A stretch of 64,000 bases of DNA, from the NCBI GenBank assembly GCA_024672315.1, contig GCA_024672315.1_4714.1. One strand, given 5' to 3'. Positions 1 to 64,000 of the stretch are shown here, in pieces (within the stretch, counting starts at the first letter, position 1; each line of letters begins with the position of its first letter). The stretch is from a phage. The notes under the pieces were generated by a model. It was not told where the DNA came from and searched no databases. It saw only the letters and a list, made by a program, of their open reading frames with translations. The translations under genes were made by a program, and so were the position numbers.

Positions 1-1856
1 TCACTACCGCTTACTAAACTCGAGCCGAGACGGATGGCAATTTTGTTTAGCGGTTTGATTGGATCGCTGTTGATTGTCTGGATAAAATGGATGGTGTAAC
101 TGCTCAATGTCTTAAGCAGCTGCAGCATTCCGTATTGAATATCCTTAAGACTGGTGACATCTTCCAAATCTTGACCGGTGGCCTTTGTGAAGATATCGAG
201 AGCCAGAATTCCCGCCTCTTCTTGACTGATTGCGTCAAGCTCCCAATCCATCGATAAGAACCATTCCTTGTAAAGCTGCCCAATACCGAAGTCGACACCA
301 ACATCCACGTAGAAGTTTTCAACGATTGCTTCAGCCATGCCTCGAGCTTGATAATGTTCCTGGAGCTGATACATGAACTGATGGCGACGCCAACCCTGGT
401 AAATCTCGGTAACGGCGCTCAGAAACTCTTCAGTACTGACGACCGCACGCAGCGTCACTTGCTTATCCAAACACCACCAGATCAGTTTATCGGGAATGAT
501 AGCAGGATCGGTAATGCTACGGAGATGGTCGAATGTCGGTAGCGTTAATACCCTGACGTGGTTAGCATGGATCTTAGGTACTTCAATCAGCGTCATGCCC
601 ATCGAATAGTTCAGCAAATACAAGAACAGCTTGTATGCATCTTTCATCGACATCGTCATGGTATCACCCGTCACCGGGTTGGTTGTTGTCAACCGTGACT
701 GATACATGCCTATCGCGCTAAGATGAATCCATTCGTTCAGTAGGAAATCATACTTAGGATACAGTTCACTGTCTGTAAGGTCTTCGGCTTCACTTTCCAA
801 CACCTTGGTCGTTAAGGTATTGTTGTCGTGCATCGACATCTTCTCTATCGTGCGGTTAAGCTCGGTATAATACTCCGCTTCGTTATCCCGCGCTAGAGGG
901 AACTGTTGTTGCATCACGGTAGTGACCTTACGTCTTACCGTGCCATTACCGACGATCTCTTGAAGGTTAAGCGGTTTACGCTCCATGTAAACTGTGGGTT
1001 TTAACGTCTGAGGTATCTCGGAAGCGTCTTGTTTGATCGAGAACGCACCGATTGGAATCCCACGATCGGTTAATACCTTTTGAATGAGCTTATCGTAGTT
1101 TTCCGTTCTGCCCATGTTTCTTTCAATGTAAGCGATGTTACGATAGAACCAGAGCATTTGGGATTCGGTCATGTATCGCTTGAATCGATCAAGACCTTGA
1201 TGGCTTGCCAGATAACTCCAGATATGGAAGCTATGGGCATAATGGGTATGACAGTTTTCCCAACGAATACCTTTTATCATCTCAGGTATTTGTGTGAATA
1301 GGATGGCGTATAGCGCAGGCCAATGAAGCATATCGACGCTCTCATATGCCGGATGTTCCCAGCGTCTGAAGTAATCGTCGATTTCTTGCTGTAAACGTGG
1401 AATAAGATTGGCCTCGCGCGACTCAACCTCTTGTGTATCGTACCAGAGAATCTCATGATTGCGTGCCGCAATTGCTTTCTCGATATCGATGGGGTTAAGG
1501 ATACCCAAGATCAGCATACGCTGTTCCGGATACCGCGCAATTAAACGATTGAAATAATCTCCACCATACGCGTATTCCCTTGCTGTCATGCGATGCCGTA
1601 ACATGTTTTCCTTGGTGAACTCGATCTCTTCGAGCGTATCCAGGGAATTTACGGTCATCATTGTCTGACAAGGATGATACTCGCCAGCGAGATTCATGTA
1701 GTATAACCACGTGCGTGGGTCGTCCCCGACGGTCATCTGGTAGACTTCGGAAACCTTGAGGTTTAACCGTTCTGCCGTGATGTCGCTTTTAATAATCAGG
1801 GTGTCCGTTAGACGCTGCACGCTTTCCGAATAAAGCTGATAGTCAGTGTTGGACAC
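1..1856 (-). CDS. hypothetical protein (partial; C-terminus lies beyond window start)
   Basis: Minus-strand frame is open from position 1 to an in-frame stop at 1986-1988 (checked codon by codon). Candidate start GTG at 1856 preceded by GGAGG with 7-nt spacer; alternative ATG at 1736. Missing from ORF track because its stop is outside the window. Translation is protein-like (e.g. ...ILNPIDIEKAIAARNHEILWYD...). Confidence 0.6.
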   Translation of the reverse strand, partial: MSNTDYQLYSESVQRLTDTLIIKSDITAERLNLKVSEVYQMTVGDDPRTWLYYMNLAGEYHPCQTMMTVNSLDTLEEIEFTKENMLRHRMTAREYAYGGDYFNRLIARYPEQRMLILGILNPIDIEKAIAARNHEILWYDTQEVESREANLIPRLQQEIDDYFRRWEHPAYESVDMLHWPALYAILFTQIPEMIKGIRWENCHTHYAHSFHIWSYLASHQGLDRFKRYMTESQMLWFYRNIAYIERNMGRTENYDKLIQKVLTDRGIPIGAFSIKQDASEIPQTLKPTVYMERKPLNLQEIVGNGTVRRKVTTVMQQQFPLARDNEAEYYTELNRTIEKMSMHDNNTLTTKVLESEAEDLTDSELYPKYDFLLNEWIHLSAIGMYQSRLTTTNPVTGDTMTMSMKDAYKLFLYLLNYSMGMTLIEVPKIHANHVRVLTLPTFDHLRSITDPAIIPDKLIWWCLDKQVTLRAVVSTEEFLSAVTEIYQGWRRHQFMYQLQEHYQARGMAEAIVENFYVDVGVDFGIGQLYKEWFLSMDWELDAISQEEAGILALDIFTKATGQDLEDVTSLKDIQYGMLQLLKTLSSYTIHFIQTINSDPIKPLNKIAIRLGSSLVSGS

Positions 1857-1883
1857 GATCGGTCCTCCAAGGAGCCAGTGTAA

Positions 1884-4793
1884 ATGAACGATATAAATAA
1901 AGGGCGCGTCGCCCTCGAACGTCAAATGAGTAATAATGACGTTGCGAAGGCACTCATGAACAAATTTGTCGCTCCTGCTCCGCAGTCACGTCTTTATAAT
2001 ACACGTGATGCGGAAGGAGCGAACGGTCGTTTCGGGTTAGTTGTTCCCGACCAAATGACGATGAACACGGTTACGCGTGCGACCGCGACAAACATCGAGG
2101 ATAATAAAAACATCCTCGAGTTGTTCCCTGAACTTAAACGCGTGATGCAGATCTATGTTGCCGCGTTGACGAACCCTAACGATCTTAAGACGGTCGAGAT
2201 GTTTATCGACAGCGAAGATTTCCCCGGCAGAGTCGCAGAAATCGTTCAGCCGATGATCGATACCATCGACACGCATTTTAAGAATATCTATAAAATAAAG
2301 ACGCTTATCCCTCGTATCATCGAAGACGTCTTCTTTATCAAGGGCAGTTATAACTTCGTTGTTCTGCCAGAAAGCACGCTCGACCGCGCCATTAATGGTA
2401 ACGGTCAACTGAAACTTGAAGAATACGGATTTAAAGACAACCATTTTGCAAGTTGGGGGCTTCTAGGTAACGACAGTCGCAAACGCCACGAAAATCAATT
2501 ACCTGCGACGGTTTCGATGGAAGATTATTTCTCAGGCGTTAATGAAACCATACCGTACGATCCTGTTGTTCGCATAGACAGCATTAAGTTTACCAATACC
2601 CTGCTTCGTGATAAGGACGGTAAATTCATTGAAGCGAAGATCGATATTCCGGATATGGTTACGGTTGTCGATAACCCAGACATCCTCCGCATGCCTATTC
2701 TACATCAACGTCGAGCAGCGACCGCGGTACAACGTGCGTTACGTGCGAACACGTTAGGTGGTAGTGGTTTGGTAACACTGTCAGGTGATCCGACCCTAAC
2801 CGCTAACCGACGTGAGCTGTCGCAAGAACAGGTTAACGAGATTTGGAATAAACTCAACATCCAGCGTCACACCAAGGTATCTCCCGTTTACGCGTTGGCA
2901 ACCCCAGATACACTCGATCGTCAAAGCGTTGGTCATCCTGGCGTGATGCACGTACCACCTGAGGCATTAGAACCCGTACATGCACCAGGTGATCCGGAGA
3001 ACCATATCGGGTATTTAGTTCAGTTGGATGAGTTTGGTTATCCGGTGCGTTTGGTTGAAGACGCAGCGTATTACAAGCAGTTGGAAGGTCGATTGTCGAA
3101 GATCACCGCGGATATCGCAGGTACGTCAAGCAACGGCATGGCGAGCGAGATGATCGGCGCAGCCAAGAACATGATCCAAGGTACGTCATGTAATCAGGTA
3201 GACATGTCGGCCTTCGTATCGTCGTACGAATCGCTGATGCAACGTTACATTGTTGAACGTATCGTTAACGGCTATCTTGGCAGTGCGGTGGAAATCGGCG
3301 CGACATCATCGTTCTATTTGTCTATGCTTGCTCGTAGTCTCGCTCACAAGCAGACCCGTGTTTTGTTTATTCCTCGAGAGATGGTGACTTACATCGCCTA
3401 TGAATACAACAAATACGGTATCGGTCGTTCGCTGCTTGAAAGTACGAAAATGATCTCGTCGCAACGAGCCATGCTCATGGTTCAAGAACTGATGGCGAAA
3501 ATCAAAAGTTCGTTGAACTATACGACGTTAAGCGTAATGCTTGAAGACACCGACAGAAACCCGGTCGATACCGTCGAACAAGCACTACATAGTTTCGCTC
3601 GTGTCTACCAGTCTGGTTTCCCGTTGGGTGAAACTAACCCGATGGATATCATCAATGCGTACGAACGAAGCTCGATTCGATTGAAGGTTGAGGGGAATAA
3701 CCCACGCTTCCCGAAATTGAATACAGACGTCAGCGTTGAGCAGCGCAACTATCAGTCTCCTGATAATGAGCTGATGGATCGTTACCGTCGTGACCATTTC
3801 ATGGGCTTGGGCGTTTCTCCGGAGATTATCGATACTTCCTACCAATCTGAATTCGCAGCTTCTGTGATTACAGCTAACGCGATGCAGGAGAAACAGTTCA
3901 CGGTTTGTCGTGAGGTGATCACGAATGGGTTATCGGACCACATCAAGAAATACACGGCATACAGTCCCGTGTTGTTGACGTCGTTACGAAACACGGTTCG
4001 TGCGAACATGTCTAAGCTCTCCCAGGCACAATTGAAGCAGCTTTTTGGTAGCGATTTCGAAAACGGTGTTATCCGTAACGTTAACGCCTATCAGGAGATT
4101 GACGACCAATCAGCAACAATGGATCTGGATTACACTAAACCAGAAGTCCAGGAAGTTATTGCCGATGCTTATGTGTCCATGTTCTTAAACAGCCTGCGTG
4201 TGCGTTTACCGGATAGCAATGCTCGTCGCCTTGAAGATCAGGTACGTGAATATAATCAGTACAAGGAAGCGATTACTGCGCAACTTGATGATTATTTAAC
4301 GCCTGATTACGTCATGGGTCTGGGTGGGGTTGATGAAACAACGCTGCAGATGATTCGTGCATGCATTATTGGTACCGCGATGCGTACGTGGGCAAAAGAG
4401 AACAACTTCAATCAGGAGCTAGCTGATCTCTTCAGTCTTGACGATAAGAAGAATGCCGTGCAAGATTGGAAACGTATGTCCATGGAACATATTGAAGTCA
4501 TGGGTAAATGCATGGGTGATTTTGCATTGTATATTCAGAATCTGACGAAGAAGATTGAAGAGAAGATGGGCGCTCAAGCACAGGATGGTAGCGTTTCATC
4601 TGACGGTTCTTGGTCATCCGATTCAAGTAGCGATACCGGTTCTTCTGATGACTTCGGTGGCGGTGACGATTTCGGGGATACCGATTTCGATACCGAAACG
4701 ATGGAGGAAACCTCAACAGAAGAAACAACCACATCTGAGGATACGACGACCGACACAACGTCAGAAGACGATACTTCAGGTGATATTGTCTAA
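1884..4793 (+). CDS. large hypothetical protein (969 aa) with acidic Ser/Asp/Thr-rich C-terminal tail; possible virion protein
   Basis: Long ORF, ATG with AAGGAG upstream; diverges from gene 1 with interleaved RBSs; C-terminal low-complexity tail SSDGSWSSDSSSDTGSSDDFGGGDDF...; no Walker A motif seen; stop followed by A13 run and GC-rich hairpin. Confidence 0.8.
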   Translation: MNDINKGRVALERQMSNNDVAKALMNKFVAPAPQSRLYNTRDAEGANGRFGLVVPDQMTMNTVTRATATNIEDNKNILELFPELKRVMQIYVAALTNPNDLKTVEMFIDSEDFPGRVAEIVQPMIDTIDTHFKNIYKIKTLIPRIIEDVFFIKGSYNFVVLPESTLDRAINGNGQLKLEEYGFKDNHFASWGLLGNDSRKRHENQLPATVSMEDYFSGVNETIPYDPVVRIDSIKFTNTLLRDKDGKFIEAKIDIPDMVTVVDNPDILRMPILHQRRAATAVQRALRANTLGGSGLVTLSGDPTLTANRRELSQEQVNEIWNKLNIQRHTKVSPVYALATPDTLDRQSVGHPGVMHVPPEALEPVHAPGDPENHIGYLVQLDEFGYPVRLVEDAAYYKQLEGRLSKITADIAGTSSNGMASEMIGAAKNMIQGTSCNQVDMSAFVSSYESLMQRYIVERIVNGYLGSAVEIGATSSFYLSMLARSLAHKQTRVLFIPREMVTYIAYEYNKYGIGRSLLESTKMISSQRAMLMVQELMAKIKSSLNYTTLSVMLEDTDRNPVDTVEQALHSFARVYQSGFPLGETNPMDIINAYERSSIRLKVEGNNPRFPKLNTDVSVEQRNYQSPDNELMDRYRRDHFMGLGVSPEIIDTSYQSEFAASVITANAMQEKQFTVCREVITNGLSDHIKKYTAYSPVLLTSLRNTVRANMSKLSQAQLKQLFGSDFENGVIRNVNAYQEIDDQSATMDLDYTKPEVQEVIADAYVSMFLNSLRVRLPDSNARRLEDQVREYNQYKEAITAQLDDYLTPDYVMGLGGVDETTLQMIRACIIGTAMRTWAKENNFNQELADLFSLDDKKNAVQDWKRMSMEHIEVMGKCMGDFALYIQNLTKKIEEKMGAQAQDGSVSSDGSWSSDSSSDTGSSDDFGGGDDFGDTDFDTETMEETSTEETTTSEDTTTDTTSEDDTSGDIV

Positions 4794-4827
4794 ACGGACG
4801 TAAAAAAAAAAAATAACACATAGTTAA

Positions 4828-4862
4828 CCTTCTCCCCAACCCGATGAGGGAAGGGGAGAAGG
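4828..4862. terminator. GC-rich stem-loop, repeat-family member (putative bidirectional terminator)
   Basis: Perfect 10-bp stem CCTTCTCCCC/GGGGAGAAGG between convergent genes; flanked by CATAG upstream and TATG downstream; A13 run at 4802-4814. Confidence 0.45.
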
Positions 4863-4879
4863 GCTATGCGCTATTTAAT

Positions 4880-5155
4880 TTATTTCGAGGTTAACCACGA
4901 TTCAATTGTGGTGAGTTTGCTTCTCAGTACGCGCCAACTAGGGTGTGGTGGGATCACAGCGCCATTGTCGATTACGGTTAGCTGAACCTGGTACTTCTGT
5001 TGCATACGTGCTACCGTGTCGCTTATCGAGAGGAAAAGCTGGTAACGTTCATATGCCGTCAGTTCACTGTCCTGTTGAACTGCGTTGGCTGCTAACGTAA
5101 TTTCGCGTAAGTCCTTTGCATCCACAGAGACGGTAATGAGTTTATATTGACTCAT
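4880..5155 (-). CDS. hypothetical protein (91 aa)
   Basis: ORF with AAGGA RBS 6 nt upstream of ATG; convergent with previous gene across hairpin 4828-4862. Confidence 0.6.
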   Translation of the reverse strand: MSQYKLITVSVDAKDLREITLAANAVQQDSELTAYERYQLFLSISDTVARMQQKYQVQLTVIDNGAVIPPHPSWRVLRSKLTTIESWLTSK

Positions 5156-5216
5156 ACGGTTTCCTTATCAACTAGGGTATTGCAAATACAATACCCGTCG
5201 TCGGACGATAAGTTAA

Positions 5217-7775
5217 TTACTGCTCATCACGTTCCAACAGATACTCGGAAGCGGTAATACCGTTTACCGTACGCACTGCTTTCAGACGAGTATCATCACT
5301 CAGAATCACGGTAACAGATTGCAGACCTTTTACTTTGGTTTCGAAGGTCTTGAACACCTGATCCAGCATACGAGCAATGCTTGGGTTGGTTGCAGCCGAT
5401 GCGTGAGTGTAACCGCTCTGGTTCAGCTTCAGAATCTTGGCGTTGGTCGGTACGCGAACAACAACATGCGGACGCATCGCGAATACGCTGTGATTGAACC
5501 AGTAAGCATCGTTGCTATCTTCGTCGGTAACGATGTCTGGATTAACACGCATATCCTCGATAGCCGCATCCGCCAAACGACGTTCGATTTCATCGGCGTC
5601 CAGAGAGCCATCTTTCTCCAGTTCTGCACGATACTCACTCATGGCGACCAGATGACGCTCACGATTCGCTGCAGATTTTTCGTGAGCGGCTTTCAGGTAG
5701 TCATGCATGTTGTACAGTTCAGCCATGGAAAGACGAATGTTCCATTGACCTTCGCCATCACGATTGCAGTAGAGACACTTCAGCATGTTGACCCAGGTGT
5801 AGTAGCAATTGGAGAATTCATCTTCAATGAACTTCTGGTCCATTTTAAGATCGTGAATCAGCCAACCGGACAGTTCTCCGATATCATCAACGAAGCTAGA
5901 GATGGTGGTTTCAGAGAAGTTCTTCGGTACGATACGTTTGATCAGCTTATTGACGTCTTTGGTCATGCTATCGTTCAGGAAATGCCAGATACGCAGAGGA
6001 ATGACATCTCGATACTGTTGCATGATCTGACGATAAGCTTTGATATCGTCGCTACGACCTTTATCAATAGACAACGCATCCAGGAATTCATGGATTGCAT
6101 CCAGCTCCTTGTCGGTATAGGTTCCCAGATAGGAATTGACCGTAGCCAGGAATGCTAATGCGTCGTTTTGGTTGACGTCGGTGTTGGTCTGCTGAATGAT
6201 TGCCACTGAAGCTTTGGTTTCAGCATCCTCAACGCTTGACGCTGCGATTGCGTCGGTGACGGTAAACAGTTTCATTTCGCGCTGCTCGCCGACAACGATT
6301 GGTTCGCGTTGAACCGGTTTGTTAAGGCTAACACGAACAACTTCTGCTTGCGCGATGCGATCCAGTTTTGCCATTTCCTGCTCTGCCATACGACGAGCGG
6401 TTGGATCTGATTCAAGTTCGATGTATTCCACTTCTTCCTCCGTGAGGGATGTAATGTCAACAATGGTTTCATGAAGAATTCCGTTTTCGTCGATACGTGC
6501 CCGACGAGCGAAGTGTCTGAAGTCATACAACGTCGGCCAACGACTATTAGGTGCAAAGTCTTTGGCTTTCAGACGCATCTGCATAAATTCTTCATGTTGA
6601 ACAACACGACCGTAACGCTTAGCATCTTCGGTCGCATCAATTGGATTAACGGTCTTTGTTACCGTAGCAGAACGAGCCGTACGAACGGGTTCCGGTTTCA
6701 CCTGCGCAGGTTCAGGTTGAACGGGTTTCTGCTGCCCAGCCTTAACATGCCATTCTGGCTCTTCGTACTGTTCAGCAAACTGTTCAGCCGCTGCAAAGAT
6801 ATCGTTGATACCACCAATATCTCCTTCAGGATTTGTCGAGTAAATCCGTGGTTGTGGTGCCTCGTAACGCGGCGCTGTAGCAGCAGGTGCATCATCAACG
6901 ATAGGATCGTCATCACCAACATCATACAAACGGTTGAACGCACAATCCTTCGAATCGATGTACGATGGCGCTTGTGGTTGAACAACCGTCGGCCGAGGTT
7001 GTGCGCCGTATCCTGGCGTTGTTGGAGCCATACCACGCATAACTGCCGGATTAGGCTGGTATTGCGGTTGCGGATAGGTTCCACCATACATGGCGTACGC
7101 TGGCTGTTGTGGTTGACCGTACCCGCCACTAACCATCGCGCTTGCTTGCGGGCCACGATAAGTCATCCCCATCTGCATCACCTGCTGCTTCAAACCACGT
7201 GACTTCTGCGCGATTTGTGCCAGGCTCCCGCTTTTATTCAGCTGCGTGTACTTATTCGCGGCTTCCGGGTTAATGCGTGATAATTCAATCGCGCGATAAT
7301 ATTCCGGGTACTGATTCGGTTCAAAGAGCCACGTTACAAGATGATACAGCGCAACTGTGCTCACGGCAGCAGAGACGATCTGGTCGTCGGACGCGTTCTG
7401 CGGCATCGGGTTGATGTAAGAGAACACGTTCCAACAACAGTCTTCAACAAGCGATTCCATCATCATATCGTTATTGGTATAACGTGCGACGAATTCGGTT
7501 TGTATTTTGTCTTGCTGAGCGAAGTCTTTCAGGACATTAAAGATAGCTTGACGGATTTTGACGATCGTTGCTTCTTGGGTGATGAAGTTATAGTTCTGCT
7601 GATATGAGGGTTGTTGGTATTGTGGTGGTTGATAGGCGTTATTCGGATATGCGCCGTACGGCGATTGCTGATACTGTTGCTGACGAACCTGTTCAGCCGC
7701 ATAATTAACCGTGCTCGTATAAGGGTTTTCGCTATAGCCCATTTGTTGATACATGTTGTTACTGCCATTATACAT
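5217..7775 (-). CDS. hypothetical protein (852 aa) with Q/Y/N/P/G-rich low-complexity N-terminal and internal regions
   Basis: Long ORF, AAGGAT RBS 8 nt upstream of ATG; N-terminus MYNGSNNMYQQMGYSENPY...QPPQYQQPSYQQNYNF and internal GGYGQPQQPAYAMYGGTYPQPQYQPNP segments. Confidence 0.8.
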   Translation of the reverse strand: MYNGSNNMYQQMGYSENPYTSTVNYAAEQVRQQQYQQSPYGAYPNNAYQPPQYQQPSYQQNYNFITQEATIVKIRQAIFNVLKDFAQQDKIQTEFVARYTNNDMMMESLVEDCCWNVFSYINPMPQNASDDQIVSAAVSTVALYHLVTWLFEPNQYPEYYRAIELSRINPEAANKYTQLNKSGSLAQIAQKSRGLKQQVMQMGMTYRGPQASAMVSGGYGQPQQPAYAMYGGTYPQPQYQPNPAVMRGMAPTTPGYGAQPRPTVVQPQAPSYIDSKDCAFNRLYDVGDDDPIVDDAPAATAPRYEAPQPRIYSTNPEGDIGGINDIFAAAEQFAEQYEEPEWHVKAGQQKPVQPEPAQVKPEPVRTARSATVTKTVNPIDATEDAKRYGRVVQHEEFMQMRLKAKDFAPNSRWPTLYDFRHFARRARIDENGILHETIVDITSLTEEEVEYIELESDPTARRMAEQEMAKLDRIAQAEVVRVSLNKPVQREPIVVGEQREMKLFTVTDAIAASSVEDAETKASVAIIQQTNTDVNQNDALAFLATVNSYLGTYTDKELDAIHEFLDALSIDKGRSDDIKAYRQIMQQYRDVIPLRIWHFLNDSMTKDVNKLIKRIVPKNFSETTISSFVDDIGELSGWLIHDLKMDQKFIEDEFSNCYYTWVNMLKCLYCNRDGEGQWNIRLSMAELYNMHDYLKAAHEKSAANRERHLVAMSEYRAELEKDGSLDADEIERRLADAAIEDMRVNPDIVTDEDSNDAYWFNHSVFAMRPHVVVRVPTNAKILKLNQSGYTHASAATNPSIARMLDQVFKTFETKVKGLQSVTVILSDDTRLKAVRTVNGITASEYLLERDEQ

Positions 7776-7809
7776 TTCTTACGATCCTTTTTATTTATTC
7801 GGTTATGTG

Positions 7810-9609
7810 TCAATCGATTATGTCGTGATCGTTAATTTCTACAATTTCTTCATCGAATCGACCGACGTCTTTCTTCAAGCCTGCATTGGTTGCTGCAACG
7901 TCATTTGCAATTTGTGGAGTAATGATTAACCGACCACGCTCGTCGATAGGTGCGTACATACTGAACTTCTGACGTCCGGTTGGTTCGGAGTGCGGAAGAT
8001 TCAGATAGCTTGCACAGAACGGGATGGAACCACTAACCAAACGACTCTCGTCAGCCAATGCAGCACCGCCTGCATTTTGGCTCTGGAGAACAACATGTGT
8101 GCTCACTTTGAACAGCATGCAATCACCAGGTGACTGAATCGATGTTGCCACTTTCTCACGTTTATCACGATTGCTCTGGATATTGAGAATCGCTTCCGTT
8201 GCAACTTGATTTCGCAACGCCTTCTGTACATCGCGATTGGTCATCTCTTTACGGTTGTTCTGTCGTTTACCACGTTCTGTGGTTTTAAGATGGAACCCCA
8301 GTTTAAAGATGCTCTTACGCACATCCTCCATGACATATTCCAACACCATCAGTTCCTTACCGAACATCGTCGTGGTATCAACACGACTCATTTCGATAGT
8401 AACATTATCAATCAGATACGCCATAAATTCGTAGAAGTCGTCGCAAGGAATATTTTCCTGTTTGAACTTCTTCTGTTGAATCTCGTCAACGTAAAGATCG
8501 AGACTGTCGATGTGGTGGTTTACATCACGCAACAAACGCGCATCCGCATTGTTGTTATTAAAGATAATCAAACCGAGTAATGTACGCCAATGGTCTGGCG
8601 CATTCGCGAACTCTTCAACCGGATAGTCTTCCGGAAAACGATCGTAATAACGGTCGATGAGATATAAGAACGCACCGACAAGGCCAAGAACAATACGTTC
8701 CGTGCCTCCACGTCTTACAGCGATTTGAATATCAGGATGTTTATAACGTACAGCGCTAGCGCTACGGCTTTTACCGCTTTTGCTGATACTAAAGCCTTTA
8801 GGAATAACCCCCATGGTGCGATAGATTACCCATTGGTCGCGCGGAAAATCACGTTCAGCAAGGTTCCGTCCGGTTACGGCTTCGACACCTGCAAAACGTC
8901 GGAAACACTCACCCACCCCGTACTTCGCAAAGAGATAGTGACCCAGTGTGGTTACGCTGGTGTGGTTGATGTTGTCACCGTTCACTTTACTTTGTTTGGT
9001 AAGATGATAGATTTGCGACCAGGGTAATGACAGGTAATGACGATAATCGATACCGGTCGGTGTATCATTGCTCAGGAACTGATACGGTGTACGTTTAACC
9101 GTGATTTTGTCACGCGGAAGCATGATGAACGCCATGTCTTTCGTGTAACTGATTACCGGGTCAGCGAGCACCGCACTGAGAATGAAGTTCGCACCACGTA
9201 GACGCATTTTACCACCCTGACCTACCGCGGGTAATAGGAGAGGGTGTCGGATAATGCAGTAGTCCTTTCCGGGTTCACGACGGTCACCTGATTCCATCGC
9301 GCCGTACCAGCGGAATTCTAGCATCACCATAAACACATCGGAAGGCGCAAGGTCGAAGGTCAGCTTACCGCTATCCTTCCCTTTGGTTTTCTTTCCTCCG
9401 CTTAAGTAGTGGAACTGTTCGCGGGCCATACAGCGACGCAGGCCATGATACACCAGATCCTTAGGTAAACTATCTTTGCTGTTCCGCCAAAGACGATCAA
9501 CATAGGACTCAACATCTTGCATCTTATCGACGACGATGTTGCGTGCTATCTTCTCGTTCATCTTCGGTGCAAGCTCAGCGACAGCTTTGCAGAATCTAGG
9601 ATCCATCAC
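7810..9609 (-). CDS. hypothetical protein (599 aa)
   Basis: Long ORF; strong AAGGAG RBS 6 nt upstream of ATG at 9609. Confidence 0.8.
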   Translation of the reverse strand: MMDPRFCKAVAELAPKMNEKIARNIVVDKMQDVESYVDRLWRNSKDSLPKDLVYHGLRRCMAREQFHYLSGGKKTKGKDSGKLTFDLAPSDVFMVMLEFRWYGAMESGDRREPGKDYCIIRHPLLLPAVGQGGKMRLRGANFILSAVLADPVISYTKDMAFIMLPRDKITVKRTPYQFLSNDTPTGIDYRHYLSLPWSQIYHLTKQSKVNGDNINHTSVTTLGHYLFAKYGVGECFRRFAGVEAVTGRNLAERDFPRDQWVIYRTMGVIPKGFSISKSGKSRSASAVRYKHPDIQIAVRRGGTERIVLGLVGAFLYLIDRYYDRFPEDYPVEEFANAPDHWRTLLGLIIFNNNNADARLLRDVNHHIDSLDLYVDEIQQKKFKQENIPCDDFYEFMAYLIDNVTIEMSRVDTTTMFGKELMVLEYVMEDVRKSIFKLGFHLKTTERGKRQNNRKEMTNRDVQKALRNQVATEAILNIQSNRDKREKVATSIQSPGDCMLFKVSTHVVLQSQNAGGAALADESRLVSGSIPFCASYLNLPHSEPTGRQKFSMYAPIDERGRLIITPQIANDVAATNAGLKKDVGRFDEEIVEINDHDIID

Positions 9610-9645
9610 ACACTCCTTTCAGAAAGTTGCTTAAGCAGATTAAAG

Positions 9646-11082
9646 TTACTTTTTCGATGACGCCTTCTCAAGAATCTTGAAAAAGGTCATACCTATACCG
9701 ACAACGGCCGCAGTTATACTCGCAGCGGCTTTCCAAACATCGACGTTACGTTGACGTCGCGCTTCTTCCGCTTCACGTTGTCTTTTTGCCTCTTCATCAC
9801 GTCGGCGTATCTCGGCAGCAAACTCGTCGTGCTTACGTTTGGATTCTTCGTCTCGACGACGAAGTTCAGCGACGAATTCTTCATGTTTGCGTTTAGCCTC
9901 GTCATCACGACGTTTTAAATCAGCTTGATAATCTTCGTGTATTTGTTTACGTAGATCATCTTGACGTTTCATTTCGGCTTGGTGTTGTTCCATCCTACGT
10001 TTTTGTTCGTCTTTAAGCTGATCGAGTTCGGCTTTATGTTGTTCATCGCGCAGCTTTGCGTCGGCGCGATGCGCCTCATGCATCTGCGCGATAACTGCCT
10101 TGTGTTCATCCGCCATACGTCGCATTTCAGCCATCACCCCTTTAAGGGTTTCTTCTGATGCCTTACGTTCGTAGCTACGCTGGTCGAAATCATTTTTGTA
10201 GGCTTCTTTTTGGATGGGGTCGCGCCAATGCAATGCCGATTCACGTGTCGGAAAAACATTGTACTTCCACATCTCTTTTTCCAAATCTTCGACCGGTACG
10301 AAGATGGAGTCATTATTCCCGAAGGTAACCAACATACCTGGCGCGCCTGCTCCATTCGTTGGTTTTATTTCGAACGCTTTCCCCAGCACGTTAACCCATA
10401 AGCTATACGGATTATGAAAGTCGGGTGGCGTCCAATGGATAGTGAGTTGCGTTCCGAGAATTCGGAAACCCTCTGTTTTTCCCGTCAAGCTCCGCGCGCA
10501 CGTTGCGATGTAGGGGTGATCAATCCCTTTCGTAACGTGGTCTGCGCTTTTGTATTCTCCTTTAACTTTTACGATTGCCACGTTGATTTGCGCGACATAA
10601 GCGGGTTGATTAAAGTTCAACGTGTTGAGGTCAATTTGACATATTTCATCCAGCGTATCGTACCAGTCTTGCTGGTCTAATAGGCGCGGCATTTTCTCGG
10701 TGTTAACAATACGACGGATATGCGGTTTCCTTATCGCGTAACCTGTGCCGTTTTTAACACGGAGTATATCCCGACGTCTACCCGCGTAGACGAAGTTTCT
10801 GAATGCACCATTCGCATTAGATACGTCATGGCTGTCAACTATTACAGGACTACGAAATTTTGAACGTCGTACGATCCTGAATGTATTGCCGTCCTCAACC
10901 CTACCAGGAATGTACTGGAACATATTGTCGGAGGTGATAACCAACACGGTATGGCCAGATTCATTAATACATGCCCATCCTAATTCCAGGTCATATAACG
11001 GTTCAGCATAACCGTCAATGCGATAAGCGTGCGTACCATCCCACGGTTCGAACGCCGTATCACATATTGGCATGGAGGGCAT
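9646..11082 (-). CDS. tail-anchored membrane protein with long E/R/K-rich charged helix (478 aa)
   Basis: ATG at 11082 preceded by GGAGG (6-nt spacer); ORF-track TTG start at 11088 rejected. C-terminal 130 aa of near-tandem charged repeats (ELRRRDEESKRKHDEF / EIRRRDEEAKRQ) followed by a hydrophobic segment AAASITAAVVGIGMTFFKIL and a basic tail. Confidence 0.75.
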   Translation of the reverse strand: MPSMPICDTAFEPWDGTHAYRIDGYAEPLYDLELGWACINESGHTVLVITSDNMFQYIPGRVEDGNTFRIVRRSKFRSPVIVDSHDVSNANGAFRNFVYAGRRRDILRVKNGTGYAIRKPHIRRIVNTEKMPRLLDQQDWYDTLDEICQIDLNTLNFNQPAYVAQINVAIVKVKGEYKSADHVTKGIDHPYIATCARSLTGKTEGFRILGTQLTIHWTPPDFHNPYSLWVNVLGKAFEIKPTNGAGAPGMLVTFGNNDSIFVPVEDLEKEMWKYNVFPTRESALHWRDPIQKEAYKNDFDQRSYERKASEETLKGVMAEMRRMADEHKAVIAQMHEAHRADAKLRDEQHKAELDQLKDEQKRRMEQHQAEMKRQDDLRKQIHEDYQADLKRRDDEAKRKHEEFVAELRRRDEESKRKHDEFAAEIRRRDEEAKRQREAEEARRQRNVDVWKAAASITAAVVGIGMTFFKILEKASSKK

Positions 11083-11231
11083 CGTCAACCTCCATCTGAT
11101 TGAAAACTATCACGCATAACGCATTTCCCTTTTCTTGTTCTTATCGAGCCGACAGCCGACGGTTTCAGTATCGTTCCTAGCGCGAGAACGACCTTACGTG
11201 TTGTCTATGCCTTATTCATCGCAGGCGTCTG

Positions 11232-11257
11232 TCACCTAGGTAATGTAAGCGTCAAAT
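11232..11257 (-). promoter_or_regulatory. conserved AT-rich motif (partial copy), candidate phage promoter
   Basis: TCACCTAGGTAATGTAAGCGTCAAA shares the TCACCTAGGTAATGTA core with the 17.7-kb and 57.4-kb copies; upstream of gene 9646-11082. Confidence 0.3.
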
Positions 11258-11290
11258 TTTTTCTATTCGCAACGATAAACGGCATAGAAA

Positions 11291-11320
11291 CCTCCCCCAA
11301 CCCTTACGGGCTGAGGGAGG
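11291..11320. terminator. GC-rich stem-loop, repeat-family member
   Basis: CCTCCCCCAACCC-TTAC-GGGCTGAGGGAGG (13-bp stem, 2 mismatches), about 100 nt downstream of the capsid-candidate stop; flanks GCATAGAA / TTATG. Confidence 0.4.
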
Positions 11321-11419
11321 CTGACTTATGTATCACGGTGCCGGATGAATGTCCGGTGCAATGAAACCATCCGCAACGTTGTCGTCAAGAATATCATCCA
11401 ACGAAGCAGCTACGGTAGT

Positions 11420-13642
11420 TCAGTTAGTCTGAACAGGCAGCTTGATGTTTTCAGTGTAGACCTTACGCAGGTTCACAACGTTAATCAGACCCAGCAGCGG
11501 GCAGTTGTTAACGAAGCGGCAGCGCGGCTGAACCATGGTTTCTTTAGAAACCTGACCGTTACGGGTAACCTGAGCAACAGATACCAGTTCCGGTACATAC
11601 AGGAACATACCGAAGGTCAGCGGATCCGGAGAACCCTGGATACCACGAGACAGGGTCACGAAGATCTTATCACGCAGCATGACGTTCGGGTTATCTACAA
11701 CCACGAAGTTGAAGCTTACACCAACGGTACGGAAATCACCATCGGTCTGCAGGAACTGCGGGATGTAGTTGTCAGTTGCTACTACGCAACGCGGTTTCTC
11801 ATCAGCGTTGGAAGACAGCAGCTGCAGAGCTGGCTGATAACCAGACTCGGAGTACATGCGGTATGCCATTTCACGAATCACGTTCATGATCGCAGCAGAC
11901 ACTTCAGCACGACGTTCTGCAGTGGTGGTACCCTGAACAGATTTCTCCAGGTCCAGATTGATTTCTTCGAACCACGGACGGATCAGGTAACGACCGAAAC
12001 CTTCGATCTGGATGTCGCCGAACTGACGGAAGCGAGAGGTCGCAACCGCTTTCAGTGCGTCTTTGTAGCTGAACAGTTTCTCAACCATCAGGTTGTCGAA
12101 ACGTGCGTTAGCAGCCTGGATCAGAACGTCCAGGTCAGCAGCGTTTTCTTCCCAATCCAGCGGACGAGGAATGGAGAACGGAGCCAGCAGGCCGATTGCG
12201 TAACGTTCTTGCTTCATGTTGAAGTCAAGGTGCTTACCGCGTTCACGACGGTTGCTGTTGTTACGACGGATACGCAGTTCGTAACCAACCAGTTTGAAGC
12301 TCAGGTCTTCAGCCAGCTGTTTGAACTCTTCGCTCTTACGCGGTTGTTCGATGTTGTCCTGATCAACCAGGCGATACAGTTCAGCGTTAGCGCCGTTAAC
12401 ACGCAGACCGGCTTTCTCTACGTTGGAAGAACCGTAAACTTCGATTGCCAGCTGAGCAGCGGATTTCGAATCGATGATGTCCTGCAGCGCTTCAGCTCGT
12501 GCACCTTTAACGTCAACGGTGTGCTCATCAACGAAGATGGAGTGGGTGTCGAACGCCAGGGTCATTTTGCGGAAGTCGCCTTCCAGGGATTTCTGGAAAC
12601 CGTTGGTGATCAGACCAGATACGTCGAACGGTACGTAAGAGGTTTTGCTGTGCTTGGTAGATTTGATTTCCACCAGGATTTTGGTCAGCGTGATCTGAGC
12701 ATCCAGCGCATCGGTGTTGTCGCTGTAACCGTTAGCCAGAATGCTATCGTCTTCAGCGATACCGATCATGTCGATCAGTTTATCAACAGCCAGGTAAGAC
12801 GTTTTATAAGTTACGCCTTTAATTTCGATGTCGCGCGGAGCAACGATAGTTTTGTCAACGAAGTACTGCGCGTTAGCATCGTCAGCACGATAGATCGGAT
12901 GCAGATCGGTCACGTCGTTGGACAGAACGTCGTTGTACATGAACGCATCCAGCAGCGGACGACGTACCCAATCAGCCGGAGTACCGTCAGCGTTACGGCG
13001 CAGGTGGTTGAACACCAGCGGACGACGGAAAGATACATCGTAACCGATCTGGTTCGGAGCCAGAACGATGGTGTTGTACAGTTCGTTACCCATGCGGCTC
13101 AGACGAGAAGCCTTCACGTTGAACACAACGGAGTACGGCATCATGTCACGCAGTTCTTTCTGGTCGTAGGACAGCTGAACCAGTTCTTCAGATTCGCAAC
13201 CGCAGGAATCAGCAGCCATCATGACGAAGTTAGAGCTGTCAACTTCACGGCCAGACGGAGTGGTGCTGATGTTCATGGAACGTGCTTGTTTAGCATATTC
13301 CACCGGGTTGCCATGAGCCAGCATGATCAGTGCTGCTGCACGAGCCTGCTGTGCGTTCATGGTGAACAGCTGTTCTTCAATACGCTGCTTCTCTTCCGGA
13401 GTGGTGGTTTCGAAGCCCAGCATGGACAGAACCGGTTCTTCTGCTTTACGGATGTCGCTGCTGAAGCTCTTAACATCCATTTCGTTAACCAGTTTGTCCA
13501 TGGATTTGAAATCAACCTTAGAAGCAGATTCCATAGACAGGAAGGTGTTCTCCAGACCTTTGTCTGCTGGTTTGCTACCATTAGCGGTCAGGAACTGGCG
13601 AGTGGCCGCGACCTGTTGGCTAAGAAGGGTTTTATCATTCAT
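11420..13642 (-). CDS. candidate major capsid protein (phiKZ-like, 740 aa)
   Basis: Strongest codon bias in the window (CTG/CGT/GGT/AAC/TTC-rich), implying very high expression; size matches the ~740-750 aa major capsid proteins of phiKZ-like phages (from memory); AAGGA RBS; embedded in head-protein context. Sequence identity to a capsid protein not verified. Confidence 0.55.
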   Translation of the reverse strand: MNDKTLLSQQVAATRQFLTANGSKPADKGLENTFLSMESASKVDFKSMDKLVNEMDVKSFSSDIRKAEEPVLSMLGFETTTPEEKQRIEEQLFTMNAQQARAAALIMLAHGNPVEYAKQARSMNISTTPSGREVDSSNFVMMAADSCGCESEELVQLSYDQKELRDMMPYSVVFNVKASRLSRMGNELYNTIVLAPNQIGYDVSFRRPLVFNHLRRNADGTPADWVRRPLLDAFMYNDVLSNDVTDLHPIYRADDANAQYFVDKTIVAPRDIEIKGVTYKTSYLAVDKLIDMIGIAEDDSILANGYSDNTDALDAQITLTKILVEIKSTKHSKTSYVPFDVSGLITNGFQKSLEGDFRKMTLAFDTHSIFVDEHTVDVKGARAEALQDIIDSKSAAQLAIEVYGSSNVEKAGLRVNGANAELYRLVDQDNIEQPRKSEEFKQLAEDLSFKLVGYELRIRRNNSNRRERGKHLDFNMKQERYAIGLLAPFSIPRPLDWEENAADLDVLIQAANARFDNLMVEKLFSYKDALKAVATSRFRQFGDIQIEGFGRYLIRPWFEEINLDLEKSVQGTTTAERRAEVSAAIMNVIREMAYRMYSESGYQPALQLLSSNADEKPRCVVATDNYIPQFLQTDGDFRTVGVSFNFVVVDNPNVMLRDKIFVTLSRGIQGSPDPLTFGMFLYVPELVSVAQVTRNGQVSKETMVQPRCRFVNNCPLLGLINVVNLRKVYTENIKLPVQTN

Positions 13643-13791
13643 TGAAAGTATCCTTTACAGAATTAACTTATATAAGTCGGTCGATAGACCATAGCGTACA
13701 CGCGTGCATGCGCCACTATAGTATCAGTAAACACTTACCGTTATTGAGGTCGTGATACAACACTAAAAATGCCGCATAACTTTTCCCTACG

Positions 13792-14412
13792 TCACAAACG
13801 ACGCAGGCGATAATGGATGGAACGATTGGTGCAATATGAACGGAACAGCGGCAATTGCGCAACTTCCGCAAGACTCATATTAATTCGCAGGTGTTCAATA
13901 ACGGCGCTGTAGTTATCAGCAATACGATCGCTCAATAACTCTTCTGCCAATAAAGGAAGACAATCGACAACAATCGCGATCACATCCTCATTAACATAAC
14001 GCACCCGAACACTCAACGGACGTTTGTCTGGGCTGTAAGTTGGATCCGCCAAACGACGTTCAATATCACGCGGATAGCTCGTCAGTAAATGGTAATAACC
14101 ATTGTCATAACGATTGATGTACTCACACAGCACATCAACATTCTTCTCTGGCGGCAAACCTGTTTCGTCATAGTGATACGCAAACATACCACCAAGCAAG
14201 TTGTTAAGATGAACCGCAGGGTTCGCTTGTTCGTGTTCTTTCGTGATGAAGAAAGGCACGTTCTGGGCTGCGAAATAAAAACCTACATCATTGGGCGATA
14301 GTATGCCGAAAAGACTTTTAGGGTCTAATAACACCTGTAAGTCATCACGCGCATTTCGAATAATCGCGTGTTCTACCCAATTCGGAACGACGAGATATCG
14401 GAGTTCCTTCAT
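13792..14412 (-). CDS. hypothetical protein (206 aa)
   Basis: ORF with AAGAGG RBS 8 nt upstream of ATG; diverges from plus-strand gene at 14452. Confidence 0.7.
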   Translation of the reverse strand: MKELRYLVVPNWVEHAIIRNARDDLQVLLDPKSLFGILSPNDVGFYFAAQNVPFFITKEHEQANPAVHLNNLLGGMFAYHYDETGLPPEKNVDVLCEYINRYDNGYYHLLTSYPRDIERRLADPTYSPDKRPLSVRVRYVNEDVIAIVVDCLPLLAEELLSDRIADNYSAVIEHLRINMSLAEVAQLPLFRSYCTNRSIHYRLRRL

Positions 14413-14451
14413 TATGATTACCTCTTTGCAAGTATCGAAAGGATTGAGTCG

Positions 14452-16062
14452 ATGGACCCAAAACAGATAGCCATTAAGATTATTACGTTACTGTTTCGTA
14501 ATGCACAATTGAACCATCCCGATCCCAGTACGATCGAACATGTTAAATCCGTCTTAGATAAAGTCGAACCCCCGAAAAACCATCTCGCTACAGACGTAGA
14601 TAGAGAGGTTTTCAGCAACCTGATGAACACCATTCATTGGATGCTGGAACAACCGTTATCGGAACCTTTCGATAAACAACAGTTGTTACAAAGGATACGT
14701 TTAGATTGCCTTGAACAAAGCAACCTTTACGAGATTCTTGCCGACGGACTGTACGATATCGAAGACGACGCTCATATCAGTAAGGTCTGTTCGCTCTATT
14801 ACAATGAATTACGTAATCTGATTACCCGTCGTCGTGTTTTCGAAACCTTTAAAAACACGTACATGGATATCAGTAACGGGCGACTTGGGGATAAAGAATT
14901 TTTCGATGCGATGGCGAATTTGAAATTATCGCTAGACAGTATCGAAATGGATACCGAAAATCCCGAAGAGATGTCGTGTATGATTGACGGCTTTATCGCT
15001 GACAGTGAAGACGATATCGAGAAAGTTGAACGTATGTTCGTCAAAGCGATGGAACGTAACAGTCCTGAAGGTGGGTTTGTAACCGGCTGGCAAGGCTTTA
15101 ATAAAATGTTGGGGTCGGTCGGCGTTTTACGTCGCGGTACCTTAGGACTGATTGGTGCAATGCAGCACCGGAACAAGTCAGGTGTGTTGTTAAAACTGTT
15201 CACGCATCTGGCACTGTACAATAAACCCCATTTCTTTTTTCCGGAGCGAGCAAAGAAAGCACTACTGATTCATTTGTCAACCGAAAACGAAGTGGAAGAA
15301 AACACGCTTCAAATATACAAGAACATGCGAGAACAGGAAACAGGCGAATATGTCGATATTCGTAAGATTGACCCTCGCGAGGCATCACGTTATGTGTTGA
15401 AGGTGTTCAATGATGCGGGTTTCTCTGTTTGTATGCGTCGTGTTGATGGGATGAGCTATAAACAACTCGCTAATCTCATCGACCATTTCGAACGCATGGG
15501 TTATGAAGTCATGGCGTTGTTCATTGACTATCTGAAAATGTTCTCATCGGAAGGGTTGGATAGAAATGGGCCGACCGGCGCATGGCTCCAAGAACTCTTT
15601 AACAAAGTACGTAACCTCTGCAGCGTTAAACGTATTTTAGGTATGACCGTACACCAGCTGTCATCCGATGCGAAGATGCGTGCGCGTGATGGCAACGATG
15701 AAGAGTTCGTTGACCAGGTCGCGGGTTTAAGTTACTGGGATGGTTGTAAAGGGATTGACCGTGAGATTGACCTTGAAGTGATTGTTGATATCGTTAAGGA
15801 ACCGGGCAAACGTCAAAGCTGGCAGGTCTTTGCGTTAGGGAAAGACCGTCAACCGGATAACGGTTCAACGAAACCTGAAGACAAACATTTCGCGATGCCA
15901 TTCCAAACCATCGGGATGCTTCCTGATGATTACGGTAAGAAAGCAGTATACTGCCGCAAGGTTGGCGGACAACCTGTCTCCGAGGGAGGTAAAGGTCCGT
16001 GGAACAAGTTCGATGAAAACGCAGCACCGAGTAATGAATTACAATTTGATTTAGAATTTTAA
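14452..16062 (+). CDS. hypothetical protein with degenerate P-loop NTPase-like motifs (possible DnaB-like helicase or terminase-type ATPase)
   Basis: ATG at 14452 with AAAGGA RBS (ORF-track start 14368 rejected). Motifs resembling DnaB helicase Walker B (ALFIDYLKMF vs DYLQLM) and H3 (HQLSS), with a degenerate Walker A-like GAMQHRNKSG. Assignment is weak. Confidence 0.35.
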   Translation: MDPKQIAIKIITLLFRNAQLNHPDPSTIEHVKSVLDKVEPPKNHLATDVDREVFSNLMNTIHWMLEQPLSEPFDKQQLLQRIRLDCLEQSNLYEILADGLYDIEDDAHISKVCSLYYNELRNLITRRRVFETFKNTYMDISNGRLGDKEFFDAMANLKLSLDSIEMDTENPEEMSCMIDGFIADSEDDIEKVERMFVKAMERNSPEGGFVTGWQGFNKMLGSVGVLRRGTLGLIGAMQHRNKSGVLLKLFTHLALYNKPHFFFPERAKKALLIHLSTENEVEENTLQIYKNMREQETGEYVDIRKIDPREASRYVLKVFNDAGFSVCMRRVDGMSYKQLANLIDHFERMGYEVMALFIDYLKMFSSEGLDRNGPTGAWLQELFNKVRNLCSVKRILGMTVHQLSSDAKMRARDGNDEEFVDQVAGLSYWDGCKGIDREIDLEVIVDIVKEPGKRQSWQVFALGKDRQPDNGSTKPEDKHFAMPFQTIGMLPDDYGKKAVYCRKVGGQPVSEGGKGPWNKFDENAAPSNELQFDLEF

Positions 16063-16090
16063 ACGCAAAAAAAAAAAAGATTGTGCGGTT

Positions 16091-16122
16091 CCCTCCTCCA
16101 ACCCGTAAGGGAAGGAGGAGGG
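16091..16122. terminator. GC-rich stem-loop, repeat-family member
   Basis: CCCTCCTCCAACCC-GTAA-GGGAAGGAGGAGGG between convergent genes; A12 run at 16067-16078; TTATG downstream. Confidence 0.45.
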
Positions 16123-16138
16123 GTTATGACCGCTTTGA

Positions 16139-16465
16139 TTAACTTATTGTCATGAATTCATTAGGTGAAAATTTCCAGCCGTTCTCAGTGAGAAGCGTGT
16201 TGAGTTTCGCTGCAACGATAAGCCATGCGTGCATGGCTGTTACGTCGTATTGGCGATTCACTCGACGTTGGTTTTCGATATTGATTTGCTCCTGTTCAGT
16301 GATGTTTGGATAAAGTGCGATAGCGCTGGGTTTACCCAATGCGCTAGTCATCACCGCCGTACATTCACTGATAATGTTGTTTAAGTGGTAGTTATACACC
16401 GTTCCACGCATGACGCGATGACGGCATTCGATAATAGCGTCGTAAATGATTTCTCGAGTAATCAT
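16139..16465 (-). CDS. hypothetical protein (108 aa)
   Basis: ORF in minus-strand run, 6 nt downstream of upstream gene stop; no clear RBS. Confidence 0.55.
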   Translation of the reverse strand: MITREIIYDAIIECRHRVMRGTVYNYHLNNIISECTAVMTSALGKPSAIALYPNITEQEQINIENQRRVNRQYDVTAMHAWLIVAAKLNTLLTENGWKFSPNEFMTIS

Positions 16466-16471
16466 GATAAT

Positions 16472-16873
16472 TTAAAACATACGGTCGTTTTTAGCACGGG
16501 CATCCATTACCAGATCGTAGATGCCTGCGGTTCGTAAGCACTCTTCGTAGTAACGATGTGTGCCTTCCTCAGCCATCCACGATAGCCCACGACTATCCGC
16601 AACAATAACCAGTTTGTTATTGTTGAACGCACACACCACACGGTAGGTCGCGTTGTTATTCGGATCGCGAGTGATAAGTTCGTAGACGCCGTTAACAGGT
16701 TTACTGAATTCACCATTTAACGGAACGAGTTCGGTAGTACCTTCAGCAAACGTTACGTTGATCGGTGATGGATCTTTAGCGATAACAGTATATTCCACAT
16801 TGTGTTCTTTACTGGTCATAATACCGAAGTAAGAACTGACAGGGGAACGCGGTACACTAAGAATATTAAACAT
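16472..16873 (-). CDS. hypothetical protein (133 aa)
   Basis: ORF with AAGAGG RBS upstream of ATG. Confidence 0.65.
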   Translation of the reverse strand: MFNILSVPRSPVSSYFGIMTSKEHNVEYTVIAKDPSPINVTFAEGTTELVPLNGEFSKPVNGVYELITRDPNNNATYRVVCAFNNNKLVIVADSRGLSWMAEEGTHRYYEECLRTAGIYDLVMDARAKNDRMF

Positions 16874-16942
16874 AAATGTTGTCCTCTTAATTGGATTTAG
16901 ATTGTTGAGTATGTGATTGGAAATGAAAACGTTGTTTCGGTT

Positions 16943-17512
16943 TTAGACGATGAGTGACCAGGTGGTAAGCACCCCGCTTGCGAATTCGAGCTTAAGACGT
17001 TTACCGATAAGTTGTTGCTGAATCATCTTCTCGGTGATACGTCGATCATGCTGAACCGCTTTATCAAACGCTTCTTTCGCTTCAGCTTGGTAGAAGTTCG
17101 TTTCTTCGTTTTCGTCGATCTCTTCGAGAGCATCGTCGTCGATGTCAGCAAGTTTCACTCGACCGTTTTCATCAGGTTGTTCTGCAGGTTCATTGTCATA
17201 CGGCGTGTCTTTTGTTGGTGCGACACGATGTTGCAACTCGACCTGTGTTAACATGATCTCCATCTCACCATCGATAGGAATGATTTCATCGGCGCTGCCG
17301 TTTTCGGTCAGCTCCCGACTTTCCAGTAATGTCGTCGTAACAGAGAACACCTCTTCAACAGGAACCTCATCATCGTCGATGGTGTTAACCGTGTTGCTGG
17401 TAACTTCAGCAACGACCATCAAATCAAATGCGTGAGGATCGCCTGGCATTTTGATTCCTGGAAGTTTGTTGAGGTACCAAGGATCAAGAATCATGATTTC
17501 TGGATTAAACAT
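16943..17512 (-). CDS. hypothetical acidic protein (189 aa)
   Basis: ORF with ATG; strongly acidic composition; preceded by 300-nt intergenic region carrying the conserved promoter-like motif and hairpin. Confidence 0.65.
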   Translation of the reverse strand: MFNPEIMILDPWYLNKLPGIKMPGDPHAFDLMVVAEVTSNTVNTIDDDEVPVEEVFSVTTTLLESRELTENGSADEIIPIDGEMEIMLTQVELQHRVAPTKDTPYDNEPAEQPDENGRVKLADIDDDALEEIDENEETNFYQAEAKEAFDKAVQHDRRITEKMIQQQLIGKRLKLEFASGVLTTWSLIV

Positions 17513-17708
17513 CGTATTTTTACCTTTCTATGTTAGGTGGATTGCGGATAGAAGAATCAATGCATAGATTGATCGTTCTATGTTAGAAATTATTGCTGAA
17601 CTGGTTATGGTTATAACGCGTGTTTTCGTATGCTGACGGGTCGCGTATTAATAAGGCCATGACTGTATCCTCGATTATTAAGAGAAATTTACAACGGTAA
17701 CAGTAACC

Positions 17709-17747
17709 GCTCTTATCACCTAGGTAATGTAGTCGTGAAATAAACTG
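17709..17747 (-). promoter_or_regulatory. conserved AT-rich motif, candidate phage promoter
   Basis: Plus-strand GCTCTTATCACCTAGGTAATGTAGTCGTGAAATAAACTG; minus-strand reading contains TACATTACC; near-identical copies at 57427-57508 and partly at 11232-11257, each between a GC-rich hairpin and a downstream minus-strand gene. Confidence 0.35.
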
Positions 17748-17775
17748 GAGTAACGAGAAATAAGACAGCATAGAA

Positions 17776-17807
17776 CCCTCTCCCTTCCCTGATGGGTTGG
17801 GAGAGGG
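17776..17807. terminator. GC-rich stem-loop, repeat-family member
   Basis: CCCTCTCCCTTCCC-TGAT-GGGTTGGGAGAGGG; flanks GCATAGAA / ATATA; adjacent to conserved promoter-like motif 17709-17747. Confidence 0.4.
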
Positions 17808-17813
17808 AATATA

Positions 17814-18446
17814 TCACCAATGATCGAAGGAACCGGGAGCGTTACGAACGATCTCAACTTGGAAGGTTATTGGTACTGATGGCAATGAAACATATTCGCG
17901 TTGCGATAGCAGGACGTTGTCTTCTCGCTCATCGATGCGAGCAGAACCCGTCAGAAATTGGAACATAGCGACTTGAAGCTCATCGGTGAAACGGAGGTAC
18001 TCACCGATGTGTGGTGTTGCATCATATCGAATAAGTACGTTACCAAACCGTCGTGCGATATTTGGAGTATCTGTGAACGAAACAGGGAAATCCAAAGTCA
18101 TTCCCATCGTTTCACCTGGCTTCATTTTCCGAATCGACGCAATTGGCACGTCGAAGATATTCCATTCTTCTTTCATCGTGTCTGGAAACACACCGCGATA
18201 CAAGATGGTTTTTTGATGACGATGAACGGGTTGTAAACGGTCAACCAATATTTTCAAAGGTTTAAGTTCTTCAGCCAATTCATAATCTGCTTGGATGTTC
18301 CACTTTGCCGCAAGTTCCATTAGGTTGGGATACGCGCTATATTTATTGACGATAGCCCAGTTAACATTACGCAAATCGATAGGAAGGAATTTGATAATTT
18401 CCTTGTTGAATATCCATTGGTTTAATTTCTTAATCTCCGAAAGCAT
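17814..18446 (-). CDS. hypothetical protein (about 210 aa)
   Basis: Start moved to ATG at 18446 (MLSEIKK...), 18 nt after the upstream gene stop; ORF-track start 18575 would overlap upstream gene by 113 nt. Confidence 0.6.
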   Translation of the reverse strand: MLSEIKKLNQWIFNKEIIKFLPIDLRNVNWAIVNKYSAYPNLMELAAKWNIQADYELAEELKPLKILVDRLQPVHRHQKTILYRGVFPDTMKEEWNIFDVPIASIRKMKPGETMGMTLDFPVSFTDTPNIARRFGNVLIRYDATPHIGEYLRFTDELQVAMFQFLTGSARIDEREDNVLLSQREYVSLPSVPITFQVEIVRNAPGSFDHW

Positions 18447-18462
18447 GATGTACTCACTACAG

Positions 18463-19830
18463 CTAAACGGTTGGGCGAATGGTGTTGTCTTTTTCTGGTG
18501 CAAGCCATAACGTGACCGTACCATGGCATGTCCACTGTGGTTCACGTACAGAAGAACCTGCCATCGTAACAGCACAATCGGTACGCATGATAACCCCGTA
18601 TGCTTCGCAGAGATTGTTATCCTGCATCCACACGACTTTAGCAGGCATGCCGGGATACAACAAATCCATGTTTGCGTATTCCCACACCAACTGCATTGTT
18701 CTACCGCGTAATCCAGCAGTATTACTTAATTCACGCCATCGGTTATCGGTTACGCGTCCCATCCCTTTCGCCACCTTCACGTTATCGCTACGTTCTTCAG
18801 TTACGTACTCGCTAACGTTTACAGTACGGCTGATTATCGTATCGCCCCCTTTTGATAATGTCATTCCCTGACTCATCTGACTTGCCGAAACAAAACGCCC
18901 ACCCGCATTACCTAACAACGAAGCCGCGTTATTGATGTCGCTTACCGACGCCCCTCTCGTACATGCAATTTCCACGTATTTGTCACGGTTGATCCAAGTC
19001 TTGTCCATGCCCGGAAACATATCGGCAGGATAGTTGTAAAAGATAGCCGTGCGCCGACCGTCAGAGAAACGGGTTTCGTCGTAGAGAGGATAAATATACA
19101 GATACGGAGATTGATAATAACAACCGACGTCCGCCGAATAAATACCGACCTGGTTCTGGATTTTGTCTACGAGATCCATTGCGTTGGTGCCGTGCGGAAG
19201 AATAAGCAACTTGAACAGGTTGTCGTTATTCGGTGCAACAATGTCTACACCCTGCATTTTGAATCCGGTGTCGGCTTCAACCGCAGAAAGTATCTTGCTG
19301 AATTCGAGTCGTAACACATCCAGCACTTTCGACCCGGTATAGTTTTCACCGGTTTCTGATTGCATGAAGCTTTCAAGAACAGGATCGAACAGTTGAAATT
19401 GAAGATCGACCATTTGTTCGTAGTCTTTCTTCGAAGAATCGGTTGCGGTACGTTCGTCGTTAGCAGACATACGACTGTCCACGGTTGTTAAACAAACCGC
19501 CCGATAGACGTAAGCTTGCGCAGCATCGTCTACGGTTTGGCGTTGTCCGCGCATCAGGCTGTACGCCTGCACGATGATGCGCATTTTAAGTTGTTGTTGG
19601 TACGGTAAGATGTATTTTCCGTAACTGCCTGGCGGGAACTTTACAGAGATATAAAGTTCATCTCCTGCATTACGTTCATAGTCTCGATACGTGTGGACTT
19701 GAGTCACTAAAGGAACAGACACCGTCATTGACGGCGTGATTAATTCCGCGGTGACTTTATACGCAACAGCAACTGCTTCCTGCGCAAATGTACCGATGTA
19801 CCGTCCTAACGGCGTCTGTTTGTAATCCAT
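18463..19830 (-). CDS. hypothetical structural-module protein (455 aa)
   Basis: Long ORF; start 2 nt after upstream stop; part of tightly coupled minus-strand operon 17814-23679. Confidence 0.8.
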   Translation of the reverse strand: MDYKQTPLGRYIGTFAQEAVAVAYKVTAELITPSMTVSVPLVTQVHTYRDYERNAGDELYISVKFPPGSYGKYILPYQQQLKMRIIVQAYSLMRGQRQTVDDAAQAYVYRAVCLTTVDSRMSANDERTATDSSKKDYEQMVDLQFQLFDPVLESFMQSETGENYTGSKVLDVLRLEFSKILSAVEADTGFKMQGVDIVAPNNDNLFKLLILPHGTNAMDLVDKIQNQVGIYSADVGCYYQSPYLYIYPLYDETRFSDGRRTAIFYNYPADMFPGMDKTWINRDKYVEIACTRGASVSDINNAASLLGNAGGRFVSASQMSQGMTLSKGGDTIISRTVNVSEYVTEERSDNVKVAKGMGRVTDNRWRELSNTAGLRGRTMQLVWEYANMDLLYPGMPAKVVWMQDNNLCEAYGVIMRTDCAVTMAGSSVREPQWTCHGTVTLWLAPEKDNTIRPTV

Positions 19831-19832
19831 GT

Positions 19833-20438
19833 TTAACGACCCCGTTGCTGTTGTTGAATGATGAATTCTTCGATCTTCGTACCACGGAATTCGCTGTGAC
19901 GAACCGCTTGCAGTTGCTCTTCAACGGTCGGGCCTGCATTGAGACCACCACGACGTGCGCGGTTGATGCCGATTTTACGACGCTGACCGATTTCACGTAA
20001 ACGTGAAGATAATCCGCTCATTTCGGTTGGGTCTTTAATGCGACCGCGTGCAACGTTCCACAGACCACCCATGAACTCTTCGAGGATACGGCTGGCTTCG
20101 AGAGACGGTACGCGCGCGTTAGGATCGTTTTCGAGATTGTATTTAACGTATTCCGTGTGTTCCAGAAGAAGCATGAACATCTTCATGGCGTTCACGTCAG
20201 GATTTGCAATACGCATAGGGACACCACGAGAATGTTTTTCAGCAGCCTGCGGTACCGTGAGCTGTGCGGGCACCTCTTCGTTCATGGCCATATCGTCGAT
20301 TTCTGCAACCCCTGAAGAGTAGACACCGCTGACCTCATTGGTGTAGTTATCCACCATGAATTTACGGGGAATCCAGAATTCGAATTTACGTTCAAATAGA
20401 CGTTTGGTTGGGGTATCTTTAACGTGTTGTAGACTCAT
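19833..20438 (-). CDS. hypothetical protein (201 aa)
   Basis: ORF overlapping upstream gene by 4 nt (translational coupling). Confidence 0.7.
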   Translation of the reverse strand: MSLQHVKDTPTKRLFERKFEFWIPRKFMVDNYTNEVSGVYSSGVAEIDDMAMNEEVPAQLTVPQAAEKHSRGVPMRIANPDVNAMKMFMLLLEHTEYVKYNLENDPNARVPSLEASRILEEFMGGLWNVARGRIKDPTEMSGLSSRLREIGQRRKIGINRARRGGLNAGPTVEEQLQAVRHSEFRGTKIEEFIIQQQQRGR

Positions 20439-21751
20439 GGTTCAATAGCTCCTGCTCGTAACAGCATGATAACGAACGGTGTGAAATAATAACGATCTAG
20501 CGGAGAAAGCAACGGTATTGCGTCAACCATCTGTTTCAGTGCTGGATGGCTGATCGCTTTCTCATCGACCATATCACGTACCATACTCTCAATAATCGTC
20601 ATTGGGGCTTGATTGCGGTAGAAAGCCTCTGTGAAAACATAGTACGGATCGTCCGCTACTGATGGAAACAGCGGAACGCCGTCATACTCCATCGATGTAA
20701 GGTTGGTCACCAACGGGTTTGTCGGTGGTGTGTTTTCAGGCACAGCCAACTCTTTACCGACGTCTTCACCGAGCGACATGGTCGCAGGCCACATACAGAA
20801 CCGCGCCCCGCTAAAACGAATCCCGCCTGCAGCCGGGTATTGATAGAAACGCTTCGTTGATAACAGTGTGAATTTTACTGTCAACCGTGCTTCGTCTTCC
20901 CGACGTCCGTCCATGACCCATTCAAAGACAGAAATCGCATTCGCTTCCTGGTTGTCGTCTACGTTAAGGCGTCCGAAGTTCCATGATGGCTTTCCTTCAA
21001 GCGATGACCATAATTTCGTAAACGCGTTAACACACCAGGGATCGTAGGTTGCCGCATCCTGACCAGGAACAAGTAGTGTGTTTAATTCACGGCTGTAAAA
21101 TTCGTGGTAATACGCGTGACAAAGTCCCAGTGCACGACGGAGATAATCATACTTACGATTGTATTTCTCCGTTGCCATCACGGGATGTTTTCCGTGCTTT
21201 AACTGGTCTTGGTCGTATAGCGTATCTTCAACGATTTTCGCTTCCAGTTCGATAAGCTGTTTTTCGTCAAGAATACGTTGGAAGGAAATATCGCATTCGT
21301 AAGCCGGTGCTAAGCTGATGTTCTTCGGCGTGATTCGGGTGATTGTGTACACCGCGATACGATGATCGAGACCGGAGATTAACAGCATGTTACCTAAAAG
21401 AGGAACCGATACCGCCGGAAGTATACATGTACCCTCGGATTGAAAACGTGCGGTACCGTTGTCGTACGACGGTGTCAATGACGACATTAACTTGATAGGG
21501 TAATGTCTGATGCGACGGTACTGCTGTTCAGCGATGTCGCGGTTAGCCTGAAAACTGCTTTGTTCATCGTCGCGACCGAGAATCTGTTCGTAATAATCGC
21601 ATTCTACGGAATAACCGGATGCGTAATTCACTAACCCGATTTGACTATTGTATTGCTCATCCACCACCGCAGAACGATAAACATCGTCGCGAGCCTTCGC
21701 GGGTTGTTGGGGGTTGATGATGGGTTTCGCGGGCTTCTTAGCGAGCGCCAT
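20435..21751 (-). CDS. hypothetical protein (438 aa)
   Basis: Long ORF; AGGAG RBS 9 nt upstream of ATG at 21751. Confidence 0.8.
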   Translation of the reverse strand: MALAKKPAKPIINPQQPAKARDDVYRSAVVDEQYNSQIGLVNYASGYSVECDYYEQILGRDDEQSSFQANRDIAEQQYRRIRHYPIKLMSSLTPSYDNGTARFQSEGTCILPAVSVPLLGNMLLISGLDHRIAVYTITRITPKNISLAPAYECDISFQRILDEKQLIELEAKIVEDTLYDQDQLKHGKHPVMATEKYNRKYDYLRRALGLCHAYYHEFYSRELNTLLVPGQDAATYDPWCVNAFTKLWSSLEGKPSWNFGRLNVDDNQEANAISVFEWVMDGRREDEARLTVKFTLLSTKRFYQYPAAGGIRFSGARFCMWPATMSLGEDVGKELAVPENTPPTNPLVTNLTSMEYDGVPLFPSVADDPYYVFTEAFYRNQAPMTIIESMVRDMVDEKAISHPALKQMVDAIPLLSPLDRYYFTPFVIMLLRAGAIEP

Positions 21752-23303
21752 AGCGTTTCACTCCTACGATGGTACCGACAAGAATTCTCGGTACGAATAA
21801 ACTACGATGTTTGAACCATGATGCGGTTGTTGGGATACGTTTGATGGCTTCGATAAGCCCGATTAGCGTATAGCACCCCCGACTGTTCTTCTTAGGCCAG
21901 TACTTTTTATCTAAACCTAATACCGCAAACAGTTCATCCACCAGATTGGGATAACAACACAACGCTTCAAGTGTTTCAACCTGTAACTGACTTAAATCTA
22001 ACAGTATCGCTAGACGAACATGGTAATCACTCCGTAAGTCTAACGGATCTTTCGCTTCAAGATCGCCAACGTCGGTTAATGCCCACGCGTCTCTTGCGTA
22101 GCGGTATTTGCCCTTCCAAACCTCAAGGAAAAAAGGAGACTGGTAATGGCATTTTGACCATTCCGGGTACTCACGGAACCACCGAACAAGATCGGGATGG
22201 AATTCACCTTCTTCGGCTAACGAGTCCAACGTCACCAACAGGTTAGGTTGTTCGGGATCGATAGCAAGCAGCGCGGTGAAAAGCGTGCTTGATGGAAGCT
22301 CGGTTTCCACGCTCGATGGAGGCAGCCATTCATCCAAATCGGGATACCGATACGCTTGAAGCGATGCACCTTGTTCCGGCAAGAACGAATCACGAAGAAT
22401 GTCCTGATACTGCACCACCATACCACCACGACGCGCACGGGATTTATCGCGCACCGAGAGGCTTGGTTTGTAAAGGTACTCTTCGGGGAGTATCTGTTGA
22501 TGTACTTGAACAGGATACCGTGCTACGATGTGTGTTGGTGTGTCGTACGTGTAACGGTAAGAGAAGGTTGCGTTGTACGAAGAACTGTTCTCGTTCTTCT
22601 CTGGCTTCGGAGCGTCGGTGAAATCAAATTGACCAGAGATCTCTTCTTGCATTTCCCTGATAACCAATTTAACGCTCTTACCGTCACCAGCAACTGTCGT
22701 CATGGTGGTTGCACGGTTGTCGAACCCGTCTCTAAGGTATTCGCTGAACTTATCCCCGTAACCTGCTATTGCTTCTCGGTGTGTGTGAATAACTTTTAAC
22801 AACATGAGAAACTGTGTTGGGATCGCATAGCTGTATTCAGCGCTAAGAAAGGCAGCGACATGCTGACTTGTCAGCAAACGTTTCATGTCATACCACCAAC
22901 GTTCGGCAGTGACCTGATCTTCGAACCGTTTGGTGATCTGCATGGTCGCAACCATCGTACTGTAAACAGGTACTAACGATACGCCAAGGTTACGGTCTTC
23001 GAATACTGGAAGACTGTTTCGTTTGTAAACGGTATCGTACATAGAGGCCTGTTCTTCAGGGACAATGTTAAGCTCAATTTGGATAAACCCGTCAGCAGGC
23101 CCTTTTACATCCTGATCAACAACTTGCGGTGGTTGCTCGTTCACAGCGCTCATTTTAGCGTGAAGCGCTTCCCCTCGAAAAAGAATGTTCTCCCGATTAT
23201 AATCCCACCCGCAAAGCTCGCTGATCTGCCGTAACACCGCGATTGCAACCGGACGTGTTACCGTCGCGTATACGTCATTGATTTTTCGATCAAGTTTAGG
23301 CAT
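21738..23303 (-). CDS. hypothetical protein (about 521 aa)
   Basis: Start moved to ATG at 23303 (MPKLDRK...) with GAGGA RBS; ORF-track start 23336 lacks an RBS. Confidence 0.75.
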   Translation of the reverse strand: MPKLDRKINDVYATVTRPVAIAVLRQISELCGWDYNRENILFRGEALHAKMSAVNEQPPQVVDQDVKGPADGFIQIELNIVPEEQASMYDTVYKRNSLPVFEDRNLGVSLVPVYSTMVATMQITKRFEDQVTAERWWYDMKRLLTSQHVAAFLSAEYSYAIPTQFLMLLKVIHTHREAIAGYGDKFSEYLRDGFDNRATTMTTVAGDGKSVKLVIREMQEEISGQFDFTDAPKPEKNENSSSYNATFSYRYTYDTPTHIVARYPVQVHQQILPEEYLYKPSLSVRDKSRARRGGMVVQYQDILRDSFLPEQGASLQAYRYPDLDEWLPPSSVETELPSSTLFTALLAIDPEQPNLLVTLDSLAEEGEFHPDLVRWFREYPEWSKCHYQSPFFLEVWKGKYRYARDAWALTDVGDLEAKDPLDLRSDYHVRLAILLDLSQLQVETLEALCCYPNLVDELFAVLGLDKKYWPKKNSRGCYTLIGLIEAIKRIPTTASWFKHRSLFVPRILVGTIVGVKRYGAR

Positions 23304-23679
23304 CGATGTCGTCCTCGTTAATTTCCTCACCTCCATGTTGTCGATATCCGGTATAATGAATCAGACTGCTCTGTAGAAGCTCTTTAACGAGCCCTAGACG
23401 CGTTTTATCTGTTTCATTGGACGTTTCCATTAATGTTTCTATTTCGTTGTTTAAAACAGCGTATAGCGCTTCTAACGGCAATCCTTGGATGATTGGTTTG
23501 ATGGTACCTTCCGGTAGTGCCGCAACAGGAATCTGCACGACGGTTTCATGTGCGGTATGTGGGTTAATACGGCAAATATACATACCGGGTACTGAATGTC
23601 GCGGGCACGCCGCTACCAAGCATGTCTGTTGCTGCGCACCGTTAAGTGCGAGTGAAAGAAATTTTGCTTCACGTGTCAT
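23296..23679 (-). CDS. hypothetical protein (127 aa)
   Basis: ORF with AGGA RBS 8 nt upstream of ATG; first gene after hairpin 23731-23752. Confidence 0.6.
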   Translation of the reverse strand: MTREAKFLSLALNGAQQQTCLVAACPRHSVPGMYICRINPHTAHETVVQIPVAALPEGTIKPIIQGLPLEALYAVLNNEIETLMETSNETDKTRLGLVKELLQSSLIHYTGYRQHGGEEINEDDIDA

Positions 23680-23730
23680 CGCAGATTCCTGTTTGAAAGA
23701 TAAGATATCACATGATGGTCGACAGCATAA

Positions 23731-23752
23731 AGCCCACCCCGAAGGGCGGGCT
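23731..23752. terminator. GC-rich stem-loop, repeat-family member
   Basis: AGCCCACCC-CGAA-GGGCGGGCT; flanks GCATAAA / TTTATGC are themselves inverted repeats. Confidence 0.4.
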
Positions 23753-23767
23753 GTTTATGCGTACGGA

Positions 23768-26700
23768 TTACTTGTAGGCACCGCAATGGGCTTTGATGAG
23801 GAAAAGCACCGCTTGCATCGGTTTATTGAACTGTTGCCATAACGTCAATGCCGGATGGAACAACCAATCTTCCAGGCCGAGAACAATACCGTAGTTAACG
23901 ACATTATTAACGTCGTTCTCAACGTTGAGTTCGCTGTCCAGGAATTTATCGATTGAACGCAGGGTCTGCATGGCATTGTCAGCAATAAGCCAAGCTTCAT
24001 GCGCTTCACGAGCCGCACGCAGCACTGCTTCCAGTTCGCTGATAGTGGCTACCGGTAATTCCTCACTGGTAAGGTCGTCAGATACCGTAAACTGGCGATT
24101 GATACCGGTGTAGATCCACTGCATCAGTTTCGCTGCTTCCTCGTTCGGGTTGTTACGCGTTGTCGCATAAGTCGCGCTCACCTTCACGATGTGTGTTTCA
24201 CCAAGATACGCCTTGGAACCAACACCTTTACGATCGCTGTCTTTCCACGGTTGTACGGTAGCGACCATGAGCTTATCCCATTTCTGAATAGGAATACGCT
24301 TCAGACCAACAACCGATCCGGCGGATGTTTCGGACTGGTTGCTCTTCCGCACGTCGCTGAGTTCACGATCGATAGCAACGATTAATTCACGCGTCATGTT
24401 ACCAAGCATTTTGATTTCACCCAACGCAGCGATGAGCTTCTTCACATCGGTAACAGGTTCACCACCGATGGTAAGATGACGGATGAAACGTTTCAGAATA
24501 ATCCGTTCTGCTGCTGGGTTACCGCGACGCGCTTTAGCCAATGCTTGCTGTGTTTCGGCGAACAGCTTATCCCATGGAGCCGTAGCGGCGGTATAGTAAC
24601 GGTGGTTGGTTTCAATCCAGTTACCGATACGGTTGACCGCGTTCTTAACGGTATCCATGAATCCTTCCATCGCAATTTCGGTAGCTTCGACGTTACCCTG
24701 GAAGTTATCAGGACCGATCTCACGTGCCGCGACCAGAATACCTTCCACCGCGCTCACCGCGTGGCGACCGATAGCTAGATTTCGCTGCGCTTCCTCAGCA
24801 CGCTCAACGAATTCCACCACAGCTGGATCGTCAACGATTTCCGCCTCGGCAATAGCACGTGTACCTGCATCGCCTTCCAGTGTTTCGATGGTGACAACAG
24901 GATCGTTTTCACCAGCAACATCCTGGTATTCTTCCTGTTTGAGATCGCCGTTATCAGCCGATGCGACAGCGGTGAGTATACGAACGGTAACATCGCCGAG
25001 TTCTTTTGAGGCAAACCCGTAAACAACGCATGCTGTTTTTGCGAAGTTCATCAGCGTGCGTGTGCGTTTAACGATGTAGCCGACATCGTAATCATTACCG
25101 CTCTTATCGATGTCACGGATTAACTGTTCAGCCGTTTCTTGAAGGATAGATACTGACTTCAAGAGATCGTCTTCAAACAGTTTCTTCGACACCTCAACCA
25201 ACATATCAGCATTGATGTTGGGTGGGGTTTTGTCGCCCTGCTGTTTCATCTCGCTTAATTCATCGCGGAACTTATTGATTCCATCTAAAGCGGCACTGGC
25301 GGTATGTCCGAACGCAGCCACGCCTGGCATTGTTGTTGCTGTCAGCATGTCCGCATCAGCGTTTGGACTTTCGCCTTCTTTAAGATCCTTCAGCTGGTCG
25401 AAGAACTTACGAGATGCTTCAGCGATACGTTTGCTGTCTTTAACTGCATTTACGATCTTATCGACGGATTTAGCGTCGTTTGCAAGCAGCGTATCGAGTT
25501 TGTTCCATTCGACATCGACTTTCGCTGCATCCTTAGTATCGCTTGGTGGAGGAAGCAGTTTTGTCACCGGGGTCGTGCGTTGTTCTTTGGTCAGCTTGTT
25601 GGCCTTCTCTTCGATTTTTTTCTTATTAACACCAAAGAGATTTTTCAAACGCGCCACGAGGGCTTTTAAGAACTTCGCGACCGCTTCGTAAACCGATTTC
25701 AGAATCTGTTTAAAGCGACCTGGCTGCTTTTCCCCGTCTTCCAGATTGAGATCGCTGTTCAGTGCGACATCAAGCTGTTTGTACGATTCCATGATGTATT
25801 CGTCTTTGATTTCAGGACGAATCTCGAAGCTTTCCATCGGACCTTCAGCCGGACGGAATTCCATTTTCAGTTCGCCTTGCAGGGTAGGGTCGACAATGGC
25901 GATAGCTTCACCCTGACCATCAGCGTTAAAGCGTTCAGCGTAACGAGTACGACGAACAATAACACTCTTATCCCCATCAAGACGACGTACCACCATGGTG
26001 CCAGGAATGTACGGTTGTTCTGTTTCAATGACGGTTACATCTGCCTCACCTTCACCGAGAATAACCGATGCGCGCTGTTCAACAACCGGAACATCTAATA
26101 CGCCACGGGCTTCCAGCTCTTGATGAATTTCGAACGACTCTTGTTTCAGATCTTCATCTTCTTCGTTTTCGTCGTCTTCATCATCGTCACCTTCGGTGTT
26201 TTCATCACCCTTGGTGGTTGTGTCGTCGGTGGCACCAGCGTCAGCGTCGGTGTTAGCAGGTTCTTCGGACGCAGGTTCGGTGGTGCTGTCCTCGGTGGGT
26301 GTTTCGTCAGTGTTATCGACATCAACATCACCTTGCAGTTCTGTTTCCTGAGCAACTGCTTCGGCTTTCTGCTCACCGGTATTACCGTCATTAGCGTCGA
26401 CAACAGGTTGTTCGTCAGCGACGGTATCTTCAACCTTTTCTACTTTCTCCACGACACGTTTAATCACGGTGACTTTGATGGGTTCTTCCGTTGTTTTGGT
26501 TTCTGGCGTCACCTCGGCTGCCGCAGCCGCTGTTTCAGCAACAGGTTCTGCTTTTTCCGGTTCGACGACATTACCTTTAACGCCTTCGGTGGTTTCTGCA
26601 GGTTGCGCTGCCTGTTCGATTTGCGCTGGATTGGTTGGATCGATGGCGTTAGCCGCATCCTGAATCTTGTTCTTCAGGTTGTCGCGGTCAGCGTTAACGG

Positions 26701-27154
26701 TCGGGTCGTTGGTCACTTTCGGTGCCGGTGTTTCGGTCGGTGCGTTTGCCGGATACGGGTTCTTCGGCTCTTCACCAGGTGCGGTCGGCACCGCGATCAG
26801 AACGAACGGTTGAACATCGTTACCATCTTCCATGGTCACGCCACCATTGCTCGGTGTGAAACGAATTCGCAAACTACCATCAATAGGACGGGTCACAATA
26901 ACAGCACGTACGACATCTTCACCGTTCTCATCCGTGCTACGAATCACACGAACGGCGTCATCAACAGTAGCCCCTTCCTCGAGCGTATCTGATTCGATCG
27001 TCGCTTCGATGCTGTCTGGCCGTGCCGCTGTAGGTAATGCGATCACTTGCTCTTCTTTATCAGTAGAAAGCGTTGCTTTGACTTCGATAGGTGTATCGCC
27101 GCTTTCCAGGTTAAGATGCGACTTACGCATCAGATCAGCTAACGATTTTTTCAT
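23768..27154 (-). CDS. large acidic protein (1128 aa), putative internal head/ejection protein paralog
   Basis: Long ORF; extensive acidic low-complexity region (...DDTTTKGDENTEGDDDEDDENEEDEDL...); many AxE/SxE motifs; contains the family's amphipathic helix (FKQILKSVYEAVAKFLKALVARLKNLF). Confidence 0.8.
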   Translation of the reverse strand: MKKSLADLMRKSHLNLESGDTPIEVKATLSTDKEEQVIALPTAARPDSIEATIESDTLEEGATVDDAVRVIRSTDENGEDVVRAVIVTRPIDGSLRIRFTPSNGGVTMEDGNDVQPFVLIAVPTAPGEEPKNPYPANAPTETPAPKVTNDPTVNADRDNLKNKIQDAANAIDPTNPAQIEQAAQPAETTEGVKGNVVEPEKAEPVAETAAAAAEVTPETKTTEEPIKVTVIKRVVEKVEKVEDTVADEQPVVDANDGNTGEQKAEAVAQETELQGDVDVDNTDETPTEDSTTEPASEEPANTDADAGATDDTTTKGDENTEGDDDEDDENEEDEDLKQESFEIHQELEARGVLDVPVVEQRASVILGEGEADVTVIETEQPYIPGTMVVRRLDGDKSVIVRRTRYAERFNADGQGEAIAIVDPTLQGELKMEFRPAEGPMESFEIRPEIKDEYIMESYKQLDVALNSDLNLEDGEKQPGRFKQILKSVYEAVAKFLKALVARLKNLFGVNKKKIEEKANKLTKEQRTTPVTKLLPPPSDTKDAAKVDVEWNKLDTLLANDAKSVDKIVNAVKDSKRIAEASRKFFDQLKDLKEGESPNADADMLTATTMPGVAAFGHTASAALDGINKFRDELSEMKQQGDKTPPNINADMLVEVSKKLFEDDLLKSVSILQETAEQLIRDIDKSGNDYDVGYIVKRTRTLMNFAKTACVVYGFASKELGDVTVRILTAVASADNGDLKQEEYQDVAGENDPVVTIETLEGDAGTRAIAEAEIVDDPAVVEFVERAEEAQRNLAIGRHAVSAVEGILVAAREIGPDNFQGNVEATEIAMEGFMDTVKNAVNRIGNWIETNHRYYTAATAPWDKLFAETQQALAKARRGNPAAERIILKRFIRHLTIGGEPVTDVKKLIAALGEIKMLGNMTRELIVAIDRELSDVRKSNQSETSAGSVVGLKRIPIQKWDKLMVATVQPWKDSDRKGVGSKAYLGETHIVKVSATYATTRNNPNEEAAKLMQWIYTGINRQFTVSDDLTSEELPVATISELEAVLRAAREAHEAWLIADNAMQTLRSIDKFLDSELNVENDVNNVVNYGIVLGLEDWLFHPALTLWQQFNKPMQAVLFLIKAHCGAYK

Positions 27155-27169
27155 AAAGCGTTATTCCTC

Positions 27170-28276
27170 TTAAAAGTAATATTTCAGCGCCTCGCGAGAG
27201 ACATCAAGCATAGCCGCTGTTGAATTCGTAAAGAACTCGGCATAGCCCACAAGCGGCACCTTGATCCACGCGGTATACGCTGTAAGGTATCGAGAAAGGG
27301 CTACCATAGCATCATCAGAAGCAGTAGTAACTGACAACTGACCTTGTTGACGATAAACGTCGTTAAGTTTTGCTTGTAGATTCCCTGCGATTTCGAGTAA
27401 CTCGTTGGCGTACTTTTTACGATGGTAACTAACCAGTAAATCAACACCCTTATTCACAGACTCGAGTAGCACACCAACTTGTTCTAATGATGGCATTGTA
27501 ACCACCATATCCCGTTCAACGGACGGTACATCCTGGACTTCAAACCGTGCGGATTGAATAGCAAGGGATTGTTGAATTGGACCAGAACCTGAGGTGGTAA
27601 CCTGATCGAGTCGTAGCGTACGGTTGCCCAGTAACGTTACGTTGACAAGTCTCGATTCGTTCAGCGTACCGTAGACTTTATGCAGTAACGTATACGCGTC
27701 ACGGTTAATCACATCGATTAATGCGGTATCCGTCTGTTTTAAGATAATGTCGAGCGCTCTATCTAACGTATTAGCGAACTGCTTGAAATCATCACGGAAC
27801 GACGAAGACAAGAGATATTCAGCGATTGCCAAATTCTGTTTGTATAACGTATTCCCAGTTGTGAAGTCGAATCCAAAACTGTTCCCATACCGTAGGTGCG
27901 GTGCCAGCGTTGACGAAGCTTCGAAGCTTTGCGCGATGGGTTTACGACCAACGGCTTTTGTGTAGTGACGGCGGATGTTGCTGAGTTCGAGCTGTAGTGC
28001 GCGACTACGATCGATAAACCGTGCGATAAACGCAGTAATGTTCCGCAACGTTGTCCAGATTGCATCGATGATAGCTTTGATGATTTTCATCGCAAGCTGA
28101 TCGTACGATTCCATCGTGAGGAGATCAGCACTTTCTGTGGTATAACTGGTTGCTGGAATACCGCCTGCTTGCTGATAAATAAGCTGGTGAATTTTTCGTT
28201 GCGTTGCTGTCTCTGGCACAGGTAATGTTTTTAACAAGCTTAACGCTTGAATCTGTCCATCATAGGTCTGCAGCAT
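27170..28276 (-). CDS. putative internal head protein paralog (about 368 aa)
   Basis: Start moved to ATG at 28276 with GAGGA RBS; shares the family helix motif (AMKIIKAIIDAIWTTLRNITAFIARFI). Confidence 0.7.
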   Translation of the reverse strand: MLQTYDGQIQALSLLKTLPVPETATQRKIHQLIYQQAGGIPATSYTTESADLLTMESYDQLAMKIIKAIIDAIWTTLRNITAFIARFIDRSRALQLELSNIRRHYTKAVGRKPIAQSFEASSTLAPHLRYGNSFGFDFTTGNTLYKQNLAIAEYLLSSSFRDDFKQFANTLDRALDIILKQTDTALIDVINRDAYTLLHKVYGTLNESRLVNVTLLGNRTLRLDQVTTSGSGPIQQSLAIQSARFEVQDVPSVERDMVVTMPSLEQVGVLLESVNKGVDLLVSYHRKKYANELLEIAGNLQAKLNDVYRQQGQLSVTTASDDAMVALSRYLTAYTAWIKVPLVGYAEFFTNSTAAMLDVSREALKYYF

Positions 28277-29561
28277 TGCTGGTTTCCTCAAGTTCGAGAT
28301 GCGCGTCAAGATAATCATTAAGACCATCGATGACGTCGCAGACAGTTAACAGGAATCGGGCAAAAGCAACCGCCTGGAAGCCGACGACGTTACGCGCGAT
28401 ACCCACGCGTTGAACGATAGCGGATGCTGCGGTATCGCTGTTATCCATCTGTTGTAGCAAACGCTCGTAAGGTTGAATCCATTCGTCCTGGTCGGCAAGG
28501 CTTGCTTCAAGACAACGTTTAAATTCCAACTGTCGTAGCGTAGACCATAACGTACTTAATGCGTTGATGATCGCGTTGGTTCCGTCGATAACATCGTTTA
28601 ACGGCAAGAAACGGAATCCGTCTTTTGCTGATTGGAAAGATACGGCTTCCCACACAACGCTGAACTGCGTTCCTGTTGCGTCTTCGATGTTGTGTAATTT
28701 AAGATAGGAAGCACCAACAGGTACGTCAACGACCAGATCGTCTGTTCCGGTAGGCGTTAACGGCTTCTCGCATAACGCATCGTTGATGACCTCGAGAATA
28801 TTCTCCCAACAGGCTTCGTTTTCTGCAGCGATACCTTCTTTGTTATCCACTGATGGTGCTTTTAGTAGCTGCATTAATAACGGATCGAGTTGACGATGCC
28901 ATGCTGCGAGGATTCCTGTGTTCGTTACGATGTTTTCTGCGGTTTGTCGTAAATCAGCAATACTGCTTACCGCGCCGCCTTTCGGATGAAGATATCGCCA
29001 GTTGTAGGGAAAGTTCTCCCAGAATGCATTATCTTCATCGACGTCGTATTCGGAAATAGTTTTCAGCGCAGCCGCTTTCTTTAATAACGGCTTCACCTGA
29101 CGAACGAATCGACGATAACAACGATTGCAGATATCGATCGCGTAACGGTATAACTCGTTCATGTAAAGCCATAACGCACGGGTTGCTTCTTTTGCGGTCT
29201 TGTCAAAACTTTCCATGTTCAAGCTCATCCCGCTGGAAGTTTCCTCTTCCAGACCCTCGATGATTTGGTTTGGGTCCATTCCCATTCCGGCTGCTGCGGT
29301 TGTTGCGATATGTTTGATCGTGCTGATATCGCGTTCTTCAACTTCAGCCATGTTTGGGACAATATCCAGCCGGAGTTTATTTAATGTTTGAAGGTGTTGT
29401 TCACCTTCTTTCATCGCCACGTTTGTTTCGTCGATTGAGTGAAACTGATTCTCAATATTACTGGCATCGAGAATATTGCCAGCGATACCGAACGATTCTA
29501 CAGGTTCATCATCAATCCCTTGAAACAACGATGTCATGGGTTGTTGTAACACGTTTTCCAT
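28260..29561 (-). CDS. putative internal head protein paralog (433 aa)
   Basis: AGGAG RBS 6 nt upstream of ATG; acidic N-terminus; family helix motif (KEATRALWLYMNELYRYAIDICNRCYRRF). Confidence 0.75.
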   Translation of the reverse strand: MENVLQQPMTSLFQGIDDEPVESFGIAGNILDASNIENQFHSIDETNVAMKEGEQHLQTLNKLRLDIVPNMAEVEERDISTIKHIATTAAAGMGMDPNQIIEGLEEETSSGMSLNMESFDKTAKEATRALWLYMNELYRYAIDICNRCYRRFVRQVKPLLKKAAALKTISEYDVDEDNAFWENFPYNWRYLHPKGGAVSSIADLRQTAENIVTNTGILAAWHRQLDPLLMQLLKAPSVDNKEGIAAENEACWENILEVINDALCEKPLTPTGTDDLVVDVPVGASYLKLHNIEDATGTQFSVVWEAVSFQSAKDGFRFLPLNDVIDGTNAIINALSTLWSTLRQLEFKRCLEASLADQDEWIQPYERLLQQMDNSDTAASAIVQRVGIARNVVGFQAVAFARFLLTVCDVIDGLNDYLDAHLELEETSNAADL

Positions 29562-29667
29562 TTGGGACTCCTACGTAGGAAAATCTTGGCGGGTGATCAT
29601 GTCCGCCATTTACCTTCTGAACCGTTGATTCAGAAGTCAAAAGATAACCGGATACCAACGCCATAAA

Positions 29668-29699
29668 CCTTCCTCCAACCCAACAGGGAAGGAGGAAGG
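29668..29699. terminator. GC-rich stem-loop, repeat-family member
   Basis: CCTTCCTCCAACCC-AACA-GGGAAGGAGGAAGG between tandem minus-strand paralog genes. Confidence 0.4.
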
Positions 29700-29709
29700 G
29701 ATATAGTGG

Positions 29710-30999
29710 TTATGCTTTTTCGGTTACAGCATCGAAGTATTTCGCTGCAGCAAATACAGCATCTGCATATTGACGGTTAGCAACACGGAGGATCTTAGCT
29801 GCTAATACTGCACTCAAGCGTGCCATTTCAGAAATGGCGCTTATATAAGGGCGAACGGTTTCACGATCTGCTTCCGGTAGATTGTCGAGCATACCGTCCC
29901 ATTTAGTTTTAATTTTCATACCGTTTAGTTTAGCAGTACGTTCGACAGTACTTGTTAAACTTTCTGTCTGGCGAAAATACGCGGGGTCAACGACACGAAA
30001 CGCGTTAAGATACGAAGTCAGTGCGGCTTTCAATTCGTCGTCGTTATTGAAAATGTTCGCGTTTTCGATACTACCGGTCGCGGTTTCTTCAACTTCGATC
30101 TGAATATTCTTCACGAGCGCGCAGGCCTTAATGGTATCTTTCTCAGCCATAAGGGCGTCAAGACCTTTAACAACATATCGTTTCCCACCGCTTTCTGGTA
30201 GTTTGAGTCCTTTTAACGCAGGCTTGATGGCGTAAATATAATCGTCCAGAATATCGGCAAGTGTCGTCAAATCGGTTAGTTTATTAACTTTCTTGTTAAT
30301 GTCGTCAGTTTGGAGTAGTAAAAAAGCGGATGCTTGTGTGGATGCCGCTAACTGCTCGATATGTTTACGAACCTCCAACGCGTTAACCATTTTTGCGTTA
30401 GGGAACATGCTAATCATATTCCCGGTCGGTTTATTTATTTGTTTGAGGTGACGCTCGCCTTTATTTACAGCGGTTGCAACATCAGTAATTTTTTTATACG
30501 CTACCGCAAGGTTTTTGAAAAGCAGCTGAATCAGCTTACATAACTGTTCAGCCATGTTCGCAATGATTACCCAAACTGCGTATAACGCTTGTGCTGCGCG
30601 TTCTTTAAAGCCTTCCAGCACAATAGCTTGCCCTTCCACCAAACGATCGTCAGCTTGGAACATGTCTTCATCAGACATCCCCAGGTTTGCTGCTGACGTC
30701 GAAGCAATCTGACGGATAAGGGCGACGTCGCTCGCACGTGCTTCCGGGATCGTAGGCGCGATCATGTATGCGGTATCTTCCAGCGTTGCTGAGGTACGCA
30801 CTGCAATTTCAGCCAGTTCGCTAGATTCATCGATCGTCTCGTCGGTGCGTCGAATCACCAACTCAACTTCGTCCTCTTCGATTTCTGCGTTGGGATCATT
30901 TTGCTCCGCTGGAATTGTCGCAAGAAGATCTTCGGCGCTCAGCAAAGCGAGTTCGAATGCGTTTTTATTGACGTTATCAAAAAGAGAGATGCGGGCCAT
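29710..30999 (-). CDS. putative internal head protein paralog (429 aa)
   Basis: AAGGA RBS; acidic AxE-rich N-terminus; family helix motif (AAQALYAVWVIIANMAEQLCKLIQLLFKNL). Confidence 0.75.
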   Translation of the reverse strand: MARISLFDNVNKNAFELALLSAEDLLATIPAEQNDPNAEIEEDEVELVIRRTDETIDESSELAEIAVRTSATLEDTAYMIAPTIPEARASDVALIRQIASTSAANLGMSDEDMFQADDRLVEGQAIVLEGFKERAAQALYAVWVIIANMAEQLCKLIQLLFKNLAVAYKKITDVATAVNKGERHLKQINKPTGNMISMFPNAKMVNALEVRKHIEQLAASTQASAFLLLQTDDINKKVNKLTDLTTLADILDDYIYAIKPALKGLKLPESGGKRYVVKGLDALMAEKDTIKACALVKNIQIEVEETATGSIENANIFNNDDELKAALTSYLNAFRVVDPAYFRQTESLTSTVERTAKLNGMKIKTKWDGMLDNLPEADRETVRPYISAISEMARLSAVLAAKILRVANRQYADAVFAAAKYFDAVTEKA

Positions 31000-31008
31000 G
31001 TTAGTTCC

Positions 31009-32349
31009 TTAACCTTTGGTATAAGCTTTAACGAGAGTGTTGATAAATGAAGTCAGTGCGCGAAGATACTGGTAAGCGAATTGGTTTTCAATACGGTTCT
31101 CTTTACCGCAAAGCAGAATCGCGCGCTTAACGAGCTTAGGATAGATCTCGATGTACGGTTGGTAGCTCGCATCAAAATTCTGCTCGTTGAAGCGTTTCAT
31201 GGTGATTTCCTGGATGCGCTCCATGGTGCGAATTTTATTGCGAGAGAACATCTCAGAGAAAGCACGTCCGCGTTTTGTTACCATCAACAGATCTTTCGCG
31301 AACGTCAGTTGTCGAACGCTACGCAAATCGTCAGGTGTCGGCAGGACGTACGTTTCTGGATCGCTATCCCATTCAACATCTTCAACGACAATATCCAAGT
31401 CGAGGTAACGTTTAACCACATCGATGATATTGTCTTTTGACGCATCGAATTCTTTCAAGAAGACCGCACCGTTGATGTAGCGGATACGTTTTCCGGAAAC
31501 CGTTGGGGTGATAACGTCAGTACCTTCCACGGAACCGCGATTTTCCAGTGTCGATTTGACGGCGTGCAAGAAAGACAGATAATCAACGGGAAGTTTTTCG
31601 ACCTTATCTAAATGGAAGTCGATGATGTTTAATCCTAACCCATCAATAACCGAATGACCATCCGATTTAAGGAACATCTGATTGAAGGTATCGATGTTGC
31701 TTTTCAGTGCGTCTACACCACCAACGTTGTTACGGTTAGGGAAAAGCGTCCGCCATTCTGGTTTAAACACAACCTCTTTATTTTCCTCGTATTTGCCTTT
31801 AGGCATTTGTTCGAGGTCTGCAACGGCTTTCTGAAAATTGCGTGTCTCGTCGTAAACAAGACGGGTAAGCTTCTCGAAGGCTGCTGCCAAGGTCAGGGCA
31901 ATATCAACAATGATATCCCAGATCTTTTTCATGGCTTTTACAACGGTGTCCTTAAACCCTTCAACAACCAAAGCTTCTCCAACCTCAACACGATCGGTTG
32001 GAGTCAGCAATGCTTCGGAGGGCAGACCCAGAGCAATCGATGCGGATTCTTGCATATTACGAACTAATGCAACGTCACTGTAGTTAGCCGATTCGATAGT
32101 CGGAGCAACATCAAAACTGATTTCCCGCAGTGCAGCAACAGCAGGGAAAGCACGATCAAGTGCATCTTCATGTTCGTCGATTGTCGCTAAACGTAATTCA
32201 ACGCCATCAGCATCGATGACTTCAGCGGTCGGCTCCACAGCAAGCGCCTCAGCAACAATAGGATCTTTTTCAAACGCCTCAAGGCTGATATCGCCTTGGG
32301 TCGCAAATAGCGGTATGTGTACCATGTGTTGTCTCCAGTAATGATTCAA
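31009..32349 (-). CDS. putative internal head protein paralog (446 aa)
   Basis: GGAGAC RBS; acidic AxE-rich N-terminus; family helix motif (VVKAMKKIWDIIVDIALTLAAAFEKL). Confidence 0.75.
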   Translation of the reverse strand: MNHYWRQHMVHIPLFATQGDISLEAFEKDPIVAEALAVEPTAEVIDADGVELRLATIDEHEDALDRAFPAVAALREISFDVAPTIESANYSDVALVRNMQESASIALGLPSEALLTPTDRVEVGEALVVEGFKDTVVKAMKKIWDIIVDIALTLAAAFEKLTRLVYDETRNFQKAVADLEQMPKGKYEENKEVVFKPEWRTLFPNRNNVGGVDALKSNIDTFNQMFLKSDGHSVIDGLGLNIIDFHLDKVEKLPVDYLSFLHAVKSTLENRGSVEGTDVITPTVSGKRIRYINGAVFLKEFDASKDNIIDVVKRYLDLDIVVEDVEWDSDPETYVLPTPDDLRSVRQLTFAKDLLMVTKRGRAFSEMFSRNKIRTMERIQEITMKRFNEQNFDASYQPYIEIYPKLVKRAILLCGKENRIENQFAYQYLRALTSFINTLVKAYTKG

Positions 32350-32373
32350 AAGATAAACCTGAGCGGCATAGAA

Positions 32374-32405
32374 CCCTCTCCCAACCCGTCAGGGAAGGGA
32401 GAGGG
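32374..32405. terminator. GC-rich stem-loop, repeat-family member
   Basis: CCCTCTCCCAACCC-GTCA-GGGAAGGGAGAGGG immediately after the highly expressed 32428-33750 gene; flanks GCATAGAA / AATATG. Confidence 0.45.
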
Positions 32406-32427
32406 AATATGTCAGTTTATTAACTGA

Positions 32428-33750
32428 TTACTGCTGTGCTGCGTCAGCCGGTTTCTCAGCCGCTTGGCCGCCGTACTCTTTCAGCATTTTAGCAACGCCA
32501 TCCAGGACAGCGTTACCTGCCTGAACACCGTATTTCATCAGACCAGTCTGCGGGTTCACGTAGCAGGAACGTGCGTCTTTCAGTGCAGACAGTACAGCTT
32601 GAACACGCTGTTTTTCCTGAGCGGAAACTTCGCCTTTCTTAGACAGATCGGCTTCCATATCGTCACCGAATTTAACAGCGTCTTTGAAGCCCTGGGATTT
32701 CTTACCGATGTTGCCTTTCAGCGCCAGCAGTTTGTCAGCCAGTACTTCAACACCGCTAACCGCACCAGCCAGCTGGTTCAGGGACAGGACGGTAGCTTCA
32801 ACTTCTTTTGCTTCGCCGGAGCGTTCCCAGGTTACTTTACCATCATTGGCTTTGAAACCCCAACCTGCCGGGCCAGCAACGTCAGCAATCGCCGGAGCGT
32901 TCAGTTTATCAGTGTATTCGGTGTGGGACTTAGATTTGACTAACTCAACGAATTTATCAGCACGATCGTCAGCAGCCTTCATTGCTTTCTCGAAGGTGTC
33001 AGCGATTTTGGTCGCGCCGGTAACCAGATCGTCGCCACCGATGTAGCCAGAAACGCCGCTACCCAGTTTAACTTTGGTATTTTTAGCAGCGCCTTTACGC
33101 TTGGCGATCATTTCTTTCAGTTTAGCAGCACGTGCTTTCAGTTTGGTTGCGCCGTCGAAGATACGATCCATGAACTTCACGAAGGTTTCCCAGGAAGTTT
33201 TCAGGAAGTTCTTGATGGTTGCCCACAGTTTCTGCCACCATTTTTGTTCTTCCAGGAAGATCATGTTGGTTGCATCGTAACGGGAAGCGGAACCACCGAA
33301 GCTTTCGAAGGACGGCATGGTTTCCGGCATTTTGAAACCGATAGTACCACACAGACGTTTCAGATTACGCATGTGTTCCTGAGCGGTTTGTGCAGACATA
33401 CCACCGTCTTTCAGGTAGCTTTCGGTTGCAACAACGGTTTCCGTCAGTTCATCCATGGCTTCGTCCATGGCTTCTGCGGTTTCGTCGTCTTTTGCAATTT
33501 CGATAACAACAGCATCAACCTGCTCGATATCACCACGAACTTCGATAGCCAGTTCGGTTTCAGCTGCGGTATCTTCAGCGATTTCAGCACGTTCGGTCAG
33601 TTCAGCTACAGCGTTTTCATCCGCTGCTGCAGCATCAGCTGCCGGTTCTGCTTCAACGGTTGCCGCTGCATCCGGATCGATCTCAGCAGCCAGTTGAACC
33701 AGCTGTGCGTTAGATGGATTTGCGACAAGACGATCAAAAATAGAAGGCAT
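32428..33750 (-). CDS. putative abundant head protein paralog (440 aa, Ala-rich)
   Basis: Strong codon bias (second only to the capsid candidate); AAAGGA RBS; very acidic Ala/Glu-rich N-terminus with many AxE/TxE motifs; family helix motif (WQKLWATIKNFLKTSWETFVKFMDRIF). Confidence 0.75.
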   Translation of the reverse strand: MPSIFDRLVANPSNAQLVQLAAEIDPDAAATVEAEPAADAAAADENAVAELTERAEIAEDTAAETELAIEVRGDIEQVDAVVIEIAKDDETAEAMDEAMDELTETVVATESYLKDGGMSAQTAQEHMRNLKRLCGTIGFKMPETMPSFESFGGSASRYDATNMIFLEEQKWWQKLWATIKNFLKTSWETFVKFMDRIFDGATKLKARAAKLKEMIAKRKGAAKNTKVKLGSGVSGYIGGDDLVTGATKIADTFEKAMKAADDRADKFVELVKSKSHTEYTDKLNAPAIADVAGPAGWGFKANDGKVTWERSGEAKEVEATVLSLNQLAGAVSGVEVLADKLLALKGNIGKKSQGFKDAVKFGDDMEADLSKKGEVSAQEKQRVQAVLSALKDARSCYVNPQTGLMKYGVQAGNAVLDGVAKMLKEYGGQAAEKPADAAQQ

Positions 33751-33814
33751 AATTTGTTTCCTTTACAATAAATTACACATTAGCTAATGTGGCTTAAGTG
33801 AACCGTCAGCTCAC

Positions 33815-34345
33815 TTAAAAGCCCTTAAAACCCGGTGCCATAGGTTGCCCAAACACCGCATTCAAAGTACATATGATGTCCTGGATGCCATTGTCCCAAT
33901 GGAGCCAAGTACGCACCATCTCTTCGTCTGACAACGTGATATAACTCATAAGTTTACCGCTGCTTTCCAGACGTTGGTGTGAACTTAGCGACTGGCGATC
34001 TGACCAGTTATCAATCAATTGACCAGCAATCTGAACGTTCGTGTCTCGTCTACCCGTGTGAATGAACCGCAGCATGTCACGGATAAACTCCAGACTGGTG
34101 AAGTTCAGATTTGGGTTATGGCTGTTCATTTCCACCCAATCGGTGATGGGGTACATCAAACGATAAAGGGTAGAAAGAACCTGACGCTCATATTTCCAGT
34201 CATCGAGAGGAGTACCATCGACCAGACGCTGATACAAACTAACAACGTCCCGATCGTAGTTCTCCTGGCGTTTTACACCGTTAACCGGGAATCCGAAGAA
34301 CCCGGTACCGTATAGCGTTAAAGGGACGTCACGAAGTGCACTCAT
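33815..34345 (-). CDS. hypothetical protein (176 aa)
   Basis: ORF overlapping the upstream gene by 4 nt (ATGA). Confidence 0.65.
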   Translation of the reverse strand: MSALRDVPLTLYGTGFFGFPVNGVKRQENYDRDVVSLYQRLVDGTPLDDWKYERQVLSTLYRLMYPITDWVEMNSHNPNLNFTSLEFIRDMLRFIHTGRRDTNVQIAGQLIDNWSDRQSLSSHQRLESSGKLMSYITLSDEEMVRTWLHWDNGIQDIICTLNAVFGQPMAPGFKGF

Positions 34346-35244
34346 ACAGCCGCCTCTTCTTTTCGTTTAATATCGTAACGAAGTTTCTTCAGTCGCTCTT
34401 CGTGATATTCGATCTGCTGCTGGATTTTTGGATCGTTGCCCGCATTCTGTTGCTTTTGCTTCAGCGACAAAATCCAATACTCCAACGCTTGGGCTTCTTC
34501 TTTGGCCGCTTGTAACGACGCTTCTTCACGTTCACTGCGCCAGATGCGATAACGATAAATAAGCGTGTTGGTCATTTGAGTGTCGGACCATGAGCCCATA
34601 CGCATCGGGTCAGTATTACCCGCGTTGTATAAGCCATTACCAACACCGTCTTCATCAGAAACCACAACATCCGGGATTTTATCCAACCCAGCAAGAATCT
34701 GTTGTTTCTGTCCACACAGCACCTCGGTGGCGATGGCGAAACCGTACATGTTGGCGGTCAGGTAAGCAATCTCGTTTTTGGTGAAGAACTCACCAAGTGC
34801 TTTATCACCACCCGGCATGCTTTCGCAGATGACCGTTGCACGAAGTAGCGTACGAGCGTAGCTAACGTAGAAGCCCAGGGATTCAACAAGACGTACCAGA
34901 GCGGCTTCTTTGAAACTTAGGCCGTCAGCAGCAACATCGATTTCCAGGTTTTTGTTAACACGTTTAACAATTTCTGGAATCAGGTCAACAGCATTGCGTA
35001 GCGCTAAGTGAACGTTTTCTACCCAGCTTCCAGAGCGAACGCGGGTTAAACGCTGGTGCAGATCCTTATCAGCAAGTTTCCATAAGGCGCTTTCTCCCTT
35101 TTGGAGAAGCGAAGCGGATGTCTCGTAGTAAGGAATCGCGGTGTTGTTGATTTCGTCACGGATTGATTCGAGTGCGTCAGCAACACCGGTGCGTTTAAAA
35201 AGCGGCTTCAAACCGCGAATGAATTCTTTAAAATCGATTGCCAT
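34342..35244 (-). CDS. hypothetical protein (300 aa)
   Basis: ORF with ATG at 35244; in head-module operon. Confidence 0.7.
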   Translation of the reverse strand: MAIDFKEFIRGLKPLFKRTGVADALESIRDEINNTAIPYYETSASLLQKGESALWKLADKDLHQRLTRVRSGSWVENVHLALRNAVDLIPEIVKRVNKNLEIDVAADGLSFKEAALVRLVESLGFYVSYARTLLRATVICESMPGGDKALGEFFTKNEIAYLTANMYGFAIATEVLCGQKQQILAGLDKIPDVVVSDEDGVGNGLYNAGNTDPMRMGSWSDTQMTNTLIYRYRIWRSEREEASLQAAKEEAQALEYWILSLKQKQQNAGNDPKIQQQIEYHEERLKKLRYDIKRKEEAAV

Positions 35245-35283
35245 GAGTGAGCACCTATGCTATTTCGAAACAGGTTGCATGTA

Positions 35284-36390
35284 TTAACGAATCTGTGGGA
35301 CGTTTCCGGTACGGAGCGCCTGGAGGATCGTCAGAAGATCGGAACCCGAGGTTGACGAACTGTTGGATTTTTCCAGTTGCTTGAAGCTTACGGTGGTCCC
35401 TTGATCCAAGCTGTGGAAATAGAAGGTCACCATCTCTTCAGCTTCGTCGATGATGATCAACTGCATTGCGAGGGCTTCAGCCATGACTTTCTGACGTGTG
35501 GTATAGTCAGATAAACGACGTCCGATCTTACGCTCGATGGCTTCCTGGTTAGCCTTAGAGATGATATAGGTGGAGGCAATGGCTCCAGAAGAAGGGATCT
35601 TTGTGCTCGCTGCAGCTTTTGCGGCATTGATGCGCGCAGCATTAACAGCCTTACGGATACCCTCTTTATCCATGCGTGAGATTCGTTTGTGTTCACGAAC
35701 CAGATCGCTAAGCAGGATCATATCGCTCCAGAAAGACAGCTCACCTGCCATCATGCGATGCCAACGTGCTCGCCAGGTGTTCTGTGGGCCGCCAATCGCT
35801 AAAATCGACGCAAGCACTTCCGCTGGAGAGCTTGCGATACGCATGCTGATATTCAGCGGCATTTTCATCGTTGCTTGACCATCGGTCAGCGTCACGGTTA
35901 AGAACTTGCCGGTGACCGCGTTCGCATCTTTGTTCAGCAATTCGATCGCTGCGTCGCTGGCTCCAACATCGATGCTATTTTTTTGTTTCCCCTGCAGGTT
36001 GAATCCTTTGTCATCAAGGAAAACAAGGCTTTTGCTATCCGCACTTTCCAGCGCTAATTTAACAGCCTTATCCGTCAGGTTAGCGTTACGGTTTGGATTC
36101 ACACGACCCAGCGTTTTATCGACACTGATATTACCCACCTGCATGATGGTATTCAACGCCAGTAAATAGAACCCGGTATACATGTTTTCAGCGGTGCGCA
36201 TGCAGTTGCCTAACGCATTGCGTGCGTCGCTATAATACAACTCACGTTCGAAGATCAACGGCGCGATAACGCGTGAAGGTTGTGAGAGTTCAACCAGCGA
36301 ACCTGGCTGGATAAGTTTATTAACTTCGTAGACTTTAGCGATACCGGACGCAACAACGTTAACAGCGTCGGCAATTTCTGATGCTACCAT
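35284..36390 (-). CDS. hypothetical protein (368 aa)
   Basis: AAGGA RBS 8 nt upstream of ATG at 36390; diverges from plus gene at 36425 with both RBSs inside a 34-nt spacer. Confidence 0.75.
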   Translation of the reverse strand: MVASEIADAVNVVASGIAKVYEVNKLIQPGSLVELSQPSRVIAPLIFERELYYSDARNALGNCMRTAENMYTGFYLLALNTIMQVGNISVDKTLGRVNPNRNANLTDKAVKLALESADSKSLVFLDDKGFNLQGKQKNSIDVGASDAAIELLNKDANAVTGKFLTVTLTDGQATMKMPLNISMRIASSPAEVLASILAIGGPQNTWRARWHRMMAGELSFWSDMILLSDLVREHKRISRMDKEGIRKAVNAARINAAKAAASTKIPSSGAIASTYIISKANQEAIERKIGRRLSDYTTRQKVMAEALAMQLIIIDEAEEMVTFYFHSLDQGTTVSFKQLEKSNSSSTSGSDLLTILQALRTGNVPQIR

Positions 36391-36424
36391 ATTGAAATCC
36401 TTATTTACAAATAAAGGAAAGAAA

Positions 36425-37630
36425 ATGTCTAATTACTACGACCAAGCTATTCAAACCATTCAGGAGAATAATGCGTCGTTAACACCCGAAGCTGTGGAGG
36501 CAGCGGGCAATGCGGTGTTATTCACTGATTCGGATTGGGCAATAGCGCGGAAGAATATTCGTACCAGTGTCGGTCAAGGGACATACGAGGACAGTATCGC
36601 CAGACGGTATCGGAATGTGTCACCTATTCCGGGTAACAGTCCGATTCCGATTAACCGCGATCATGCCGGTATTACCTTCTTCACACGACCTAATTTACAT
36701 CTTACCGACGCGAACTTAAAACGAGATCGACGTTTGTGGTCGTTACGTACGGATAATCCTAACAGTATTCAGGCTGTTGTCCGTGACTACTTGGACCCTG
36801 TGGGTGCCAGAAAGCGGAACCATCGAGGACGTGCCATCGTCGATGAGCGCAATCCATTCATAAGTATACTGACGGACAACCTAACGGATATCAGCGGTTT
36901 CAATGACATGGAAATGCAGGTTTACCAGGGTAAACCGGGATTACGTCAAGAAACCGTTGTGATGGCTGACGGTTCGGTGGATATGTTTCAACCCTATAAC
37001 CTGAACGCGACATTCAAGAACATCATGGGTAACCCTATCATGTTCCTTCATTATATTTGGTTGATTTACATCGCAGGCGTGCATAATGGTGAACTGACGC
37101 CAAGCCCTCAGGCCATCATCGACAATGAAATGGATTATTGGACAAGATGTTATCGCATCATCCTGGATCCAACTGGGATGTATGTTCGTTATATCTTCGC
37201 ACCGACCGCGATGTTTCCCGTCGGGTTACCGATCGGTAATATGGCTAACTACAGCATCGATAAACCCTTCACGCAGGATAACGAACGTATCACTATCCCA
37301 TACCAAGCGGTTGGTAACAACGCATTCGATGAAATTCTGAAGGATGAATTCAATCGCCTTGTCCTGATGTTCTATTACGGTGAGAACGATACCCGTACGT
37401 TCCTTGAAGATGAGGAGTTGGTACCTATCTCACCCTACGAGCGTCGAATCATGTCGTATCGTGTCGATATGTATCCATTTATTCATCCGTTGACCTCAGA
37501 GCTTCTTTGGTTCGTACCCGCTGATGATTACAACGAATTCTATCTGGATCTTGAACCATCGGCGTTACCACCGGATACGTTCAGTCGCGATCTTGTCCGA
37601 ACCACCATTCCGCAAAATTACGAGGGATAA
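36425..37630 (+). CDS. hypothetical protein (401 aa)
   Basis: ATG at 36425 with AAAGGA RBS (ORF-track TTG start 36392 rejected); stop 3 nt before next gene. Confidence 0.75.
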   Translation: MSNYYDQAIQTIQENNASLTPEAVEAAGNAVLFTDSDWAIARKNIRTSVGQGTYEDSIARRYRNVSPIPGNSPIPINRDHAGITFFTRPNLHLTDANLKRDRRLWSLRTDNPNSIQAVVRDYLDPVGARKRNHRGRAIVDERNPFISILTDNLTDISGFNDMEMQVYQGKPGLRQETVVMADGSVDMFQPYNLNATFKNIMGNPIMFLHYIWLIYIAGVHNGELTPSPQAIIDNEMDYWTRCYRIILDPTGMYVRYIFAPTAMFPVGLPIGNMANYSIDKPFTQDNERITIPYQAVGNNAFDEILKDEFNRLVLMFYYGENDTRTFLEDEELVPISPYERRIMSYRVDMYPFIHPLTSELLWFVPADDYNEFYLDLEPSALPPDTFSRDLVRTTIPQNYEG

Positions 37631-37633
37631 TAA

Positions 37634-40627
37634 ATGAGCGTAACCAACAAAGATCTTGCTGAACAGCTCAATCGCTATATGCTTTCACCTATTGAAATGC
37701 AGGCTGTTGCAAGCGATATGATCCGTTTGGCCTCTGATGGCGAGTTAACCCTGGTTGACCCCAGCTGTCCGTTTGTTTATCTGCTGGAGGTTGCAACGGC
37801 AACGGCTGCGAACCAGAACGCACGAGATGAGTCCCGTGTTCGCGAACTGTATCCGAAGCTTGCAACCAACTGGAGCCAGCTCTATCGTTGGATGTATGAT
37901 GAGTCGTACGTCGGACGTTTCGCAATGCCAGGTAAAACGGAAATCATTTATTCGTTAGGGTATCAGGAAATCCTCGATCGCGCTGTAGAAATTCCAAACA
38001 CCGCCACCTCCGATGATTTAAGCCGTTCTTACAGCCGTAAGTTAGTGATACCGCGTACGACGGCGTTTACGGTGGCCGGAATGGATTTCGGGTTGCATTA
38101 TCCCATCGAAATCCAGGTGCAAGCGCACGACCAGATCCGTGTCGTTTATAACACTGATAACATCAGCCCGCTGCAAACCTTGGAGAGTAACCAAGTTGAG
38201 TACGGGGTTGTTCGTGTAAAAGCGGGTAAAGTGTTGGTGATGCGTATCCCGCTGTTCCAGTTTAAAACGCTGGTAAAAGATGTGCCGTTTAACAGCGTTC
38301 ACGGGATGAACAGCAGCATTACCTTCGAAGATCAGTTTTACCATTGTCGTGCGTATATGTCGTCGGATAATGATACCTGGACGGAGATAGCGACAACACA
38401 CAGTCAGCAGATCTACGATCCGTTAACACCAACCATCGCGTTACAAGTGGAAGGGAACAAACTGAACTGGCGTGTTCCTGAAATTTATTTGTCTCAAGGC
38501 ACGATGGATAAAAGCACCATTCGGCTTGAGGTGTTGACGACGAAAGGGAAAATCAGTGTCGACCCGTCTGATTACGACGTGACCGATTGGAAAGATAACT
38601 ACATCGATTTGTCGCCAAAAGCCGAACAGAAATACAGTGCGCCGCTAAGCGCGTTCAACATTAAAGGGATTTATAGCGAAGGGGCATTGTCGGGTGGACG
38701 ATCTGCGTTAACGTTCGAGGAACAACGTGAACGCGTTATGGCAGGCGTGAACAAAACCAAGGTGCCAATCACAGGAACGCAGGTAGAGCTGGTACTTCAA
38801 GATGCGGGTTACGGGATGGTGACCACTATCGACAACGTAACCAATCGTTCGTTCCTGGCAACCCGAGATTTACCGCAATTGAGCGACAGCGTGCCGCAAG
38901 CCGGTTCGTTGATGGGGTCTTTCTATACGTCAGCCGCAGCATTGGTGAAAAGTAAGTTTGTCGCTGATAACGGTGATCGTATTACGATTAAACCGGATTG
39001 CTTGTATCGTGACAGTAACGGAAGCATCGCGCTGTTGTCAGACGATGAAATTGACCGTATTAATGCAGGCAACTCCGATGCGAAGTTGAACGCGGTAAAC
39101 AACGCCATGTTGTTTTACAGTCCGTTTCATTACGTATTAGACGCAACAAGCGATTTCGACATCCATGCTTATTACCTGGATGCCCCTAAGATCGGCACAC
39201 AAGCATTCCTCGACGCGAACGAGACAATCCCGTTAACCGCTATGGTGACCGGATACCGTCTGGATCGTATCGCTGAAGGATATCGTCTAAGCCTCATTGT
39301 AGAAGGTAACGACGCATGGAAGGCGCTCGACGATAAAAACGTGCATATCCAGCTGGGGTTCAATCCGCGGGGTGAGGGTGATTATGCGACGATGTTAGCA
39401 TCACCGACAACCGATGAACAAGGTCGTCGTTTGTTCACCTTCGATATCACCACGAATTATGATTTTACGCGAATCCTGGCCGATGATTCCACGGCGTATG
39501 AACCATATATCGCATTGACTTCGTTCTCGATGTATGAATCAACACCGCGGGATTATTGGGCATCGCTGCAGCAGTATTTGGAAATCTTCCATGTGGTGAC
39601 GGATTACGCACCGGAAGATGTCGACGGTATTTTACACAGTGCTTCCGATAATTACCTGGTTAAGAAACTCACGCTTCAAAATGGGTATTGTTTCTACCGT
39701 GAACGTCTCACCGCAACCTTTGGTTATGATCTGGACGGTCTTTGGATGCGCTCTCGTACGGTGGCCTCGGAGATTACGTATAAACGTTATACCGAGAACA
39801 TCCCGTGGGTGTATGATGAAGATATTCCAGCGACGGATGAGACCGGTTCGGTTATCATCGAGCAAGGTGATGATGGTACGTTGTCGGTTAAATATCTACA
39901 TCGTAAAGGTGACCCGAAATTAAACAGTGATGGAAGCCAAGCCTATCGTTATCTGAAAGGCGACATCATGAAAGATAATTACGGTAATCCGATCCCTGTC
40001 GATGAACGTGAAGTTCTGCGTAACCTGGACATGTTCTTTATTGATGCGTCGTATCTGCTAGCGAACGATACGGACGTGATTGACTATCGTAACACGATTC
40101 CTACTCAGCTTATTGAGTGGATTCAGAACGATATCAGCACGTTCAGGAATTTCTGTTATGAGGAAACAGAGATTTCACTGTATCCTAAGCAATCGCTGGG
40201 GTATGTGGATGTGATTGTGGAAAACGGATTGGAAACAACGCTTCCTGCTGCCTTATCGTTCAACGTGACGCTTTACTTACCAGCTAAGCAATACGCGGAT
40301 TTGGATCTACGTCAAGTCCTTCAAGCGATGGTATCGAAAGTCATCAACGAATGCTTAACGTCCCGTACGGTGGCTAAAGCAGAAATGATCGCGATGATTC
40401 GTGATGAGGGTGGTGATGACATCCTGAACGTTGAAATCGATGATTTTGGACCAGGTAAGAACCTCAGTGTTTATACCGCGAAGAACGATGGTGTTCGTTG
40501 TGCGGTGAAGAAAGAGCTTTATGTTAAAGCGGATGGTATCTTGTCCGTACGTGAAGCGATCGATGTAAGTTTTGTGAAACATGCACAAAGCAACAGTTCA
40601 GCGCTAGCGCAAGGCCTTCGTGTCTAA
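37634..40627 (+). CDS. large hypothetical protein (997 aa), probable virion protein
   Basis: Long ORF; GAGGGA RBS; followed by hairpin 40649-40680; no nucleotide-binding motifs recognised. Confidence 0.8.
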   Translation: MSVTNKDLAEQLNRYMLSPIEMQAVASDMIRLASDGELTLVDPSCPFVYLLEVATATAANQNARDESRVRELYPKLATNWSQLYRWMYDESYVGRFAMPGKTEIIYSLGYQEILDRAVEIPNTATSDDLSRSYSRKLVIPRTTAFTVAGMDFGLHYPIEIQVQAHDQIRVVYNTDNISPLQTLESNQVEYGVVRVKAGKVLVMRIPLFQFKTLVKDVPFNSVHGMNSSITFEDQFYHCRAYMSSDNDTWTEIATTHSQQIYDPLTPTIALQVEGNKLNWRVPEIYLSQGTMDKSTIRLEVLTTKGKISVDPSDYDVTDWKDNYIDLSPKAEQKYSAPLSAFNIKGIYSEGALSGGRSALTFEEQRERVMAGVNKTKVPITGTQVELVLQDAGYGMVTTIDNVTNRSFLATRDLPQLSDSVPQAGSLMGSFYTSAAALVKSKFVADNGDRITIKPDCLYRDSNGSIALLSDDEIDRINAGNSDAKLNAVNNAMLFYSPFHYVLDATSDFDIHAYYLDAPKIGTQAFLDANETIPLTAMVTGYRLDRIAEGYRLSLIVEGNDAWKALDDKNVHIQLGFNPRGEGDYATMLASPTTDEQGRRLFTFDITTNYDFTRILADDSTAYEPYIALTSFSMYESTPRDYWASLQQYLEIFHVVTDYAPEDVDGILHSASDNYLVKKLTLQNGYCFYRERLTATFGYDLDGLWMRSRTVASEITYKRYTENIPWVYDEDIPATDETGSVIIEQGDDGTLSVKYLHRKGDPKLNSDGSQAYRYLKGDIMKDNYGNPIPVDEREVLRNLDMFFIDASYLLANDTDVIDYRNTIPTQLIEWIQNDISTFRNFCYEETEISLYPKQSLGYVDVIVENGLETTLPAALSFNVTLYLPAKQYADLDLRQVLQAMVSKVINECLTSRTVAKAEMIAMIRDEGGDDILNVEIDDFGPGKNLSVYTAKNDGVRCAVKKELYVKADGILSVREAIDVSFVKHAQSNSSALAQGLRV

Positions 40628-40648
40628 AACAAAATAGCATGAGCATAA

Positions 40649-40680
40649 CCCTCCTCCAACCCAACAGGGAAGGAGGAGGG
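40649..40680. terminator. GC-rich stem-loop, repeat-family member
   Basis: CCCTCCTCCAACCC-AACA-GGGAAGGAGGAGGG between convergent genes; flanks GCATAA / AATATG. Confidence 0.45.
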
Positions 40681-40689
40681 AATATGCTG

Positions 40690-43476
40690 TTATCTTACGT
40701 TATTGCTATTCTGCTGTTCGCTGAACCAACCGTACACCTTGAGATCGGTACCGTATTTCAATGCGATATACGCATTCAATGCAGCACAGAACAAAGACAC
40801 GAATGCCCATATCAGCGAAGGATCAACATCTTCCGTTACCACCGGGAGAGTATTATCCGGTTCCCACGATGGAGAACTGTCCATGAACGTCGTGTACCAT
40901 TCCCGCCGTTGTTCTTCAGTGGTAAAGTCGCTATGAGGTTCCAACGCTTCTTTTGCCAGACGTCGATATTCGAACACATACGTTGCGAAAGCCGATGAGT
41001 TACCAGATTCGCCTTCATAGTTCGGATCCACCGCACAACAGAGTTCTGTGGAATCTAACAAAGCAATCGCTTGTGTGATGCTGTCGGCAGTGCCTGCACC
41101 ATAGAGCTCGATAGACCGCGAAAGCTTTTCACAGAACGTATTTAACGCGGCAGGATTGGACACCTGAAGGTCAAGGCCTAATGTCCACGGATAGTTACTG
41201 AACACGCCCGTAAACCGCGGCAGGACACCCAACAGATGTTGTCCGATTACAGCACGGTTATAAACAGCCCGGTTATAGACTTGAAACGCAGCCTCCAAGG
41301 CTTGGTTATAATGACGACGAAGTTCGTCACGCGAGTTGCGGAATCTGTTTGCCGCAAGACTCGTGGCTGCGACGCTACAAACATCGTAATTGGTGGACGA
41401 GAGCACAGTTTCGTTAAGATCGAACGATTCCTGTTTCAACGATCCGCTAACCGCTGCTGCTTCGCTGTTTGCTTTATCGACAACTGTACTCAAAGCGTTG
41501 ATGTAACGCTTAGCCCGGACTTCCAGCCATTGTGCGATACCGAGAACATCCACAGCGGCTTTAGCAAGGTCACGTGCGTTCACGATTTCGTTCTTCAATG
41601 CCCCTAAACCTTTATTCTCAGGCGAAGAGGCTTGTTGACGAATCATGCTGTTCAACATGGTAAGCAGATTATCCAACTCATGTCCACTGACCTTGTTACG
41701 TGCATCGGTAACTGGTCCTTGCAGGAATTTACGACAACCATCGTTGTATCGAATCAGTTTGTCCACATCGATAGATTCGTTCGTGGATTCCTTGAACTGA
41801 TCCTTCAATTCTTCACGGTAGTCATGGATTTCACTTGCGAGATTATCGATAGTGATACCATCGTGTCCAAGAAGAACTTTATTGAAGTTACCTTTCTCGA
41901 ATGCAAGAGCAAGACCTTCACGAATCTTAGCGAGTTTATCCTGATCGAGTTCGCGACCGTTCGATAGCTCTTTCACTTCCGAGCTGATTAGTGCCGCAAC
42001 GTTACCCAGATTGTCGGTAACGCCTTTGAATGTTCCCGACCAGATCGTTCCTGCTTCAGCATATTTCGCAATGGTCTGAATACCGACGGTGTGCAGCGAC
42101 GCTAAACGTTTCTTCGTGCCTTCGGTAAGCAGAGCGTCTTTAGCTCGCGTAAGCTGGCTGTTATTCGCTTCCGCCTGCTGAATCGCCGCTTTCGCACTTC
42201 CATTACGCCAGCTCTTAACCAGCCAATCGACCAAACGTTTTAGGATGTTGACGGTGTATTCCATCGTCCGCCGTAACGTTTCCCACGCGCTTTCTGCGGT
42301 ATAGATGCCGTACCCTTCCTGCACGAGATCGGTACGTGTGTATCCGTCGGCCGCTTCGATTTCTTCTTGCGTTTTATCCCAAAGCTCTTCGCTACGAACA
42401 GCAGTAGCGGTTTCAGATACCGACATAACAAGCTCAGCAACAGCTTCAGCGTAAGTCAGTACGGTACGCACACATTGCACTAACATGCGCTGGTAAACGA
42501 TACGTGCGTTTTGCAGACGTGCGATAACCGCTAAATAACCGATGTTATCAAGATTTTCATCGGTTTGAGCAGATTCAACGCGTTCTAACAGTTGTTTAAC
42601 TAGCGCCGCTGTTTCTGGGTAATCGTTCACGACGTCACGCATGATTCGTGATGCGAAAACCGCAGTACCTAAAACGGTGAGAAGTGTTTTACCGTCCCAT
42701 TCTTTCGGTGCCGCTACCGATTCAGCAGGGATGAGATTTCCCGCTTGGTCGAAGTACGGCATAAGGACATTGATATCAGTCGACGGAACAGCAGTAATTG
42801 CGTTGTACTCTTCATCCACGCCATCGTTGCCAGACGGTTGTAATGCGAGCGCTTGTTCGAGGATTTTGCGGTCAACAGCGTAAAGCGCCGACAGAGCCTG
42901 TGTTACCGCAACCAGATCAACGATCGGCGACCAGAGCTGTGCGAGCTTACCTTCGTATTTCTGTACAGCGATAGCAAGGTCTTCTTTTACGTCTGGATGA
43001 TCGATCAAACCACCCAATGTTTCATGGATGGCAGAAAAACGTTCAGAATGCGCTTGAGTCAATGCGGTAAAATCGTCAACGTACGACGCATTTTCTTCAA
43101 GACGCGTAAGTTCCTGCTCCAGAAGATCTTTTACTTGCGTGGCGGATGCGTTTCTCAACTGTTCCCCGATAATCGCGATGGCTTTATCGACAACACGGCA
43201 GGCTTCATTGAAACCGGTCGTTGAAGGTAACTCGGTCCATAATGCCAGCGGCTTACCTTCCATTGCGTCAGGAAGGGAATATGACAGCATTGCTAGTTGT
43301 TGACGTGATACCTGTTTGTCACGATGTAATGTTTCTTTCAACGCCAGAAGCTCATCAAGACCCACGCTGCTAGGGATCGTGGGATGTGATACGGCGTTGA
43401 TATTTCCTGTCAATGACTCAAGAACCAATAAACCATTTTCAGCGGAAGATAACCCTGCTTTAAGGTATTTGTTCAT
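40690..43476 (-). CDS. large hypothetical protein (928 aa) with C-terminal hydrophobic segment; possible head-protein family member
   Basis: Long ORF; GGAG RBS; helix motif similar to paralog family (AWETLRRTMEYTVNILKRLVDWLVKSW); hydrophobic segment LIWAFVSLFCAALNAYIAL near C-terminus. Confidence 0.8.
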   Translation of the reverse strand: MNKYLKAGLSSAENGLLVLESLTGNINAVSHPTIPSSVGLDELLALKETLHRDKQVSRQQLAMLSYSLPDAMEGKPLALWTELPSTTGFNEACRVVDKAIAIIGEQLRNASATQVKDLLEQELTRLEENASYVDDFTALTQAHSERFSAIHETLGGLIDHPDVKEDLAIAVQKYEGKLAQLWSPIVDLVAVTQALSALYAVDRKILEQALALQPSGNDGVDEEYNAITAVPSTDINVLMPYFDQAGNLIPAESVAAPKEWDGKTLLTVLGTAVFASRIMRDVVNDYPETAALVKQLLERVESAQTDENLDNIGYLAVIARLQNARIVYQRMLVQCVRTVLTYAEAVAELVMSVSETATAVRSEELWDKTQEEIEAADGYTRTDLVQEGYGIYTAESAWETLRRTMEYTVNILKRLVDWLVKSWRNGSAKAAIQQAEANNSQLTRAKDALLTEGTKKRLASLHTVGIQTIAKYAEAGTIWSGTFKGVTDNLGNVAALISSEVKELSNGRELDQDKLAKIREGLALAFEKGNFNKVLLGHDGITIDNLASEIHDYREELKDQFKESTNESIDVDKLIRYNDGCRKFLQGPVTDARNKVSGHELDNLLTMLNSMIRQQASSPENKGLGALKNEIVNARDLAKAAVDVLGIAQWLEVRAKRYINALSTVVDKANSEAAAVSGSLKQESFDLNETVLSSTNYDVCSVAATSLAANRFRNSRDELRRHYNQALEAAFQVYNRAVYNRAVIGQHLLGVLPRFTGVFSNYPWTLGLDLQVSNPAALNTFCEKLSRSIELYGAGTADSITQAIALLDSTELCCAVDPNYEGESGNSSAFATYVFEYRRLAKEALEPHSDFTTEEQRREWYTTFMDSSPSWEPDNTLPVVTEDVDPSLIWAFVSLFCAALNAYIALKYGTDLKVYGWFSEQQNSNNVR

Positions 43477-43491
43477 AAAACACTCCGTTGA

Positions 43492-43522
43492 CCTAGGTGG
43501 AGGCCAATAACCTCCACCTAGG
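43492..43522. terminator. 12-bp perfect palindrome with 7-nt loop (putative terminator or regulatory hairpin)
   Basis: CCTAGGTGGAGG-CCAATAA-CCTCCACCTAGG in the 80-nt gap between two large minus-strand genes, 16 nt upstream of the downstream start codon. Confidence 0.4.
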
Positions 43523-43557
43523 GTTGAACAACGCGTACGGTTATACGGTACGCACGA

Positions 43558-46350
43558 TTACGCTAATTTACCGAAACCGGCTTTCTGTAGTTTCTCGTTG
43601 ATCAGTTTTGCTTCAGCGAAAACATAATCACGATACGCAGTGACTAATCCATCCACCCGTGAACGCAAGGCTTCTTCGAAGCTATACCACGCAGCGATTT
43701 CACGAATCTGTGCGTTGATATAATCAACGGTTGAGCGAAGCTCGGTTGCGTTTTCTTGCGGGATGGCTTTCACCTGGCGAGCAACGTCATTTAAACGACG
43801 GAACTGTGTTTCGATTTCTTTAAACTTACTGTCGGCAAGTTTGCTGAATTCGTCACCGGAACGGGTAAATAACAGATAGCTGTTGCCGTCAAGTGCGGTT
43901 GCTAACTGCTGAAGTACGTTGGTGTCCGGATACACAGGAGTACCGCTTTGCAGTACTTTCTCACCGAATTCCGCGAAGTCCTTCGGCGGTAAGTGTGCAG
44001 ACGTTGTTAACTCGTTGAAACGGAAAGTCAGCGAATTATCATACAGCATCCGGTACGCTTCCATACCCTGTTTCATAGTACCGGCCAGGTTAGCCAGACG
44101 CGGAGCAATCTCGCCTTCTTTAGCGCGTTTCTGGTCTTCTAACGCCCCTTCGAGTTCTTTACACTGGTCGTTCAGATACACGATACGATCGGGACGCAGA
44201 CGACGCATCTCACGAAGAATAGTATCCAGCTTACCTTCCTGGAAATAACCTAACGTTAATGACGTACACGCTTGCTGAAGACGATCGAACACCGGTAAGG
44301 TCACCATCTCCTTACGGATACCATCAACAATCGCAGAAACAGCCGAAAGTTTCTGTTCGGTGGTTAATGGAACGTCAGAGACCGACTTGCTGGGCGCACC
44401 AACAACGTTACGCATTGCGTCGGTATCCTCGGTTTTATCAACCTCTTTACGAACATGCTCATCAGGAACATAAACGTTCGCGTTACGTTTCGCCTGCTTG
44501 ATGGCGTCGTTGGCCGCTTTTTCGGTGGCTGCTACGCTATCAGCACGTTTCTTCAAGAGTTCAATAATCCAGAGCAACAGACGACGAATCGCAGTATAGG
44601 CCGTCGTGATGATGACACCGATAACAGCCATCTTCATGATACCGAACGATTCCATGGTCGGCTCTAATGCCTGGTCTGGCATATACCGTTCACGCAGTTC
44701 CAGATAGATCTGCTCATCTGGTTTGCTGATCTCACCACGATGCGAAGTCCGATAGATGGCTTCGTCAATCTCAACAAGATCTTTGCGTGCCTGACGATCG
44801 GATTCTGTTAAGTAAGCACAACCGGATACATCATCTTCGAAGCTTAAGAATTTGAAGAAGTCGCTGACATCGATCTTGATCTTCTTCGTTTCATTGTCAA
44901 CGTTAATGAAATCCGTTTTACGAGACTGCTGTTGAATCTTAATATCCTTTATCGGTTTAAGCGCTTTGTCTTTTAATGCCTGCATGATCTGTTTCCAGCT
45001 GGCATCGCGTTCAAGAACAAGGAAATAGTTCTTGAGTTCGAATGCGCGATAGCGGGCAACAAGTTGTTCTACCTGGACATGAGCGAGTTGTACGTCCATC
45101 AGCCAACGCGACAGCGCAGAAACCAAACGGCTATACGCAAGCAGCGTCTGGTACGTCAGCTTCATGTGTTTCTCGTAGAGCTCGATGTCTCCGCCCTGGA
45201 TGTCGGCTGTCGGGTTCATTTCCTTCGTTGCTTTGAAGACTTGTTCGGCTTCATTCAGCATCTGCTCGAACTTGACTTCATTGAACGCGTTGAATGGTTC
45301 GGCCAGTTCGTTCATCCGATCGTGCAGTTCGCGAACCCAAGCTTCTTTGTGATTACGAATGACCGCATCAGCGTGGAGTTCGGTTTGATGTTTCTGTACC
45401 CATTCTTCAATGATATCCGCAGCTGCAACAACGCCCGTGTTGTCAGAAATCAATGGAATGACGTTAGAGAGCGTACCCGCACATGCTGGTGTTTTCCAAT
45501 GATCGTTAAGCGTGTTGCGGAACGTAATGATGTCCGTCATAGACGTAGTGATATCGAGGAACGTGTTACCGTTACGACTCATGCTTGTGATGTTTGTGGC
45601 AAACGTCTTTTGTTGTTCTACAACGAATGGAATCAACGCCATCAACCAATCAGCAATACATTTTGCTTTTTCTTTCAGGTTTTTGTCGGCGATTTCTTTG
45701 AGATTAATTGCGCCGCCGTAACCTGCAAGTTCGTTATACACATCGTTCAAGGTCATCTGCGCGTCAAGCATTTCTTTGAAACGCGGATAATCTTCCCCTA
45801 ACGCATCGATGATATCCTGGATAACGTCGTCGGTTGTAGCGATAAATTTCTTCGTGTCGACTTTAGATTTCCAGATTATTTTCACCGCTTCTTTCATAAC
45901 GGTGAACATGATCTGCCAAATACGCTTAATAAGTTCCCAGACTTTCTTCGCACCATCGACAAACAGTTTAGAGACCTTGGCAACGAATCCTTCCTGCACC
46001 AATTCAACGCCGTTACGTGATGGGATTTCCGTGAAGAAAGCATCCGGCAGTTGTTTCGGGAATGCGTCACCAAGACGCATACGTAGTTCCGGTACATCAG
46101 CACGAGAAATACCGCGTGTTACTAATTGTTCGTGAAGACGAACGTTTTCTTCACCGGCAGCCACGAATTCGTCAACATCGAAGGAGACCATTGTTTCCTG
46201 ATCTTCGGTGGTAACGACGCTTGAACCATCGCTGGTCTGGATGTCCTCGTCAGGGAACGCCATGAGCATACCGTGACGCATTTCAACCACTCCGTAATCG
46301 GTTGCTAAACCGAATTCGTTGTGATCGGGGGTAATAACTGGAATACTCAT
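43558..46350 (-). CDS. large hypothetical protein (930 aa) with paralog-family N-terminal region and internal hydrophobic segment
   Basis: AAGGAG RBS 7 nt upstream of ATG; N-terminal region alignable by eye with the 28-34 kb paralogs (AKKVWELIKRIWQIMFTVMKEAVKIIW); hydrophobic stretch MKMAVIGVIITTAYTAIRRLLLWIIELL. Confidence 0.8.
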   Translation of the reverse strand: MSIPVITPDHNEFGLATDYGVVEMRHGMLMAFPDEDIQTSDGSSVVTTEDQETMVSFDVDEFVAAGEENVRLHEQLVTRGISRADVPELRMRLGDAFPKQLPDAFFTEIPSRNGVELVQEGFVAKVSKLFVDGAKKVWELIKRIWQIMFTVMKEAVKIIWKSKVDTKKFIATTDDVIQDIIDALGEDYPRFKEMLDAQMTLNDVYNELAGYGGAINLKEIADKNLKEKAKCIADWLMALIPFVVEQQKTFATNITSMSRNGNTFLDITTSMTDIITFRNTLNDHWKTPACAGTLSNVIPLISDNTGVVAAADIIEEWVQKHQTELHADAVIRNHKEAWVRELHDRMNELAEPFNAFNEVKFEQMLNEAEQVFKATKEMNPTADIQGGDIELYEKHMKLTYQTLLAYSRLVSALSRWLMDVQLAHVQVEQLVARYRAFELKNYFLVLERDASWKQIMQALKDKALKPIKDIKIQQQSRKTDFINVDNETKKIKIDVSDFFKFLSFEDDVSGCAYLTESDRQARKDLVEIDEAIYRTSHRGEISKPDEQIYLELRERYMPDQALEPTMESFGIMKMAVIGVIITTAYTAIRRLLLWIIELLKKRADSVAATEKAANDAIKQAKRNANVYVPDEHVRKEVDKTEDTDAMRNVVGAPSKSVSDVPLTTEQKLSAVSAIVDGIRKEMVTLPVFDRLQQACTSLTLGYFQEGKLDTILREMRRLRPDRIVYLNDQCKELEGALEDQKRAKEGEIAPRLANLAGTMKQGMEAYRMLYDNSLTFRFNELTTSAHLPPKDFAEFGEKVLQSGTPVYPDTNVLQQLATALDGNSYLLFTRSGDEFSKLADSKFKEIETQFRRLNDVARQVKAIPQENATELRSTVDYINAQIREIAAWYSFEEALRSRVDGLVTAYRDYVFAEAKLINEKLQKAGFGKLA

Positions 46351-46787
46351 GCATTCTCTCCTTGCAGTGCGTTAGCGAAAGCTGTTGCAAGTTGTGCAAC
46401 CAGTTTCGGATCGACGCCTTCGATAACGTCAGGAAGCCCTGCGGTTTCTTGGTCACGAACAGCAGCTGCTAATAACAGCATGGTTTCAGGTGCGGTCGGC
46501 TCATGCACCATGCGGTAACGCAGGCACCAGAAGTAGCGAGCAACGTCTAACGCATCAGCCAGCCCAATAACCAGTACCTTGTTCAGCTTATCCAACCCTT
46601 CACGGATTTTAGGGAGATGCTCGCGAACGAAAATGCTATCTGCGGTCAGATCTTCTTTTTCAGCGAATACCGGCATGCTGTAACCAGCAATGTAACCTGC
46701 GGCAATACTTAATGCGCGGGTCTGTTGTTCGGCCGGGAAATCACGAACCAGGTCTTTCAGCTGAACGGCGAAATCAGAAATATTCAT
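46347..46787 (-). CDS. hypothetical protein (146 aa)
   Basis: AAAGGA RBS; overlaps downstream gene start by 4 nt. Confidence 0.65.
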   Translation of the reverse strand: MNISDFAVQLKDLVRDFPAEQQTRALSIAAGYIAGYSMPVFAEKEDLTADSIFVREHLPKIREGLDKLNKVLVIGLADALDVARYFWCLRYRMVHEPTAPETMLLLAAAVRDQETAGLPDVIEGVDPKLVAQLATAFANALQGENA

Positions 46788-46819
46788 GTTAAATTCCTTT
46801 ATAGTAAAAATAGAAGAGA

Positions 46820-48130
46820 TTAGGCGATAATGGAATCAAGAGTCGCTGCGGTTTTGAACAGATCGCTGTTCATTGTAGAAGAAAGGGCTTGCTGAATTTC
46901 TTCCTGTTTAACCGCCTTACGAACCCCAGGACGAAGGGCGATAGTCACCATTTGCATGAACGTACGGTTGTTGTTCATTTCTTTCAGTGTATCATCGATT
47001 GTTTTAATCGTGTCTAGCGTAGTTGAACGGATATCGTTAGGGAGATCGCGATCTTTCAGGCGTATAATCAGATCCTGTTTGATCTTACGGAATCGTTCCA
47101 TATCGTTATCGTAAATGTTGTATGTTGGATCTAACCAAACTGCAAGCGCCATAGCGGCAACAAATATTGCCATACCGAGAATATTAACCGAGGTGAAACT
47201 GATTGCAATCAGAATAGCCACGGCGGCATCTTTAATGAAGGAGAGCCAGAACATCGTTTTGGACTTCATGGAGTCTTTGCTATAAAGCCGATACATTTTA
47301 GCAAGCCCGCTAACGAGATACTCCCCACCACCATGACGCGTAGCGAACTGATCAGCCATGAATTCGGAAGCAACGTCGGTATATCGTCCAGCGTTATTTA
47401 CATTTCGTAATTGCATCGCTTTGTTAGATACGTAAACCGTGTACCAGACACTACCATCGTCTGAATCACTGATTTTATTTACGTCGACGTTGGTATCCAG
47501 CGTTTTGTTTAACGCTTTAGCCAGTTCGATACGTTTTACCTTATCGGTTGTCCCCAACAGTTCACGCTGCACGGTCATGATTGAGGCTTCGACACGAACC
47601 GTTTCCGACAATGTTTCGAGGAAAGTAAATGCGTGCCCGATTTCATGCAGCATTATGGCTGCTTTTTCTTCCGGAAGAAAGGGTTCTGTCGCTGTTAGCA
47701 GTTCATACGTGATGGCAGAACGAATCTTCAACTCTTCAAAGATACCGTAAACACGACCTTTTTCTAAATCGACGTAACCGACAGGCACATCTTTAATCTT
47801 CTTAAGGAGTGCGACACCATCAGCACCGCGCATCCATAACCGATGATAGTCTGCCAGGATCGTGTTGTTTGTCGAAATATCCGGCGGGTACACGTAGGCA
47901 TTCATCTGGCCCATTTTCACGTCGACCGAGAATTCGATGTTCAACCCCGTATAGCGTTTAACCATCTCGGTTAAATGTCCGTCCTTGAAAACGTTTAAAA
48001 CATCTTTTTTATCCAGTCCCTGTTTGCTTCTGAAGAACTCGGTCATTTCCTTGAACAAGGAACCATCCTGAAACTTGATGGCCTCCATCGTTAATTCGTC
48101 ATGACCATACACGCGTTGTAGTAATGACAT
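46820..48130 (-). CDS. membrane-associated M48-like zinc metallopeptidase (436 aa)
   Basis: HEXXH motif (MLHEIGHAF) followed about 80 aa later by an E-x-x-A-D motif (SEFMADQFA), the zinc-ligand arrangement of HtpX/Ste24-type M48 peptidases (from memory); long hydrophobic segment FWLSFIKDAAVAILIAISFTSVNILGMAIFVAAMALAVWL downstream. Confidence 0.6.
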   Translation of the reverse strand: MSLLQRVYGHDELTMEAIKFQDGSLFKEMTEFFRSKQGLDKKDVLNVFKDGHLTEMVKRYTGLNIEFSVDVKMGQMNAYVYPPDISTNNTILADYHRLWMRGADGVALLKKIKDVPVGYVDLEKGRVYGIFEELKIRSAITYELLTATEPFLPEEKAAIMLHEIGHAFTFLETLSETVRVEASIMTVQRELLGTTDKVKRIELAKALNKTLDTNVDVNKISDSDDGSVWYTVYVSNKAMQLRNVNNAGRYTDVASEFMADQFATRHGGGEYLVSGLAKMYRLYSKDSMKSKTMFWLSFIKDAAVAILIAISFTSVNILGMAIFVAAMALAVWLDPTYNIYDNDMERFRKIKQDLIIRLKDRDLPNDIRSTTLDTIKTIDDTLKEMNNNRTFMQMVTIALRPGVRKAVKQEEIQQALSSTMNSDLFKTAATLDSIIA

Positions 48131-48351
48131 TGTACACTCTCTAAATTTACGTAAATTTAAGGGCTAATGGATCGGCTGGCCGCACCAATCACAATGTGTC
48201 CGCTGCTATGCAACGGCATTCATAGAAATACCTTTTGACGGTAACATCACCGTTCATACCCCAAGCAATAAGAGTGGTCGGTTAAAAACAACAGAACGTG
48301 GGGATGATATAGAAAATCACCTTTTAACACTTATTACGAGTTTATCAAGCC

Positions 48352-49851
48352 ATGAGCGAACAAGAACGAAAACCTAAGAAGAAACTGCTCGGTATTCAAT
48401 GTCGACACATCAGTTATAACGAAGCGAACGATGGCAGCAAGAACGACCTCATGATCGCAAAAGAGATCATGTTCTTTGATGATAACACACAAGCGACGAA
48501 TCTTCGCTTCTTCGAGAATTACAAACGTCCGTTTTGGGTGACGGTAGAGAGTAAACGCAAGAACAAATATAAAAAGGAAAGCGAGAAGCTCTCGCACGTG
48601 CGTCGCTACGATGTCCGTCAAAGTGAACTGGTTGAAAAGATCAGTTCGGTGCTTTATAAAAGACGTGCTGATGATAACACCCGTCTACAGCAGCTTGCAC
48701 GGAGTCCATACCTCTATGGCACGGACGTTAGCGCCAGCTGTTATTTAAAAACTCAGTACAACACAAAATGGCCGGAATACGTCGATAAATTACCCGCTTC
48801 CATTGCCTGTTTCGATATCGAAACCGACGTTGTCCATGGACACGGTAAGATCGTCTGTATGTCTATTACAATGGGATACAATGCGATACTTTGCTATACC
48901 AAGGACTTCGTTGGTCATATTCCGAATGCCATTGAGAAAACCCATGAGAAGATTCGATATTACCTGGCCGAACGTCTGAACACCAAAGAAGATCCTCACG
49001 CGTTCGAAAAATATCAGTACGATGTGCGAATCGTAGAAAGTCCGGCACAAGCGGTCATCCAATGCATGCAGAAGGTTCACGAATGGCAGCCGGATTATCT
49101 CCTTGGCTGGAATATCGCGTTCGATATTCCGCGCATGCTCCAGGCACTGAACGAAGAAGGGTATCGTCCCGAGGATGTTTTCTCCGATCCTCGTGTACCA
49201 CCTAAATATCGCATTGCTCGCTGGGTACCACCGAAGACCGACAAGGTATCTGCTTCAGGGCGTAAAACCAACCTTACCCTTGAGCAAACCTGGCCGATGT
49301 TTTATACGATGGCTACGTATCAGGTTATGGATGCGATGTGTGGTTATAAGTTCGTTCGTTTAGGAAGACCGGATGAGGGACGCTATTCACTCGATGCGGT
49401 ATTAGAGCGAAATAAATGCCATACGAAATTAAAAGCAATTCCTGGTACAGAAGGGTTCACGGAGCTCGCCTGGCACGAAGAGATGCAAACGAACCATCAA
49501 ATCGACTACGGCGTATATAACCTTTGGGATAACCAGGGTATCGAGGCGTTGGACCAGAAAACAAAAGACTATTCGATGACCATCCCTATTCGTTTAGCGG
49601 CGTCGGATTTGAAAGATTTCAGTTCTAACCCTAAACGTATCTGCGATAAACTTTTCTTCGTTTATCTTAACCGTGGGGAAGTCATGGGATGCACCGCCGA
49701 CGACATGACCCAGGAAGAAGATAAGTGGGTTATCTCACGAACCGGACATATCGTCACATTGCCGTGCGATCTCATGGCGGACAACGGCATCCATCTCTTC
49801 TGGGATATGCCTAATTTAAGGAGCTATATTCGATTATTTGTTGCGGATTAA
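48352..49851 (+). CDS. family-B DNA polymerase N-terminal/3'-5' exonuclease domain protein (499 aa, no polymerase domain)
   Basis: Exo I-like motif CFDIETD, Exo II-like GWNIAFDIP and an Exo III-like Y-x3-D (YGVYNLWD) in canonical order and spacing; no polymerase A/B/C motifs before the stop; no clear SD upstream of ATG. Confidence 0.6.
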   Translation: MSEQERKPKKKLLGIQCRHISYNEANDGSKNDLMIAKEIMFFDDNTQATNLRFFENYKRPFWVTVESKRKNKYKKESEKLSHVRRYDVRQSELVEKISSVLYKRRADDNTRLQQLARSPYLYGTDVSASCYLKTQYNTKWPEYVDKLPASIACFDIETDVVHGHGKIVCMSITMGYNAILCYTKDFVGHIPNAIEKTHEKIRYYLAERLNTKEDPHAFEKYQYDVRIVESPAQAVIQCMQKVHEWQPDYLLGWNIAFDIPRMLQALNEEGYRPEDVFSDPRVPPKYRIARWVPPKTDKVSASGRKTNLTLEQTWPMFYTMATYQVMDAMCGYKFVRLGRPDEGRYSLDAVLERNKCHTKLKAIPGTEGFTELAWHEEMQTNHQIDYGVYNLWDNQGIEALDQKTKDYSMTIPIRLAASDLKDFSSNPKRICDKLFFVYLNRGEVMGCTADDMTQEEDKWVISRTGHIVTLPCDLMADNGIHLFWDMPNLRSYIRLFVAD

Positions 49852-49940
49852 CCTTCGTTCTGTAAAAGTTTACTTCATGTAAGAATTGTGTGCGGCATAA
49901 GAGAGGCCGATACATCTAGATATTACATGAGGTTTACGAG

Positions 49941-51131
49941 ATGGAAAAATCTATACATACTCAAACTGGAACTATTGACTATCGCGATTCAGCATATTTG
50001 CCGTACACAAATCATCGTTATCGTATATTTGAAGATGGCGAGTTGTACGACTATAAAGAAGATAGGGTCGTCCCTTACGAAGTTGTAGACGGTGTCCCTT
50101 ATGTTGAAATCGATTGGTATAGAGGCATTGGAAAATACGATCTCGGTATGATCATTCTCACCGTTCTTGAACGGGTTGCTTTACCAGATCACCTTTACGA
50201 TGAAATTGAATCGTTGTTTGTGGACGGAGATCCGACTAACTTTTCGTATAGCAATCACATCTACCGTTTCCGTAATGGGCCGTTAGAAGTTGAGGGATTC
50301 GAAGGTTATTGTTATATTCCGTTTGCATCTCGTTACGCGATAAATAAAGAAGGACATTGTATTAGTCTTCTTTCGTTGGATCCTATCACGTGGACGAAAA
50401 CGGTTCAGCAAGGCACACGTCTTGGCGGATACGCTTATCGTAAAGTGGTTCCTGATAGCGGGTTTACACCGCAGTTGTATCGTCACCGAGCTATCATGTT
50501 AGCGTTTACGAGATATGATGCTAACGTTGTGAACTTAACCGTAAATCATAAAAACGGAATTAAAGGTGACGATTGGTTTGACAACCTCGAATGGGCGACA
50601 TATGCCGAGAACAATCAACATGCTCGTATGGCAGGGTTGTGTATAGGTACGTCAAAACCTGTTTTGGTTTATGATTACCGTGCACGAATCGAACGTCGTT
50701 TTAATAGTATCGCAGAAGCGGAACGTGCTTATCCGTACGTACCGAAAGGACGTTTCAAATGGTGGGTAAACAATCCCCCGAAACGTATCCCAGAATGCGA
50801 TTTATACATCAAGTTTGCCACGGACAATACGCCTTGGCCAGAGTGGAAACTTGGAGAAGATCGTCGTGTCGAGGACACCGATGGTCGCGGTATTCTCGCT
50901 ATTAATAAAGAGACGAACGAACGACATGTGTTTCCATCAGTAACTGCTGCCGCAAATGCGTTAGGAATCTCCTGGATTACCGTAAGACGTCATTGCGATC
51001 GTCGTGCAGTACCTACGAAACAGCCTTGGTGTTTTCGTTATGCTGATGATATTGCCGCTATGCCCGATTTCGATGTTAGTAAATTAGTTCCTAAGAAGAA
51101 GCGTGTATTTAATGTTCCATTAGAACGATAA
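49941..51131 (+). CDS. HNH homing endonuclease (396 aa)
   Basis: HNH signature NHKNGIKGDDWFDNLEWATYAENNQHA (H-N-G ... N-L-E-W ... E-N-N-x-H pattern of HNH_3-type homing endonucleases); GAGG RBS; lies immediately upstream of group I intron core elements. Confidence 0.7.
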   Translation: MEKSIHTQTGTIDYRDSAYLPYTNHRYRIFEDGELYDYKEDRVVPYEVVDGVPYVEIDWYRGIGKYDLGMIILTVLERVALPDHLYDEIESLFVDGDPTNFSYSNHIYRFRNGPLEVEGFEGYCYIPFASRYAINKEGHCISLLSLDPITWTKTVQQGTRLGGYAYRKVVPDSGFTPQLYRHRAIMLAFTRYDANVVNLTVNHKNGIKGDDWFDNLEWATYAENNQHARMAGLCIGTSKPVLVYDYRARIERRFNSIAEAERAYPYVPKGRFKWWVNNPPKRIPECDLYIKFATDNTPWPEWKLGEDRRVEDTDGRGILAINKETNERHVFPSVTAAANALGISWITVRRHCDRRAVPTKQPWCFRYADDIAAMPDFDVSKLVPKKKRVFNVPLER

Positions 51132-51170
51132 CAGGTCCCCCTACTTGTAATGAGTGGGTGAACTCTCTTT

Positions 51171-51565
51171 AATTGCTGGAAACCTTTAATGCCCCTCCAC
51201 ACCACAACGCAATCCGAAAGGGTAAACGTGATGGTTGTCGAAAGACAGAAAAAAGTTGGAGGGGATTACCTATGTTGCAATAAAAGCCACCGCTTTCTTG
51301 GATAACGAAAGATGACGGTGGTACTAAGGGTAGAAGATAGAAATAAGGTAACCGTAGCAGCGAAGACCCTACGGACTGTCGTGACCGACTCGATGAGTTG
51401 GCGTGGTTAACACGGACAGGCTACGGGTAACGTTCAACGACCATCCGGTTGCGCGGAGTAGGAGAATTAGGATGTTCTCCGAAAAGGGAGAAGTCGGTCG
51501 AGGTGTTGTAGAAACACCGTTGGGTTTGCTAACGCGAATATAAGACAGGCTAAGATATGGTCTAT
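51171..51565 (+). ncRNA. putative group I intron catalytic core (P, R and S conserved elements)
   Basis: ORF-poor 0.8-kb region containing, in canonical order, a P-like element AATTGCTGGAAACC (51171-51184), R-like GTTCAACGACCA (51432-51443) and S-like AAGATATGGTC (51552-51562); R GACCA and S TGGTC can pair as P7 with a compensatory change relative to the canonical GACUA/UAGUC. Splice sites not determined. Confidence 0.5.
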
Positions 51566-51912
51566 TTTTCGTTGTGTTCATGTATAGAAATTACTGAACC
51601 ATCGTAAGAGCTCGATATATCTTCAAGCTATCCAAATGGGCAGATCCTGTTGAATCTATCCAGAGCATGTGTTTTTCGTGAGCTCTCGCGCATTGAGGGC
51701 GTCTCTGACTATCAATTCAGGAAGTTAGGTATCAACTTTATTACCGGAGGTAAAACGAACGCTGTAGACTTCTGTAGAATCGTTTATAAAGCACCGTCGA
51801 TGTTTGAACTTTTAGAACATTTCGATGCGACGCGCCCAAAAGAGGAAGCGCGGACCATCGAATGAATCAAGTATGTTGATCCTCGTTTAACAAAAAGAAA
51901 ACGCATGCGAAG

Positions 51913-51944
51913 CCCCTCCCCCTGGCGGAAGCCGGAGGGAGGGG
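51913..51944. terminator. GC-rich stem-loop, repeat-family member
   Basis: CCCCTCCCCCTGGC-GGAA-GCCGGAGGGAGGGG closing the plus-strand island and abutting the stop of the 51951 minus gene; TTTATG downstream. Confidence 0.4.
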
Positions 51945-51950
51945 TGAGGT

Positions 51951-52436
51951 TTATGCGCGTTCGTTGCCAACCGTTACTTTGTAGTCAGCGTCGGTTAAGA
52001 AAATAGACAGGAATCCATGTTCTTTGCAAATCTGACTAAGGATGTCAGCAATGATTTCGTTGATCATCGGTTTGTTTGCAAGGGCATAGATGTACCCGGG
52101 TGTAAAAGAAAGTGCATGATTGATCATAGGCTCATGAGAAGCCAAGATAAGGATCACGTGATGCTTCCCATCGTCGGTAACGACCGCTTGCGTAGACACG
52201 AAGAAATCAGTGAAGCAGCAGCGATCACAGGCTTTAGGTATATACAAATCACCCAGAGCTTCGTCGCGTGCTTTTATGTGTGTTTCAGGGGTGATGCTGC
52301 TAAGTTGATCTTCAGCGAGATCCAAGACATCCTCAATCGTTTTAAGAATAGCGTTGCGGAAATCCTCGCGGTAGAATGGGATGATATCACGATCGTTCAT
52401 GTAATCGCCGGATTCGATAGTAAAGTTGATGTTCAT
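51951..52436 (-). CDS. hypothetical protein (161 aa)
   Basis: AGGAG RBS 6 nt upstream of ATG; stop overlaps hairpin flank at 51951. Confidence 0.7.
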   Translation of the reverse strand: MNINFTIESGDYMNDRDIIPFYREDFRNAILKTIEDVLDLAEDQLSSITPETHIKARDEALGDLYIPKACDRCCFTDFFVSTQAVVTDDGKHHVILILASHEPMINHALSFTPGYIYALANKPMINEIIADILSQICKEHGFLSIFLTDADYKVTVGNERA

Positions 52437-52546
52437 TGAATGCTCCTAGTGGTTATGTCGATTGATTGACGTGTTAATTTATGTTTGATGAGGTATACTT
52501 GAAACTACAAATAAGGCTCTTGGCGTTGCTGTTATGGTTCAGTTCT

Positions 52547-52999
52547 TTATCCCTTGTTGGATTCGTCAATATACTTGGTGTCGTAAGACAAATGCTGAAT
52601 TAATTTTCTAGGTCTGATGAATATACGACATGTGATAAACACATCAGGATCGTATTGTTCCACGCAACGTCCGAAGGCTCGTTTTGCGGACTGACGCATC
52701 AAGGTTAATTCCTGATCGTTCATCTCATCATCAAATTCGATGTGTATCGTGATTTTATCGGGAAATAAATAGATAGAGTAGTCGCTACCGATATCACCGT
52801 CGTCAAAACGATAATCGTTGTGGTAATGGTGGAGTTTACCTTCGTGTATCGTCTGGTACCACCCGACGATACTATCAAGACCCATACCCAGGCGTCCGAA
52901 TGCCTGATTAATAATATCTTCGACGATGGATGCGGGTGTGGGACCATTGAATAGACGATCTAAGCGCTTTTTCATCGATTTGTCGGTTTTCATGTTCAT
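52547..52999 (-). CDS. hypothetical protein (150 aa)
   Basis: ORF with ATG and AGGA RBS. Confidence 0.65.
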   Translation of the reverse strand: MNMKTDKSMKKRLDRLFNGPTPASIVEDIINQAFGRLGMGLDSIVGWYQTIHEGKLHHYHNDYRFDDGDIGSDYSIYLFPDKITIHIEFDDEMNDQELTLMRQSAKRAFGRCVEQYDPDVFITCRIFIRPRKLIQHLSYDTKYIDESNKG

Positions 53000-53037
53000 T
53001 GTTTCTTTTCCTGTGTAGTCGGTATACAGCCCTTCCC

Positions 53038-53073
53038 CGGCCTTGATGGCTAGGGAAGGGGCTATGCTACGTT
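53038..53073. terminator. GC-rich stem-loop, repeat-family member
   Basis: AGCCCTTCCC...GGGAAGGGGCT with inner GCC/GGC stem; TATG downstream. Confidence 0.35.
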
Positions 53074-53074
53074 G

Positions 53075-53473
53075 TTATGCTTCGCAATCAGCTGAAGGCG
53101 TCGCGCCTTTCTTACCAGCGATACGCCAAATCCGACACGCTGGGTAATGGTTAACCTCTAGAGAGCAAGGAATGTTATATTTCTCTTCCAGCGCATAAAG
53201 ACATTTCGTTAGCTGCTCCAGCGCGTTCTCGTCGTGTCGTAACGCGTGGTGGCCTAATCGATGTTGGTCGTTCTTTATATACGCCTCGAAGAGAACATGT
53301 TGGCGATGTACGCTGACGTTTACAGCCTCGAGTATAGCTTGGTCGAGCATACGACTAAAGCACATCAACGAGTCAGATACGTTTTCTCGCTTAACCAGAT
53401 CGATCATGGTGGGAATATACGAATGGTCGATGTTATCGATGACCGCTTTAGCGACGGAATCAGCAACGTTCAT
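53075..53473 (-). CDS. small hypothetical protein, paralog pair member A (132 aa)
   Basis: Start moved to ATG at 53473 (MNVADSVAKAVIDNIDHS...) with AGGGA RBS, which aligns with the paralog N-terminus MSIVESIVKAVNDNIDHP; shared EEKYNIP-SLEVN motif. Confidence 0.7.
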   Translation of the reverse strand: MNVADSVAKAVIDNIDHSYIPTMIDLVKRENVSDSLMCFSRMLDQAILEAVNVSVHRQHVLFEAYIKNDQHRLGHHALRHDENALEQLTKCLYALEEKYNIPCSLEVNHYPACRIWRIAGKKGATPSADCEA

Positions 53474-53509
53474 CTTTTTAATCCCTAGTTTGTTATTGAT
53501 CACGTATAT

Positions 53510-53905
53510 TTACTCTTTGACGTCAGTTGTCGTTTCGACATGCTTCTCACTACTGACGTACCAGAGCAGGTACGTTGGGAAAAGATTGACCTCTAAGCTA
53601 AATGGGATATTGTATTTCTCTTCCATTTTACAGAGATGTTCTTTAAGTAAATTTCTCGCGTCTCTGTCACCACGAACAGAGTGCCAGTCTAGTTCTTTGT
53701 TCTCCTTTACCAGGACCTCTACGATGATACGTTGCTCGTGAACCTCGGTTTTCACAGTGAAAAGTAAATCGCTGCTATCAAAACGGGTAAAACGAATGTA
53801 TGAACCAGGTGTTTTTTCTTGTTTGATAATATCGATCATGGTAGAAATGCGCGGATGATCGATGTTGTCGTTAACAGCTTTAACGATGGATTCTACAATG
53901 CTCAT
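53510..53905 (-). CDS. small hypothetical protein, paralog pair member B (131 aa)
   Basis: AAGGAT RBS; paralog of 53075-53473. Confidence 0.7.
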   Translation of the reverse strand: MSIVESIVKAVNDNIDHPRISTMIDIIKQEKTPGSYIRFTRFDSSDLLFTVKTEVHEQRIIVEVLVKENKELDWHSVRGDRDARNLLKEHLCKMEEKYNIPFSLEVNLFPTYLLWYVSSEKHVETTTDVKE

Positions 53906-53938
53906 TTTTTTATCCTTAATGTTATCGATTTGTAAATA

Positions 53939-54706
53939 TTACTTATTTTTGCTTTCTTTATAGACAGTTGTTACCCACGATGGGAAAGCCGGATGGAAAC
54001 AGAGCGTGAACGTAACTGTCGTATCGTATTTAAACGCACAGTTCACTAACCGGGTATCGAACGTTTTCCTTAGACCATCATCATCGTTATCGATGACAGC
54101 CATATCTCTTAATATCCCAAGCACGTTAACGCCGTCGAGTGTCTGGGTTACAACAAGTCGTCGTAATGGCCCGCATGTATAGTTACGTACAAATCCTTTC
54201 TTCGGGTCCGATACCCTGTTTAACGCATCGTGATTTTTGATGAATTCATCGGCGATCCAATAGATTTGTTCCCTTGCTTTATCGGGATCGTATTCTGCTA
54301 ATAGTTCCTTCGTGTCGAACGTTATCACGTTATTATCATTCGATTCAGAAGGGAAACATAAAACTAAACGAACAGGGTATTCGTATTGATCTGTTCTTGT
54401 TTCGAAAGCATTAGCTAAACACGGCTTGTATGCCTTTGCGTCGACATTGTCCAAACATGGATGCAATAATGCGTGAATAACGGCACCATCGTCAGTTAAA
54501 CCGAATTCCAGAAATTGTACCCTATCAGTATCCGCTACGGTTTTCTGAAGATACGCTTTACCGTTTACGATATCGGTATCCCACATATCGTCGTTTAACG
54601 ATTCTTCAAACTTATCGAATATATGGTTTACGAGATTGACGAGTTCATCAATACGGCACTGTTGGTTGAATTCGATTAATCGCTGAACTTTATCTTTGAT
54701 AGACAT
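53939..54706 (-). CDS. hypothetical protein, probable member of tandem paralog array (255 aa)
   Basis: AAGGGG RBS; segment VDAKAYKPCLANAFETR...PVRLVLCF resembles VDAIRRLADVANNAFTKS...PITLTLKF of the next gene. Confidence 0.65.
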   Translation of the reverse strand: MSIKDKVQRLIEFNQQCRIDELVNLVNHIFDKFEESLNDDMWDTDIVNGKAYLQKTVADTDRVQFLEFGLTDDGAVIHALLHPCLDNVDAKAYKPCLANAFETRTDQYEYPVRLVLCFPSESNDNNVITFDTKELLAEYDPDKAREQIYWIADEFIKNHDALNRVSDPKKGFVRNYTCGPLRRLVVTQTLDGVNVLGILRDMAVIDNDDDGLRKTFDTRLVNCAFKYDTTVTFTLCFHPAFPSWVTTVYKESKNK

Positions 54707-54708
54707 GA

Positions 54709-55167
54709 TTACCCCTTAGCTCCTTCTTCGTCTGGAGAGTATTCCATCGTGTAGAATTCATAACCGTCGGAAAACTTGAGTGTTAATGTAATAGGGAAAT
54801 CGCACGGCATAGCTGATTTCGTAAATGCGTTATTAGCAACATCCGCCAACCGACGTATAGCATCAACCCCGCTGACGCTGAATGGTAGTTGTATGTTGAT
54901 AAGGATACGATGCTTGTAAACATAGAAAACAACGGTACTGTCAAGATAAACGCTATGAAACGGTATTGTTGGGATGCGTTCCACGATGGTAAAATACGTG
55001 CCGTCATTATCGCTATGTCCCATCGACCAAATATCGGATTTACGTAGATTTTGTTTGAGGGATTCGATACTTCGAGTGACGGTCTCAGCAACAGGCGTGA
55101 CGTAAGTGTCTCTATGCGAGTCGAAAAGTTCGTTGACGTTAGATTCGAATGAATACATTGTTGCCAT
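54709..55167 (-). CDS. small hypothetical protein, tandem paralog (152 aa)
   Basis: AAGAGG RBS; start overlaps upstream stop by 1 nt (TAATG); shares LPFSV-G motif with 55167-55628. Confidence 0.7.
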   Translation of the reverse strand: MATMYSFESNVNELFDSHRDTYVTPVAETVTRSIESLKQNLRKSDIWSMGHSDNDGTYFTIVERIPTIPFHSVYLDSTVVFYVYKHRILINIQLPFSVSGVDAIRRLADVANNAFTKSAMPCDFPITLTLKFSDGYEFYTMEYSPDEEGAKG

Positions 55168-55628
55168 TATTCTACCTCTTTCTTCATCTTCATCGGAACA
55201 GAGAGTGCTGTTATCTCTGTTCCATTATCCGGTTCATACTCCAATGTAACGAGATTGCAGCCATCCGATAATTCATAATCGATCGCTAGGGGGAACGAGA
55301 TACCGTGCGACTTTATGCATTTACCAAATGTCTCGTTGGCTGTATACATTAGAAGTTGCTTTGCGGCAAGCCCGTTTACGCTGAAAGGTAATTGTGCTGT
55401 CGCAGCGATACGATTATTGTAAACTCTGATATCGGTGATATCTACAATCGTAGCATTGCCGTGTTGTGTTGTTGGAACGGATAGGTTGTAGAAGTAAGGT
55501 TCGGAGTCGGAATCGGACTCATTAAATAATTCCCAGCATCCGTCCTCCTGCAATCTTACCTCGAGTATTTCAAAGCTTTTAATTATCGATTCTACCAGCT
55601 GCTCACCGTAAGAATCCCACGTCGTCAT
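55167..55628 (-). CDS. small hypothetical protein, tandem paralog (153 aa)
   Basis: ATG with AAGGTG upstream; paralog of 54709-55167 (AQLPFSVNGLAAKQLLMYTANETFGKC vs IQLPFSVSGVDAIRRLADVANNAFTKS). Confidence 0.7.
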   Translation of the reverse strand: MTTWDSYGEQLVESIIKSFEILEVRLQEDGCWELFNESDSDSEPYFYNLSVPTTQHGNATIVDITDIRVYNNRIAATAQLPFSVNGLAAKQLLMYTANETFGKCIKSHGISFPLAIDYELSDGCNLVTLEYEPDNGTEITALSVPMKMKKEVE

Positions 55629-55699
55629 TTTTTAACACCTTCGACACCTTTTAACCGATACGTGTCCCACCTAACAAGGGACACGATATCGTCGATTAA

Positions 55700-56194
55700 T
55701 TACTCTTCTGTGTTTTCATTGTCAGGATCGTAGTGGAATTCGAACAGCCCTGAACCGTCGTGTCCGTTGATTGTTAGTATAACTGGCATATCGAATCCTC
55801 GGACGCGCGAATGAAAACACTGTGCTAATTTTAGTTTGGCGTATGCCGCTATTTCATTGACGGCAATACACGACTCACCTGTTATACTCAGTATAACGTC
55901 GATACTAACAATGTTGTCGTGCAACGCAAAACGCCAGCGATCGATACGATTATTATCTTTAGCAGCTGTCTCGTTTACGAGATAGACTTTATCGTCAACC
56001 GACAAAGCAGGTCTCCAGCAACTGTTGTTCCTTAAATTCGCCTCGAATCGCAGCATCGTTGTGTCGATAATATCCCAACATGCAACTAGTACGGTATTGG
56101 GCACTAAATTGAGAAGAGCTGATACCCTATCCTTTATTTTAAGTGCTTCCGCAGGACGCCCGCAAATACCATGCATTTCAACTTTCTTATCCAT
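55700..56194 (-). CDS. small hypothetical protein, tandem paralog (164 aa)
   Basis: Start moved to ATG at 56194 with AGAGGTG RBS (ORF-track GTG start 56200 rejected); C-terminal region similar to neighbouring paralogs. Confidence 0.65.
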   Translation of the reverse strand: MDKKVEMHGICGRPAEALKIKDRVSALLNLVPNTVLVACWDIIDTTMLRFEANLRNNSCWRPALSVDDKVYLVNETAAKDNNRIDRWRFALHDNIVSIDVILSITGESCIAVNEIAAYAKLKLAQCFHSRVRGFDMPVILTINGHDGSGLFEFHYDPDNENTEE

Positions 56195-56237
56195 ATTCAC
56201 CTCTTTTTTAATCTAAATGTTAGTTGGGATAGGGCGA

Positions 56238-56840
56238 TCACATGCTTTCTAACATATCGATGATCATGGAACCCATACCGAAACTCGGTCTCTCGCCGAT
56301 GTACTCAGCAAGCTGACGATGAACGTCTTTTGGATTTCCTTCTTCACCATCAGCATCGATGTAGACCGAAAAAGAAAATGAATCGGAATCCACACTGATA
56401 ACCAGACGGCGTTCATTGCGTTCCTTAAGTGTATCGACAATAGCTGCTTTCAGTATTGCGATCGCATTCATCGCGTGCATGATATCTCCATCGGGTTTCG
56501 GCAGATCGATCTTTTCTTTCAGGTCGATATTGATGTTGGTTACAATTGGGTTGAGGTCGACCTTGACATAATCGTTGGGATACATGCGAATAATCGCACG
56601 ATCGATATCTGAACCGTAAAAGTCAACACGTGGCTTTAACACCTCTTTGTTTGGATCCATGTTTTCATCCATCCCTGCCTGCAAGAAACGTTCGACGTTA
56701 TCCAGTTCACGATAGACTGACGCTTCGATTTCTTTCAGATAGTTGGCTGCGGTTTCATGTTCTTTACGTAGCTCGTCTTTAAGGAGCTGTACTGTGGTTT
56801 CACTGGAACGAATGCTGTTCGCGAATTGGGTAATTGACAT
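56238..56840 (-). CDS. hypothetical protein (200 aa)
   Basis: Start moved to ATG at 56840 with AAGGA RBS 7 nt upstream (ORF-track TTG start 56870 rejected). Confidence 0.65.
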   Translation of the reverse strand: MSITQFANSIRSSETTVQLLKDELRKEHETAANYLKEIEASVYRELDNVERFLQAGMDENMDPNKEVLKPRVDFYGSDIDRAIIRMYPNDYVKVDLNPIVTNINIDLKEKIDLPKPDGDIMHAMNAIAILKAAIVDTLKERNERRLVISVDSDSFSFSVYIDADGEEGNPKDVHRQLAEYIGERPSFGMGSMIIDMLESM

Positions 56841-56897
56841 ATCGAATTCCTTAAATTCTCTTGGGTTCAATTAATGATGAAAAGCTGTAAAAAAAGA

Positions 56898-56915
56898 GGT
56901 GGGGCGAACCCCACC
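56898..56915 (-). terminator. intrinsic (rho-independent) terminator
   Basis: 7-bp GC stem GGTGGGG-CGAA-CCCCACC followed on the minus strand by a T7 run 3 nt after the stem; 25 nt downstream of the 56941 gene stop. Confidence 0.6.
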
Positions 56916-56940
56916 AAAACGTCAGACACACGCAGGAAAA

Positions 56941-57366
56941 TTAATTCAGTGATGCATATAAGGCATAACGACTGTAGATCTCAACCGCCGGTCCGTTATG
57001 TGTTAACAGACCGTCTCGGCCGTAATACTGGAAAAATGAATAACGTTTGTCGAAGTGATAAACAAAAGCAATGTCTTTGCCGTCAAAACCCATGACGCGC
57101 GGCCTGTTTTTATCTAGCAACGCTTTGACTTTTAACAGTGTTGCCGCACGCGCTTTAACGTTAGGGATTAATCCATCACAATCGATATAAACCGTGTAAC
57201 CTGTTTCAGATGTTGCGACGGTTGTATTGCGATTGACGCGAAAGATTTTTGTTTTGTACGTATCATCTTCAAGAATTGGGTTTTGTTTTTCGTATTTTCG
57301 TTTACGTAGAAATTCTACAACGGTGATATAGTTAGCGGTAATATGCCCGGTTATAGCTTGTAACAT
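56941..57366 (-). CDS. hypothetical protein (141 aa)
   Basis: AAGGAT RBS; followed by canonical intrinsic terminator on the minus strand. Confidence 0.7.
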   Translation of the reverse strand: MLQAITGHITANYITVVEFLRKRKYEKQNPILEDDTYKTKIFRVNRNTTVATSETGYTVYIDCDGLIPNVKARAATLLKVKALLDKNRPRVMGFDGKDIAFVYHFDKRYSFFQYYGRDGLLTHNGPAVEIYSRYALYASLN

Positions 57367-57426
57367 CTTGACATCCTTTTATATTGGATTGATTGCAATT
57401 GTCTTAAATAGATGATAAGATATTTT

Positions 57427-57508
57427 GCTCTTATCACTAAGGTAATGCTTACGCGTCGCGTTCATGATGCATGGCATCATGAAGGTAATATAGTCGTGAA
57501 ATAAACTG
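57427..57508 (-). promoter_or_regulatory. conserved AT-rich motif (split copy), candidate phage promoter
   Basis: Same motif as 17709-17747, split by a 33-nt insertion carrying two small palindromes (ACGCGTCGCGT; TCATGATGC-ATG-GCATCATGA); minus-strand reading contains exact TATATTAC. Confidence 0.35.
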
Positions 57509-57540
57509 CGTTAACACGAAATAAAAACAGCATAGAAACC

Positions 57541-57584
57541 TCCTCCCCCATCCTTCAAGAGGACGGTGGGAAGAGGGAGAGATT
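57541..57584. terminator. GC-rich stem-loop, degenerate repeat-family member
   Basis: CCTCCTCCCCCA...GGTGGGAAGAGG imperfect hairpin; flank GCATAGAA upstream; adjacent to conserved promoter-like motif. Confidence 0.3.
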
Positions 57585-57984
57585 AAATGTCGTGGACGGC
57601 AACGCCGTTTAACCAACAATACAGCTTAACGCGACAGGAATACCGCTTCGTTGCAGCAACCATTTCATCGCGTAAACGCTGGTAGATTTCATCCTGGTGT
57701 TCACGATCAATGGGGTAATCAGCCCAACATTCGATCATGACGTCACCATTCGTCAGAATCGTCGTACGCATCCTGTCCTGGATACGGCGGTCTTTCCCGG
57801 CATTAGGGAAATACATTCCTTCGGTACGAATAAGGTCGCCGCAGGGCATGACTAACCATTCGTTCGTTTTGCCGGTATTCTTATAATCCATTACGGCTTG
57901 CATTGCGGTGTCAACGCTAAAAGAAACATAATTCCAAACGGATGTCCAACGATAGATTGCGGGTTGTTCGAGTGTTTCGTTCAT
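57583..57984 (-). CDS. hypothetical protein (133 aa)
   Basis: ORF with ATG and AGGA-like RBS. Confidence 0.65.
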   Translation of the reverse strand: MNETLEQPAIYRWTSVWNYVSFSVDTAMQAVMDYKNTGKTNEWLVMPCGDLIRTEGMYFPNAGKDRRIQDRMRTTILTNGDVMIECWADYPIDREHQDEIYQRLRDEMVAATKRYSCRVKLYCWLNGVAVHDI

Positions 57985-58038
57985 GGAGTGCTTTTCCTAT
58001 TTTTATTTTCTGCACAGGATAAATTCAACGGCATAAAG

Positions 58039-58070
58039 CCCTTCCCTGCCCTTATATGGGGCGGGAAGAG
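58039..58070. terminator. GC-rich stem-loop, repeat-family member (imperfect)
   Basis: CCCTTCCCTGCCC...GGGGCGGGAAGAG with flanks GCATAAAG / TTTATGACC. Confidence 0.3.
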
Positions 58071-58197
58071 TTTATGACCGCAATGAGAATCTCTCACGAC
58101 AAGCTCACGACGATTATCGCATCACCCCGCGAGTGAGGGAGATCAGGATCACCTCCTACGTCGTAACGACAGCAATCCCGTTACGTCGCTTTAGACG

Positions 58198-58824
58198 TTA
58201 TGCAAAGCGACGCATGTAACCTGCCAGATAGTTACGCGTATCGAAGTAGGCAATTTCAGGAATTGCGATATTAAGGTCGATAGCGCGGATTTCAACTTGG
58301 CGACGGCTTTCATCATAGATCGCATCCATCAGACGCAGTACTGTCAGGAAAGCCATGCGGGTATGGTAGTCCAGCGGCATGTTGTCGATACCGCGATACA
58401 GATAACGGTTTGCATTAAATGCCCCTTCGCTGTTATCTTTCCAGATCTTCAGAATATCAGCAAAGGCGGTGCGGAAAACCTCAGGATTATCCACATCCAG
58501 TAACGCACGGAAAGCAGACATTAAAGACCGCTGATGACGGATCAACGACTGCGGTGTTTGCGGCATGGTCGGACCCATTTCTTCCGCGTATTTCTGGAAC
58601 GGGGCAACCAGGGTTGCGGCACGAGAAGCCACGATAGAAACAGCTGGCGATTCTTTCGCCGCTGGTTTCGCAGGCTTTTCTTCAACAACGGTTTCCTTCT
58701 TCTCAACAGCGACCGTTTCCGGCTGTGCTACAACATCACTAACCGGAGCATCTGCAACGGTGGTTTCTACCGCAGTAATCTCCTCGTCCATTTTTGCAGA
58801 ACGTTGGTCTTTATTCTTGCTCAT
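58198..58824 (-). CDS. hypothetical protein (208 aa)
   Basis: AAGGA RBS 7 nt upstream of ATG; stop lies inside a hairpin (58184-58212). Confidence 0.7.
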   Translation of the reverse strand: MSKNKDQRSAKMDEEITAVETTVADAPVSDVVAQPETVAVEKKETVVEEKPAKPAAKESPAVSIVASRAATLVAPFQKYAEEMGPTMPQTPQSLIRHQRSLMSAFRALLDVDNPEVFRTAFADILKIWKDNSEGAFNANRYLYRGIDNMPLDYHTRMAFLTVLRLMDAIYDESRRQVEIRAIDLNIAIPEIAYFDTRNYLAGYMRRFA

Positions 58825-58849
58825 GTTTATTTCCTTTTGTTTAACAAGG

Positions 58850-60151
58850 TTAACTAATATAAAGTTCAGGATCGTAAGGCGCTAACGATACACTGGCGTT
58901 ATGCATTGCTTTCATCATAGTGTTCATGAAAACGTTGTTTACACCGGTGATCTCTGCCCCGATCGCATCTGGGGTTGGAGCCATCGCGTTACCGCAACAG
59001 GTAGCACAGTATTCCAATGGGCCTGCTTTACAACGTTGAGGATCACGTAACTTGATGGTTTGTCCTTCCAAGGAAGCGAGTAATTCAGCATCGATAAGTT
59101 TAAGAGCCGCGCCGTCGATCATGTAACGGCCGACAAGCAGCTTATCTTTGATGTGGTCGCGGTTTACCGTGAAAAGAATATGCTCGTGGGTACCGCAGTC
59201 GTCCATCGTGATTTTAAGGTTCTGTGTCGCACGTTGTGATTCTTTCGCCGTCTGTCCAGCTAAAGCGGTCAACGCACCACGTGAGAACGAACCGGCACGT
59301 GCACTGTTGTTGTACTCCGCCCAATGGTCGACACGCATCCCTTCGGCCAGGCTGTGTGTGATAACGTTACGTTTACCGGGGTCAACGAAGTCGGCTTCAA
59401 CCCCCATCATGATGTGCGTTTTCTTTCGAGTATTACCGAAACTCTTGCCTGGGTTAATATAGAACCCTTCCGACTCATCGCCCTTAAAGGATTCCTTATC
59501 CATTTTGGTTAGCGTGGCTTCGAGTTTGATCAGTTCTTCAGGCGTGAACTTACCTTCCTCTTGTAAGCGCGCCAACTCTTTATCACGATAGGCAATAATA
59601 TCATCATCGACCGTTAACGCTTTATCACTCATTGACGGGACAATTAAACGGTTGATAGCGGTTAATGCGCTGATATTGTTGGTGAATTTCTTCACTTCGC
59701 TTGCGTACAACGGACCAATAGGACGTTCATTAGGATCGGGTATTCCCTCTTCGGGATCGTCCGCTACGCGTGGCGCAATCAGTGACTCCAGTGTGCCGCT
59801 GGTCAACCGTCCTGCCTGATATTCAATCTGAATACCGAAAGCATCATAAAGGACGTACATATTGAACAACGCTTCACCGAAGGTTGTGGTGGTTGTGTTC
59901 TTAACCGACGGTAAATCGCCAGGTGCGAGCTCCAACGGCTCCCAGAAACTCAACAAGGGTTTTGTTGGCTCGGTTTCCCATTGGTGTTCTTCACCGTCGA
60001 TGGTAACCGTAACGACGTTACCTTGACGACGTAATTTAGGCTGATACTTCTCAGCGCCGCCTTCCGTAAAAGCAAATGCGTCGTTAATCCATTCAAGATA
60101 TCGGTAGTGCCCTTCACGCATCGCGTAAAGGAAATATTCACGAGGTGTCAT
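58850..60151 (-). CDS. hypothetical protein (433 aa) with C-terminal cysteine cluster
   Basis: AAGGAG RBS 7 nt upstream of ATG; C-terminal cluster CKAGPLEYCATCCGN. Confidence 0.75.
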   Translation of the reverse strand: MTPREYFLYAMREGHYRYLEWINDAFAFTEGGAEKYQPKLRRQGNVVTVTIDGEEHQWETEPTKPLLSFWEPLELAPGDLPSVKNTTTTTFGEALFNMYVLYDAFGIQIEYQAGRLTSGTLESLIAPRVADDPEEGIPDPNERPIGPLYASEVKKFTNNISALTAINRLIVPSMSDKALTVDDDIIAYRDKELARLQEEGKFTPEELIKLEATLTKMDKESFKGDESEGFYINPGKSFGNTRKKTHIMMGVEADFVDPGKRNVITHSLAEGMRVDHWAEYNNSARAGSFSRGALTALAGQTAKESQRATQNLKITMDDCGTHEHILFTVNRDHIKDKLLVGRYMIDGAALKLIDAELLASLEGQTIKLRDPQRCKAGPLEYCATCCGNAMAPTPDAIGAEITGVNNVFMNTMMKAMHNASVSLAPYDPELYIS

Positions 60152-60164
60152 GTAACAACTCCTT

Positions 60165-61037
60165 TTAAACCCGGGTCAGGTCACCGTGACGTGAAACGAA
60201 CTCTGATAACGCTCGGGTTGCTTCTTTGGATTCTTCAGCCATCGGGAAGTTTGCGGTAATAAGTTCTCGTAAGACAGGGACGAGTTCGTTATCTTCGAGA
60301 TCGGAAGCTAAAGCGAATGCGATCAGTTCTTGGGTGTATGCATACGGTTGCTGACGTAATGTAGTAAGCTGATCCCGACACTGCGCCATCAGCAGGTCCA
60401 GTGGAACCGCTATCGTACCCCCTTCATCAATATACTGGCTGAACACCGGTGGGAACGCATCACTGATGACACGAATACGTCGACGGATGCGATCAGGAAT
60501 CTGGATGTTTTCCTCGTCGACTACGTTCTCGCTGTCTTTCTCCAGCTTCTTGGTCAGCACCTGCTGAATGCGTGGAAGCAAGCTTGAATGCACGAAACTG
60601 ATTAATGGGGTTACATTCGCAGCATCGACGCCGTAAATGTGTCGCGTACATTCTGCTAACGCTTCAGCTGCGGTGTAGTCTTCATCTTCAACGATAGCGA
60701 GTAGAAAAGCGGTATCGTCGTGTGTTTCCAGGTCTAATAACGTAGACGCCAGCGCGTGAAGATATTTCAGGCTATCCAGAGATAGTTGCCCTTCGTTAAT
60801 TCGGATCCCGAAGGCAAGCAATTGTTGTTTATAAAGTTCGATACATCCGTTTGTTAAAATGATATCTAATTCGTTTAAATCGTATTGTTCCCCAGCACCC
60901 GACAACATCGTACTGCAGAACGTTTCCAGTTGTTCACATTTAAAATCTTGGTATAAACGATGCATGCAGTGCTGTAACAGCGTACGCCTTGTTTCAGGGA
61001 TCTTACCTTCTAACAAAGCCAAGACGGAATCAATCAT
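60165..61037 (-). CDS. hypothetical protein (about 290 aa)
   Basis: Start moved to ATG at 61037 with GGAG RBS (ORF-track GTG start 61043 rejected). Confidence 0.7.
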   Translation of the reverse strand: MIDSVLALLEGKIPETRRTLLQHCMHRLYQDFKCEQLETFCSTMLSGAGEQYDLNELDIILTNGCIELYKQQLLAFGIRINEGQLSLDSLKYLHALASTLLDLETHDDTAFLLAIVEDEDYTAAEALAECTRHIYGVDAANVTPLISFVHSSLLPRIQQVLTKKLEKDSENVVDEENIQIPDRIRRRIRVISDAFPPVFSQYIDEGGTIAVPLDLLMAQCRDQLTTLRQQPYAYTQELIAFALASDLEDNELVPVLRELITANFPMAEESKEATRALSEFVSRHGDLTRV

Positions 61038-61133
61038 ATCCACTCCGATGCGGTAAATGTCTACTAGCTCTCATAATCTATTGAAGAAACTACCGGCTTA
61101 CGCCAACTTAGATTAATCAGGAGTAACCATCCC

Positions 61134-61607
61134 ATGCCAGTTTCATCCAAACCAAGAAAAAAATCCGTAGGAAACCCTAAAGCTCAGGAAACAACAGCAA
61201 TTCGTTGGGACGAGTTACGCGAACCTATCGAAAACTGCGAATTGTTATTAGGCACCCTGGGTGCGGCTATTTACCAAGCGACGCAGCCCTGTCGTTTACG
61301 ATTAACCCAAAACAAACGTGATGAGTTCGTTGCGTTATCAACAAGTACGAATAAAGATCTGACCGAACTTCAAACCGAGTTGACGACGATCAAGAACTCC
61401 ATCACACCGATGTACGGTAAAGAAGTTGATGAACAAAGTATTCTGTTACAGTACAACTACGGGATGTCGTTAATGAACATCCTGGAACGCGCATCCGATA
61501 TTCTGCGTCCTGACGTTGCACGCCTGAGCCAACTGCGTGTTGAAGGGATGGAGAACCAGATCCGATTCGCTAACAGTGTTAAATCTCAAGGAGCCACCGA
61601 AGCATGA
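61134..61607 (+). CDS. hypothetical protein (157 aa)
   Basis: ATG with AGGAG upstream; stop overlaps next start (ATGA). Confidence 0.7.
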   Translation: MPVSSKPRKKSVGNPKAQETTAIRWDELREPIENCELLLGTLGAAIYQATQPCRLRLTQNKRDEFVALSTSTNKDLTELQTELTTIKNSITPMYGKEVDEQSILLQYNYGMSLMNILERASDILRPDVARLSQLRVEGMENQIRFANSVKSQGATEA

Positions 61608-63289
61608 GCGAACAAGAAAAAGAAGTCGTGACGAATCAGGAAGCCGTTGAGCGTTCAGAGTCGTCCGCTGAAACAACGATTCCGGCAAGTTCCGATCCTG
61701 TTGGTTCCGCACAGCAGGAAAGTAAAGACGAAGTAAACACTACTAAAGAAGATGTAGTGGCTCCAGAAGCAACCCGTGAAGAAGAACCGTCACATCCGCC
61801 GTTGGTCGATTTCTCGAAGGCAACGATACGTTTCCAATGCGAAGACATTCGTCCTAAGAGTCCGAAGAAAACAAAACGCCAGCCGCTGGTGTTACCGCTG
61901 TATTCTCCGCGTGTACAGACAACGTATTACCGGGAATACATCAACGAAGCAATGGATACCGTACAAGCCATTGTCGCTCAACGCGGTAAACCGACAGACG
62001 AACAGTTTGATAAATTCAGTAAAGCGGTGGTGCAATCGGTTGCTGATGGTCAATACCATCCGCGTGGTCCAGCTCACGATCGCGCGTTGGAACGTAAGGG
62101 CAGTCAGTGGACTAACGTACCCGTAGACTCATCGGGTGTTGGTCGCGTTATTCCAGGCATTCCGCAACCGAACCATATTCCTGATGATGTCGAAGCGCCG
62201 CTGACAGGAACCGATGCGATCTATTTTGCTATCCGTAATACGAAATCAGGCGCACCTGCGGTAATGCCGTTATGGCATAGCGGTATTAAGCTGCAGTTCA
62301 ATCCGCCGTCAAATGAACGTGTTGCTATTATGCACGAACGTATTGCACGCGATAAAATCCTGGGTGGACGTGATAGCACCGGTTTCCTGTTTTCGGCAAC
62401 CTCGATTATCACCATGAAGCATGCTATCGAATTAGCATTAGAATGCTGTTACATGGCCAACGTACCGAACCTGGATATCCAGCGTTTGAAAGACATTATT
62501 CCGGTTACCGATGTTCCGGCGTTGTTGTTGAACGTGCTGGTAACCATGTACCCGTACGGATATCCTTACGTACAGACCTGCTATCAGAATCCAGAAACCT
62601 GCGACTATCGTGTCGAAGATACCGTAAGCTTTGCGAAACTCTATCAAGTTGACAACAGCGCAATTACCAAACGTATGCGACAGATCATGACCGAAGGTCC
62701 GGTCATGACCGATGAACTTTTGCGTGAGTATGCAAACGAGCTGGGTGAAACGAACTCCCGTACGCTGGATCTGTCCGACAACGGTTCTGTTATCATTGAA
62801 CTCGAAGTACCGAAGATCTCACGACAAATCGCCATGGGTGAACGTTGGTTAAGCGATACGCTGGAAGATCTGCGTGATATTCTATCGCGTCCGTCAATGA
62901 CCGAAGAAGAACGTGATCGTGTTATTCGTGAACGTCAGTTCTATAGCTGGATGCGTCAGTATGATGCGTGGATCAAATCTATGCATGTATCGGTAAACGG
63001 TACTATGCGTCGTGTAAGCGATGCAGATACGGCAACGGTATTAGCGCAGCTGTCTCGTGACAGCGACCTTCGTGAACGTTATATCGATGGGTTGATGCAA
63101 TTCATCGGTGATTCGACGATTGCGCTCGCAGCAATGCCTGCCTGGAAATGTCCGAAATGTAATGCCGATATTGCTGACAATCTGCGTGACCAGAAATACT
63201 ACGATCTGATTGCTTTGGATGTACCCCAGCTTTTTTTTACCCTAAACTCCGTCCAATCTCTTCAGGAGGGGATGGACGCGGTATTCTAA
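61604..63289 (+). CDS. hypothetical protein (561 aa); possibly continues by frameshift into 63352-63711
   Basis: AAGGAG RBS; translationally coupled to upstream gene; T8 tract at 63231-63238 lies in a 100-nt region where this frame and the -1 frame are both open. Confidence 0.75.
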   Translation: MSEQEKEVVTNQEAVERSESSAETTIPASSDPVGSAQQESKDEVNTTKEDVVAPEATREEEPSHPPLVDFSKATIRFQCEDIRPKSPKKTKRQPLVLPLYSPRVQTTYYREYINEAMDTVQAIVAQRGKPTDEQFDKFSKAVVQSVADGQYHPRGPAHDRALERKGSQWTNVPVDSSGVGRVIPGIPQPNHIPDDVEAPLTGTDAIYFAIRNTKSGAPAVMPLWHSGIKLQFNPPSNERVAIMHERIARDKILGGRDSTGFLFSATSIITMKHAIELALECCYMANVPNLDIQRLKDIIPVTDVPALLLNVLVTMYPYGYPYVQTCYQNPETCDYRVEDTVSFAKLYQVDNSAITKRMRQIMTEGPVMTDELLREYANELGETNSRTLDLSDNGSVIIELEVPKISRQIAMGERWLSDTLEDLRDILSRPSMTEEERDRVIRERQFYSWMRQYDAWIKSMHVSVNGTMRRVSDADTATVLAQLSRDSDLRERYIDGLMQFIGDSTIALAAMPAWKCPKCNADIADNLRDQKYYDLIALDVPQLFFTLNSVQSLQEGMDAVF

Positions 63290-63351
63290 TCGATCCGCGA
63301 TACGGGTTACACGACGGACAACTTGTTCGTAATGATGAAAAAATCTGGGAA

Positions 63352-63711
63352 TTGCTGTTAGCGCGTAAAGGCGACGGTGGCATGAAACTGAACATCGAAA
63401 TGGGTATTGCGTACGACACCATGTTTGGCTTGTACGACCGTGTTAACGAATGGACACCGTTGAAATGGGTTGCTCAGCATCCCGCTGAAGATCCCTGGGA
63501 CAGATTAGGGATTAAACCCTTAATCGAGGATTATGTTCGATTCGGTATTAAAGAGTTCATGACGCTGGATGCGTTTTTAAAAGCACCGTATCCTTACGCG
63601 CAAACGGTACTCAAAATCGCACAAGACGAACTGCGGAAACGTAGTGCGGTACTGGACGACGATGAGGACAAGTTACGACGAGAAGAAGAACGTTTACGAA
63701 ACGGAAAATAA
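63352..63711 (+). CDS. hypothetical ORF (119 aa); possibly the C-terminal part of a frameshifted fusion with 61604-63289
   Basis: Frame open from 63190 to 63711 with no ATG or RBS near the ORF-track TTG start; overlaps the end of the preceding ORF in the -1 frame. Confidence 0.45.
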   Translation: MLLARKGDGGMKLNIEMGIAYDTMFGLYDRVNEWTPLKWVAQHPAEDPWDRLGIKPLIEDYVRFGIKEFMTLDAFLKAPYPYAQTVLKIAQDELRKRSAVLDDDEDKLRREEERLRNGK

Positions 63712-63712
63712 A

Positions 63713-64000
63713 ATGGCGAGATTTACCAGTTTGATTGGGTTGGATATTTGGGAAACACCGGCTGACGTTCGGGTTATTCCTGTTAACACCGTCGGTGTGA
63801 TGGGACGTGGTCTTGCTAAGCAGGCAGCCGATCGTGTGCCCGGTCTTCTTGAAGCGTACCGTAAGCAATGTCAAGATGGGTTTAAGGTGGGCGAAGTCGT
63901 GTCATATCAGCATGGCGAGAACGATCAGCTCACCTACGTGTTGTTTCCATCAAAATCGGATTGGCGCGAAAAAACACGACGTGAGTATATCGTTAATGGT
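63713..64000 (+). CDS. macro-domain protein, TARG1/DarG-like (partial; continues beyond window end)
   Basis: N-terminus ...ADVRVIPVNTVGVMGRGLAKQAADRVPGL... matches the x-V-M-G-x-G-[IL]-A glycine-rich ADP-ribose-binding motif of TARG1/DarG-type macrodomains (from memory); ATG 1 nt after the upstream stop. Confidence 0.5.
   Translation, partial: MARFTSLIGLDIWETPADVRVIPVNTVGVMGRGLAKQAADRVPGLLEAYRKQCQDGFKVGEVVSYQHGENDQLTYVLFPSKSDWREKTRREYIVNG

What the first reader, a model, noticed from the sequence alone, without database searches (positions are those of the whole stretch)
48352..51950. Polymerase exonuclease-domain gene, HNH endonuclease and group I intron core in one plus-strand island
Seen: ORF 48352-49851 carries family-B polymerase Exo I/II/III-like motifs (CFDIETD, GWNIAFDIP, YGVYNLWD) but no polymerase domain. 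ORF 49941-51131 has a clear HNH motif. The following 0.8 kb has no convincing ORF but contains P-like (51171-51184), R-like (51432-51443) and S-like (51552-51562) group I intron elements in canonical order. R GACCA and S TGGTC can pair as P7, a compensatory change from the canonical GACUA/UAGUC. A frame is open from 51608 to 51865 downstream. Inference: a self-splicing intron with its homing endonuclease interrupts or trails the exonuclease gene, and the 51608-51865 frame could be a short 3' exon. The HNH ORF sits upstream of the core, not in the usual P6/P8/P9 loops, so the architecture is atypical and splice sites are unresolved.
Basis: partly seen in the sequence, partly recalled or inferred. 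Interest (0 to 1): 0.7.

Follow-up and report, generated by a model that had tools for sequence, protein, structure and literature searches.

The report
Mobile intron splitting phage DNA polymerase
A Goslar-like giant E. coli phage carries a 1.76-kb group I intron, with its own HNH homing endonuclease gene, inside an invariant motif of its DNA polymerase exonuclease-subunit gene; this is an ordinary kind of mobile element, but public records do not annotate it.

Summary
The window is 97.8% identical to Escherichia phage Goslar, a nucleus-forming jumbo phage.

ORF 48352-49851 and the frame from 51608 are two exons of one gene, the family-B polymerase N-terminal/exonuclease subunit (phiKZ gp082 family). 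A group I intron (49849-51610, 1762 nt) separates them.

**Splice sites.** The 5' site follows U49848 (GAU|UAA). The 3' site follows G51610 (GAG|CUC). Joining them gives a 583-aa protein reading ...FVAD|LDISSSYPN..., which restores an invariant D-L-D..YP motif. Intron-less alleles in closely related phages encode the same protein across the junction (2 substitutions elsewhere).

**Architecture.** The HNH/NUMOD1 ORF (49941-51131) lies in the loop of a long-range P1. The internal guide GGUCC (51134-51138) sits 2 nt after the ORF stop and just before P2. The core (P3-P9, with P7.1/P7.2) follows.

**Rfam.** Intron_gpI scores 43.7 bits, below the 50-bit cutoff, with E = 7.6e-8. Same-site introns in metagenomic relatives score 80-89 bits.

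**Population.** Intron-plus and intron-minus alleles coexist. A 61-nt synonymously recoded tract flanks the insertion site.

Verdict: new member of a known kind. Splicing and cleavage are untested.

The parts
48352..49848 (+). Exon 1 (499 codons): N-terminal and 3'-5' exonuclease domains of the family-B polymerase subunit; ends ...FVAD
   Evidence: PHROG 3011 positions 5-494, E = 2e-150. Exo I/II/III residues are invariant or nearly so. Foldseek matches RB69 gp43 at E = 6e-13. 43 of 44 substitutions versus Goslar fall at codon position 3.
49849..51610 (+). Group I intron, 1762 nt. It starts with an in-frame UAA stop and ends with the terminal G at 51610.
   Evidence: Boundaries come from the protein alignment and the intron-less allele L017. 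Rfam Intron_gpI scores 43.7 bits with E = 7.6e-8.
49845..49849 (+). P1 5' strand GGAU|U, containing the 5' splice site after U49848
   Evidence: Pairs with GGUCC 51134-51138. This pairing is recovered as the minimum-energy fold of an ORF-deleted construct.
49855..49862 (+). 5' strand of the P1 extension (UCGUUCUG)
   Evidence: Forms 8 bp with 51121-51128. An equivalent helix with a different sequence occurs in four other same-site introns; Fisher combined p = 9e-6.
49929..49932 (+). GAGG ribosome-binding site, 8 nt before the HNH start codon
   Evidence: Read directly from the sequence.
49941..51131 (+). HNH/NUMOD1 homing endonuclease gene (396 aa) in the P1 loop
   Evidence: Pfam NUMOD1 29.5 bits, HNH_3 23.3 bits. 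PHROG 59, E = 3e-18. 14 of 15 substitutions versus Goslar fall at codon position 3. 26-33% identical to the HNH ORFs of other introns in this motif.
51121..51128 (+). 3' strand of the P1 extension (UAGAACGA), covering the last codons of the HNH ORF
51134..51138 (+). Internal guide sequence GGUCC; G51135 pairs with U49848
   Evidence: The same ACAGGUCC sits just before P2 in the ORF-less same-site intron L019. GGUC or AGUCC occupies the same place in L018, L021, L022, L023 and HPP-Temi.
51140..51158 (+). P2 hairpin (CCUACUU / GAGUGGG, loop GUAAU)
   Evidence: the helix covaries in relatives
51163..51170 (+). P3 5' strand, CUCUCUUU
   Evidence: Forms 8 bp with 51483-51490. It covaries in L019 and L023.
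51171..51186 (+). J3/4, P4 5' strand and P5 5' strand (the 'P' element AAUUGCUGGAAACC)
51187..51344 (+). Large P5 extension, absent from the compact relatives
   Evidence: Minimum-energy helices. A compensatory change, C51291-G51317 to U-A, occurs in L011.
51345..51360 (+). P5 3' strand and P4 3' strand (the 'Q' element CCGUAGCAG)
51366..51428 (+). P6 with an internal extension (ACCC / GGGU closing stem)
   Evidence: All 4 pairs change on both sides across relatives, and 92.9% of cells are paired.
51432..51443 (+). J6/7 and P7 5' strand (the 'R' element GUUCAACGACCA)
51444..51480 (+). P7.1 (UCCG/CGGA) and P7.2 (GGAGAAU/GUUCUCC), a feature of subgroup IA
51483..51490 (+). P3 3' strand, AAAGGGAG
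51492..51551 (+). P8 (AGUCGGUC / GACAGGCU) enclosing two extra hairpins
   Evidence: Substitutions in Goslar and L011 preserve pairing (U-A to U-G, G-U to A-U, G-U to G-C).
51552..51562 (+). The 'S' element AAGAUAUGGUC; UGGUC 51558-62 is the P7 3' strand
51576..51599 (+). P9 hairpin (GUUCA-GUA / UAC-UGAAC)
51611..51865 (+). Exon 2 (84 codons plus stop); begins LDISSSYPNGQ
   Evidence: PHROG 3011 positions 508-571, E = 4e-13. tblastn abuts exon 1 in 250 or more phages. All 10 substitutions versus Goslar are synonymous, and TTG 51650 is CTG in Goslar and L011, so the exon has no conserved start codon of its own.

Best explanation
This is a mobile group I intron (subgroup IA-like, with P7.1/P7.2) carrying an I-HmuI-type HNH/NUMOD1 homing endonuclease gene. 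It is inserted between codons D499 and L500 of the gene for the N-terminal/exonuclease subunit of the divergent family-B DNA polymerase of a Goslar-like nucleus-forming jumbo phage.

**Shown here**
- The gene is split exactly at 49848|49849 and 51610|51611.
- The ligated reading frame is identical across the junction to that of intron-less alleles.
- The interruption contains a complete group I core.
- The HNH ORF and both exons are under purifying selection.
- Intron-plus and intron-minus alleles coexist among near-identical phages.

**Inferred mechanism**
1. The pre-mRNA folds so that exon GGAU plus U+1 pairs with GGUCC (51134-38), forming P1. An 8-bp P1 extension clamps this pairing and loops out the 1.2-kb HNH ORF.
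2. Exogenous guanosine attacks after U49848.
3. The terminal G51610 docks, and the exons are ligated.
4. The resulting mRNA encodes a 583-aa protein with the restored invariant motif ADLDxSSSYPN.
5. The HNH protein is translated from its own GAGG ribosome-binding site. It nicks or cuts intron-less alleles near this motif.
6. Repair from the intron-plus copy spreads the intron, together with about 60 nt of flanking exon sequence.
For: **Gene identity and split**
- Exon 1 matches PHROG 3011 positions 5-494 and exon 2 matches positions 508-571.
- tblastn matches to the two exons abut in uninterrupted phiKZ-like genes.
- The spliced product aligns without a gap to homologs; D499, D501, Y506 and P507 are invariant in 95 homologs.
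- P0001/L017, from a 237-kb Goslar-like contig, carries the gene uninterrupted and reads ...FVADLDISSSYPNGQ....

**Ribozyme**
- Rfam Intron_gpI scores 43.7 bits with E = 7.6e-8 and is the only hit in the window.
- Introns at the identical site in metagenomic relatives score 89.3 bits (L023) and 79.7 bits (L019). The intron-less L017 has no hit.
- All of these introns follow GAU and end in G before the Leu-Asp codons.
- Helices P2-P9 are recovered by folding and by hand.
- Across seven related introns, 74.8% of cells are paired against 62.5 +/- 1.7% in shuffles. 21 pairs change on both sides against 12 +/- 2.1. Zero of 500 shuffles reach the observed values, and the best register is slide 0.
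- A compensatory change in the P5 extension and four pairing-preserving changes occur among the three close relatives.

**P1 and the position of the ORF**
- The P1 extension is present in 5 of 5 ORF-bearing same-site introns, each with a different sequence (combined p = 9e-6).
- The ORF-less L019 has the same ACAGGUCC guide sequence next to P2, forming a local P1 hairpin.

**Endonuclease**
- HNH.
- 14 of 15 substitutions fall at third codon positions.

**Mobility**
- In one 90%-identity protein cluster, 499-aa (interrupted) forms are seen on at least 213 contigs and 583-aa (uninterrupted) forms on at least 101 contigs, among the 15 members listed.
- HNH third positions are less diverged than exon third positions (14/397 against 51/583, p = 0.001).
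- 24 of 61 nt differ synonymously around the site between the intron-plus and intron-minus alleles, against 2.8% elsewhere (p = 1e-21).
Against: - The Rfam score is below the family's gathering cutoff (43.7 against 50). Large insertions in P5, P6 and P8 probably account for this.
- P1 proper is only 5 bp including two G-U pairs, and no convincing P10 was found.
- No covariation in P1 is available from the three near-identical copies. Support for P1 comes from more distant introns.
- The MAFFT alignment used for pair counting has register errors and misplaces the window's S element.
- No RNA or protein data were available, so splicing, endonuclease activity and homing are all inferred.
- The motif-A assignment rests on sequence pattern only. 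The AlphaFold model is disordered there (pLDDT below 50 for residues 496-512).
Confidence: 0.88

Rival explanations
1. A decayed, non-splicing intron remnant. The gene would be permanently split, giving a 499-aa exonuclease protein, with exon 2 either unused or made as a separate small peptide.
For: GenBank annotates Goslar gp068 as a complete 499-aa protein and leaves exon 2 unannotated. The Rfam score is sub-threshold. P1 is short.
Against: - Exon 2 shows only synonymous changes among three phages, including changes upstream of the sole candidate start codon. That TTG is CTG in Goslar and L011.
- The split falls between two invariant aspartates.
- All core helices are intact and accept only pairing-preserving changes.
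- The U at -1, the terminal G and the guide sequence are all in place.
Confidence: 0.05
2. Two independent mobile elements rather than one unit. An ORF-less group I intron (like L019) would later have been invaded in its P1 loop by a free-standing HNH gene. The endonuclease would then promote its own spread, by collaborative homing, and need not target the intron-less polymerase allele.
For: An ORF-less 372-nt intron with the same insertion site and the same ACAGGUCC/P2 junction exists (L019). At a neighbouring site, L025 has the HNH gene on the opposite strand, downstream of the core. Related HNH proteins accompany introns at two sites 6 nt apart.
Against: In the window the ORF lies physically inside the intron, between the 5' splice site and the guide sequence, so the two move as one unit now. 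The recoded tract is centred on the intron insertion site. This account concerns origin and is compatible with the best explanation for present function.
Confidence: 0.3
3. The group I resemblance is a chance match, and the interruption is simply an inserted HNH gene plus spacer.
For: There was no hit at the Rfam gathering threshold.
Against: E = 7.6e-8 for the whole window. The hit lies exactly between the two exons and on the correct strand. Homologous same-site insertions score 80-89 bits. Helices covary across relatives.
Confidence: 0.01

Closest known systems
Group I introns with HNH endonucleases in chimallivirus genes: phiKZ gp071/gp072/gp073 (non-virion RNA polymerase), phiKZ gp56 and gp179, the PhiPA3 gp210 intron (Birkholz 2024, PMC11620839), and the PhiPA3 helicase intron
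   Same: Same phage family. Same layout in the three examined here (phiKZ gp071/072/073, the PhiPA3 helicase intron, HPP-Temi): exon 1, in-frame stop, HNH ORF, ribozyme core, exon 2, with the 3' end of the ORF running into the guide sequence or P2. The HNH proteins are homologous: 34% identity over 143 aa with gp72, and a weaker match to gp179. The R element is nearly identical to that of the phiKZ gp72 intron.
   Different: The host gene is different: the polymerase exonuclease subunit, not an RNA polymerase or helicase. P7 is GACCA/UGGUC instead of GACUA/UAGUC. The core is much larger (479 nt), with expansions in P5, P6 and P8, which lowers the Rfam score. The Goslar record does not annotate it, and the papers searched do not report it.
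The HPP-Temi (Pawinskivirus) DNA polymerase intron, and metagenomic introns L018, L019, L021, L022 and L023
   Same: Same gene and same motif. L018-L023 share the identical insertion site. The HNH proteins are 26-33% identical. All have the GGUC(C) guide just before P2, and the ORF-bearing ones have the P1 extension.
   Different: HPP-Temi is inserted 6 nt further downstream, after ADLD. L019 has no ORF. L018 has two ORFs. All of these cores are compact.
SPO1/SP82 (I-HmuI, I-HmuII), Bastille (I-BasI) and Bastillevirinae DNA polymerase introns; also the LUZ24 and Pf-WMP3 (I-PfoP3I) polymerase introns
   Same: These are phage group I introns in DNA polymerase genes that encode HNH (PHROG 59, I-HmuI/NUMOD type) nicking homing endonucleases (PMC11878797; reference list).
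   Different: Those genes belong to other PHROG families (phrog_17 in Bastillevirinae) and, from my own knowledge, encode family-A polymerases. Here the host is a divergent family-B exonuclease subunit, in a phage that replicates inside a protein nucleus. I did not check the ORF position in those introns.
T4 td, nrdB and sunY introns (subgroup IA2)
   Same: From my own knowledge: an in-frame UAA immediately after the 5' splice site, a short P1, P7.1/P7.2, R and S elements of the GUUCAACGACUA / AAGAUAUAGUC type, and insertion at conserved catalytic residues.
   Different: In T4 the ORFs sit in the P6a or P9.1 loops and encode GIY-YIG or other endonucleases. Here the ORF is in the P1 loop and encodes an HNH enzyme.

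Membership tests
Group I catalytic intron (Rfam RF00028) | Covariance-model score at or above the curated gathering cutoff (50 bits) | tested here: not met
   43.7 bits, with E = 2.8e-9 in the local search and 7.6e-8 for the whole window. Same-site relatives score 89.3 and 79.7 bits.
Group I catalytic intron (Rfam RF00028) | Conserved core P3-P9 with P/Q/R/S elements and the P3/P7 pseudoknot | tested here: met
   All helices are located. Covariation across 7 introns: 21 pairs change on both sides, and 0 of 500 shuffles reach the observed value.
Group I catalytic intron (Rfam RF00028) | 5' splice site after a U that forms a G-U pair with an internal guide sequence in P1 | tested here: met
   U49848 pairs with G51135. 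P1 plus its extension is the minimum-energy fold of the ORF-deleted construct. The guide position is conserved in 6 related introns. The P1 extension has combined p = 9e-6.
Group I catalytic intron (Rfam RF00028) | Terminal G immediately before the 3' splice site | tested here: met
   G51610. The same holds in L018, L019 and L023.
Group I catalytic intron (Rfam RF00028) | Removal restores an intact host gene | tested here: met
   Gap-free alignment to homologs. Identical junction in the intron-less allele L017/P0001.
Group I catalytic intron (Rfam RF00028) | Guanosine-dependent self-splicing | not testable with these tools
   This needs in vitro transcription and splicing, or RNA from infected cells.
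Subgroup IA (IA2-like) | Extra helices P7.1 and P7.2 between P7 and P3' | tested here: met
   51444-51457 and 51461-51480. The subgroup was assigned by inspection, not with a subgroup-specific model.
HNH homing endonuclease (I-HmuI / NUMOD type) | HNH (His-Me finger) catalytic motif | tested here: inconclusive
   Pfam HNH_3 scores 23.3 bits against a cutoff of 24.8. PHROG 59 'HNH endonuclease' gives E = 3e-18. VNH203..G...N..NLEW...NN.H is conserved in 7 proteins. There is no PDB sequence hit.
HNH homing endonuclease (I-HmuI / NUMOD type) | NUMOD DNA-binding module | tested here: met
   NUMOD1 scores 29.5 bits against a cutoff of 22.8, at residues 322-351.
HNH homing endonuclease (I-HmuI / NUMOD type) | Encoded inside a self-splicing intron, and present or absent together with it | tested here: met
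   The ORF lies between the 5' splice site and the guide sequence. Intron and ORF are absent together in L017.
HNH homing endonuclease (I-HmuI / NUMOD type) | Site-specific nicking or cleavage of the intron-less allele | not testable with these tools
   Indirect evidence only: the recoded 61-nt tract around the site.
Family B DNA polymerase, N-terminal/3'-5' exonuclease module | Pfam DNA_pol_B_exo1 at or above cutoff | tested here: not met
   16.4 bits against 23. A profile search of PDB sequences found nothing.
Family B DNA polymerase, N-terminal/3'-5' exonuclease module | Exo I (DxE), Exo II (NxxxD) and Exo III (YxxxD) residues, and the family-B fold | tested here: met
   D155, E157, N254, Y389 and D393 are invariant in 95 homologs, and D258 is nearly invariant. 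Foldseek top 50 hits are all family-B polymerases; RB69 gp43 gives E = 6e-13 over about 450 columns.
Family B DNA polymerase, N-terminal/3'-5' exonuclease module | Polymerase motif A (DxxSLYPS) at the splice junction | tested here: inconclusive
   D501-I-S-S-S-Y-P-N fits the pattern. Its spacing from Exo III is 108 aa; from memory, the equivalent spacing in RB69 is 84 aa. D499, D501, Y506 and P507 are invariant. The model is disordered at this segment. Iyer 2021 describes the catalytic polymerase as a separate protein.

The most novel reading that the evidence does not exclude
The intron's HNH endonuclease may act as a weapon between co-infecting Goslar-like phages, in the way PhiPA3 gp210 acts against phiKZ. 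Under this reading, the 61-nt block of purely synonymous recoding in the intron-less allele is a selected cleavage-resistance allele rather than a passive co-conversion scar. The block includes serine codon-family switches and a change of the -1 U to C. The motif-A codons of this subunit would then be an arms-race hot spot, with at least three intron insertion sites within about 20 nt.
Probability: 0.2. Interest if true: 0.6.

Novelty: new member of a known kind. Interest (0 to 1): 0.38.

Why it matters
**Annotation.** The GenBank and RefSeq records of Goslar, a model nucleus-forming E. coli phage, list a 499-aa 'DNA polymerase', a separate 'NUMOD1 domain protein' and 0.8 kb of unannotated DNA. 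The real product is a 583-aa spliced protein, and the unannotated stretch contains a ribozyme core and an exon.

**Biology.** Group I introns were already known in chimallivirus RNA polymerase genes. This one adds the replicative polymerase to the list of invaded genes. In these phages transcription occurs inside a protein nucleus and translation outside it. Splicing may therefore be uncoupled from translation, and the endonuclease has to be imported to reach its target.

The coexistence of intron-plus and intron-minus alleles in near-identical phages that are seen in many E. coli and Salmonella assemblies gives a natural system for testing homing and endonuclease-mediated competition.

**Limits.** The kind of element and its mechanism are textbook. 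The find is useful rather than surprising.

Tried and rejected
1. I searched the whole intron for a guide sequence pairing with the exon end. The longest matches lay inside the ORF or in P8b. The only candidates in the 92-nt 5' segment were 4-bp, G-U-rich helices at 49868 and 49932. I rejected these in favour of GGUCC 51134-38 after comparing with L019, HPP-Temi and the other same-site introns.
2. The Rfam alignment places its first hairpin at 51071-51092, inside the HNH ORF, with low posterior probability and mismatches. I rejected this; P2 is 51140-51158.
3. PDB sequence searches found nothing useful, either for the HNH protein or with a profile of the polymerase subunit.
I used the intron-less homolog P0001 with 94 homologs instead.
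5. Window 7810-9609(-), PHROG 2943 'polymerase', was a candidate for the missing catalytic half. It has no Pfam hit and no visible motif C, so it remains unresolved.
6. MAFFT misaligned the window's S element, P8 and P9 against the compact introns. P7, P8 and P9 were therefore left out of the pair counts.
7. I searched for an intron-less allele carrying the window-type flanks (GTTGCGGAT|CTCGATATATC). There were 0 hits in IMG/VR. The single hit in JGI metagenomes is an unrelated chance 20-mer. The L017-type junction has 0 hits in IMG/VR.
8. There was no match in complete E. coli genomes.
10. The sigma-70 promoter and terminator scan found nothing above background.

Full report
**Source and context.** The 3.6-kb region is 97.8% identical to Escherichia phage vB_EcoM_Goslar, positions 79690-83288. 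Goslar is a nucleus-forming jumbo phage (chimallivirus). Its record annotates gp068 'DNA polymerase' (499 aa) and gp069 'NUMOD1 domain protein'. The next 0.8 kb is unannotated, up to a gene on the opposite strand.

**Checking the observation.**
- Both ORFs are at the stated coordinates.
- The three quoted peptide motifs contain D155/E157, N254 and Y389/D393. These are invariant in an alignment of 95 full-length homologs; D258 of the second motif is nearly invariant.
- Pfam DNA_pol_B_exo1 is only a weak hit (16.4 bits against a cutoff of 23).
- An AlphaFold model of the intron-less homolog (mean pLDDT 88, pTM 0.82) has only family-B polymerases among its top 50 PDB matches. RB69 gp43 gives E = 6e-13 over about 450 columns.
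- The second ORF has NUMOD1 above threshold and HNH_3 just below it. It matches PHROG 59 'HNH endonuclease' (E = 3e-18), the family typical of intron-encoded endonucleases in Bastillevirinae polymerase genes (PMC11878797).
They align to the corresponding positions of Rfam Intron_gpI.
- At the gathering threshold nothing is reported, because the hit scores 43.7 bits against a cutoff of 50. Its E-value is 7.6e-8 for the whole 64-kb window on both strands, and it is the only RNA-family hit.

**The gene is split, and where.**
- Exon 1 matches PHROG 3011 ('DNA polymerase', 576 positions) over positions 5-494. The downstream frame matches positions 508-571.
- In some 250 phiKZ-like phages the tblastn matches to the two pieces abut with a one-codon overlap.
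- I looked for an in-frame junction with a U before the 5' splice site and a G before the 3' splice site. Only one combination fits: after U49848 (GCG GAU|UAA) and after G51610 (UAA GAG|CUC GAU).
- The ligated product (583 aa) aligns without a gap to phiKZ gp082 and to the RSL2, RAY, Aphrodite1 and Noxifer homologs...FVAD|LDISSSYPNG against ...HIADLDIVSTYPNV, and so on.
- A database search with the predicted product returned P0001. This 583-aa protein comes from a 237-kb ENA contig and reads straight through the junction. Its locus, L017, is a Goslar-like phage with the gene uninterrupted and with no Intron_gpI hit.
- This settles the boundaries: the intron is 49849-51610 (1762 nt) and exon 2 is 51611-51865.

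**Selection.**
- Between the window and Goslar, 43 of 44 exon-1 substitutions and 14 of 15 HNH substitutions fall at third codon positions.
- All 10 exon-2 substitutions are synonymous.
- The only start-like codon in exon 2 (TTG 51650) is CTG in Goslar and in a third relative, L011. Substitutions upstream of it are also at third positions.
- Exon 2 is therefore translated as a continuation of exon 1, not on its own.

**Ribozyme anatomy.** Folding and inspection give the following helices.

| Element | Coordinates |
|---|---|
| P2 | 51140-58 |
| P3 | 51163-70 with 51483-90 |
| P4 | 51173-79 with 51352-60 |
| P5 | 51182-86 with 51345-49 |
| P5 extension | 51187-51344 |
| P6 | 51366-69 with 51425-28 |
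| P7 | 51439-43 with 51558-62 (GACCA/UGGUC) |
| P7.1 | 51444-57 |
| P7.2 | 51461-80 |
| P8 | 51492-51551, with two inserted hairpins |
| P9 | 51576-99 |
| Terminal G | 51610 |

P7.1 and P7.2 point to subgroup IA. The expansions of P5, P6 and P8 make the core 479 nt against a 253-position model, which probably explains the sub-threshold score.

Among the three near-identical copies, one double change preserves a P5-extension pair (C51291-G51317 becomes U-A). Four single changes in P7.2, P8 and P8b convert pairs between Watson-Crick and wobble forms.

I also counted pairs on a seven-intron alignment (window, Goslar, L019, L023, HPP-Temi, phiKZ gp72, PhiPA3 helicase), using the helices that MAFFT aligned acceptably.
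- 74.8% of cells are paired, against 62.5 +/- 1.7% in shuffles.
- 21 pairs change on both sides, against 12 +/- 2.1.
- Zero of 500 shuffles reach the observed values, and the maximum is at register 0.
- P6 and P7.1 covary at almost every pair.
- The alignment has register errors in P2, P3 and P7.2 and misplaces the window's S element, so these figures are conservative and exclude P7-P9.

**Where the ORF sits.** No good guide sequence lies in the 92-nt 5' segment between the splice site and the ORF. The solution came from relatives.

The same gene is interrupted in many uncultured chimalliviruses. Truncated homologs end at one of three points:
- at ...AD, the same site as the window;
- at ...ADLD, 6 nt further downstream;
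- a few residues beyond that.

I fetched five contigs with the window's site.
- L023 (Rfam 89.3 bits) and L019 (79.7 bits) are clear group I introns. L018 scores 29.3 bits. L021 is cut by the contig end, and L022 ends before the core.
- All five begin after GAU. L018, L019 and L023, whose 3' ends are held, end with G before the Leu-Asp codons.
- L019 has no ORF. Its P1 is a local hairpin whose 3' strand, ACAGGUCCUGC, directly precedes P2.
- The window has the same ACAGGUCC 2 nt after the HNH stop codon and directly before P2. GGUC or AGUCC sits at the same place in L018, L021, L022, L023 and HPP-Temi.

P1 is therefore GGAU|U (49845-49) paired with GGUCC (51134-38), and the HNH ORF lies in the P1 loop. 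An 8-bp extension (49855-62 with 51121-28) clamps the loop shut.

All five ORF-bearing same-site introns have an equivalent extension, each with a different sequence. I tested each against all other windows of its own intron. The individual p-values were 0.03, 0.02, 0.0009, 0.09 and 0.02, and the Fisher combined value is 9e-6.

An 81-nt construct with the ORF replaced by a short linker folds into exactly P1, a 5x5 internal loop, the P1 extension and P2 as its minimum-energy and centroid structure (z = -2.2).

The same layout, in which the 3' end of the ORF overlaps the guide sequence or P2, is seen in phiKZ gp071/072/073, in the PhiPA3 helicase intron and in HPP-Temi. The architecture is thus normal for this phage group. 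PMC11512511 cites phiKZ introns associated with gp56, gp72 and gp179.

**Evidence of mobility.**
- Among 291 phage records with this gene, only the two Goslar records and one other are split here (294 places in 291 records). The third record was not listed; it is presumably HPP-Temi.
- In the 90%-identity protein cluster of Goslar-like phages, the 15 listed members include 499-aa (interrupted) forms seen on at least 213 contigs. They also include 583-aa (uninterrupted) forms on at least 101 contigs. Many of these come from E. coli and Salmonella isolate assemblies.
- HNH third positions are less diverged between the window and Goslar than exon third positions (14/397 against 51/583; p = 0.001).
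- I compared the window's ligated exons with the intron-less L017. 24 of the 61 nt from -37 to +23 differ, all synonymously. The differences include TCT TCA AGC becoming AGC AGT TCA, and GAT becoming GAC at the -1 position. Elsewhere the two differ at 2.8% (p = 1e-21).
- The three intron-plus phages are identical to one another from -57 to +35.
- This pattern is what co-conversion during homing leaves behind. Selection for cleavage resistance in the intron-less lineage would produce it too. I cannot tell the two apart.

**The motif at the insertion site.** D499 and D501 are invariant and L500 nearly so, and Y506 and P507 are invariant. D501-I-S-S-S-Y-P-N fits the family-B polymerase motif A pattern (DxxSLYPS). 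It lies 108 residues after Exo III; from memory, the equivalent spacing in RB69 is 84.

Iyer et al. 2021 (PMC7824862) describe the group-1 jumbo-phage polymerase as a divergent family-B enzyme with its exonuclease encoded separately.

In the AlphaFold model residues 1-450 are confident, but residues 496-512 are disordered. This would fit a strand that needs a partner subunit, but it is an inference. I did not find the catalytic partner in the window.

**Comparison with known systems and novelty.**
- The closest relatives are the HNH-bearing group I introns of chimallivirus RNA polymerase and helicase genes, and the HPP-Temi polymerase intron.
- By function it matches the SPO1, SP82 and Bastille type of polymerase intron with an I-HmuI-like nicking endonuclease.
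- I found no mention of a Goslar polymerase intron in the Goslar description paper, the PhiPA3 intron paper or a 2025 review of nucleus-forming phages.
- It is a new, unannotated member of a well-known kind.

**What remains unproven.** Self-splicing, endonuclease activity and specificity, and homing are all inferred from sequence.

Noticed in passing
window 49812-49848 and 51611-51633, compared with L017 4461-4520: The intron-less allele in a Goslar-like phage (ENA ERZ27286049 k141_31814) encodes the same amino acids. It differs at 24 of 61 nt around the insertion site, all synonymously, including serine codon-family switches and U to C at the -1 position. Elsewhere the two differ at 2.8%. The three intron-plus phages are identical to each other over this stretch. 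This is either a co-conversion tract or a cleavage-resistance recoding.
   Followed up: partly
L008 (HPP-Temi) 2960-4690; L025 4471-6800; proteins P0042, P0055, P0063, P0076, P0093, P0096, P0103, P0116, P0120: The motif codons of this gene are an insertion hot spot. Group I introns sit after ..AD (the window's site), after ..ADLD (6 nt downstream; HPP-Temi, Rfam 59.2 bits), and a few codons beyond ..ADLDV (exact site not mapped). At the third site, L025 has the core directly after exon 1 (37.9 bits) and an HNH_3 gene on the opposite strand.
   Followed up: partly
protein cluster of window 48352-49848: The exact 499-aa exon-1 protein occurs on 139 contigs, up to 259 kb long. Many are deposited as E. 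coli, Enterobacteriaceae or Salmonella enterica isolate assemblies. Goslar-like jumbo phages therefore seem common in sequenced enterobacterial isolates.
   Followed up: no
L018 5068-7398: This same-site metagenomic intron carries two ORFs. The first is an HNH gene whose stop codon falls in the conserved J3/4 AAUUGC sequence. The second is a 215-aa ORF of unknown function inside the core. The Rfam score is only 29.3 bits.
   Followed up: no
L007 (phiKZ) 2450-2470 and 3385-3415: In the phiKZ gp071/gp073 intron, a 14-bp helix joins intron nucleotides +2..+15 to the 3' end of the gp072 ORF. The guide AUUGCC pairs best if the 5' splice site follows GGU, one codon before the annotated gp071 stop. 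The annotated C-terminal Asn may therefore not be in the spliced protein.
   Followed up: partly
residues 496-512 of the spliced protein (window 49837-49848 plus 51611-51649): The invariant motif segment is disordered in an otherwise confident AlphaFold model (pLDDT below 50). It may need the separately encoded catalytic polymerase subunit to fold. That partner was not identified in the window.
   Followed up: partly
window 7810-9609 (-): A 599-aa ORF matches PHROG 2943 'polymerase' (E = 7e-120) but has no Pfam hit and no recognisable family-B motif C. Its identity is unclear.
   Followed up: no
window 51913-51944: A G+C-rich inverted repeat (CCCCUCCC...GGGAGGGG) lies between the end of exon 2 and the convergent gene at 51951-52436. 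It may be a bidirectional terminator. The simple terminator scan did not flag it.
   Followed up: no

Follow-up and report, generated by a model that had tools for sequence, protein, structure and literature searches.

The tight row of small minus-strand genes at 53,075-56,194 of the window, i.e., the whole 64,000-nucleotide stretch of phage DNA that was analysed, encodes a genuine family of related proteins that reshuffles fast. The window belongs to a Goslar-like nucleus-forming jumbo phage (Goslarvirus, Chimalliviridae), and in the window and its relatives the array sits between the orthologs of Goslar gp074 and gp070, within an early block (Table 1). Goslar gp071, gp072 and gp073 (YP_009820756-58, 'hypothetical protein') are the orthologs of genes B, F and H and lie in the same position; relative to Goslar, the window has four extra genes in two insertions, of which the one at 53084-54722 holds C, D and E and the one at 55169-55721 holds G. 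Gene I, which is conserved, single-copy and acidic, is the upstream anchor of the variable array, and gene A, the last of the early block, is its downstream anchor. Gene J, which is single-copy and basic (pI 9.5), comes first in the early block.

Table 1. Genes, hairpins and promoter-like motif of the early block and its edges, in the order of transcription (positions counted from the first letter of the window)
Feature	Position	Strand	Description
Hairpin directly after K	57539..57577	(-)	GC-rich, then T-rich tract (J/K intergenic fold)
Promoter-like motif TTTCACGACTATATTAC	57485..57501	(-)	heads early block J-I-H-G-F-E-D-C-B-A
Gene J	56941..57366	(-)	141 aa; gp075 ortholog, 96% identity
Hairpin J/I	56898..56915	(-)	GGTGGGGTTCGCCCCACC then T7; canonical intrinsic-terminator-like; annotated terminator in Goslar
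Gene I	56238..56840	(-)	200 aa; gp074 ortholog, 97.5% identity
Gene H	55700..56194	(-)	164 aa; gp073 ortholog, only 74% identity, E 1e-90
Hairpin H/G	55656..55691	(-)	stable, -21.5 kcal/mol, without T-tract
Gene G	55167..55628	(-)	153 aa, pI 4.35; F paralog; not in Goslar
Gene F	54709..55167	(-)	152 aa; gp072 ortholog, 86% identity, E 1e-97
Gene E	53939..54706	(-)	255 aa; not in Goslar; two modules
Gene D	53510..53905	(-)	131 aa; C paralog; not in Goslar
Gene C	53075..53473	(-)	132 aa; D paralog; not in Goslar
Hairpin upstream of B	53028..53063	(-)	conserved, GC-rich, AGCCCCTTCCCTAGCC...GGCCGGGGAAGGGCT
Gene B	52547..52999	(-)	150 aa; gp071 ortholog, 93% identity
Gene A	51951..52436	(-)	161 aa; gp070 ortholog, 99% identity
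Hairpin after A	51893..51944	(-)	GC-rich, T-rich tail

The six minus-strand ORFs (C to H) named in the preliminary description are all present, each with an ATG start, and a Shine-Dalgarno-like motif lies 6-10 nt 5′ of each array gene start. The start and stop codons of the array genes are coupled or overlapping, as at the G stop, which overlaps the F start (ATGA). On formal alignment, the paralogy is statistically solid. Genes C and D (53075-53905), which had been called clear paralogs, give a BLASTP E of 1e-31 with 38% identity over 131 aa and a Smith-Waterman score of 242 vs. 28 ± 5 for 1000 shuffles (z = 43), and the EEKYNIPxSLEVN block attributed to the two is invariant between them. F and G are likewise paralogs (31% identity, E 7e-18, z = 29). 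The family extends more remotely to H and to the N-terminal half of E (z = 7-10): in the shuffle test, H reaches z = 9.9 against F (E 6e-5) and z = 7.2 against G (E 6e-4, a score reached by 1/1000 shuffles), and E reaches z = 10.1 against H (E 9e-6). The weaker similarity that had been ascribed to E (53939-54706) is found against H, confined to the N-terminal ~125 residues of E. An LPFSV-G motif had been assigned to F, G and H; it is present in F (QLPFSVSG) and G (QLPFSVNG), whereas H reads ILSITGES there. An HMM search of all six frames found no further family members elsewhere in the 64-kb window.

The two modules of E have separate histories. Its C-terminal half showed no significant sequence relation to any family, the best match being its own N-terminal half (E 0.009), and the halves evolve independently, with 96% identity to P0095 in the N half and 51% in the C half. 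In the relative L018, E occurs in a 143-aa form that consists of the N-domain only. Members of the superfamily are about 130-165 aa long and mostly acidic (pI 4.35-6.0 for the array proteins). Only L41, W47 and P125 are invariant, and no motif looks catalytic.

Structure prediction, suggested earlier as a check, gave confident AlphaFold models of F (pLDDT 82.9, pTM 0.75) and C (pLDDT 83.8, pTM 0.80), which share an alpha-alpha / 3-4-strand beta meander / long alpha / beta hairpin topology, and for both the best match was Goslar gp073. In the BFVD, gp073 was the top match of the F model (E 7e-11, TM 0.69) and of the C model (E 1.2e-6, probability 1.0, TM 0.52, 11% identity), and it was the sole match at E ≤ 0.001 for either model in this whole viral structure library. 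Because both models best match gp073, the two "families" probably form a single fold superfamily; the fold match between F and C was judged by the order of secondary structures together with the common gp073 match. We therefore regard C, D, E, F, G and H as probably one superfamily on the basis of the predicted models. The sequence profiles of C/D and F/G/H gave no significant match (hhalign E 0.15, later 0.01 with a probability of 4%), so that the link of C/D to F/G/H is a structural one, based on the predicted models. By sequence, F and H are orthologous to gp072 and gp073, G matches gp072 (E 2e-15) and the N-terminal half of E (E-N) matches H, and the similarity of C and D to gp072/gp073 is not significant. 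Among the other profile pairs, hhalign returned probabilities of 98% for G-F, 96% for E-X140, 87% for H-F, 87% for B-B2, 82% for H-E and 80% for F-X140. The neighbour B is probably a distant member of the same superfamily as C-H, since the alignment of F, G, H, E-N, gp072 and gp073 matched it over 119 columns (hhalign probability 75%, E 2.6e-5). Other Goslar-like phages carry a paralog of B, termed B2 (166-169 aa). No profile link above 10% probability tied A, I, J or the flanking K and L to the family. A C-terminal beta-alpha-beta-beta pattern noticed by eye in these five proteins is a guess.

Members of the superfamily occur in Goslar-like nucleus-forming jumbo phages only. An HMM search of 1.84 billion representative proteins returned 9 matches, of which the full-length ones examined were Goslar-type alleles (three short fragments were left out), and a search of 5.8 billion proteins returned orthologs only, many on ~236-260 kb contigs in enterobacterial assemblies. 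The number of ortholog clusters at 90% identity was 59 (H), 33 (F), 27 (E), 18 (D) and 12 (C). Three IMG/VR contigs carry the family, no homologs were found in other Chimalliviridae, and P0156 had no match in phage records or IMG/VR. The family has no PDB relative, and Pfam, PHROG, NCBIfam and PADLOC gave no credible match for any block gene; the only Pfam match at E ≤ 1 among A-J was that of J to a Tt1219-like family (E 0.11; 12.4 bits, with the cutoff at 27). Near-identical DNA was not found in complete E. coli genomes or PLSDB plasmids, and gp070-gp074 are unmentioned in the Goslar virion-structure and cell-biology papers searched.

Goslar-like phages are otherwise uniform, with all pairwise values of gene-repertoire relatedness (wGRR) > 0.7 and 214 core genes (bioRxiv 10.1101/2024.12.31.630880). 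Between the anchors I and A, the 10 sampled genomes (9 locus layouts) carry 3 to 9 genes, and the changes between genomes comprise duplicates, allele swaps, an in-frame G~F fusion and a truncated E. The fusion was found in two independent samples (L006 and L007), and D alone fills the C/D slot in other phages. The smallest array among the ten genomes is that of Goslar, the sole member sequenced as a phage isolate. Compared with the relative L008, the window is a mosaic, with 99% identity for C, 95% for H, 64% for F and 73% for B, and 99% for the flanking K and L. Broken copies also occur: in L011, B is 114 aa and I is split into 67 + 144 aa, and L009 has a 79-aa fragment. The array has dN/dS values of 0.16-0.36 and the flanks of 0.12-0.17; dS in the array is high, and the array genes are under purifying selection overall. 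The paralogy and the variable layouts together bear out the earlier description of locally duplicated, diversifying small proteins. Given the high dS and dN/dS ≤ 0.36, however, the diversity does not reflect fresh duplication with rapid positive selection; much of it stems from co-circulating phages swapping alleles and cassettes that are old and divergent, along with fusion and truncation.

Evidence on timing comes from published Goslar RNA-seq with knock-down of ChmA. At 30 mpi, gp070-gp075 showed a log2 fold change of about +1 in the knock-down vs. control (bioRxiv 10.1101/2023.09.20.558163, Sup. Table 2), which is the authors' early-gene pattern, with transcription kept in the knock-down, whereas gp068-069 and gp076-080 showed log2 fold changes of -3.6 to -6; gp075 is thus early, and gp076-gp080 are late and nucleus-dependent (bioRxiv 10.1101/2023.09.20.558163). 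In Goslar, the orthologs of A, B, F, H, I and J belong to the early (virion-RNA-polymerase) class, for which the nucleus is not needed. The host-takeover timing proposed earlier fits this class assignment of gp071-gp073, although 'early' is not a very selective label, as 175 of 249 Goslar genes were detected at 5 mpi (bioRxiv 10.1101/2023.09.20.558163). Goslar is without C, D, E and G, and we infer from their position in the same unit that these genes are early as well.

The block makes up one discrete early transcription unit. Its order is the motif at 57485-57501, J-I-H, a hairpin, G-F-E-D-C, a second hairpin, B-A and a terminator. The motif TTTCACGRCTAYATTAC at 57485-57501 is a putative promoter, an upstream element that appears to be common to early blocks. 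It forms a conserved block in the J/K spacer of 8 related phages, and with ≤ 3 mismatches it has 4 matches in the window vs. 0.56 expected, a count reached by 0/100 shuffles. The copies at 11240, 17724 and 57485 lie at the 5′ edges of the Goslar early blocks gp040-037, gp047-044 and gp075-070, respectively, and the fourth, at 17326, lies inside the gp047-044 block. The 8-mer TATATTAC by itself is not enriched; only the longer conserved motif was. A sigma-70 promoter scan gave 11 sites vs. 16.5 by chance, a shortage that is expected because the phage uses its own RNA polymerases. The hairpin after K probably terminates the upstream late unit and sets the upstream limit of the early block. The hairpin after A is probably the terminator of the early block. 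Hairpins had been described as separating the genes of the array; they do so at B|C, G|H and I|J, but none folds at C|D, D|E, E|F, F|G or H|I, where the spacing is 0-43 nt, and the hairpins bound sub-blocks rather than single genes. Every relative has the hairpin upstream of B, irrespective of the gene before it, and this hairpin forms the border of the C-D-E insertion vs. Goslar; the H/G hairpin follows H in most relatives and lies at the edge of the G insertion.

As the unit that holds the row is turned on within the first minutes after infection starts, the row is a good candidate for host takeover or counter-defence. We propose, at a confidence evenly balanced between belief and doubt, that the proteins are early, acidic, non-enzymatic binding modules targeting variable host factors. 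As in Goslar, the injected genome would serve as template for the unit ahead of nucleus assembly and without depending on it, and the proteins would be synthesised in the cytoplasm of the host within the first minutes after infection begins. The locus behaves as a cassette array that changes by tandem duplication, recombinational allele replacement, in-frame fusion and truncation. Its products would act as non-enzymatic binding modules, probably dimers of neighbouring gene products, that bind, neutralise or redirect host factors differing between E. coli, Salmonella and Shigella strains; the targets would be factors of cytoplasmic defence or physiology against which the nuclear shell is no barrier. 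Because host factors vary between strains, a varied repertoire would be advantageous. A narrower form of this proposal, which we consider unlikely as it stands, takes the array as a Goslarvirus-specific counter-defence repertoire for the pre-nucleus period, with each cassette acting as a homo- or heterodimer against a different cytoplasmic protein-sensing immune system that neither the early vesicle nor the nuclear shell can keep out. The range of E. coli, Salmonella and Shigella strains that the phage infects or persists in would then depend on recombinational cassette shuffling, and the array, if this is true, would represent a new anti-defence fold family and the first post-adsorption host-range determinant of a nucleus-forming phage.

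An alternative of the same low likelihood is that the genes are accessory early infection machinery, with roles in the early vesicle, genome hand-over, mRNA handling or import selectivity, and diversify by co-evolution with other phage proteins instead of with the host. Such a role would suit the transcription unit and timing that the array has in common with early-vesicle-stage genes, and the specificity of the family to one lineage of nucleus-forming phages; the fusion and the translational coupling suggest multi-subunit assemblies. However, parts of a machinery are normally single-copy and conserved within a genus, and here 3 to 8 genes are found in phages whose K and L proteins are 98-99% identical. 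Goslar, moreover, replicates with H, F and B only, and other Chimalliviridae that use the same machinery have no homolog. It is less likely, and in our view rather improbable, that the array serves phage-phage competition or persistence through superinfection exclusion or a long-term carrier state, with the variable cassettes reflecting conflict of related phages. The mosaic alleles do show frequent co-infection and recombination among related phages, early expression suits exclusion, and bacterial isolate assemblies are the source of 59 of the 60 known Goslar-like genomes, described as 'persistent virulent phages' (bioRxiv 10.1101/2024.12.31.630880). Nevertheless, the membrane or signal-peptide features that are common in exclusion proteins were not seen by eye, and nothing links the locus to persistence; the smallest array being Goslar's is compatible with this explanation but anecdotal.

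Two further explanations fare worse. A poly-immunity or antitoxin-like array, in which each paralog neutralises a cognate phage or host toxin after the manner of polymorphic-toxin immunity clusters, is very improbable: Pfam, PADLOC and NCBIfam gave no toxin-like gene in or beside the block, and the proteins had no match to known immunity families. Non-functional debris, i.e., duplicates in decay or ORFs arisen by chance at a recombination hot spot, would account for the truncated or split copies in L011 (B and I), L009 and L018 (E), but it is largely refuted already, and we give it hardly any credence, in view of the dN/dS of 0.16-0.36 with high dS, the confident AlphaFold models, the ribosome-binding site at every gene, the transcription of the orthologs in Goslar and the dozens of 90%-identity ortholog clusters for most members.

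The proposal of early binding modules matters because Goslar serves as the model of nucleus-forming jumbo phages in E. coli. The nucleus is thought to shield the phage from DNA-targeting defences, which raises the question of how cytoplasmic protein- or RNA-sensing defences are handled before the shell is in place; an early, lineage-confined and highly variable locus is a concrete, small and genetically tractable candidate for such pre-shell counter-defence. Knock-down with dCas13d already works in Goslar, and the related genomes form a natural allelic series of 3 to 9 cassettes with fusions and truncations. Should the genes prove dispensable and host-independent, the locus would still be a clean case of phage cassette evolution.

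The best-known family of tandem paralogs in Chimalliviridae is that of the phiKZ inner body (PF12699; phiKZ gp92-97 and gp162/163), several members of which act at the very start of infection; these proteins are virion-packaged and proteolytically processed, and several are injected (bioRxiv 10.1101/2024.03.24.586471). In contrast, the array proteins are much smaller and their orthologs are newly transcribed early. An identity as PF12699 internal head proteins was rejected, as A-J had no PF12699 match at E ≤ 1. A late, virion-packaged identity was rejected as well, the orthologs being of the early class and, as a weak point, absent from the published Goslar virion model text. JADA, the trigger of Avs5 in phiKZ-like phages, is described as an essential, family-wide phiKZ_124 homolog, unlike the variable array genes, and we found no evidence of a relation. 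As to similarity with anti-defence genes, the block proteins had no PHROG, Pfam, NCBIfam or defence-profile match, and no HTH (aca-type) regulator was found in the block.

Parallels in organisation come from other systems. The multigene families and 'genomic accordions' of large eukaryotic DNA viruses, as in ASFV (MGF110/360/505) and poxviruses (K3L amplification), comprise divergent small paralogs with early expression and a copy number that varies among close isolates, and there too a large dsDNA virus, conserved elsewhere, has a tandem array at a variable locus. There is no sequence or demonstrated structural relation between these and the array, in which allele and cassette exchange dominates rather than recent amplification and for which the link to host range is hypothesised. 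The SPO1 host-takeover module, the early small genes of T4 and T5 and anti-defence islands encode small, mostly acidic, lineage-specific early proteins, and such clusters likewise have phage-specific early promoters and strain-variable content.

The minus-strand array in the window is a real, statistically solid paralog array, bigger and more coherent than the preliminary description had it. Its genes and their neighbours are lettered A to L by rising coordinate and all lie on the minus strand (see table). All six open reading frames originally listed, C to H, were found in place, and formal alignment, by BLASTP among the proteins of the block and by a permutation test (local BLOSUM62 alignment, 1000 shuffles) in which unrelated pairs stay within z = ±2.4, gave significant similarity for C–D (E 1e-31, 38% identity, z = 43), F–G (E 7e-18, 31% identity, z = 29), F–H (E 6e-5, z = 9.9), G–H (E 6e-4, z = 7.2) and E–H (E 9e-6, z = 10.1). 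The weaker similarity ascribed to E thus holds, but is confined to its N-terminal half. The EEKYNIPxSLEVN motif attributed to C and D was confirmed, whereas the LPFSV-G motif attributed to F, G and H is common to F and G and missing from H. Likewise, the hairpins said to separate the genes occur at the B/C, G/H and I/J junctions, but at none of the remaining array junctions, which are short and unstructured, with F and G overlapping. A Shine-Dalgarno-like motif is present for every gene, and an HMM scan in all six reading frames found no further family copies elsewhere in the 64-kb window.

Features of the array region, its flanks and the candidate promoter sites
Feature	Position	Strand	Remark
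ORF	48352-49851	+	part of split-polymerase region
DNA polymerase gene	48352-51865	+	adjoins array; appears split
ORF	49941-51131	+	part of split-polymerase region
Rfam Intron_gpI	51067-51585	+	43.7 bits (gathering score 50), E 9.6e-9, full model
Exon-2-like reading frame	~51623 to 51865	+	reads SSYPNGQILLNLSRACVFRELSRIEG...HFDATRP after Intron_gpI match
A	51951-52436	-	Goslar gp070, 99% identity
B	52547-52999	-	Goslar gp071, 93% identity
C	53075-53473	-	absent from Goslar
Insertion vs Goslar	53084-54722		C, D, E
D	53510-53905	-	absent from Goslar
E	53939-54706	-	absent from Goslar
F	54709-55167	-	Goslar gp072, 86% identity
G	55167-55628	-	absent from Goslar
Insertion vs Goslar	55169-55721		G
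H	55700-56194	-	Goslar gp073, 72-74% identity
I	56238-56840	-	Goslar gp074, 97.5% identity
J	56941-57366	-	Goslar gp075, 96% identity
Spacer insertion	57447-57490	-	J/K spacer
TTTCACGRCTAYATTAC	57485-57501	-	J/K spacer, 5' edge of block with Goslar orthologs gp070-gp075
K	57583-57984	-	Goslar gp076, 98% identity
L	58198-58824	-	Goslar gp077, 94% identity
gp078 ortholog	58850-60151	-	'RNA polymerase beta subunit'
TTTCACGRCTAYATTAC	11240-11256	-	5' edge of Goslar early block gp040-037
TTTCACGRCTAYATTAC	17326-17342	-	inside Goslar early block gp047-044
TTTCACGRCTAYATTAC	17724-17740	-	5' edge of Goslar early block gp047-044

The region 51900-58900 matches Escherichia phage vB_EcoM_Goslar (NC_048170), a Goslarvirus and nucleus-forming jumbo phage of the Chimalliviridae, at 93.5% identity over just 68% of its length, the unmatched DNA being two insertions; the RNA polymerase beta-subunit gene comes after L. 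From I to A, the gene order is H-F-B in Goslar and H-G-F-E-D-C-B in the window. Among genomes of related phages, it is H-G-F-E-C-B-B2-X in L004, H-[G~F]-E-Y-C-B-B2-X in L006 and L007, H-F-E-D-B-B2-X in L012 and H-F-E(N-domain only)-X in L018; in L008, H-G-F-E-C-B-B2-X follows I, and the A ortholog is not called. B2 (166-169 aa) is paralogous to B, and X (139-148 aa) is a relative of F and of the N half of E; two more small families are Y (139 aa) and Z (122-124 aa). The C/D slot holds one C-type gene, one D-type gene or nothing in all other sampled genomes, C and D in tandem being present in the window only. In the 305-aa protein of L006 and L007, two independent samples, G (residues 1-150) and F (154-305) are fused in frame, and some E orthologs have discordant halves (e.g., P0095, with 96% identity over its N half but 51% over its C half). 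Copy number varies, and adjacent genes are joined in this way or coupled in translation. The hairpin upstream of B is kept in all relatives regardless of the preceding gene, a second one after H is kept in most, and both coincide with insertion boundaries.

Apparently damaged copies were also observed, namely, an I ortholog split into 67+144 aa (L011, 3663-4264), a B shortened to 114 aa (L011, 7582-7926) and a 79-aa fragment of the Y family (L009, 7968-8207); in L018 (9267-9698), 300 bp of non-coding DNA come after the reduced E. Assembly errors or real decay could account for such copies.

AlphaFold2 models of F and C (from 29 and 22 aligned sequences, respectively) suggest that C/D and F/G/H are probably a single superfamily rather than two families. 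The F model (pLDDT 82.9, pTM 0.75) has predicted helices 7-17 and 19-41, four strands, helix 101-119 and two strands; the C model (pLDDT 83.8, pTM 0.80) has helices 3-15 and 19-29, three strands, helices 75-79 and 82-99 and two strands. Against BFVD, a set of predicted viral structures, Goslar gp073 was the sole match of the F model at E<=0.001 (E 7e-11) and the top match of the C model (E 1.2e-6, probability 1.0, TM 0.52, 11% identity). The link is structural and predicted, because sequence profiles alone fail to join the two groups (hhalign E 0.15 and 0.01). B matched, at 75% probability across 119 columns, the combined profile of gp072, gp073, F, G, H and the N half of E, and the C-terminal half of E matched nothing significantly, its best match being its own N half (E 0.009). 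Just three residues are invariant (L41, W47, P125), no catalytic-looking motif was seen in the family, and the members are small, mostly acidic (pI 4.35-6.0) and soluble, with confident predicted folds.

The family is restricted to one phage lineage. Pfam, PHROGs, NCBIfam and PADLOC searches returned no credible match and the PDB no match by sequence profile; the nearest known entities are Goslar gp071-073, which are unannotated. Searched exhaustively by profile, 1.84 billion representative proteins gave 9 matches, three of them short fragments; the full-length ones inspected are alleles of the locus, among them P0156 and P0157, divergent alleles of the 'X140' slot. A word-indexed search of 5.8 billion proteins gave 136 and 30 matches, all orthologs of H, F, G, E, C or D, often on ~236-260 kb contigs in E. 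coli, Salmonella and Shigella assemblies; IMG/VR holds three such Goslar-like contigs. These contigs are the 'persistent' Goslar-like phages of an earlier study, comprising 60 genomes with every pairwise wGRR >0.7 and 214 core genes (bioRxiv 10.1101/2024.12.31.630880). The array proteins are an orphan family and therefore new as a family; the locus itself is a familiar kind of phage locus. In function it may be akin to the accessory clusters of early genes in other virulent phages or to the multigene families known from large eukaryotic DNA viruses. The PF12699 inner-body proteins, a well-known Chimalliviridae paralog family, were rejected because neither domain match nor expression class agreed.

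Goslar RNA-seq at 30 min in control and ChmA knock-down cells distinguished class 1 genes, whose transcripts are kept without the phage nucleus (log2 fold change ~+1), from class 2 genes, which drop 10- to 100-fold; the authors regard class 1 as the early-gene pattern and concluded that it reflects the virion RNA polymerase in the early infection vesicle (Supplementary Table 2, bioRxiv 10.1101/2023.09.20.558163). In that table, gp070-gp075 all lie at +0.98 to +1.32 and the neighbours gp068, gp069 and gp076-gp080 at -3.6 to -6. The Goslar counterparts of A, B, F, H, I and J thus make up one discrete early block, whose 5' edge falls within the J/K spacer, where TTTCACGRCTAYATTAC is conserved in eight related phages. 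The window has 4 such sites vs. 0.56 expected, all on the minus strand, and we infer that TTTCACGRCTAYATTAC is a candidate promoter for early transcription by the virion RNA polymerase in Goslar-like phages. It resembles TATATTAC, which we take to be the phiKZ early promoter core.

Compared with Goslar, L004, L008, L011 and L012, this spacer has an extra 43-44 bp directly at the motif; the stretch is also present in L006 and L009 and, with ATTACCTT repeated at both ends, has the look of a small insertion flanked by a duplication. In L011 (2517-2972) and L018 (6449-6904), but neither in the window nor in Goslar, a further gene of 151 aa separates the K and J orthologs, immediately upstream of the early block. 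The gp078 gene belongs to the late, nucleus-dependent group gp076-gp080, a timing that would suit an RNA polymerase subunit packaged in the virion better than the non-virion enzyme.

Pairwise Nei-Gojobori dN/dS is 0.12-0.17 in the flanks (L, K, J, I, A) and 0.16-0.36 in the array (H, G, F, E, C, B), so that all copies are under purifying selection, somewhat relaxed inside the array; that the array is junk is scarcely credible. Between the window and L008, flanking K and L are 99% identical, C 99% and H 95%, but F only 64% and B 73%; against Goslar, dS is 0.62 for H and 0.06-0.17 for the flanks. Such mosaic identities are the signature of recombinational exchange of old alleles rather than of recent bursts of amino-acid replacement.

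We give about an even chance to the reading that the array encodes early cytoplasmic binding modules directed at strain-variable host factors. The proteins would likely pair up as homo- or heterodimers, as the two modules of E, the G~F fusion and the ATGA overlap suggest, and would act in the cytoplasm of the host before nucleus formation; their targets would be host factors differing between strains, and recombination between co-infecting relatives would reshuffle the repertoire. A phage-internal role in the early machinery is unlikely, phage–phage competition or persistence control is somewhat less probable still, and an immunity-type array is highly improbable. The array, with its putative function, is a compact, testable candidate for pre-nucleus host interaction in the E. 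coli model of nucleus-forming phages.

A ~1.75 kb group I intron appears to interrupt the DNA polymerase gene adjoining the array, and this putative intron carries an HNH/NUMOD1 homing endonuclease. The exon-2-like frame corresponds, bar the last few residues, to the C-terminal end of the 586-aa polymerase that L004 and L012 encode without interruption, both of them being free of the endonuclease; exon 2 is unannotated in Goslar NC_048170 and called as a separate 71-aa gene in L011. A 760-aa DUF7941 (PF25613) gene, absent from the window, lies between the gp070 ortholog and the intron-less polymerase gene in L004 (9839-12121) and L012 (9512-11794).

What the first reader, a model, noticed from the sequence alone, without database searches (positions are those of the whole stretch)
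63190..63352. T8 homopolymer at the junction of two overlapping open frames: possible -1 frameshift or slippage site
Seen: ORF 61604-63289 and the frame of ORF 63352-63711 are both open across 63190-63289. A run of eight T (63231-63238) sits in the overlap and forms a T_TTT_TTT heptamer in the upstream frame. The downstream ORF lacks an ATG or RBS near its predicted TTG start. Inference: the two ORFs may be expressed as one fusion of about 700 aa through programmed -1 frameshifting or transcriptional slippage. Alternatively this is a homopolymer sequencing error in a single gene.
Basis: partly seen in the sequence, partly recalled or inferred. Interest (0 to 1): 0.5.

Follow-up and report, generated by a model that had tools for sequence, protein, structure and literature searches.

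The report
Conserved -1 frameshift in jumbo-phage hub chaperone
The run of eight T's is a real, deeply conserved programmed -1 frameshift site that lets phiKZ-like giant phages make a 561-residue protein and a ~702-residue extended version from one gene (a large relative of the phage T4 gp26 baseplate-hub assembly chaperone); public genome records annotate the two parts as unrelated hypothetical genes.

Summary
T8 lies at 63231-63238, the heptamer T_TTT_TTT is in phase with ORF 61604-63289, and the -1 frame is open from 63190 to 63711. It is not a sequencing error. Phage Goslar (95.9% identical) has the same T8. All 95 scorable homologous loci carry a T5-T9 run at the same conserved Phe-Phe codons, followed by a -1 frame open for 150-225 codons. 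These include phiKZ gp77/gp76.4, 201phi2-1 gp136/135, Erwinia, Ralstonia, Vibrio and Bacillus jumbo phages, and 80 metagenomic viral contigs.

At the site, the first Phe codon is TTT in 90/92 cases and the preceding base is T in 84/92. Elsewhere in the same ORFs, Phe-Phe never starts with TTT (0/40).

The most conserved motif of the -1 extension lies upstream of any start codon in that frame. None of the 150 best homologues listed is an in-frame fusion. The short 0-frame tail is itself conserved, so both products are probably made.

The 561-aa protein has no Pfam or PDB match. Its model resembles T4 gp26-type baseplate hub assembly chaperones.

Ribosomal -1 slippage is the most likely mechanism. 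Transcriptional slippage is not excluded. No stimulatory RNA element was found, and I found no paper describing the site.

The parts
61604..63289 (+). 0-frame ORF, 561 aa. It is the ortholog of Goslar gp081, phiKZ gp77 and 201phi2-1 gp136. The N-terminal ~66 residues are disordered and acidic, followed by a confidently predicted alpha/beta body and a C-terminal helix (540-560). It is the short product.
   Evidence: orthology; 1223 homologous clusters. AF2 pLDDT 82, pTM 0.81; resemblance to the gp26-type fold; 24 peptides and 49% coverage in Goslar mass spectrometry.
63149..63160 (+). CPKC motif (Cys516, Cys519). Together with Cys326 and Cys333 (62579-62602) these are the four invariant cysteines of the family, so a zinc site is presumed.
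   Evidence: invariant columns C326, C333, C516, C519; weak YgiT-type zinc-finger hit, E 0.029. T4 gp26 has the analogous CxC...CPEC arrangement.
63231..63238 (+). T8 run. The slippery heptamer T_TTT_TTT is 63232-63238, and the two TTT codons encode the conserved Phe544-Phe545. This is the proposed -1 shift site.
   Evidence: Identical in Goslar. T5-T9 at the same codons in all 95 scorable loci. Codon-choice test. The shift window is pinned to the run.
63239..63289 (+). Dual-coding overlap. The 0 frame encodes the conserved 16-aa tail TLNSVQSLQEGMDAVF* and the -1 frame encodes YPKLRPISSGGDGRGIL.
   Evidence: 0-frame tails of 8-22 aa with the consensus FFTLxxQRxxxIxxR in 145/153 homologues. 'YP' directly after the slip in more than 50% of -1 products; a stretch fully identical to Goslar spans 63176-63317.
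63238..63711 (+). -1-frame extension of 157 codons plus the stop. It contains the annotated Goslar gp082 ortholog (ATG 63382 to 63711). Joined to residues 1-545 it gives the ~702-aa long product.
   Evidence: phrog_12109. The -1 extension is 150-225 aa in every locus. Alignment.
63283..63309 (+). ILIDPRYGL, the local form of the family motif HV....FG. This is the most conserved part of the extension (aromatic position at least 90% conserved). It straddles the 0-frame stop and lies upstream of TTG 63352 and ATG 63382.
   Evidence: near-invariant F22; the first -1-frame ATG lies after this motif in 91/92 loci; in the 63290-63351 'gap', variable columns peak at codon position 3 of the -1 frame.
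63247..63277 (+). Candidate stem-loop starting 9 nt 3' of the run (UCCGUCC...GGAUGGA). Support is weak and it is not claimed as functional.
   Evidence: z = -2.0; 13 pairs with essentially no covariation; family-wide mean z -0.66 against -0.56 in control windows.
61134..61607 (+). Upstream 157-aa ORF, the phiKZ gp78 / Goslar gp080 ortholog. Its stop overlaps the ATG of the frameshift gene (ATGA). The same gene order is kept in phiKZ, 201phi2-1, PA1C, Noxifer and others.

Best explanation
Gene 61604-63711 is one recoded gene that yields two proteins with the same first 545 residues.

Most ribosomes read straight through T_TTT_TTT. They add a conserved 16-residue helical tail and stop at 63287-63289, giving the 561-aa product (Goslar gp081 type). 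A minority slip back one base while the two tRNA-Phe sit on UUU-UUU (63233-63238) and re-pair with U-UUU-UU. They then read TAC CCT AAA... in the -1 frame to 63709-63711, giving a ~702-aa product. In that product the C-terminal helix is replaced by a Pro/Gly-rich linker, an HV....FG-type motif and a ~110-residue helical domain (the annotated 'gp082').

The protein is an enlarged relative of the T4 gp26 baseplate-hub assembly chaperone. By inference only, the pair works like the G/GT tail-assembly chaperones: a fixed low ratio of a long form carrying an extra docking domain to a short form.

Shown: the site, the frames, their conservation, and selection on both frames. Inferred: that the shift is ribosomal rather than transcriptional, its efficiency, and the assembly-chaperone role.

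The confidence figure given here refers to ribosomal -1 frameshifting specifically. I put confidence that some -1 recoding event joins the two frames at about 0.9.
For: 1. The run is identical in Goslar, inside a 142-nt fully identical stretch in genomes that are 95.9% identical overall. The same T8+ACCCTAAACTCC is present in metagenomic relatives at 87, 85, 56 and 51% protein identity.

2. The 15 phage loci, plus Goslar and two further close relatives (L008, L009), and the 79 of 80 IMG/VR loci that do not run off their contig, all have a T5-T9 run at the conserved FF codons and a -1 frame open 150-225 codons beyond it. The +1 frame is short in almost all of them.

3. Synonymous-site selection is strong. 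TTT is the first Phe codon in 90/92 loci and the preceding (third-position) base is T in 84/92. Elsewhere in the same ORFs, FF is never TTT-first (0/40), and other Phe codons are TTC 784 to TTT 385.

4. The shift window is pinned to the run. A -1-frame stop lies within 12 nt upstream of the run in 26/92 loci (minimum 0), and the 0-frame stop lies at least 24 nt after it.

5. The -1 frame is under protein selection upstream of any start codon. 'YP' follows the run directly, and the HV....FG motif (at least 90% conserved aromatic) precedes the first ATG in 91/92 loci. The codon-position-3 variability pattern holds in 63290-63351.

6. Among the 150 best of 1223 homologous clusters, none is an in-frame fusion. 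All of them stop 8-22 residues after FF (34 in one case). Every tblastn match that extends beyond residue 545 is in two pieces.

7. For ribosomal rather than transcriptional slippage: 22/93 loci have only T5-T6, yet keep UUU_UUY in phase, and the commonest run length is T7, which is exactly X_XXY_YYZ.

8. Goslar mass spectrometry detects gp081 (24 peptides) and gp082 (1 peptide) at a molar LFQ ratio of about 7:1. This is compatible with a low-efficiency shift (preprint 10.64898/2026.04.21.720040, Table S4).
Against: - No trans-frame junction peptide has been seen. The held peptide table is truncated, and the search database did not contain the fusion.
- No conserved stimulator was found. The local hairpin is weak (z = -2.0, no covariation). 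Family-wide downstream folding is no better than in controls. SD-like 4-mers occur upstream in only 18/89 loci. There is no Rfam match.
- T7-T9 runs (71/93 loci) would also suit RNA-polymerase slippage. These phages transcribe with their own multisubunit polymerases, whose slippage behaviour is unknown.
- Eight loci have only T5 with a mismatched X position (G_TTT_TTC or xTT_TTT_A), which is a poor tandem-slippage site.
- The gp082 mass-spectrometry signal rests on one peptide, and the virion preparation also contains non-virion proteins (chimallin, PhuZ).
Confidence: 0.62

Rival explanations
1. The same two products arise by transcriptional slippage. The RNA polymerase (in these phages a phage-encoded multisubunit enzyme) inserts one extra U while copying the T-run. 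A fraction of mRNAs then carries the extension in frame, and ribosomes decode normally.
For: The run is T8 here and T7-T9 in 71/93 homologous loci. The Z position is T more often (58 to 32) than general Phe codon usage (TTT 33%) predicts, which lengthens the run. No ribosomal stimulator (hairpin, pseudoknot, SD) is conserved. All comparative evidence for recoding fits this equally well.
Against: 22/93 loci have only T5-T6. From established knowledge of bacterial and T7 RNA polymerases, such runs are too short for appreciable slippage. Runs never exceed T9, although longer runs would slip better. Slippage also produces one-base deletions, which here would give a truncated product (CCC TAA in the +1 frame). 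Five A7 runs lie in the sense strand of other coding regions of the window, which suggests that 7-mers are not strongly avoided.
Confidence: 0.27
2. There are two independent genes, as annotated: gp081 ends at 63289, and gp082 is translated from its own start (ATG 63382 or TTG 63352). The overlap and the T-run would be incidental consequences of a conserved Phe-Phe.
For: All public annotations list two genes. Phe-Phe is conserved as protein sequence even in T4 gp26, which has no extension. gp082 was detected with one peptide from its annotated part.
Against: It does not explain why the -1 frame is open back to the run in 95/95 scorable loci. It does not explain why the most conserved motif of the downstream product lies before the first ATG in 91/92 loci. 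It does not explain why TTT and a preceding T are selected at synonymous positions only at this FF, nor why the downstream ORF is always in the -1 frame and never +1 or 0. There is no RBS at TTG 63352 and no promoter-like site in the region.
Confidence: 0.07
3. A homopolymer sequencing or assembly error, or a recent inactivating mutation, has split a single ~700-aa gene.
For: Homopolymers are error-prone on some sequencing platforms. The two frames do join into a continuous protein.
Against: The same T8 is present in the independently sequenced Goslar record and in relatives from NCBI, Logan and ENA assemblies. A search with the 702-aa fusion found only 536-561-aa proteins. None of the 150 best homologues listed in the 1.84-billion-protein library search is fused. 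The 0-frame tail after the run is conserved in sequence and length, which a pseudo-tail would not be.
Confidence: 0.01

Closest known systems
G/GT-type tail assembly chaperone frameshift of long-tailed phages (lambda G/GT, P2 E/E+E', Mu; Xu, Hendrix and Duda 2004, cited from own knowledge and from the reference list seen)
   Same: A -1 shift at a homopolymer-type heptamer near the 3' end of a non-structural tail-morphogenesis gene. P2 uses T_TTT_TTG. It produces a short and a C-terminally extended form with a common N-terminus. The shift is conserved across very divergent phages even though the sequences themselves are not. Both forms are apparently needed.
   Different: The gene is not between the tail tube and tape-measure genes; its neighbours are a virion RNA-polymerase subunit and a macro-domain gene. 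The short form is 561 aa rather than ~100-150 aa. There is no significant sequence or fold similarity to tail assembly chaperones (BFVD hits only at E 0.5-1.2). No interaction with a tape measure is known.
Phage T4 gp26 (Pfam PF12322; 'gp26 family baseplate hub assembly chaperone')
   Same: The predicted fold matches T4-like gp26 entries in BFVD (probability 1.0, E 2e-5 to 2e-3, TM 0.45-0.55 normalised to the target). The C-terminal architecture is the same: a Cys pair, then CPxC, then a nearly invariant Phe-Phe and a short tail before the stop. Both genes yield two products, though T4 makes gp26' by internal initiation. gp26 is listed as a hub assembly chaperone (PMC3004832).
   Different: It is 2.5 times larger, and the window protein gives no PF12322 hit. 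Only 1 of 61 family members hits PF12322, at E 0.014. hhalign gives only 46% against T4 gp26 and 8% against the gp26 family. T4 encodes FF as TTC TTT, has no T-run and no -1 extension, and gene 25 starts at its stop codon.
dnaX tau/gamma and IS-element -1 frameshift sites of bacteria
   Same: Tandem-slippage heptamer in X_XXY_YYZ phase, giving two products in a fixed ratio from one gene.
   Different: Those sites use A_AAA_AAG with an upstream SD-like element and a downstream hairpin or pseudoknot. Here the heptamer is U_UUU_UUY and no conserved stimulator was found. In dnaX the shifted product is the shorter one.
Programmed transcriptional slippage sites (Thermus dnaX A9, Shigella mxiE T9, Ebola GP A7; from own knowledge)
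   Same: A homopolymer run within a coding region links two frames, and insertion of one base gives the -1 frame.
   Different: Run lengths of T5-T6 in 22/93 family members are shorter than known bacterial slippage sites. No transcript data are available.

Membership tests
Programmed -1 ribosomal frameshift site | Slippery heptamer X_XXY_YYZ in phase with the upstream (0) frame | tested here: met
   The codons are CTT TTT TTT ACC, giving T_TTT_TTT at 63232-63238. T_TTT_TTY is in phase in 84/92 homologous loci.
Programmed -1 ribosomal frameshift site | A long ORF in the -1 frame overlaps the end of the 0-frame ORF, and the site is conserved among homologues at synonymous positions | tested here: met
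   The -1 frame is open from 63190 to 63711. 95/95 scorable loci have a -1 extension of 150-225 codons. TTT-first in 90/92 at the site against 0/40 for control FF dipeptides.
Programmed -1 ribosomal frameshift site | Stimulatory element: a downstream hairpin or pseudoknot 5-9 nt from the site, or an upstream SD-like sequence | tested here: inconclusive
   The window has a 7-bp stem 9 nt downstream, but z is only -2.0 and there is no covariation. The family-wide mean z is -0.66 against -0.56 in controls. An SD-like 4-mer lies upstream in 18/89 loci. No Rfam match.
Programmed -1 ribosomal frameshift site | Trans-frame protein demonstrated (junction peptide or size shift), with mRNA shown to be unedited | not testable with these tools
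   The published Goslar mass-spectrometry table shows gp081 and gp082 signals. The peptide list held is truncated and was searched against the two-gene annotation. No transcript data are available.
Tail assembly chaperone G/GT pair | Located between the major tail (tube) gene and the tape-measure gene | tested here: not met
   The neighbours are the gp78-like ORF, the divergent virion RNAP subunit and gp79-like genes, and a macro-domain gene.
Tail assembly chaperone G/GT pair | Sequence or fold similarity to known tail assembly chaperones | tested here: not met
   No Pfam, PHROG-function or NCBIfam hit. BFVD tail-assembly-chaperone hits appear only at E 0.5-1.2 with probability 0.08-0.44.
Tail assembly chaperone G/GT pair | Two products sharing an N-terminus through a conserved -1 shift near the 3' end | tested here: met
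T4 gp26 family (PF12322, baseplate hub assembly chaperone) | Match to the Pfam/NCBIfam family model above the curated threshold | tested here: not met
   No PF12322 hit for the window protein at E up to 0.1 and no gp26-family NCBIfam hit. 1/61 family members hits at E 0.014, below the cut-off. T4 gp26 itself scores 215 bits.
T4 gp26 family (PF12322, baseplate hub assembly chaperone) | Profile-profile homology | tested here: inconclusive
   hhalign of A2 against T4 gp26 gives 46% probability over the CPxC region, and 8% against the 26-sequence gp26 alignment. gp26 is nevertheless the best of eight T4 hub and baseplate proteins tested.
T4 gp26 family (PF12322, baseplate hub assembly chaperone) | Shared fold | tested here: met
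   Foldseek against BFVD finds 'Baseplate hub assembly protein, bacteriophage T4-like', 'Baseplate hub subunit' and 'Baseplate protein' entries of 226-285 aa, at probability 1.0, E 2e-5 to 2e-3 and TM(target) 0.45-0.55. This compares predicted structure with predicted structure. No solved gp26 structure exists, and no PDB match was found.
T4 gp26 family (PF12322, baseplate hub assembly chaperone) | Required for baseplate hub assembly | not testable with these tools
   No genetics are available for phiKZ gp77 or Goslar gp081. The role of T4 gp26 is taken from PMC3004832.
Transcriptional slippage site | Homopolymer long enough for polymerase realignment (about 8-9 or more in known bacterial cases) | tested here: inconclusive
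   T8 here. The family distribution is T5 8, T6 14, T7 39, T8 28, T9 4. The slippage threshold of the phage polymerases is unknown.

The most novel reading that the evidence does not exclude
The gp26-type hub assembly chaperone is the counterpart, in the T4/jumbo-phage lineage, of the G/GT tail-assembly chaperone pair. On this reading the conserved -1 frameshift rule of long-tailed phages extends to a gene family never linked to it. The long isoform's extra domain would tether the chaperone to the tape measure, tube or hub during tail initiation in all phiKZ-like nucleus-forming phages. T4 would have replaced the frameshift by internal initiation (gp26').

A second non-excluded novelty is that the shift is made by the phage's own multisubunit RNA polymerase slipping on runs as short as T5-T7.
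Probability: 0.3. Interest if true: 0.78.

Novelty: new member of a known kind. Interest (0 to 1): 0.66.

Why it matters
- **Annotation.** If confirmed, one of the conserved genes of phiKZ-like/Chimalliviridae jumbo phages is mis-annotated everywhere as two hypothetical genes. This includes the model phages phiKZ, 201phi2-1, RAY and Goslar. A ~700-aa protein is therefore missing from every proteome database used for mass spectrometry, structure prediction and essentiality screens.
- **Function.** It gives a functional handle, a gp26-like baseplate hub assembly chaperone, on a family of more than 1200 sequence clusters with no Pfam model.
- **Recoding biology.** It adds a deep, statistically very clean example of a stimulator-less U_UUU_UUY site, with a matching avoidance of TTT-TTY elsewhere in the same genes.
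- **Testable link.** It offers a testable connection between T4 hub chaperones and the frameshifted tail assembly chaperones of other tailed phages.
- **Practical.** Engineered jumbo phages must preserve this site.

Tried and rejected
1. Sequencing error or pseudogene: rejected.
2. Independent start for the downstream ORF: disfavoured. There is no RBS at TTG 63352, the conserved motif lies upstream of the first ATG in 91/92 loci, and no promoter-like or terminator-like site lies in 62900-63800.
3. Downstream stimulatory RNA structure: the single-sequence fold is marginal (z = -2.0), the alifold of 5 relatives shows no covariation, and an 87-locus z-score survey is no different from control windows.
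4. Upstream SD-like stimulator: found in only 18/89 loci.
5. Rfam: no match.
6. Function by sequence: no Pfam or NCBIfam family for either part, and the PHROGs hit (4585, 8054, 12109) are of unknown function.
8. Extension domain against T4 gp25, 26, 27, 28, 29, 48, 51 and 54 by hhalign: no similarity.
The fused protein could not be submitted to the structure or representative searches because it is not an exact window translation.
10. Junction and gp082 peptides in the Goslar supplement: not retrievable because the stored file is truncated.
11. Literature: nine full-text searches found no description of this frameshift. 'gp77' in the Goslar structure preprint is a different protein, a capsid decorator under Goslar numbering. 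Subscription-only literature was not searchable.
Full report
**1. The observation**

The window is a close relative of Escherichia phage vB_EcoM_Goslar, a nucleus-forming phiKZ-like jumbo phage; positions 61000-64000 are 95.9% identical to it.

- Positions 63231-63238 are eight T's.
- ORF 61604-63289 (561 aa) reads CTT TTT TTT ACC across them. T_TTT_TTT (63232-63238) is therefore a canonical X_XXY_YYZ heptamer in the 0 frame.
- The -1 frame is open from 63190 to 63711, and the third frame is closed.
- Joining after Phe545 gives a 702-aa protein.
- The mechanical start of the downstream ORF is TTG 63352, with no Shine-Dalgarno sequence. Goslar's annotators used the ATG equivalent to 63382.
- T7 runs as such are no more frequent than chance in the window (20 found, 23 expected). 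This is, however, the only run of 7 or more T/A that lies where two long open frames overlap with no longer ORF on the opposite strand.

**2. Not a sequencing error**

- Goslar, sequenced independently, has the identical T8. It lies inside a 142-nt stretch with no differences (window 63176-63317), in genomes that differ at about 4% of positions.
- Relatives recovered from NCBI, Logan and ENA assemblies at 87, 85, 56 and 51% protein identity all carry T8 followed by ACCCTAAACTCC.
- A search with the 702-aa fusion returned only 536-561-aa proteins.

**3. The site is a family character**

tblastn of the fusion against 50,697 phage genomes found 158 records, all jumbo phages: Pseudomonas, Erwinia, Serratia, Ralstonia, Klebsiella, Vibrio, Burkholderia, Xanthomonas, Salmonella, Proteus, Cronobacter and Bacillus hosts. 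Nearly all alignments end at query residue 545-547, the Phe-Phe. Matches beyond it are always in a second piece in another frame.

The phiKZ ortholog is gp77, with gp76.4 downstream. In 201phi2-1 the pair is gp136/gp135.

In 15 phage loci examined by hand, the upstream ORF ends 8-46 codons after a T5-T8 run encoding the conserved FF, and the -1 frame is open for at least 152 codons. Examples:

| Phage | Sequence at the site |
|---|---|
| phiKZ | CAAC-T7-ACTTTGG |
| Bacillus phage AgentSmith | CTGG-T7-ACTCC |
| Ralstonia RSL2 | CGG-T8-CAGC |
| Simmy50 | GGG-T8-ACCCTAA |

Eighty further loci from IMG/VR gave the same picture in every one of the 79 that do not run off their contig. Four lack the FF dipeptide (FI or FT), but they still have T5 and a -1 ORF beginning F-Y-Y/Q-P.

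An exhaustive HMMER search of 1.84 billion representative proteins found 1223 homologous clusters. The 150 listed are 324-658 aa. 145 of the 153 full-length family proteins in hand (these plus the close relatives) have FF, followed by a tail of 8-22 residues (34 in one case) before the stop. No natural in-frame fusion was seen among them.

**4. Selection acts on the nucleotides, not only on Phe-Phe**

| Measure (93 non-redundant loci) | At the site | Elsewhere in the same ORFs |
|---|---|---|
| FF dipeptide with TTT as first codon | 90/92 | 0/40 (23 TTC-TTT, 17 TTC-TTC) |
| Preceding third-position base is T | 84/92 (whatever the amino acid: GTT, CTT, ATT, ACT, GCT, TCT, AAT, CAT) | 13/40 |
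| Other Phe codons | - | TTC 784, TTT 385 |

The slippery sequence is therefore selected at this one place and avoided elsewhere in the same genes. Run lengths are T5 in 8 loci, T6 in 14, T7 in 39, T8 in 28 and T9 in 4.

**5. The -1 frame is translated from the run onward**

- In 26/92 loci a -1-frame stop lies within 12 nt upstream of the run (minimum 0). The 0-frame stop is never closer than 24 nt downstream. The only element common to all the permitted shift windows is the T-run.
- Directly after the run, the -1 product begins Y-P in more than half of the loci. This explains the nucleotide conservation of ACCCT.
- The best conserved motif of the whole extension is HV....FG, with the aromatic position at least 90% conserved. 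In the window it reads ILIDPRYGL (63283-63309). It sits 16-24 residues after the slip.
- That motif lies before the first -1-frame ATG in 91/92 loci.
- Among the six closest genomes, variable columns in the annotated 'intergenic' stretch 63290-63351 peak at the third codon position of the -1 frame (18, against 14 and 8). The same pattern holds in the undisputed downstream coding part.

**6. The short product is also real**

The 0-frame tail has a family consensus (FFTLxxQRxxxIxxR) and a tightly constrained length. In the AF2 model it forms the C-terminal helix 540-560. A pseudo-tail would not be conserved in this way. The gene is therefore built to give two proteins.

Published label-free mass spectrometry of CsCl-purified Goslar particles gives the following (preprint 10.64898/2026.04.21.720040, Table S4):

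| Protein | Peptides | Coverage | LFQ area/mass |
|---|---|---|---|
| gp081 | 24 | 49% | 2.35 |
| gp082 | 1 | 11% | 0.34 |

The ratio is about 7:1, compatible with a shift efficiency in the 10-15% range. The estimate rests on a single gp082 peptide. The preparation also contains chimallin and PhuZ, so it does not prove virion association.

**7. Mechanism**

I favour tandem -1 slippage of two tRNA-Phe on U_UUU_UUY (probability about 0.62). The reasons are that the heptamer is in phase, that T7 (exactly the heptamer) is the modal run length, and that 22 of the 93 loci keep only T5-T6. From general knowledge of bacterial and T7 polymerases, T5-T6 is too short for efficient transcriptional realignment.

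Transcriptional insertion of one U is a serious rival (about 0.27).

- Most runs are T7-T9.
- These phages use their own multisubunit RNA polymerases, whose slippage properties are unknown.
- I found no conserved ribosomal stimulator. A 7-bp stem begins 9 nt downstream in the window, but z is -2.0 and there is no covariation.
- Across 87 loci, downstream folding z-scores (mean -0.66) match control windows (-0.56).
- SD-like 4-mers upstream occur in 18/89 loci.
- Rfam gives nothing.

**8. What the protein is**

Neither part matches Pfam or NCBIfam, and the matching PHROGs (4585, 8054, 12109) have no assigned function.

Against predicted viral structures (BFVD), the hits after the phiKZ-like orthologs are 226-285-aa entries named 'Baseplate hub assembly protein, bacteriophage T4-like', 'Baseplate hub subunit' or 'Baseplate protein'. 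They score probability 1.0, E 2e-5 to 2e-3 and TM 0.45-0.55 relative to the target.

T4 gp26 (PF12322) has the same C-terminal layout: WKCTCG ... CPECGK ... FFELL-stop. Sequence-profile support is weak.

- hhalign gives 46% against T4 gp26 and 8% against a gp26 family alignment.
- 1 of 61 members hits PF12322, at E 0.014.
- gp26 is nevertheless the best match among eight T4 hub and baseplate proteins.

I therefore describe the protein as a gp26-like (fold-level) relative, not a demonstrated PF12322 member. This probably explains the sporadic GenBank names 'baseplate hub assembly protein' and 'baseplate hub' given to some orthologs.

T4 gp26 is listed as a hub assembly chaperone of uncertain presence in the particle (PMC3004832). 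T4 encodes its FF as TTC TTT, has no extension, and makes a second product (gp26') by internal initiation.

The extension domain has no detectable relatives in Pfam, in PDB sequences or among T4 hub proteins. It could not be modelled usefully (pLDDT 44).

**9. Comparison with known systems, and novelty**

Functionally, this looks like the conserved G/GT tail-assembly-chaperone frameshift. A morphogenetic, probably non-structural protein is made in a short form and a minor C-terminally extended form through a -1 shift on a homopolymeric heptamer; P2 uses T_TTT_TTG.

It fails two defining features of that family: position between the tube and tape-measure genes, and similarity to known chaperones. 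I therefore do not file it there.

Nine full-text searches found no description of a frameshift in phiKZ gp77, Goslar gp081 or any Chimalliviridae gene. Subscription literature was not searchable, so prior description cannot be excluded. I rate it as a new member of a known kind: a programmed -1 frameshift in a phage tail-morphogenesis gene.

**10. Verdict**

The sequencing-error alternative is rejected.

- Some -1 recoding event joins the two frames: about 0.9.
- The event is ribosomal: about 0.62.
- gp26-like fold: about 0.7.
- G/GT-like assembly role: about 0.3 (inference).

Interest is 0.66. The mechanism class is familiar. The points of interest are that the site is unannotated in every genome examined, is conserved across a very large family that includes the main jumbo-phage models, is unusually clean statistically, and points to a function for an orphan core gene.

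Noticed in passing
window 4802-4813 and 16067-16078: There are two A12 runs on the + strand (T12 on the - strand). Each lies at the 5' edge of a - strand open frame of ~110-120 codons (4498-4863 and 15794-16123). They are the longest homopolymers in the window. They could be promoter, UTR or terminator elements, or further slippage-prone sites.
   Followed up: partly
homologous loci L003-L098 (upstream ORFs of the family): Outside the frameshift site, Phe-Phe dipeptides in these genes are never encoded TTT-first (0/40; always TTC-TTT or TTC-TTC). This suggests active avoidance of TTT_TTY as an accidental slip site in these phages.
   Followed up: yes
window 63709-63716; L001 5642-6202: The macro-domain gene's ATG (63714, MARFTSL...) lies two bases after the stop of the -1 extension (TAAAATG). 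The Goslar records instead annotate gp083 from an upstream start that overlaps gp082 by 50 nt, which is probably a mis-called start.
   Followed up: no
L099 (T4) 10803-11429 and 11480-12229: T4 gp26 ends ...CPECGKTHAHVIRGLKEFFELL*, and gp51 also contains a CPKC motif that aligns weakly to the same region of the jumbo-phage family (hhalign 15.6%). T4 gene 26 also has an annotated internal product, 26'. The two T4 hub chaperones and the jumbo-phage protein may share a zinc-ribbon module.
   Followed up: partly
Goslar mass-spectrometry Table S4 (preprint 10.64898/2026.04.21.720040): Goslar gp081 is found in purified-particle preparations at an estimated 15-35 copies, similar to the neighbouring virion RNA-polymerase subunit gp078 (14-33). 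Non-virion proteins (chimallin ~126 copies, PhuZ ~170) are present as well, so packaging of gp081 is undecided.
   Followed up: partly
L005 (Erwinia phage Simmy50) 3249-3797; L013 (201phi2-1) 2676-3137: Annotators of some genomes extended the downstream ORF far into or up to the upstream gene. Simmy50 gp271 overlaps gp272 by 136 nt, and 201phi2-1 gp135 starts at the stop of gp136. The long open -1 frame was evidently noticed by gene callers but not interpreted as recoding.
   Followed up: no
window 61157-61163: An A7 run (AAG AAA AAA TCC, Lys-Lys-Lys) lies in the upstream gp78-like gene. Only one frame is open there, so it is not a recoding candidate.
   Followed up: yes
L017 (Salmonella phage SPLA10) and L018 (Cronobacter phage CR5): Variants of the family exist with a much longer 0-frame tail after the T7 (46 aa in SPLA10) or a long N-terminal extension (720 aa in CR5). 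BFVD also lists 686-687-aa members (phiEaH2, Myoviridae sp. ctLnO19) whose extra length was not examined.
   Followed up: partly
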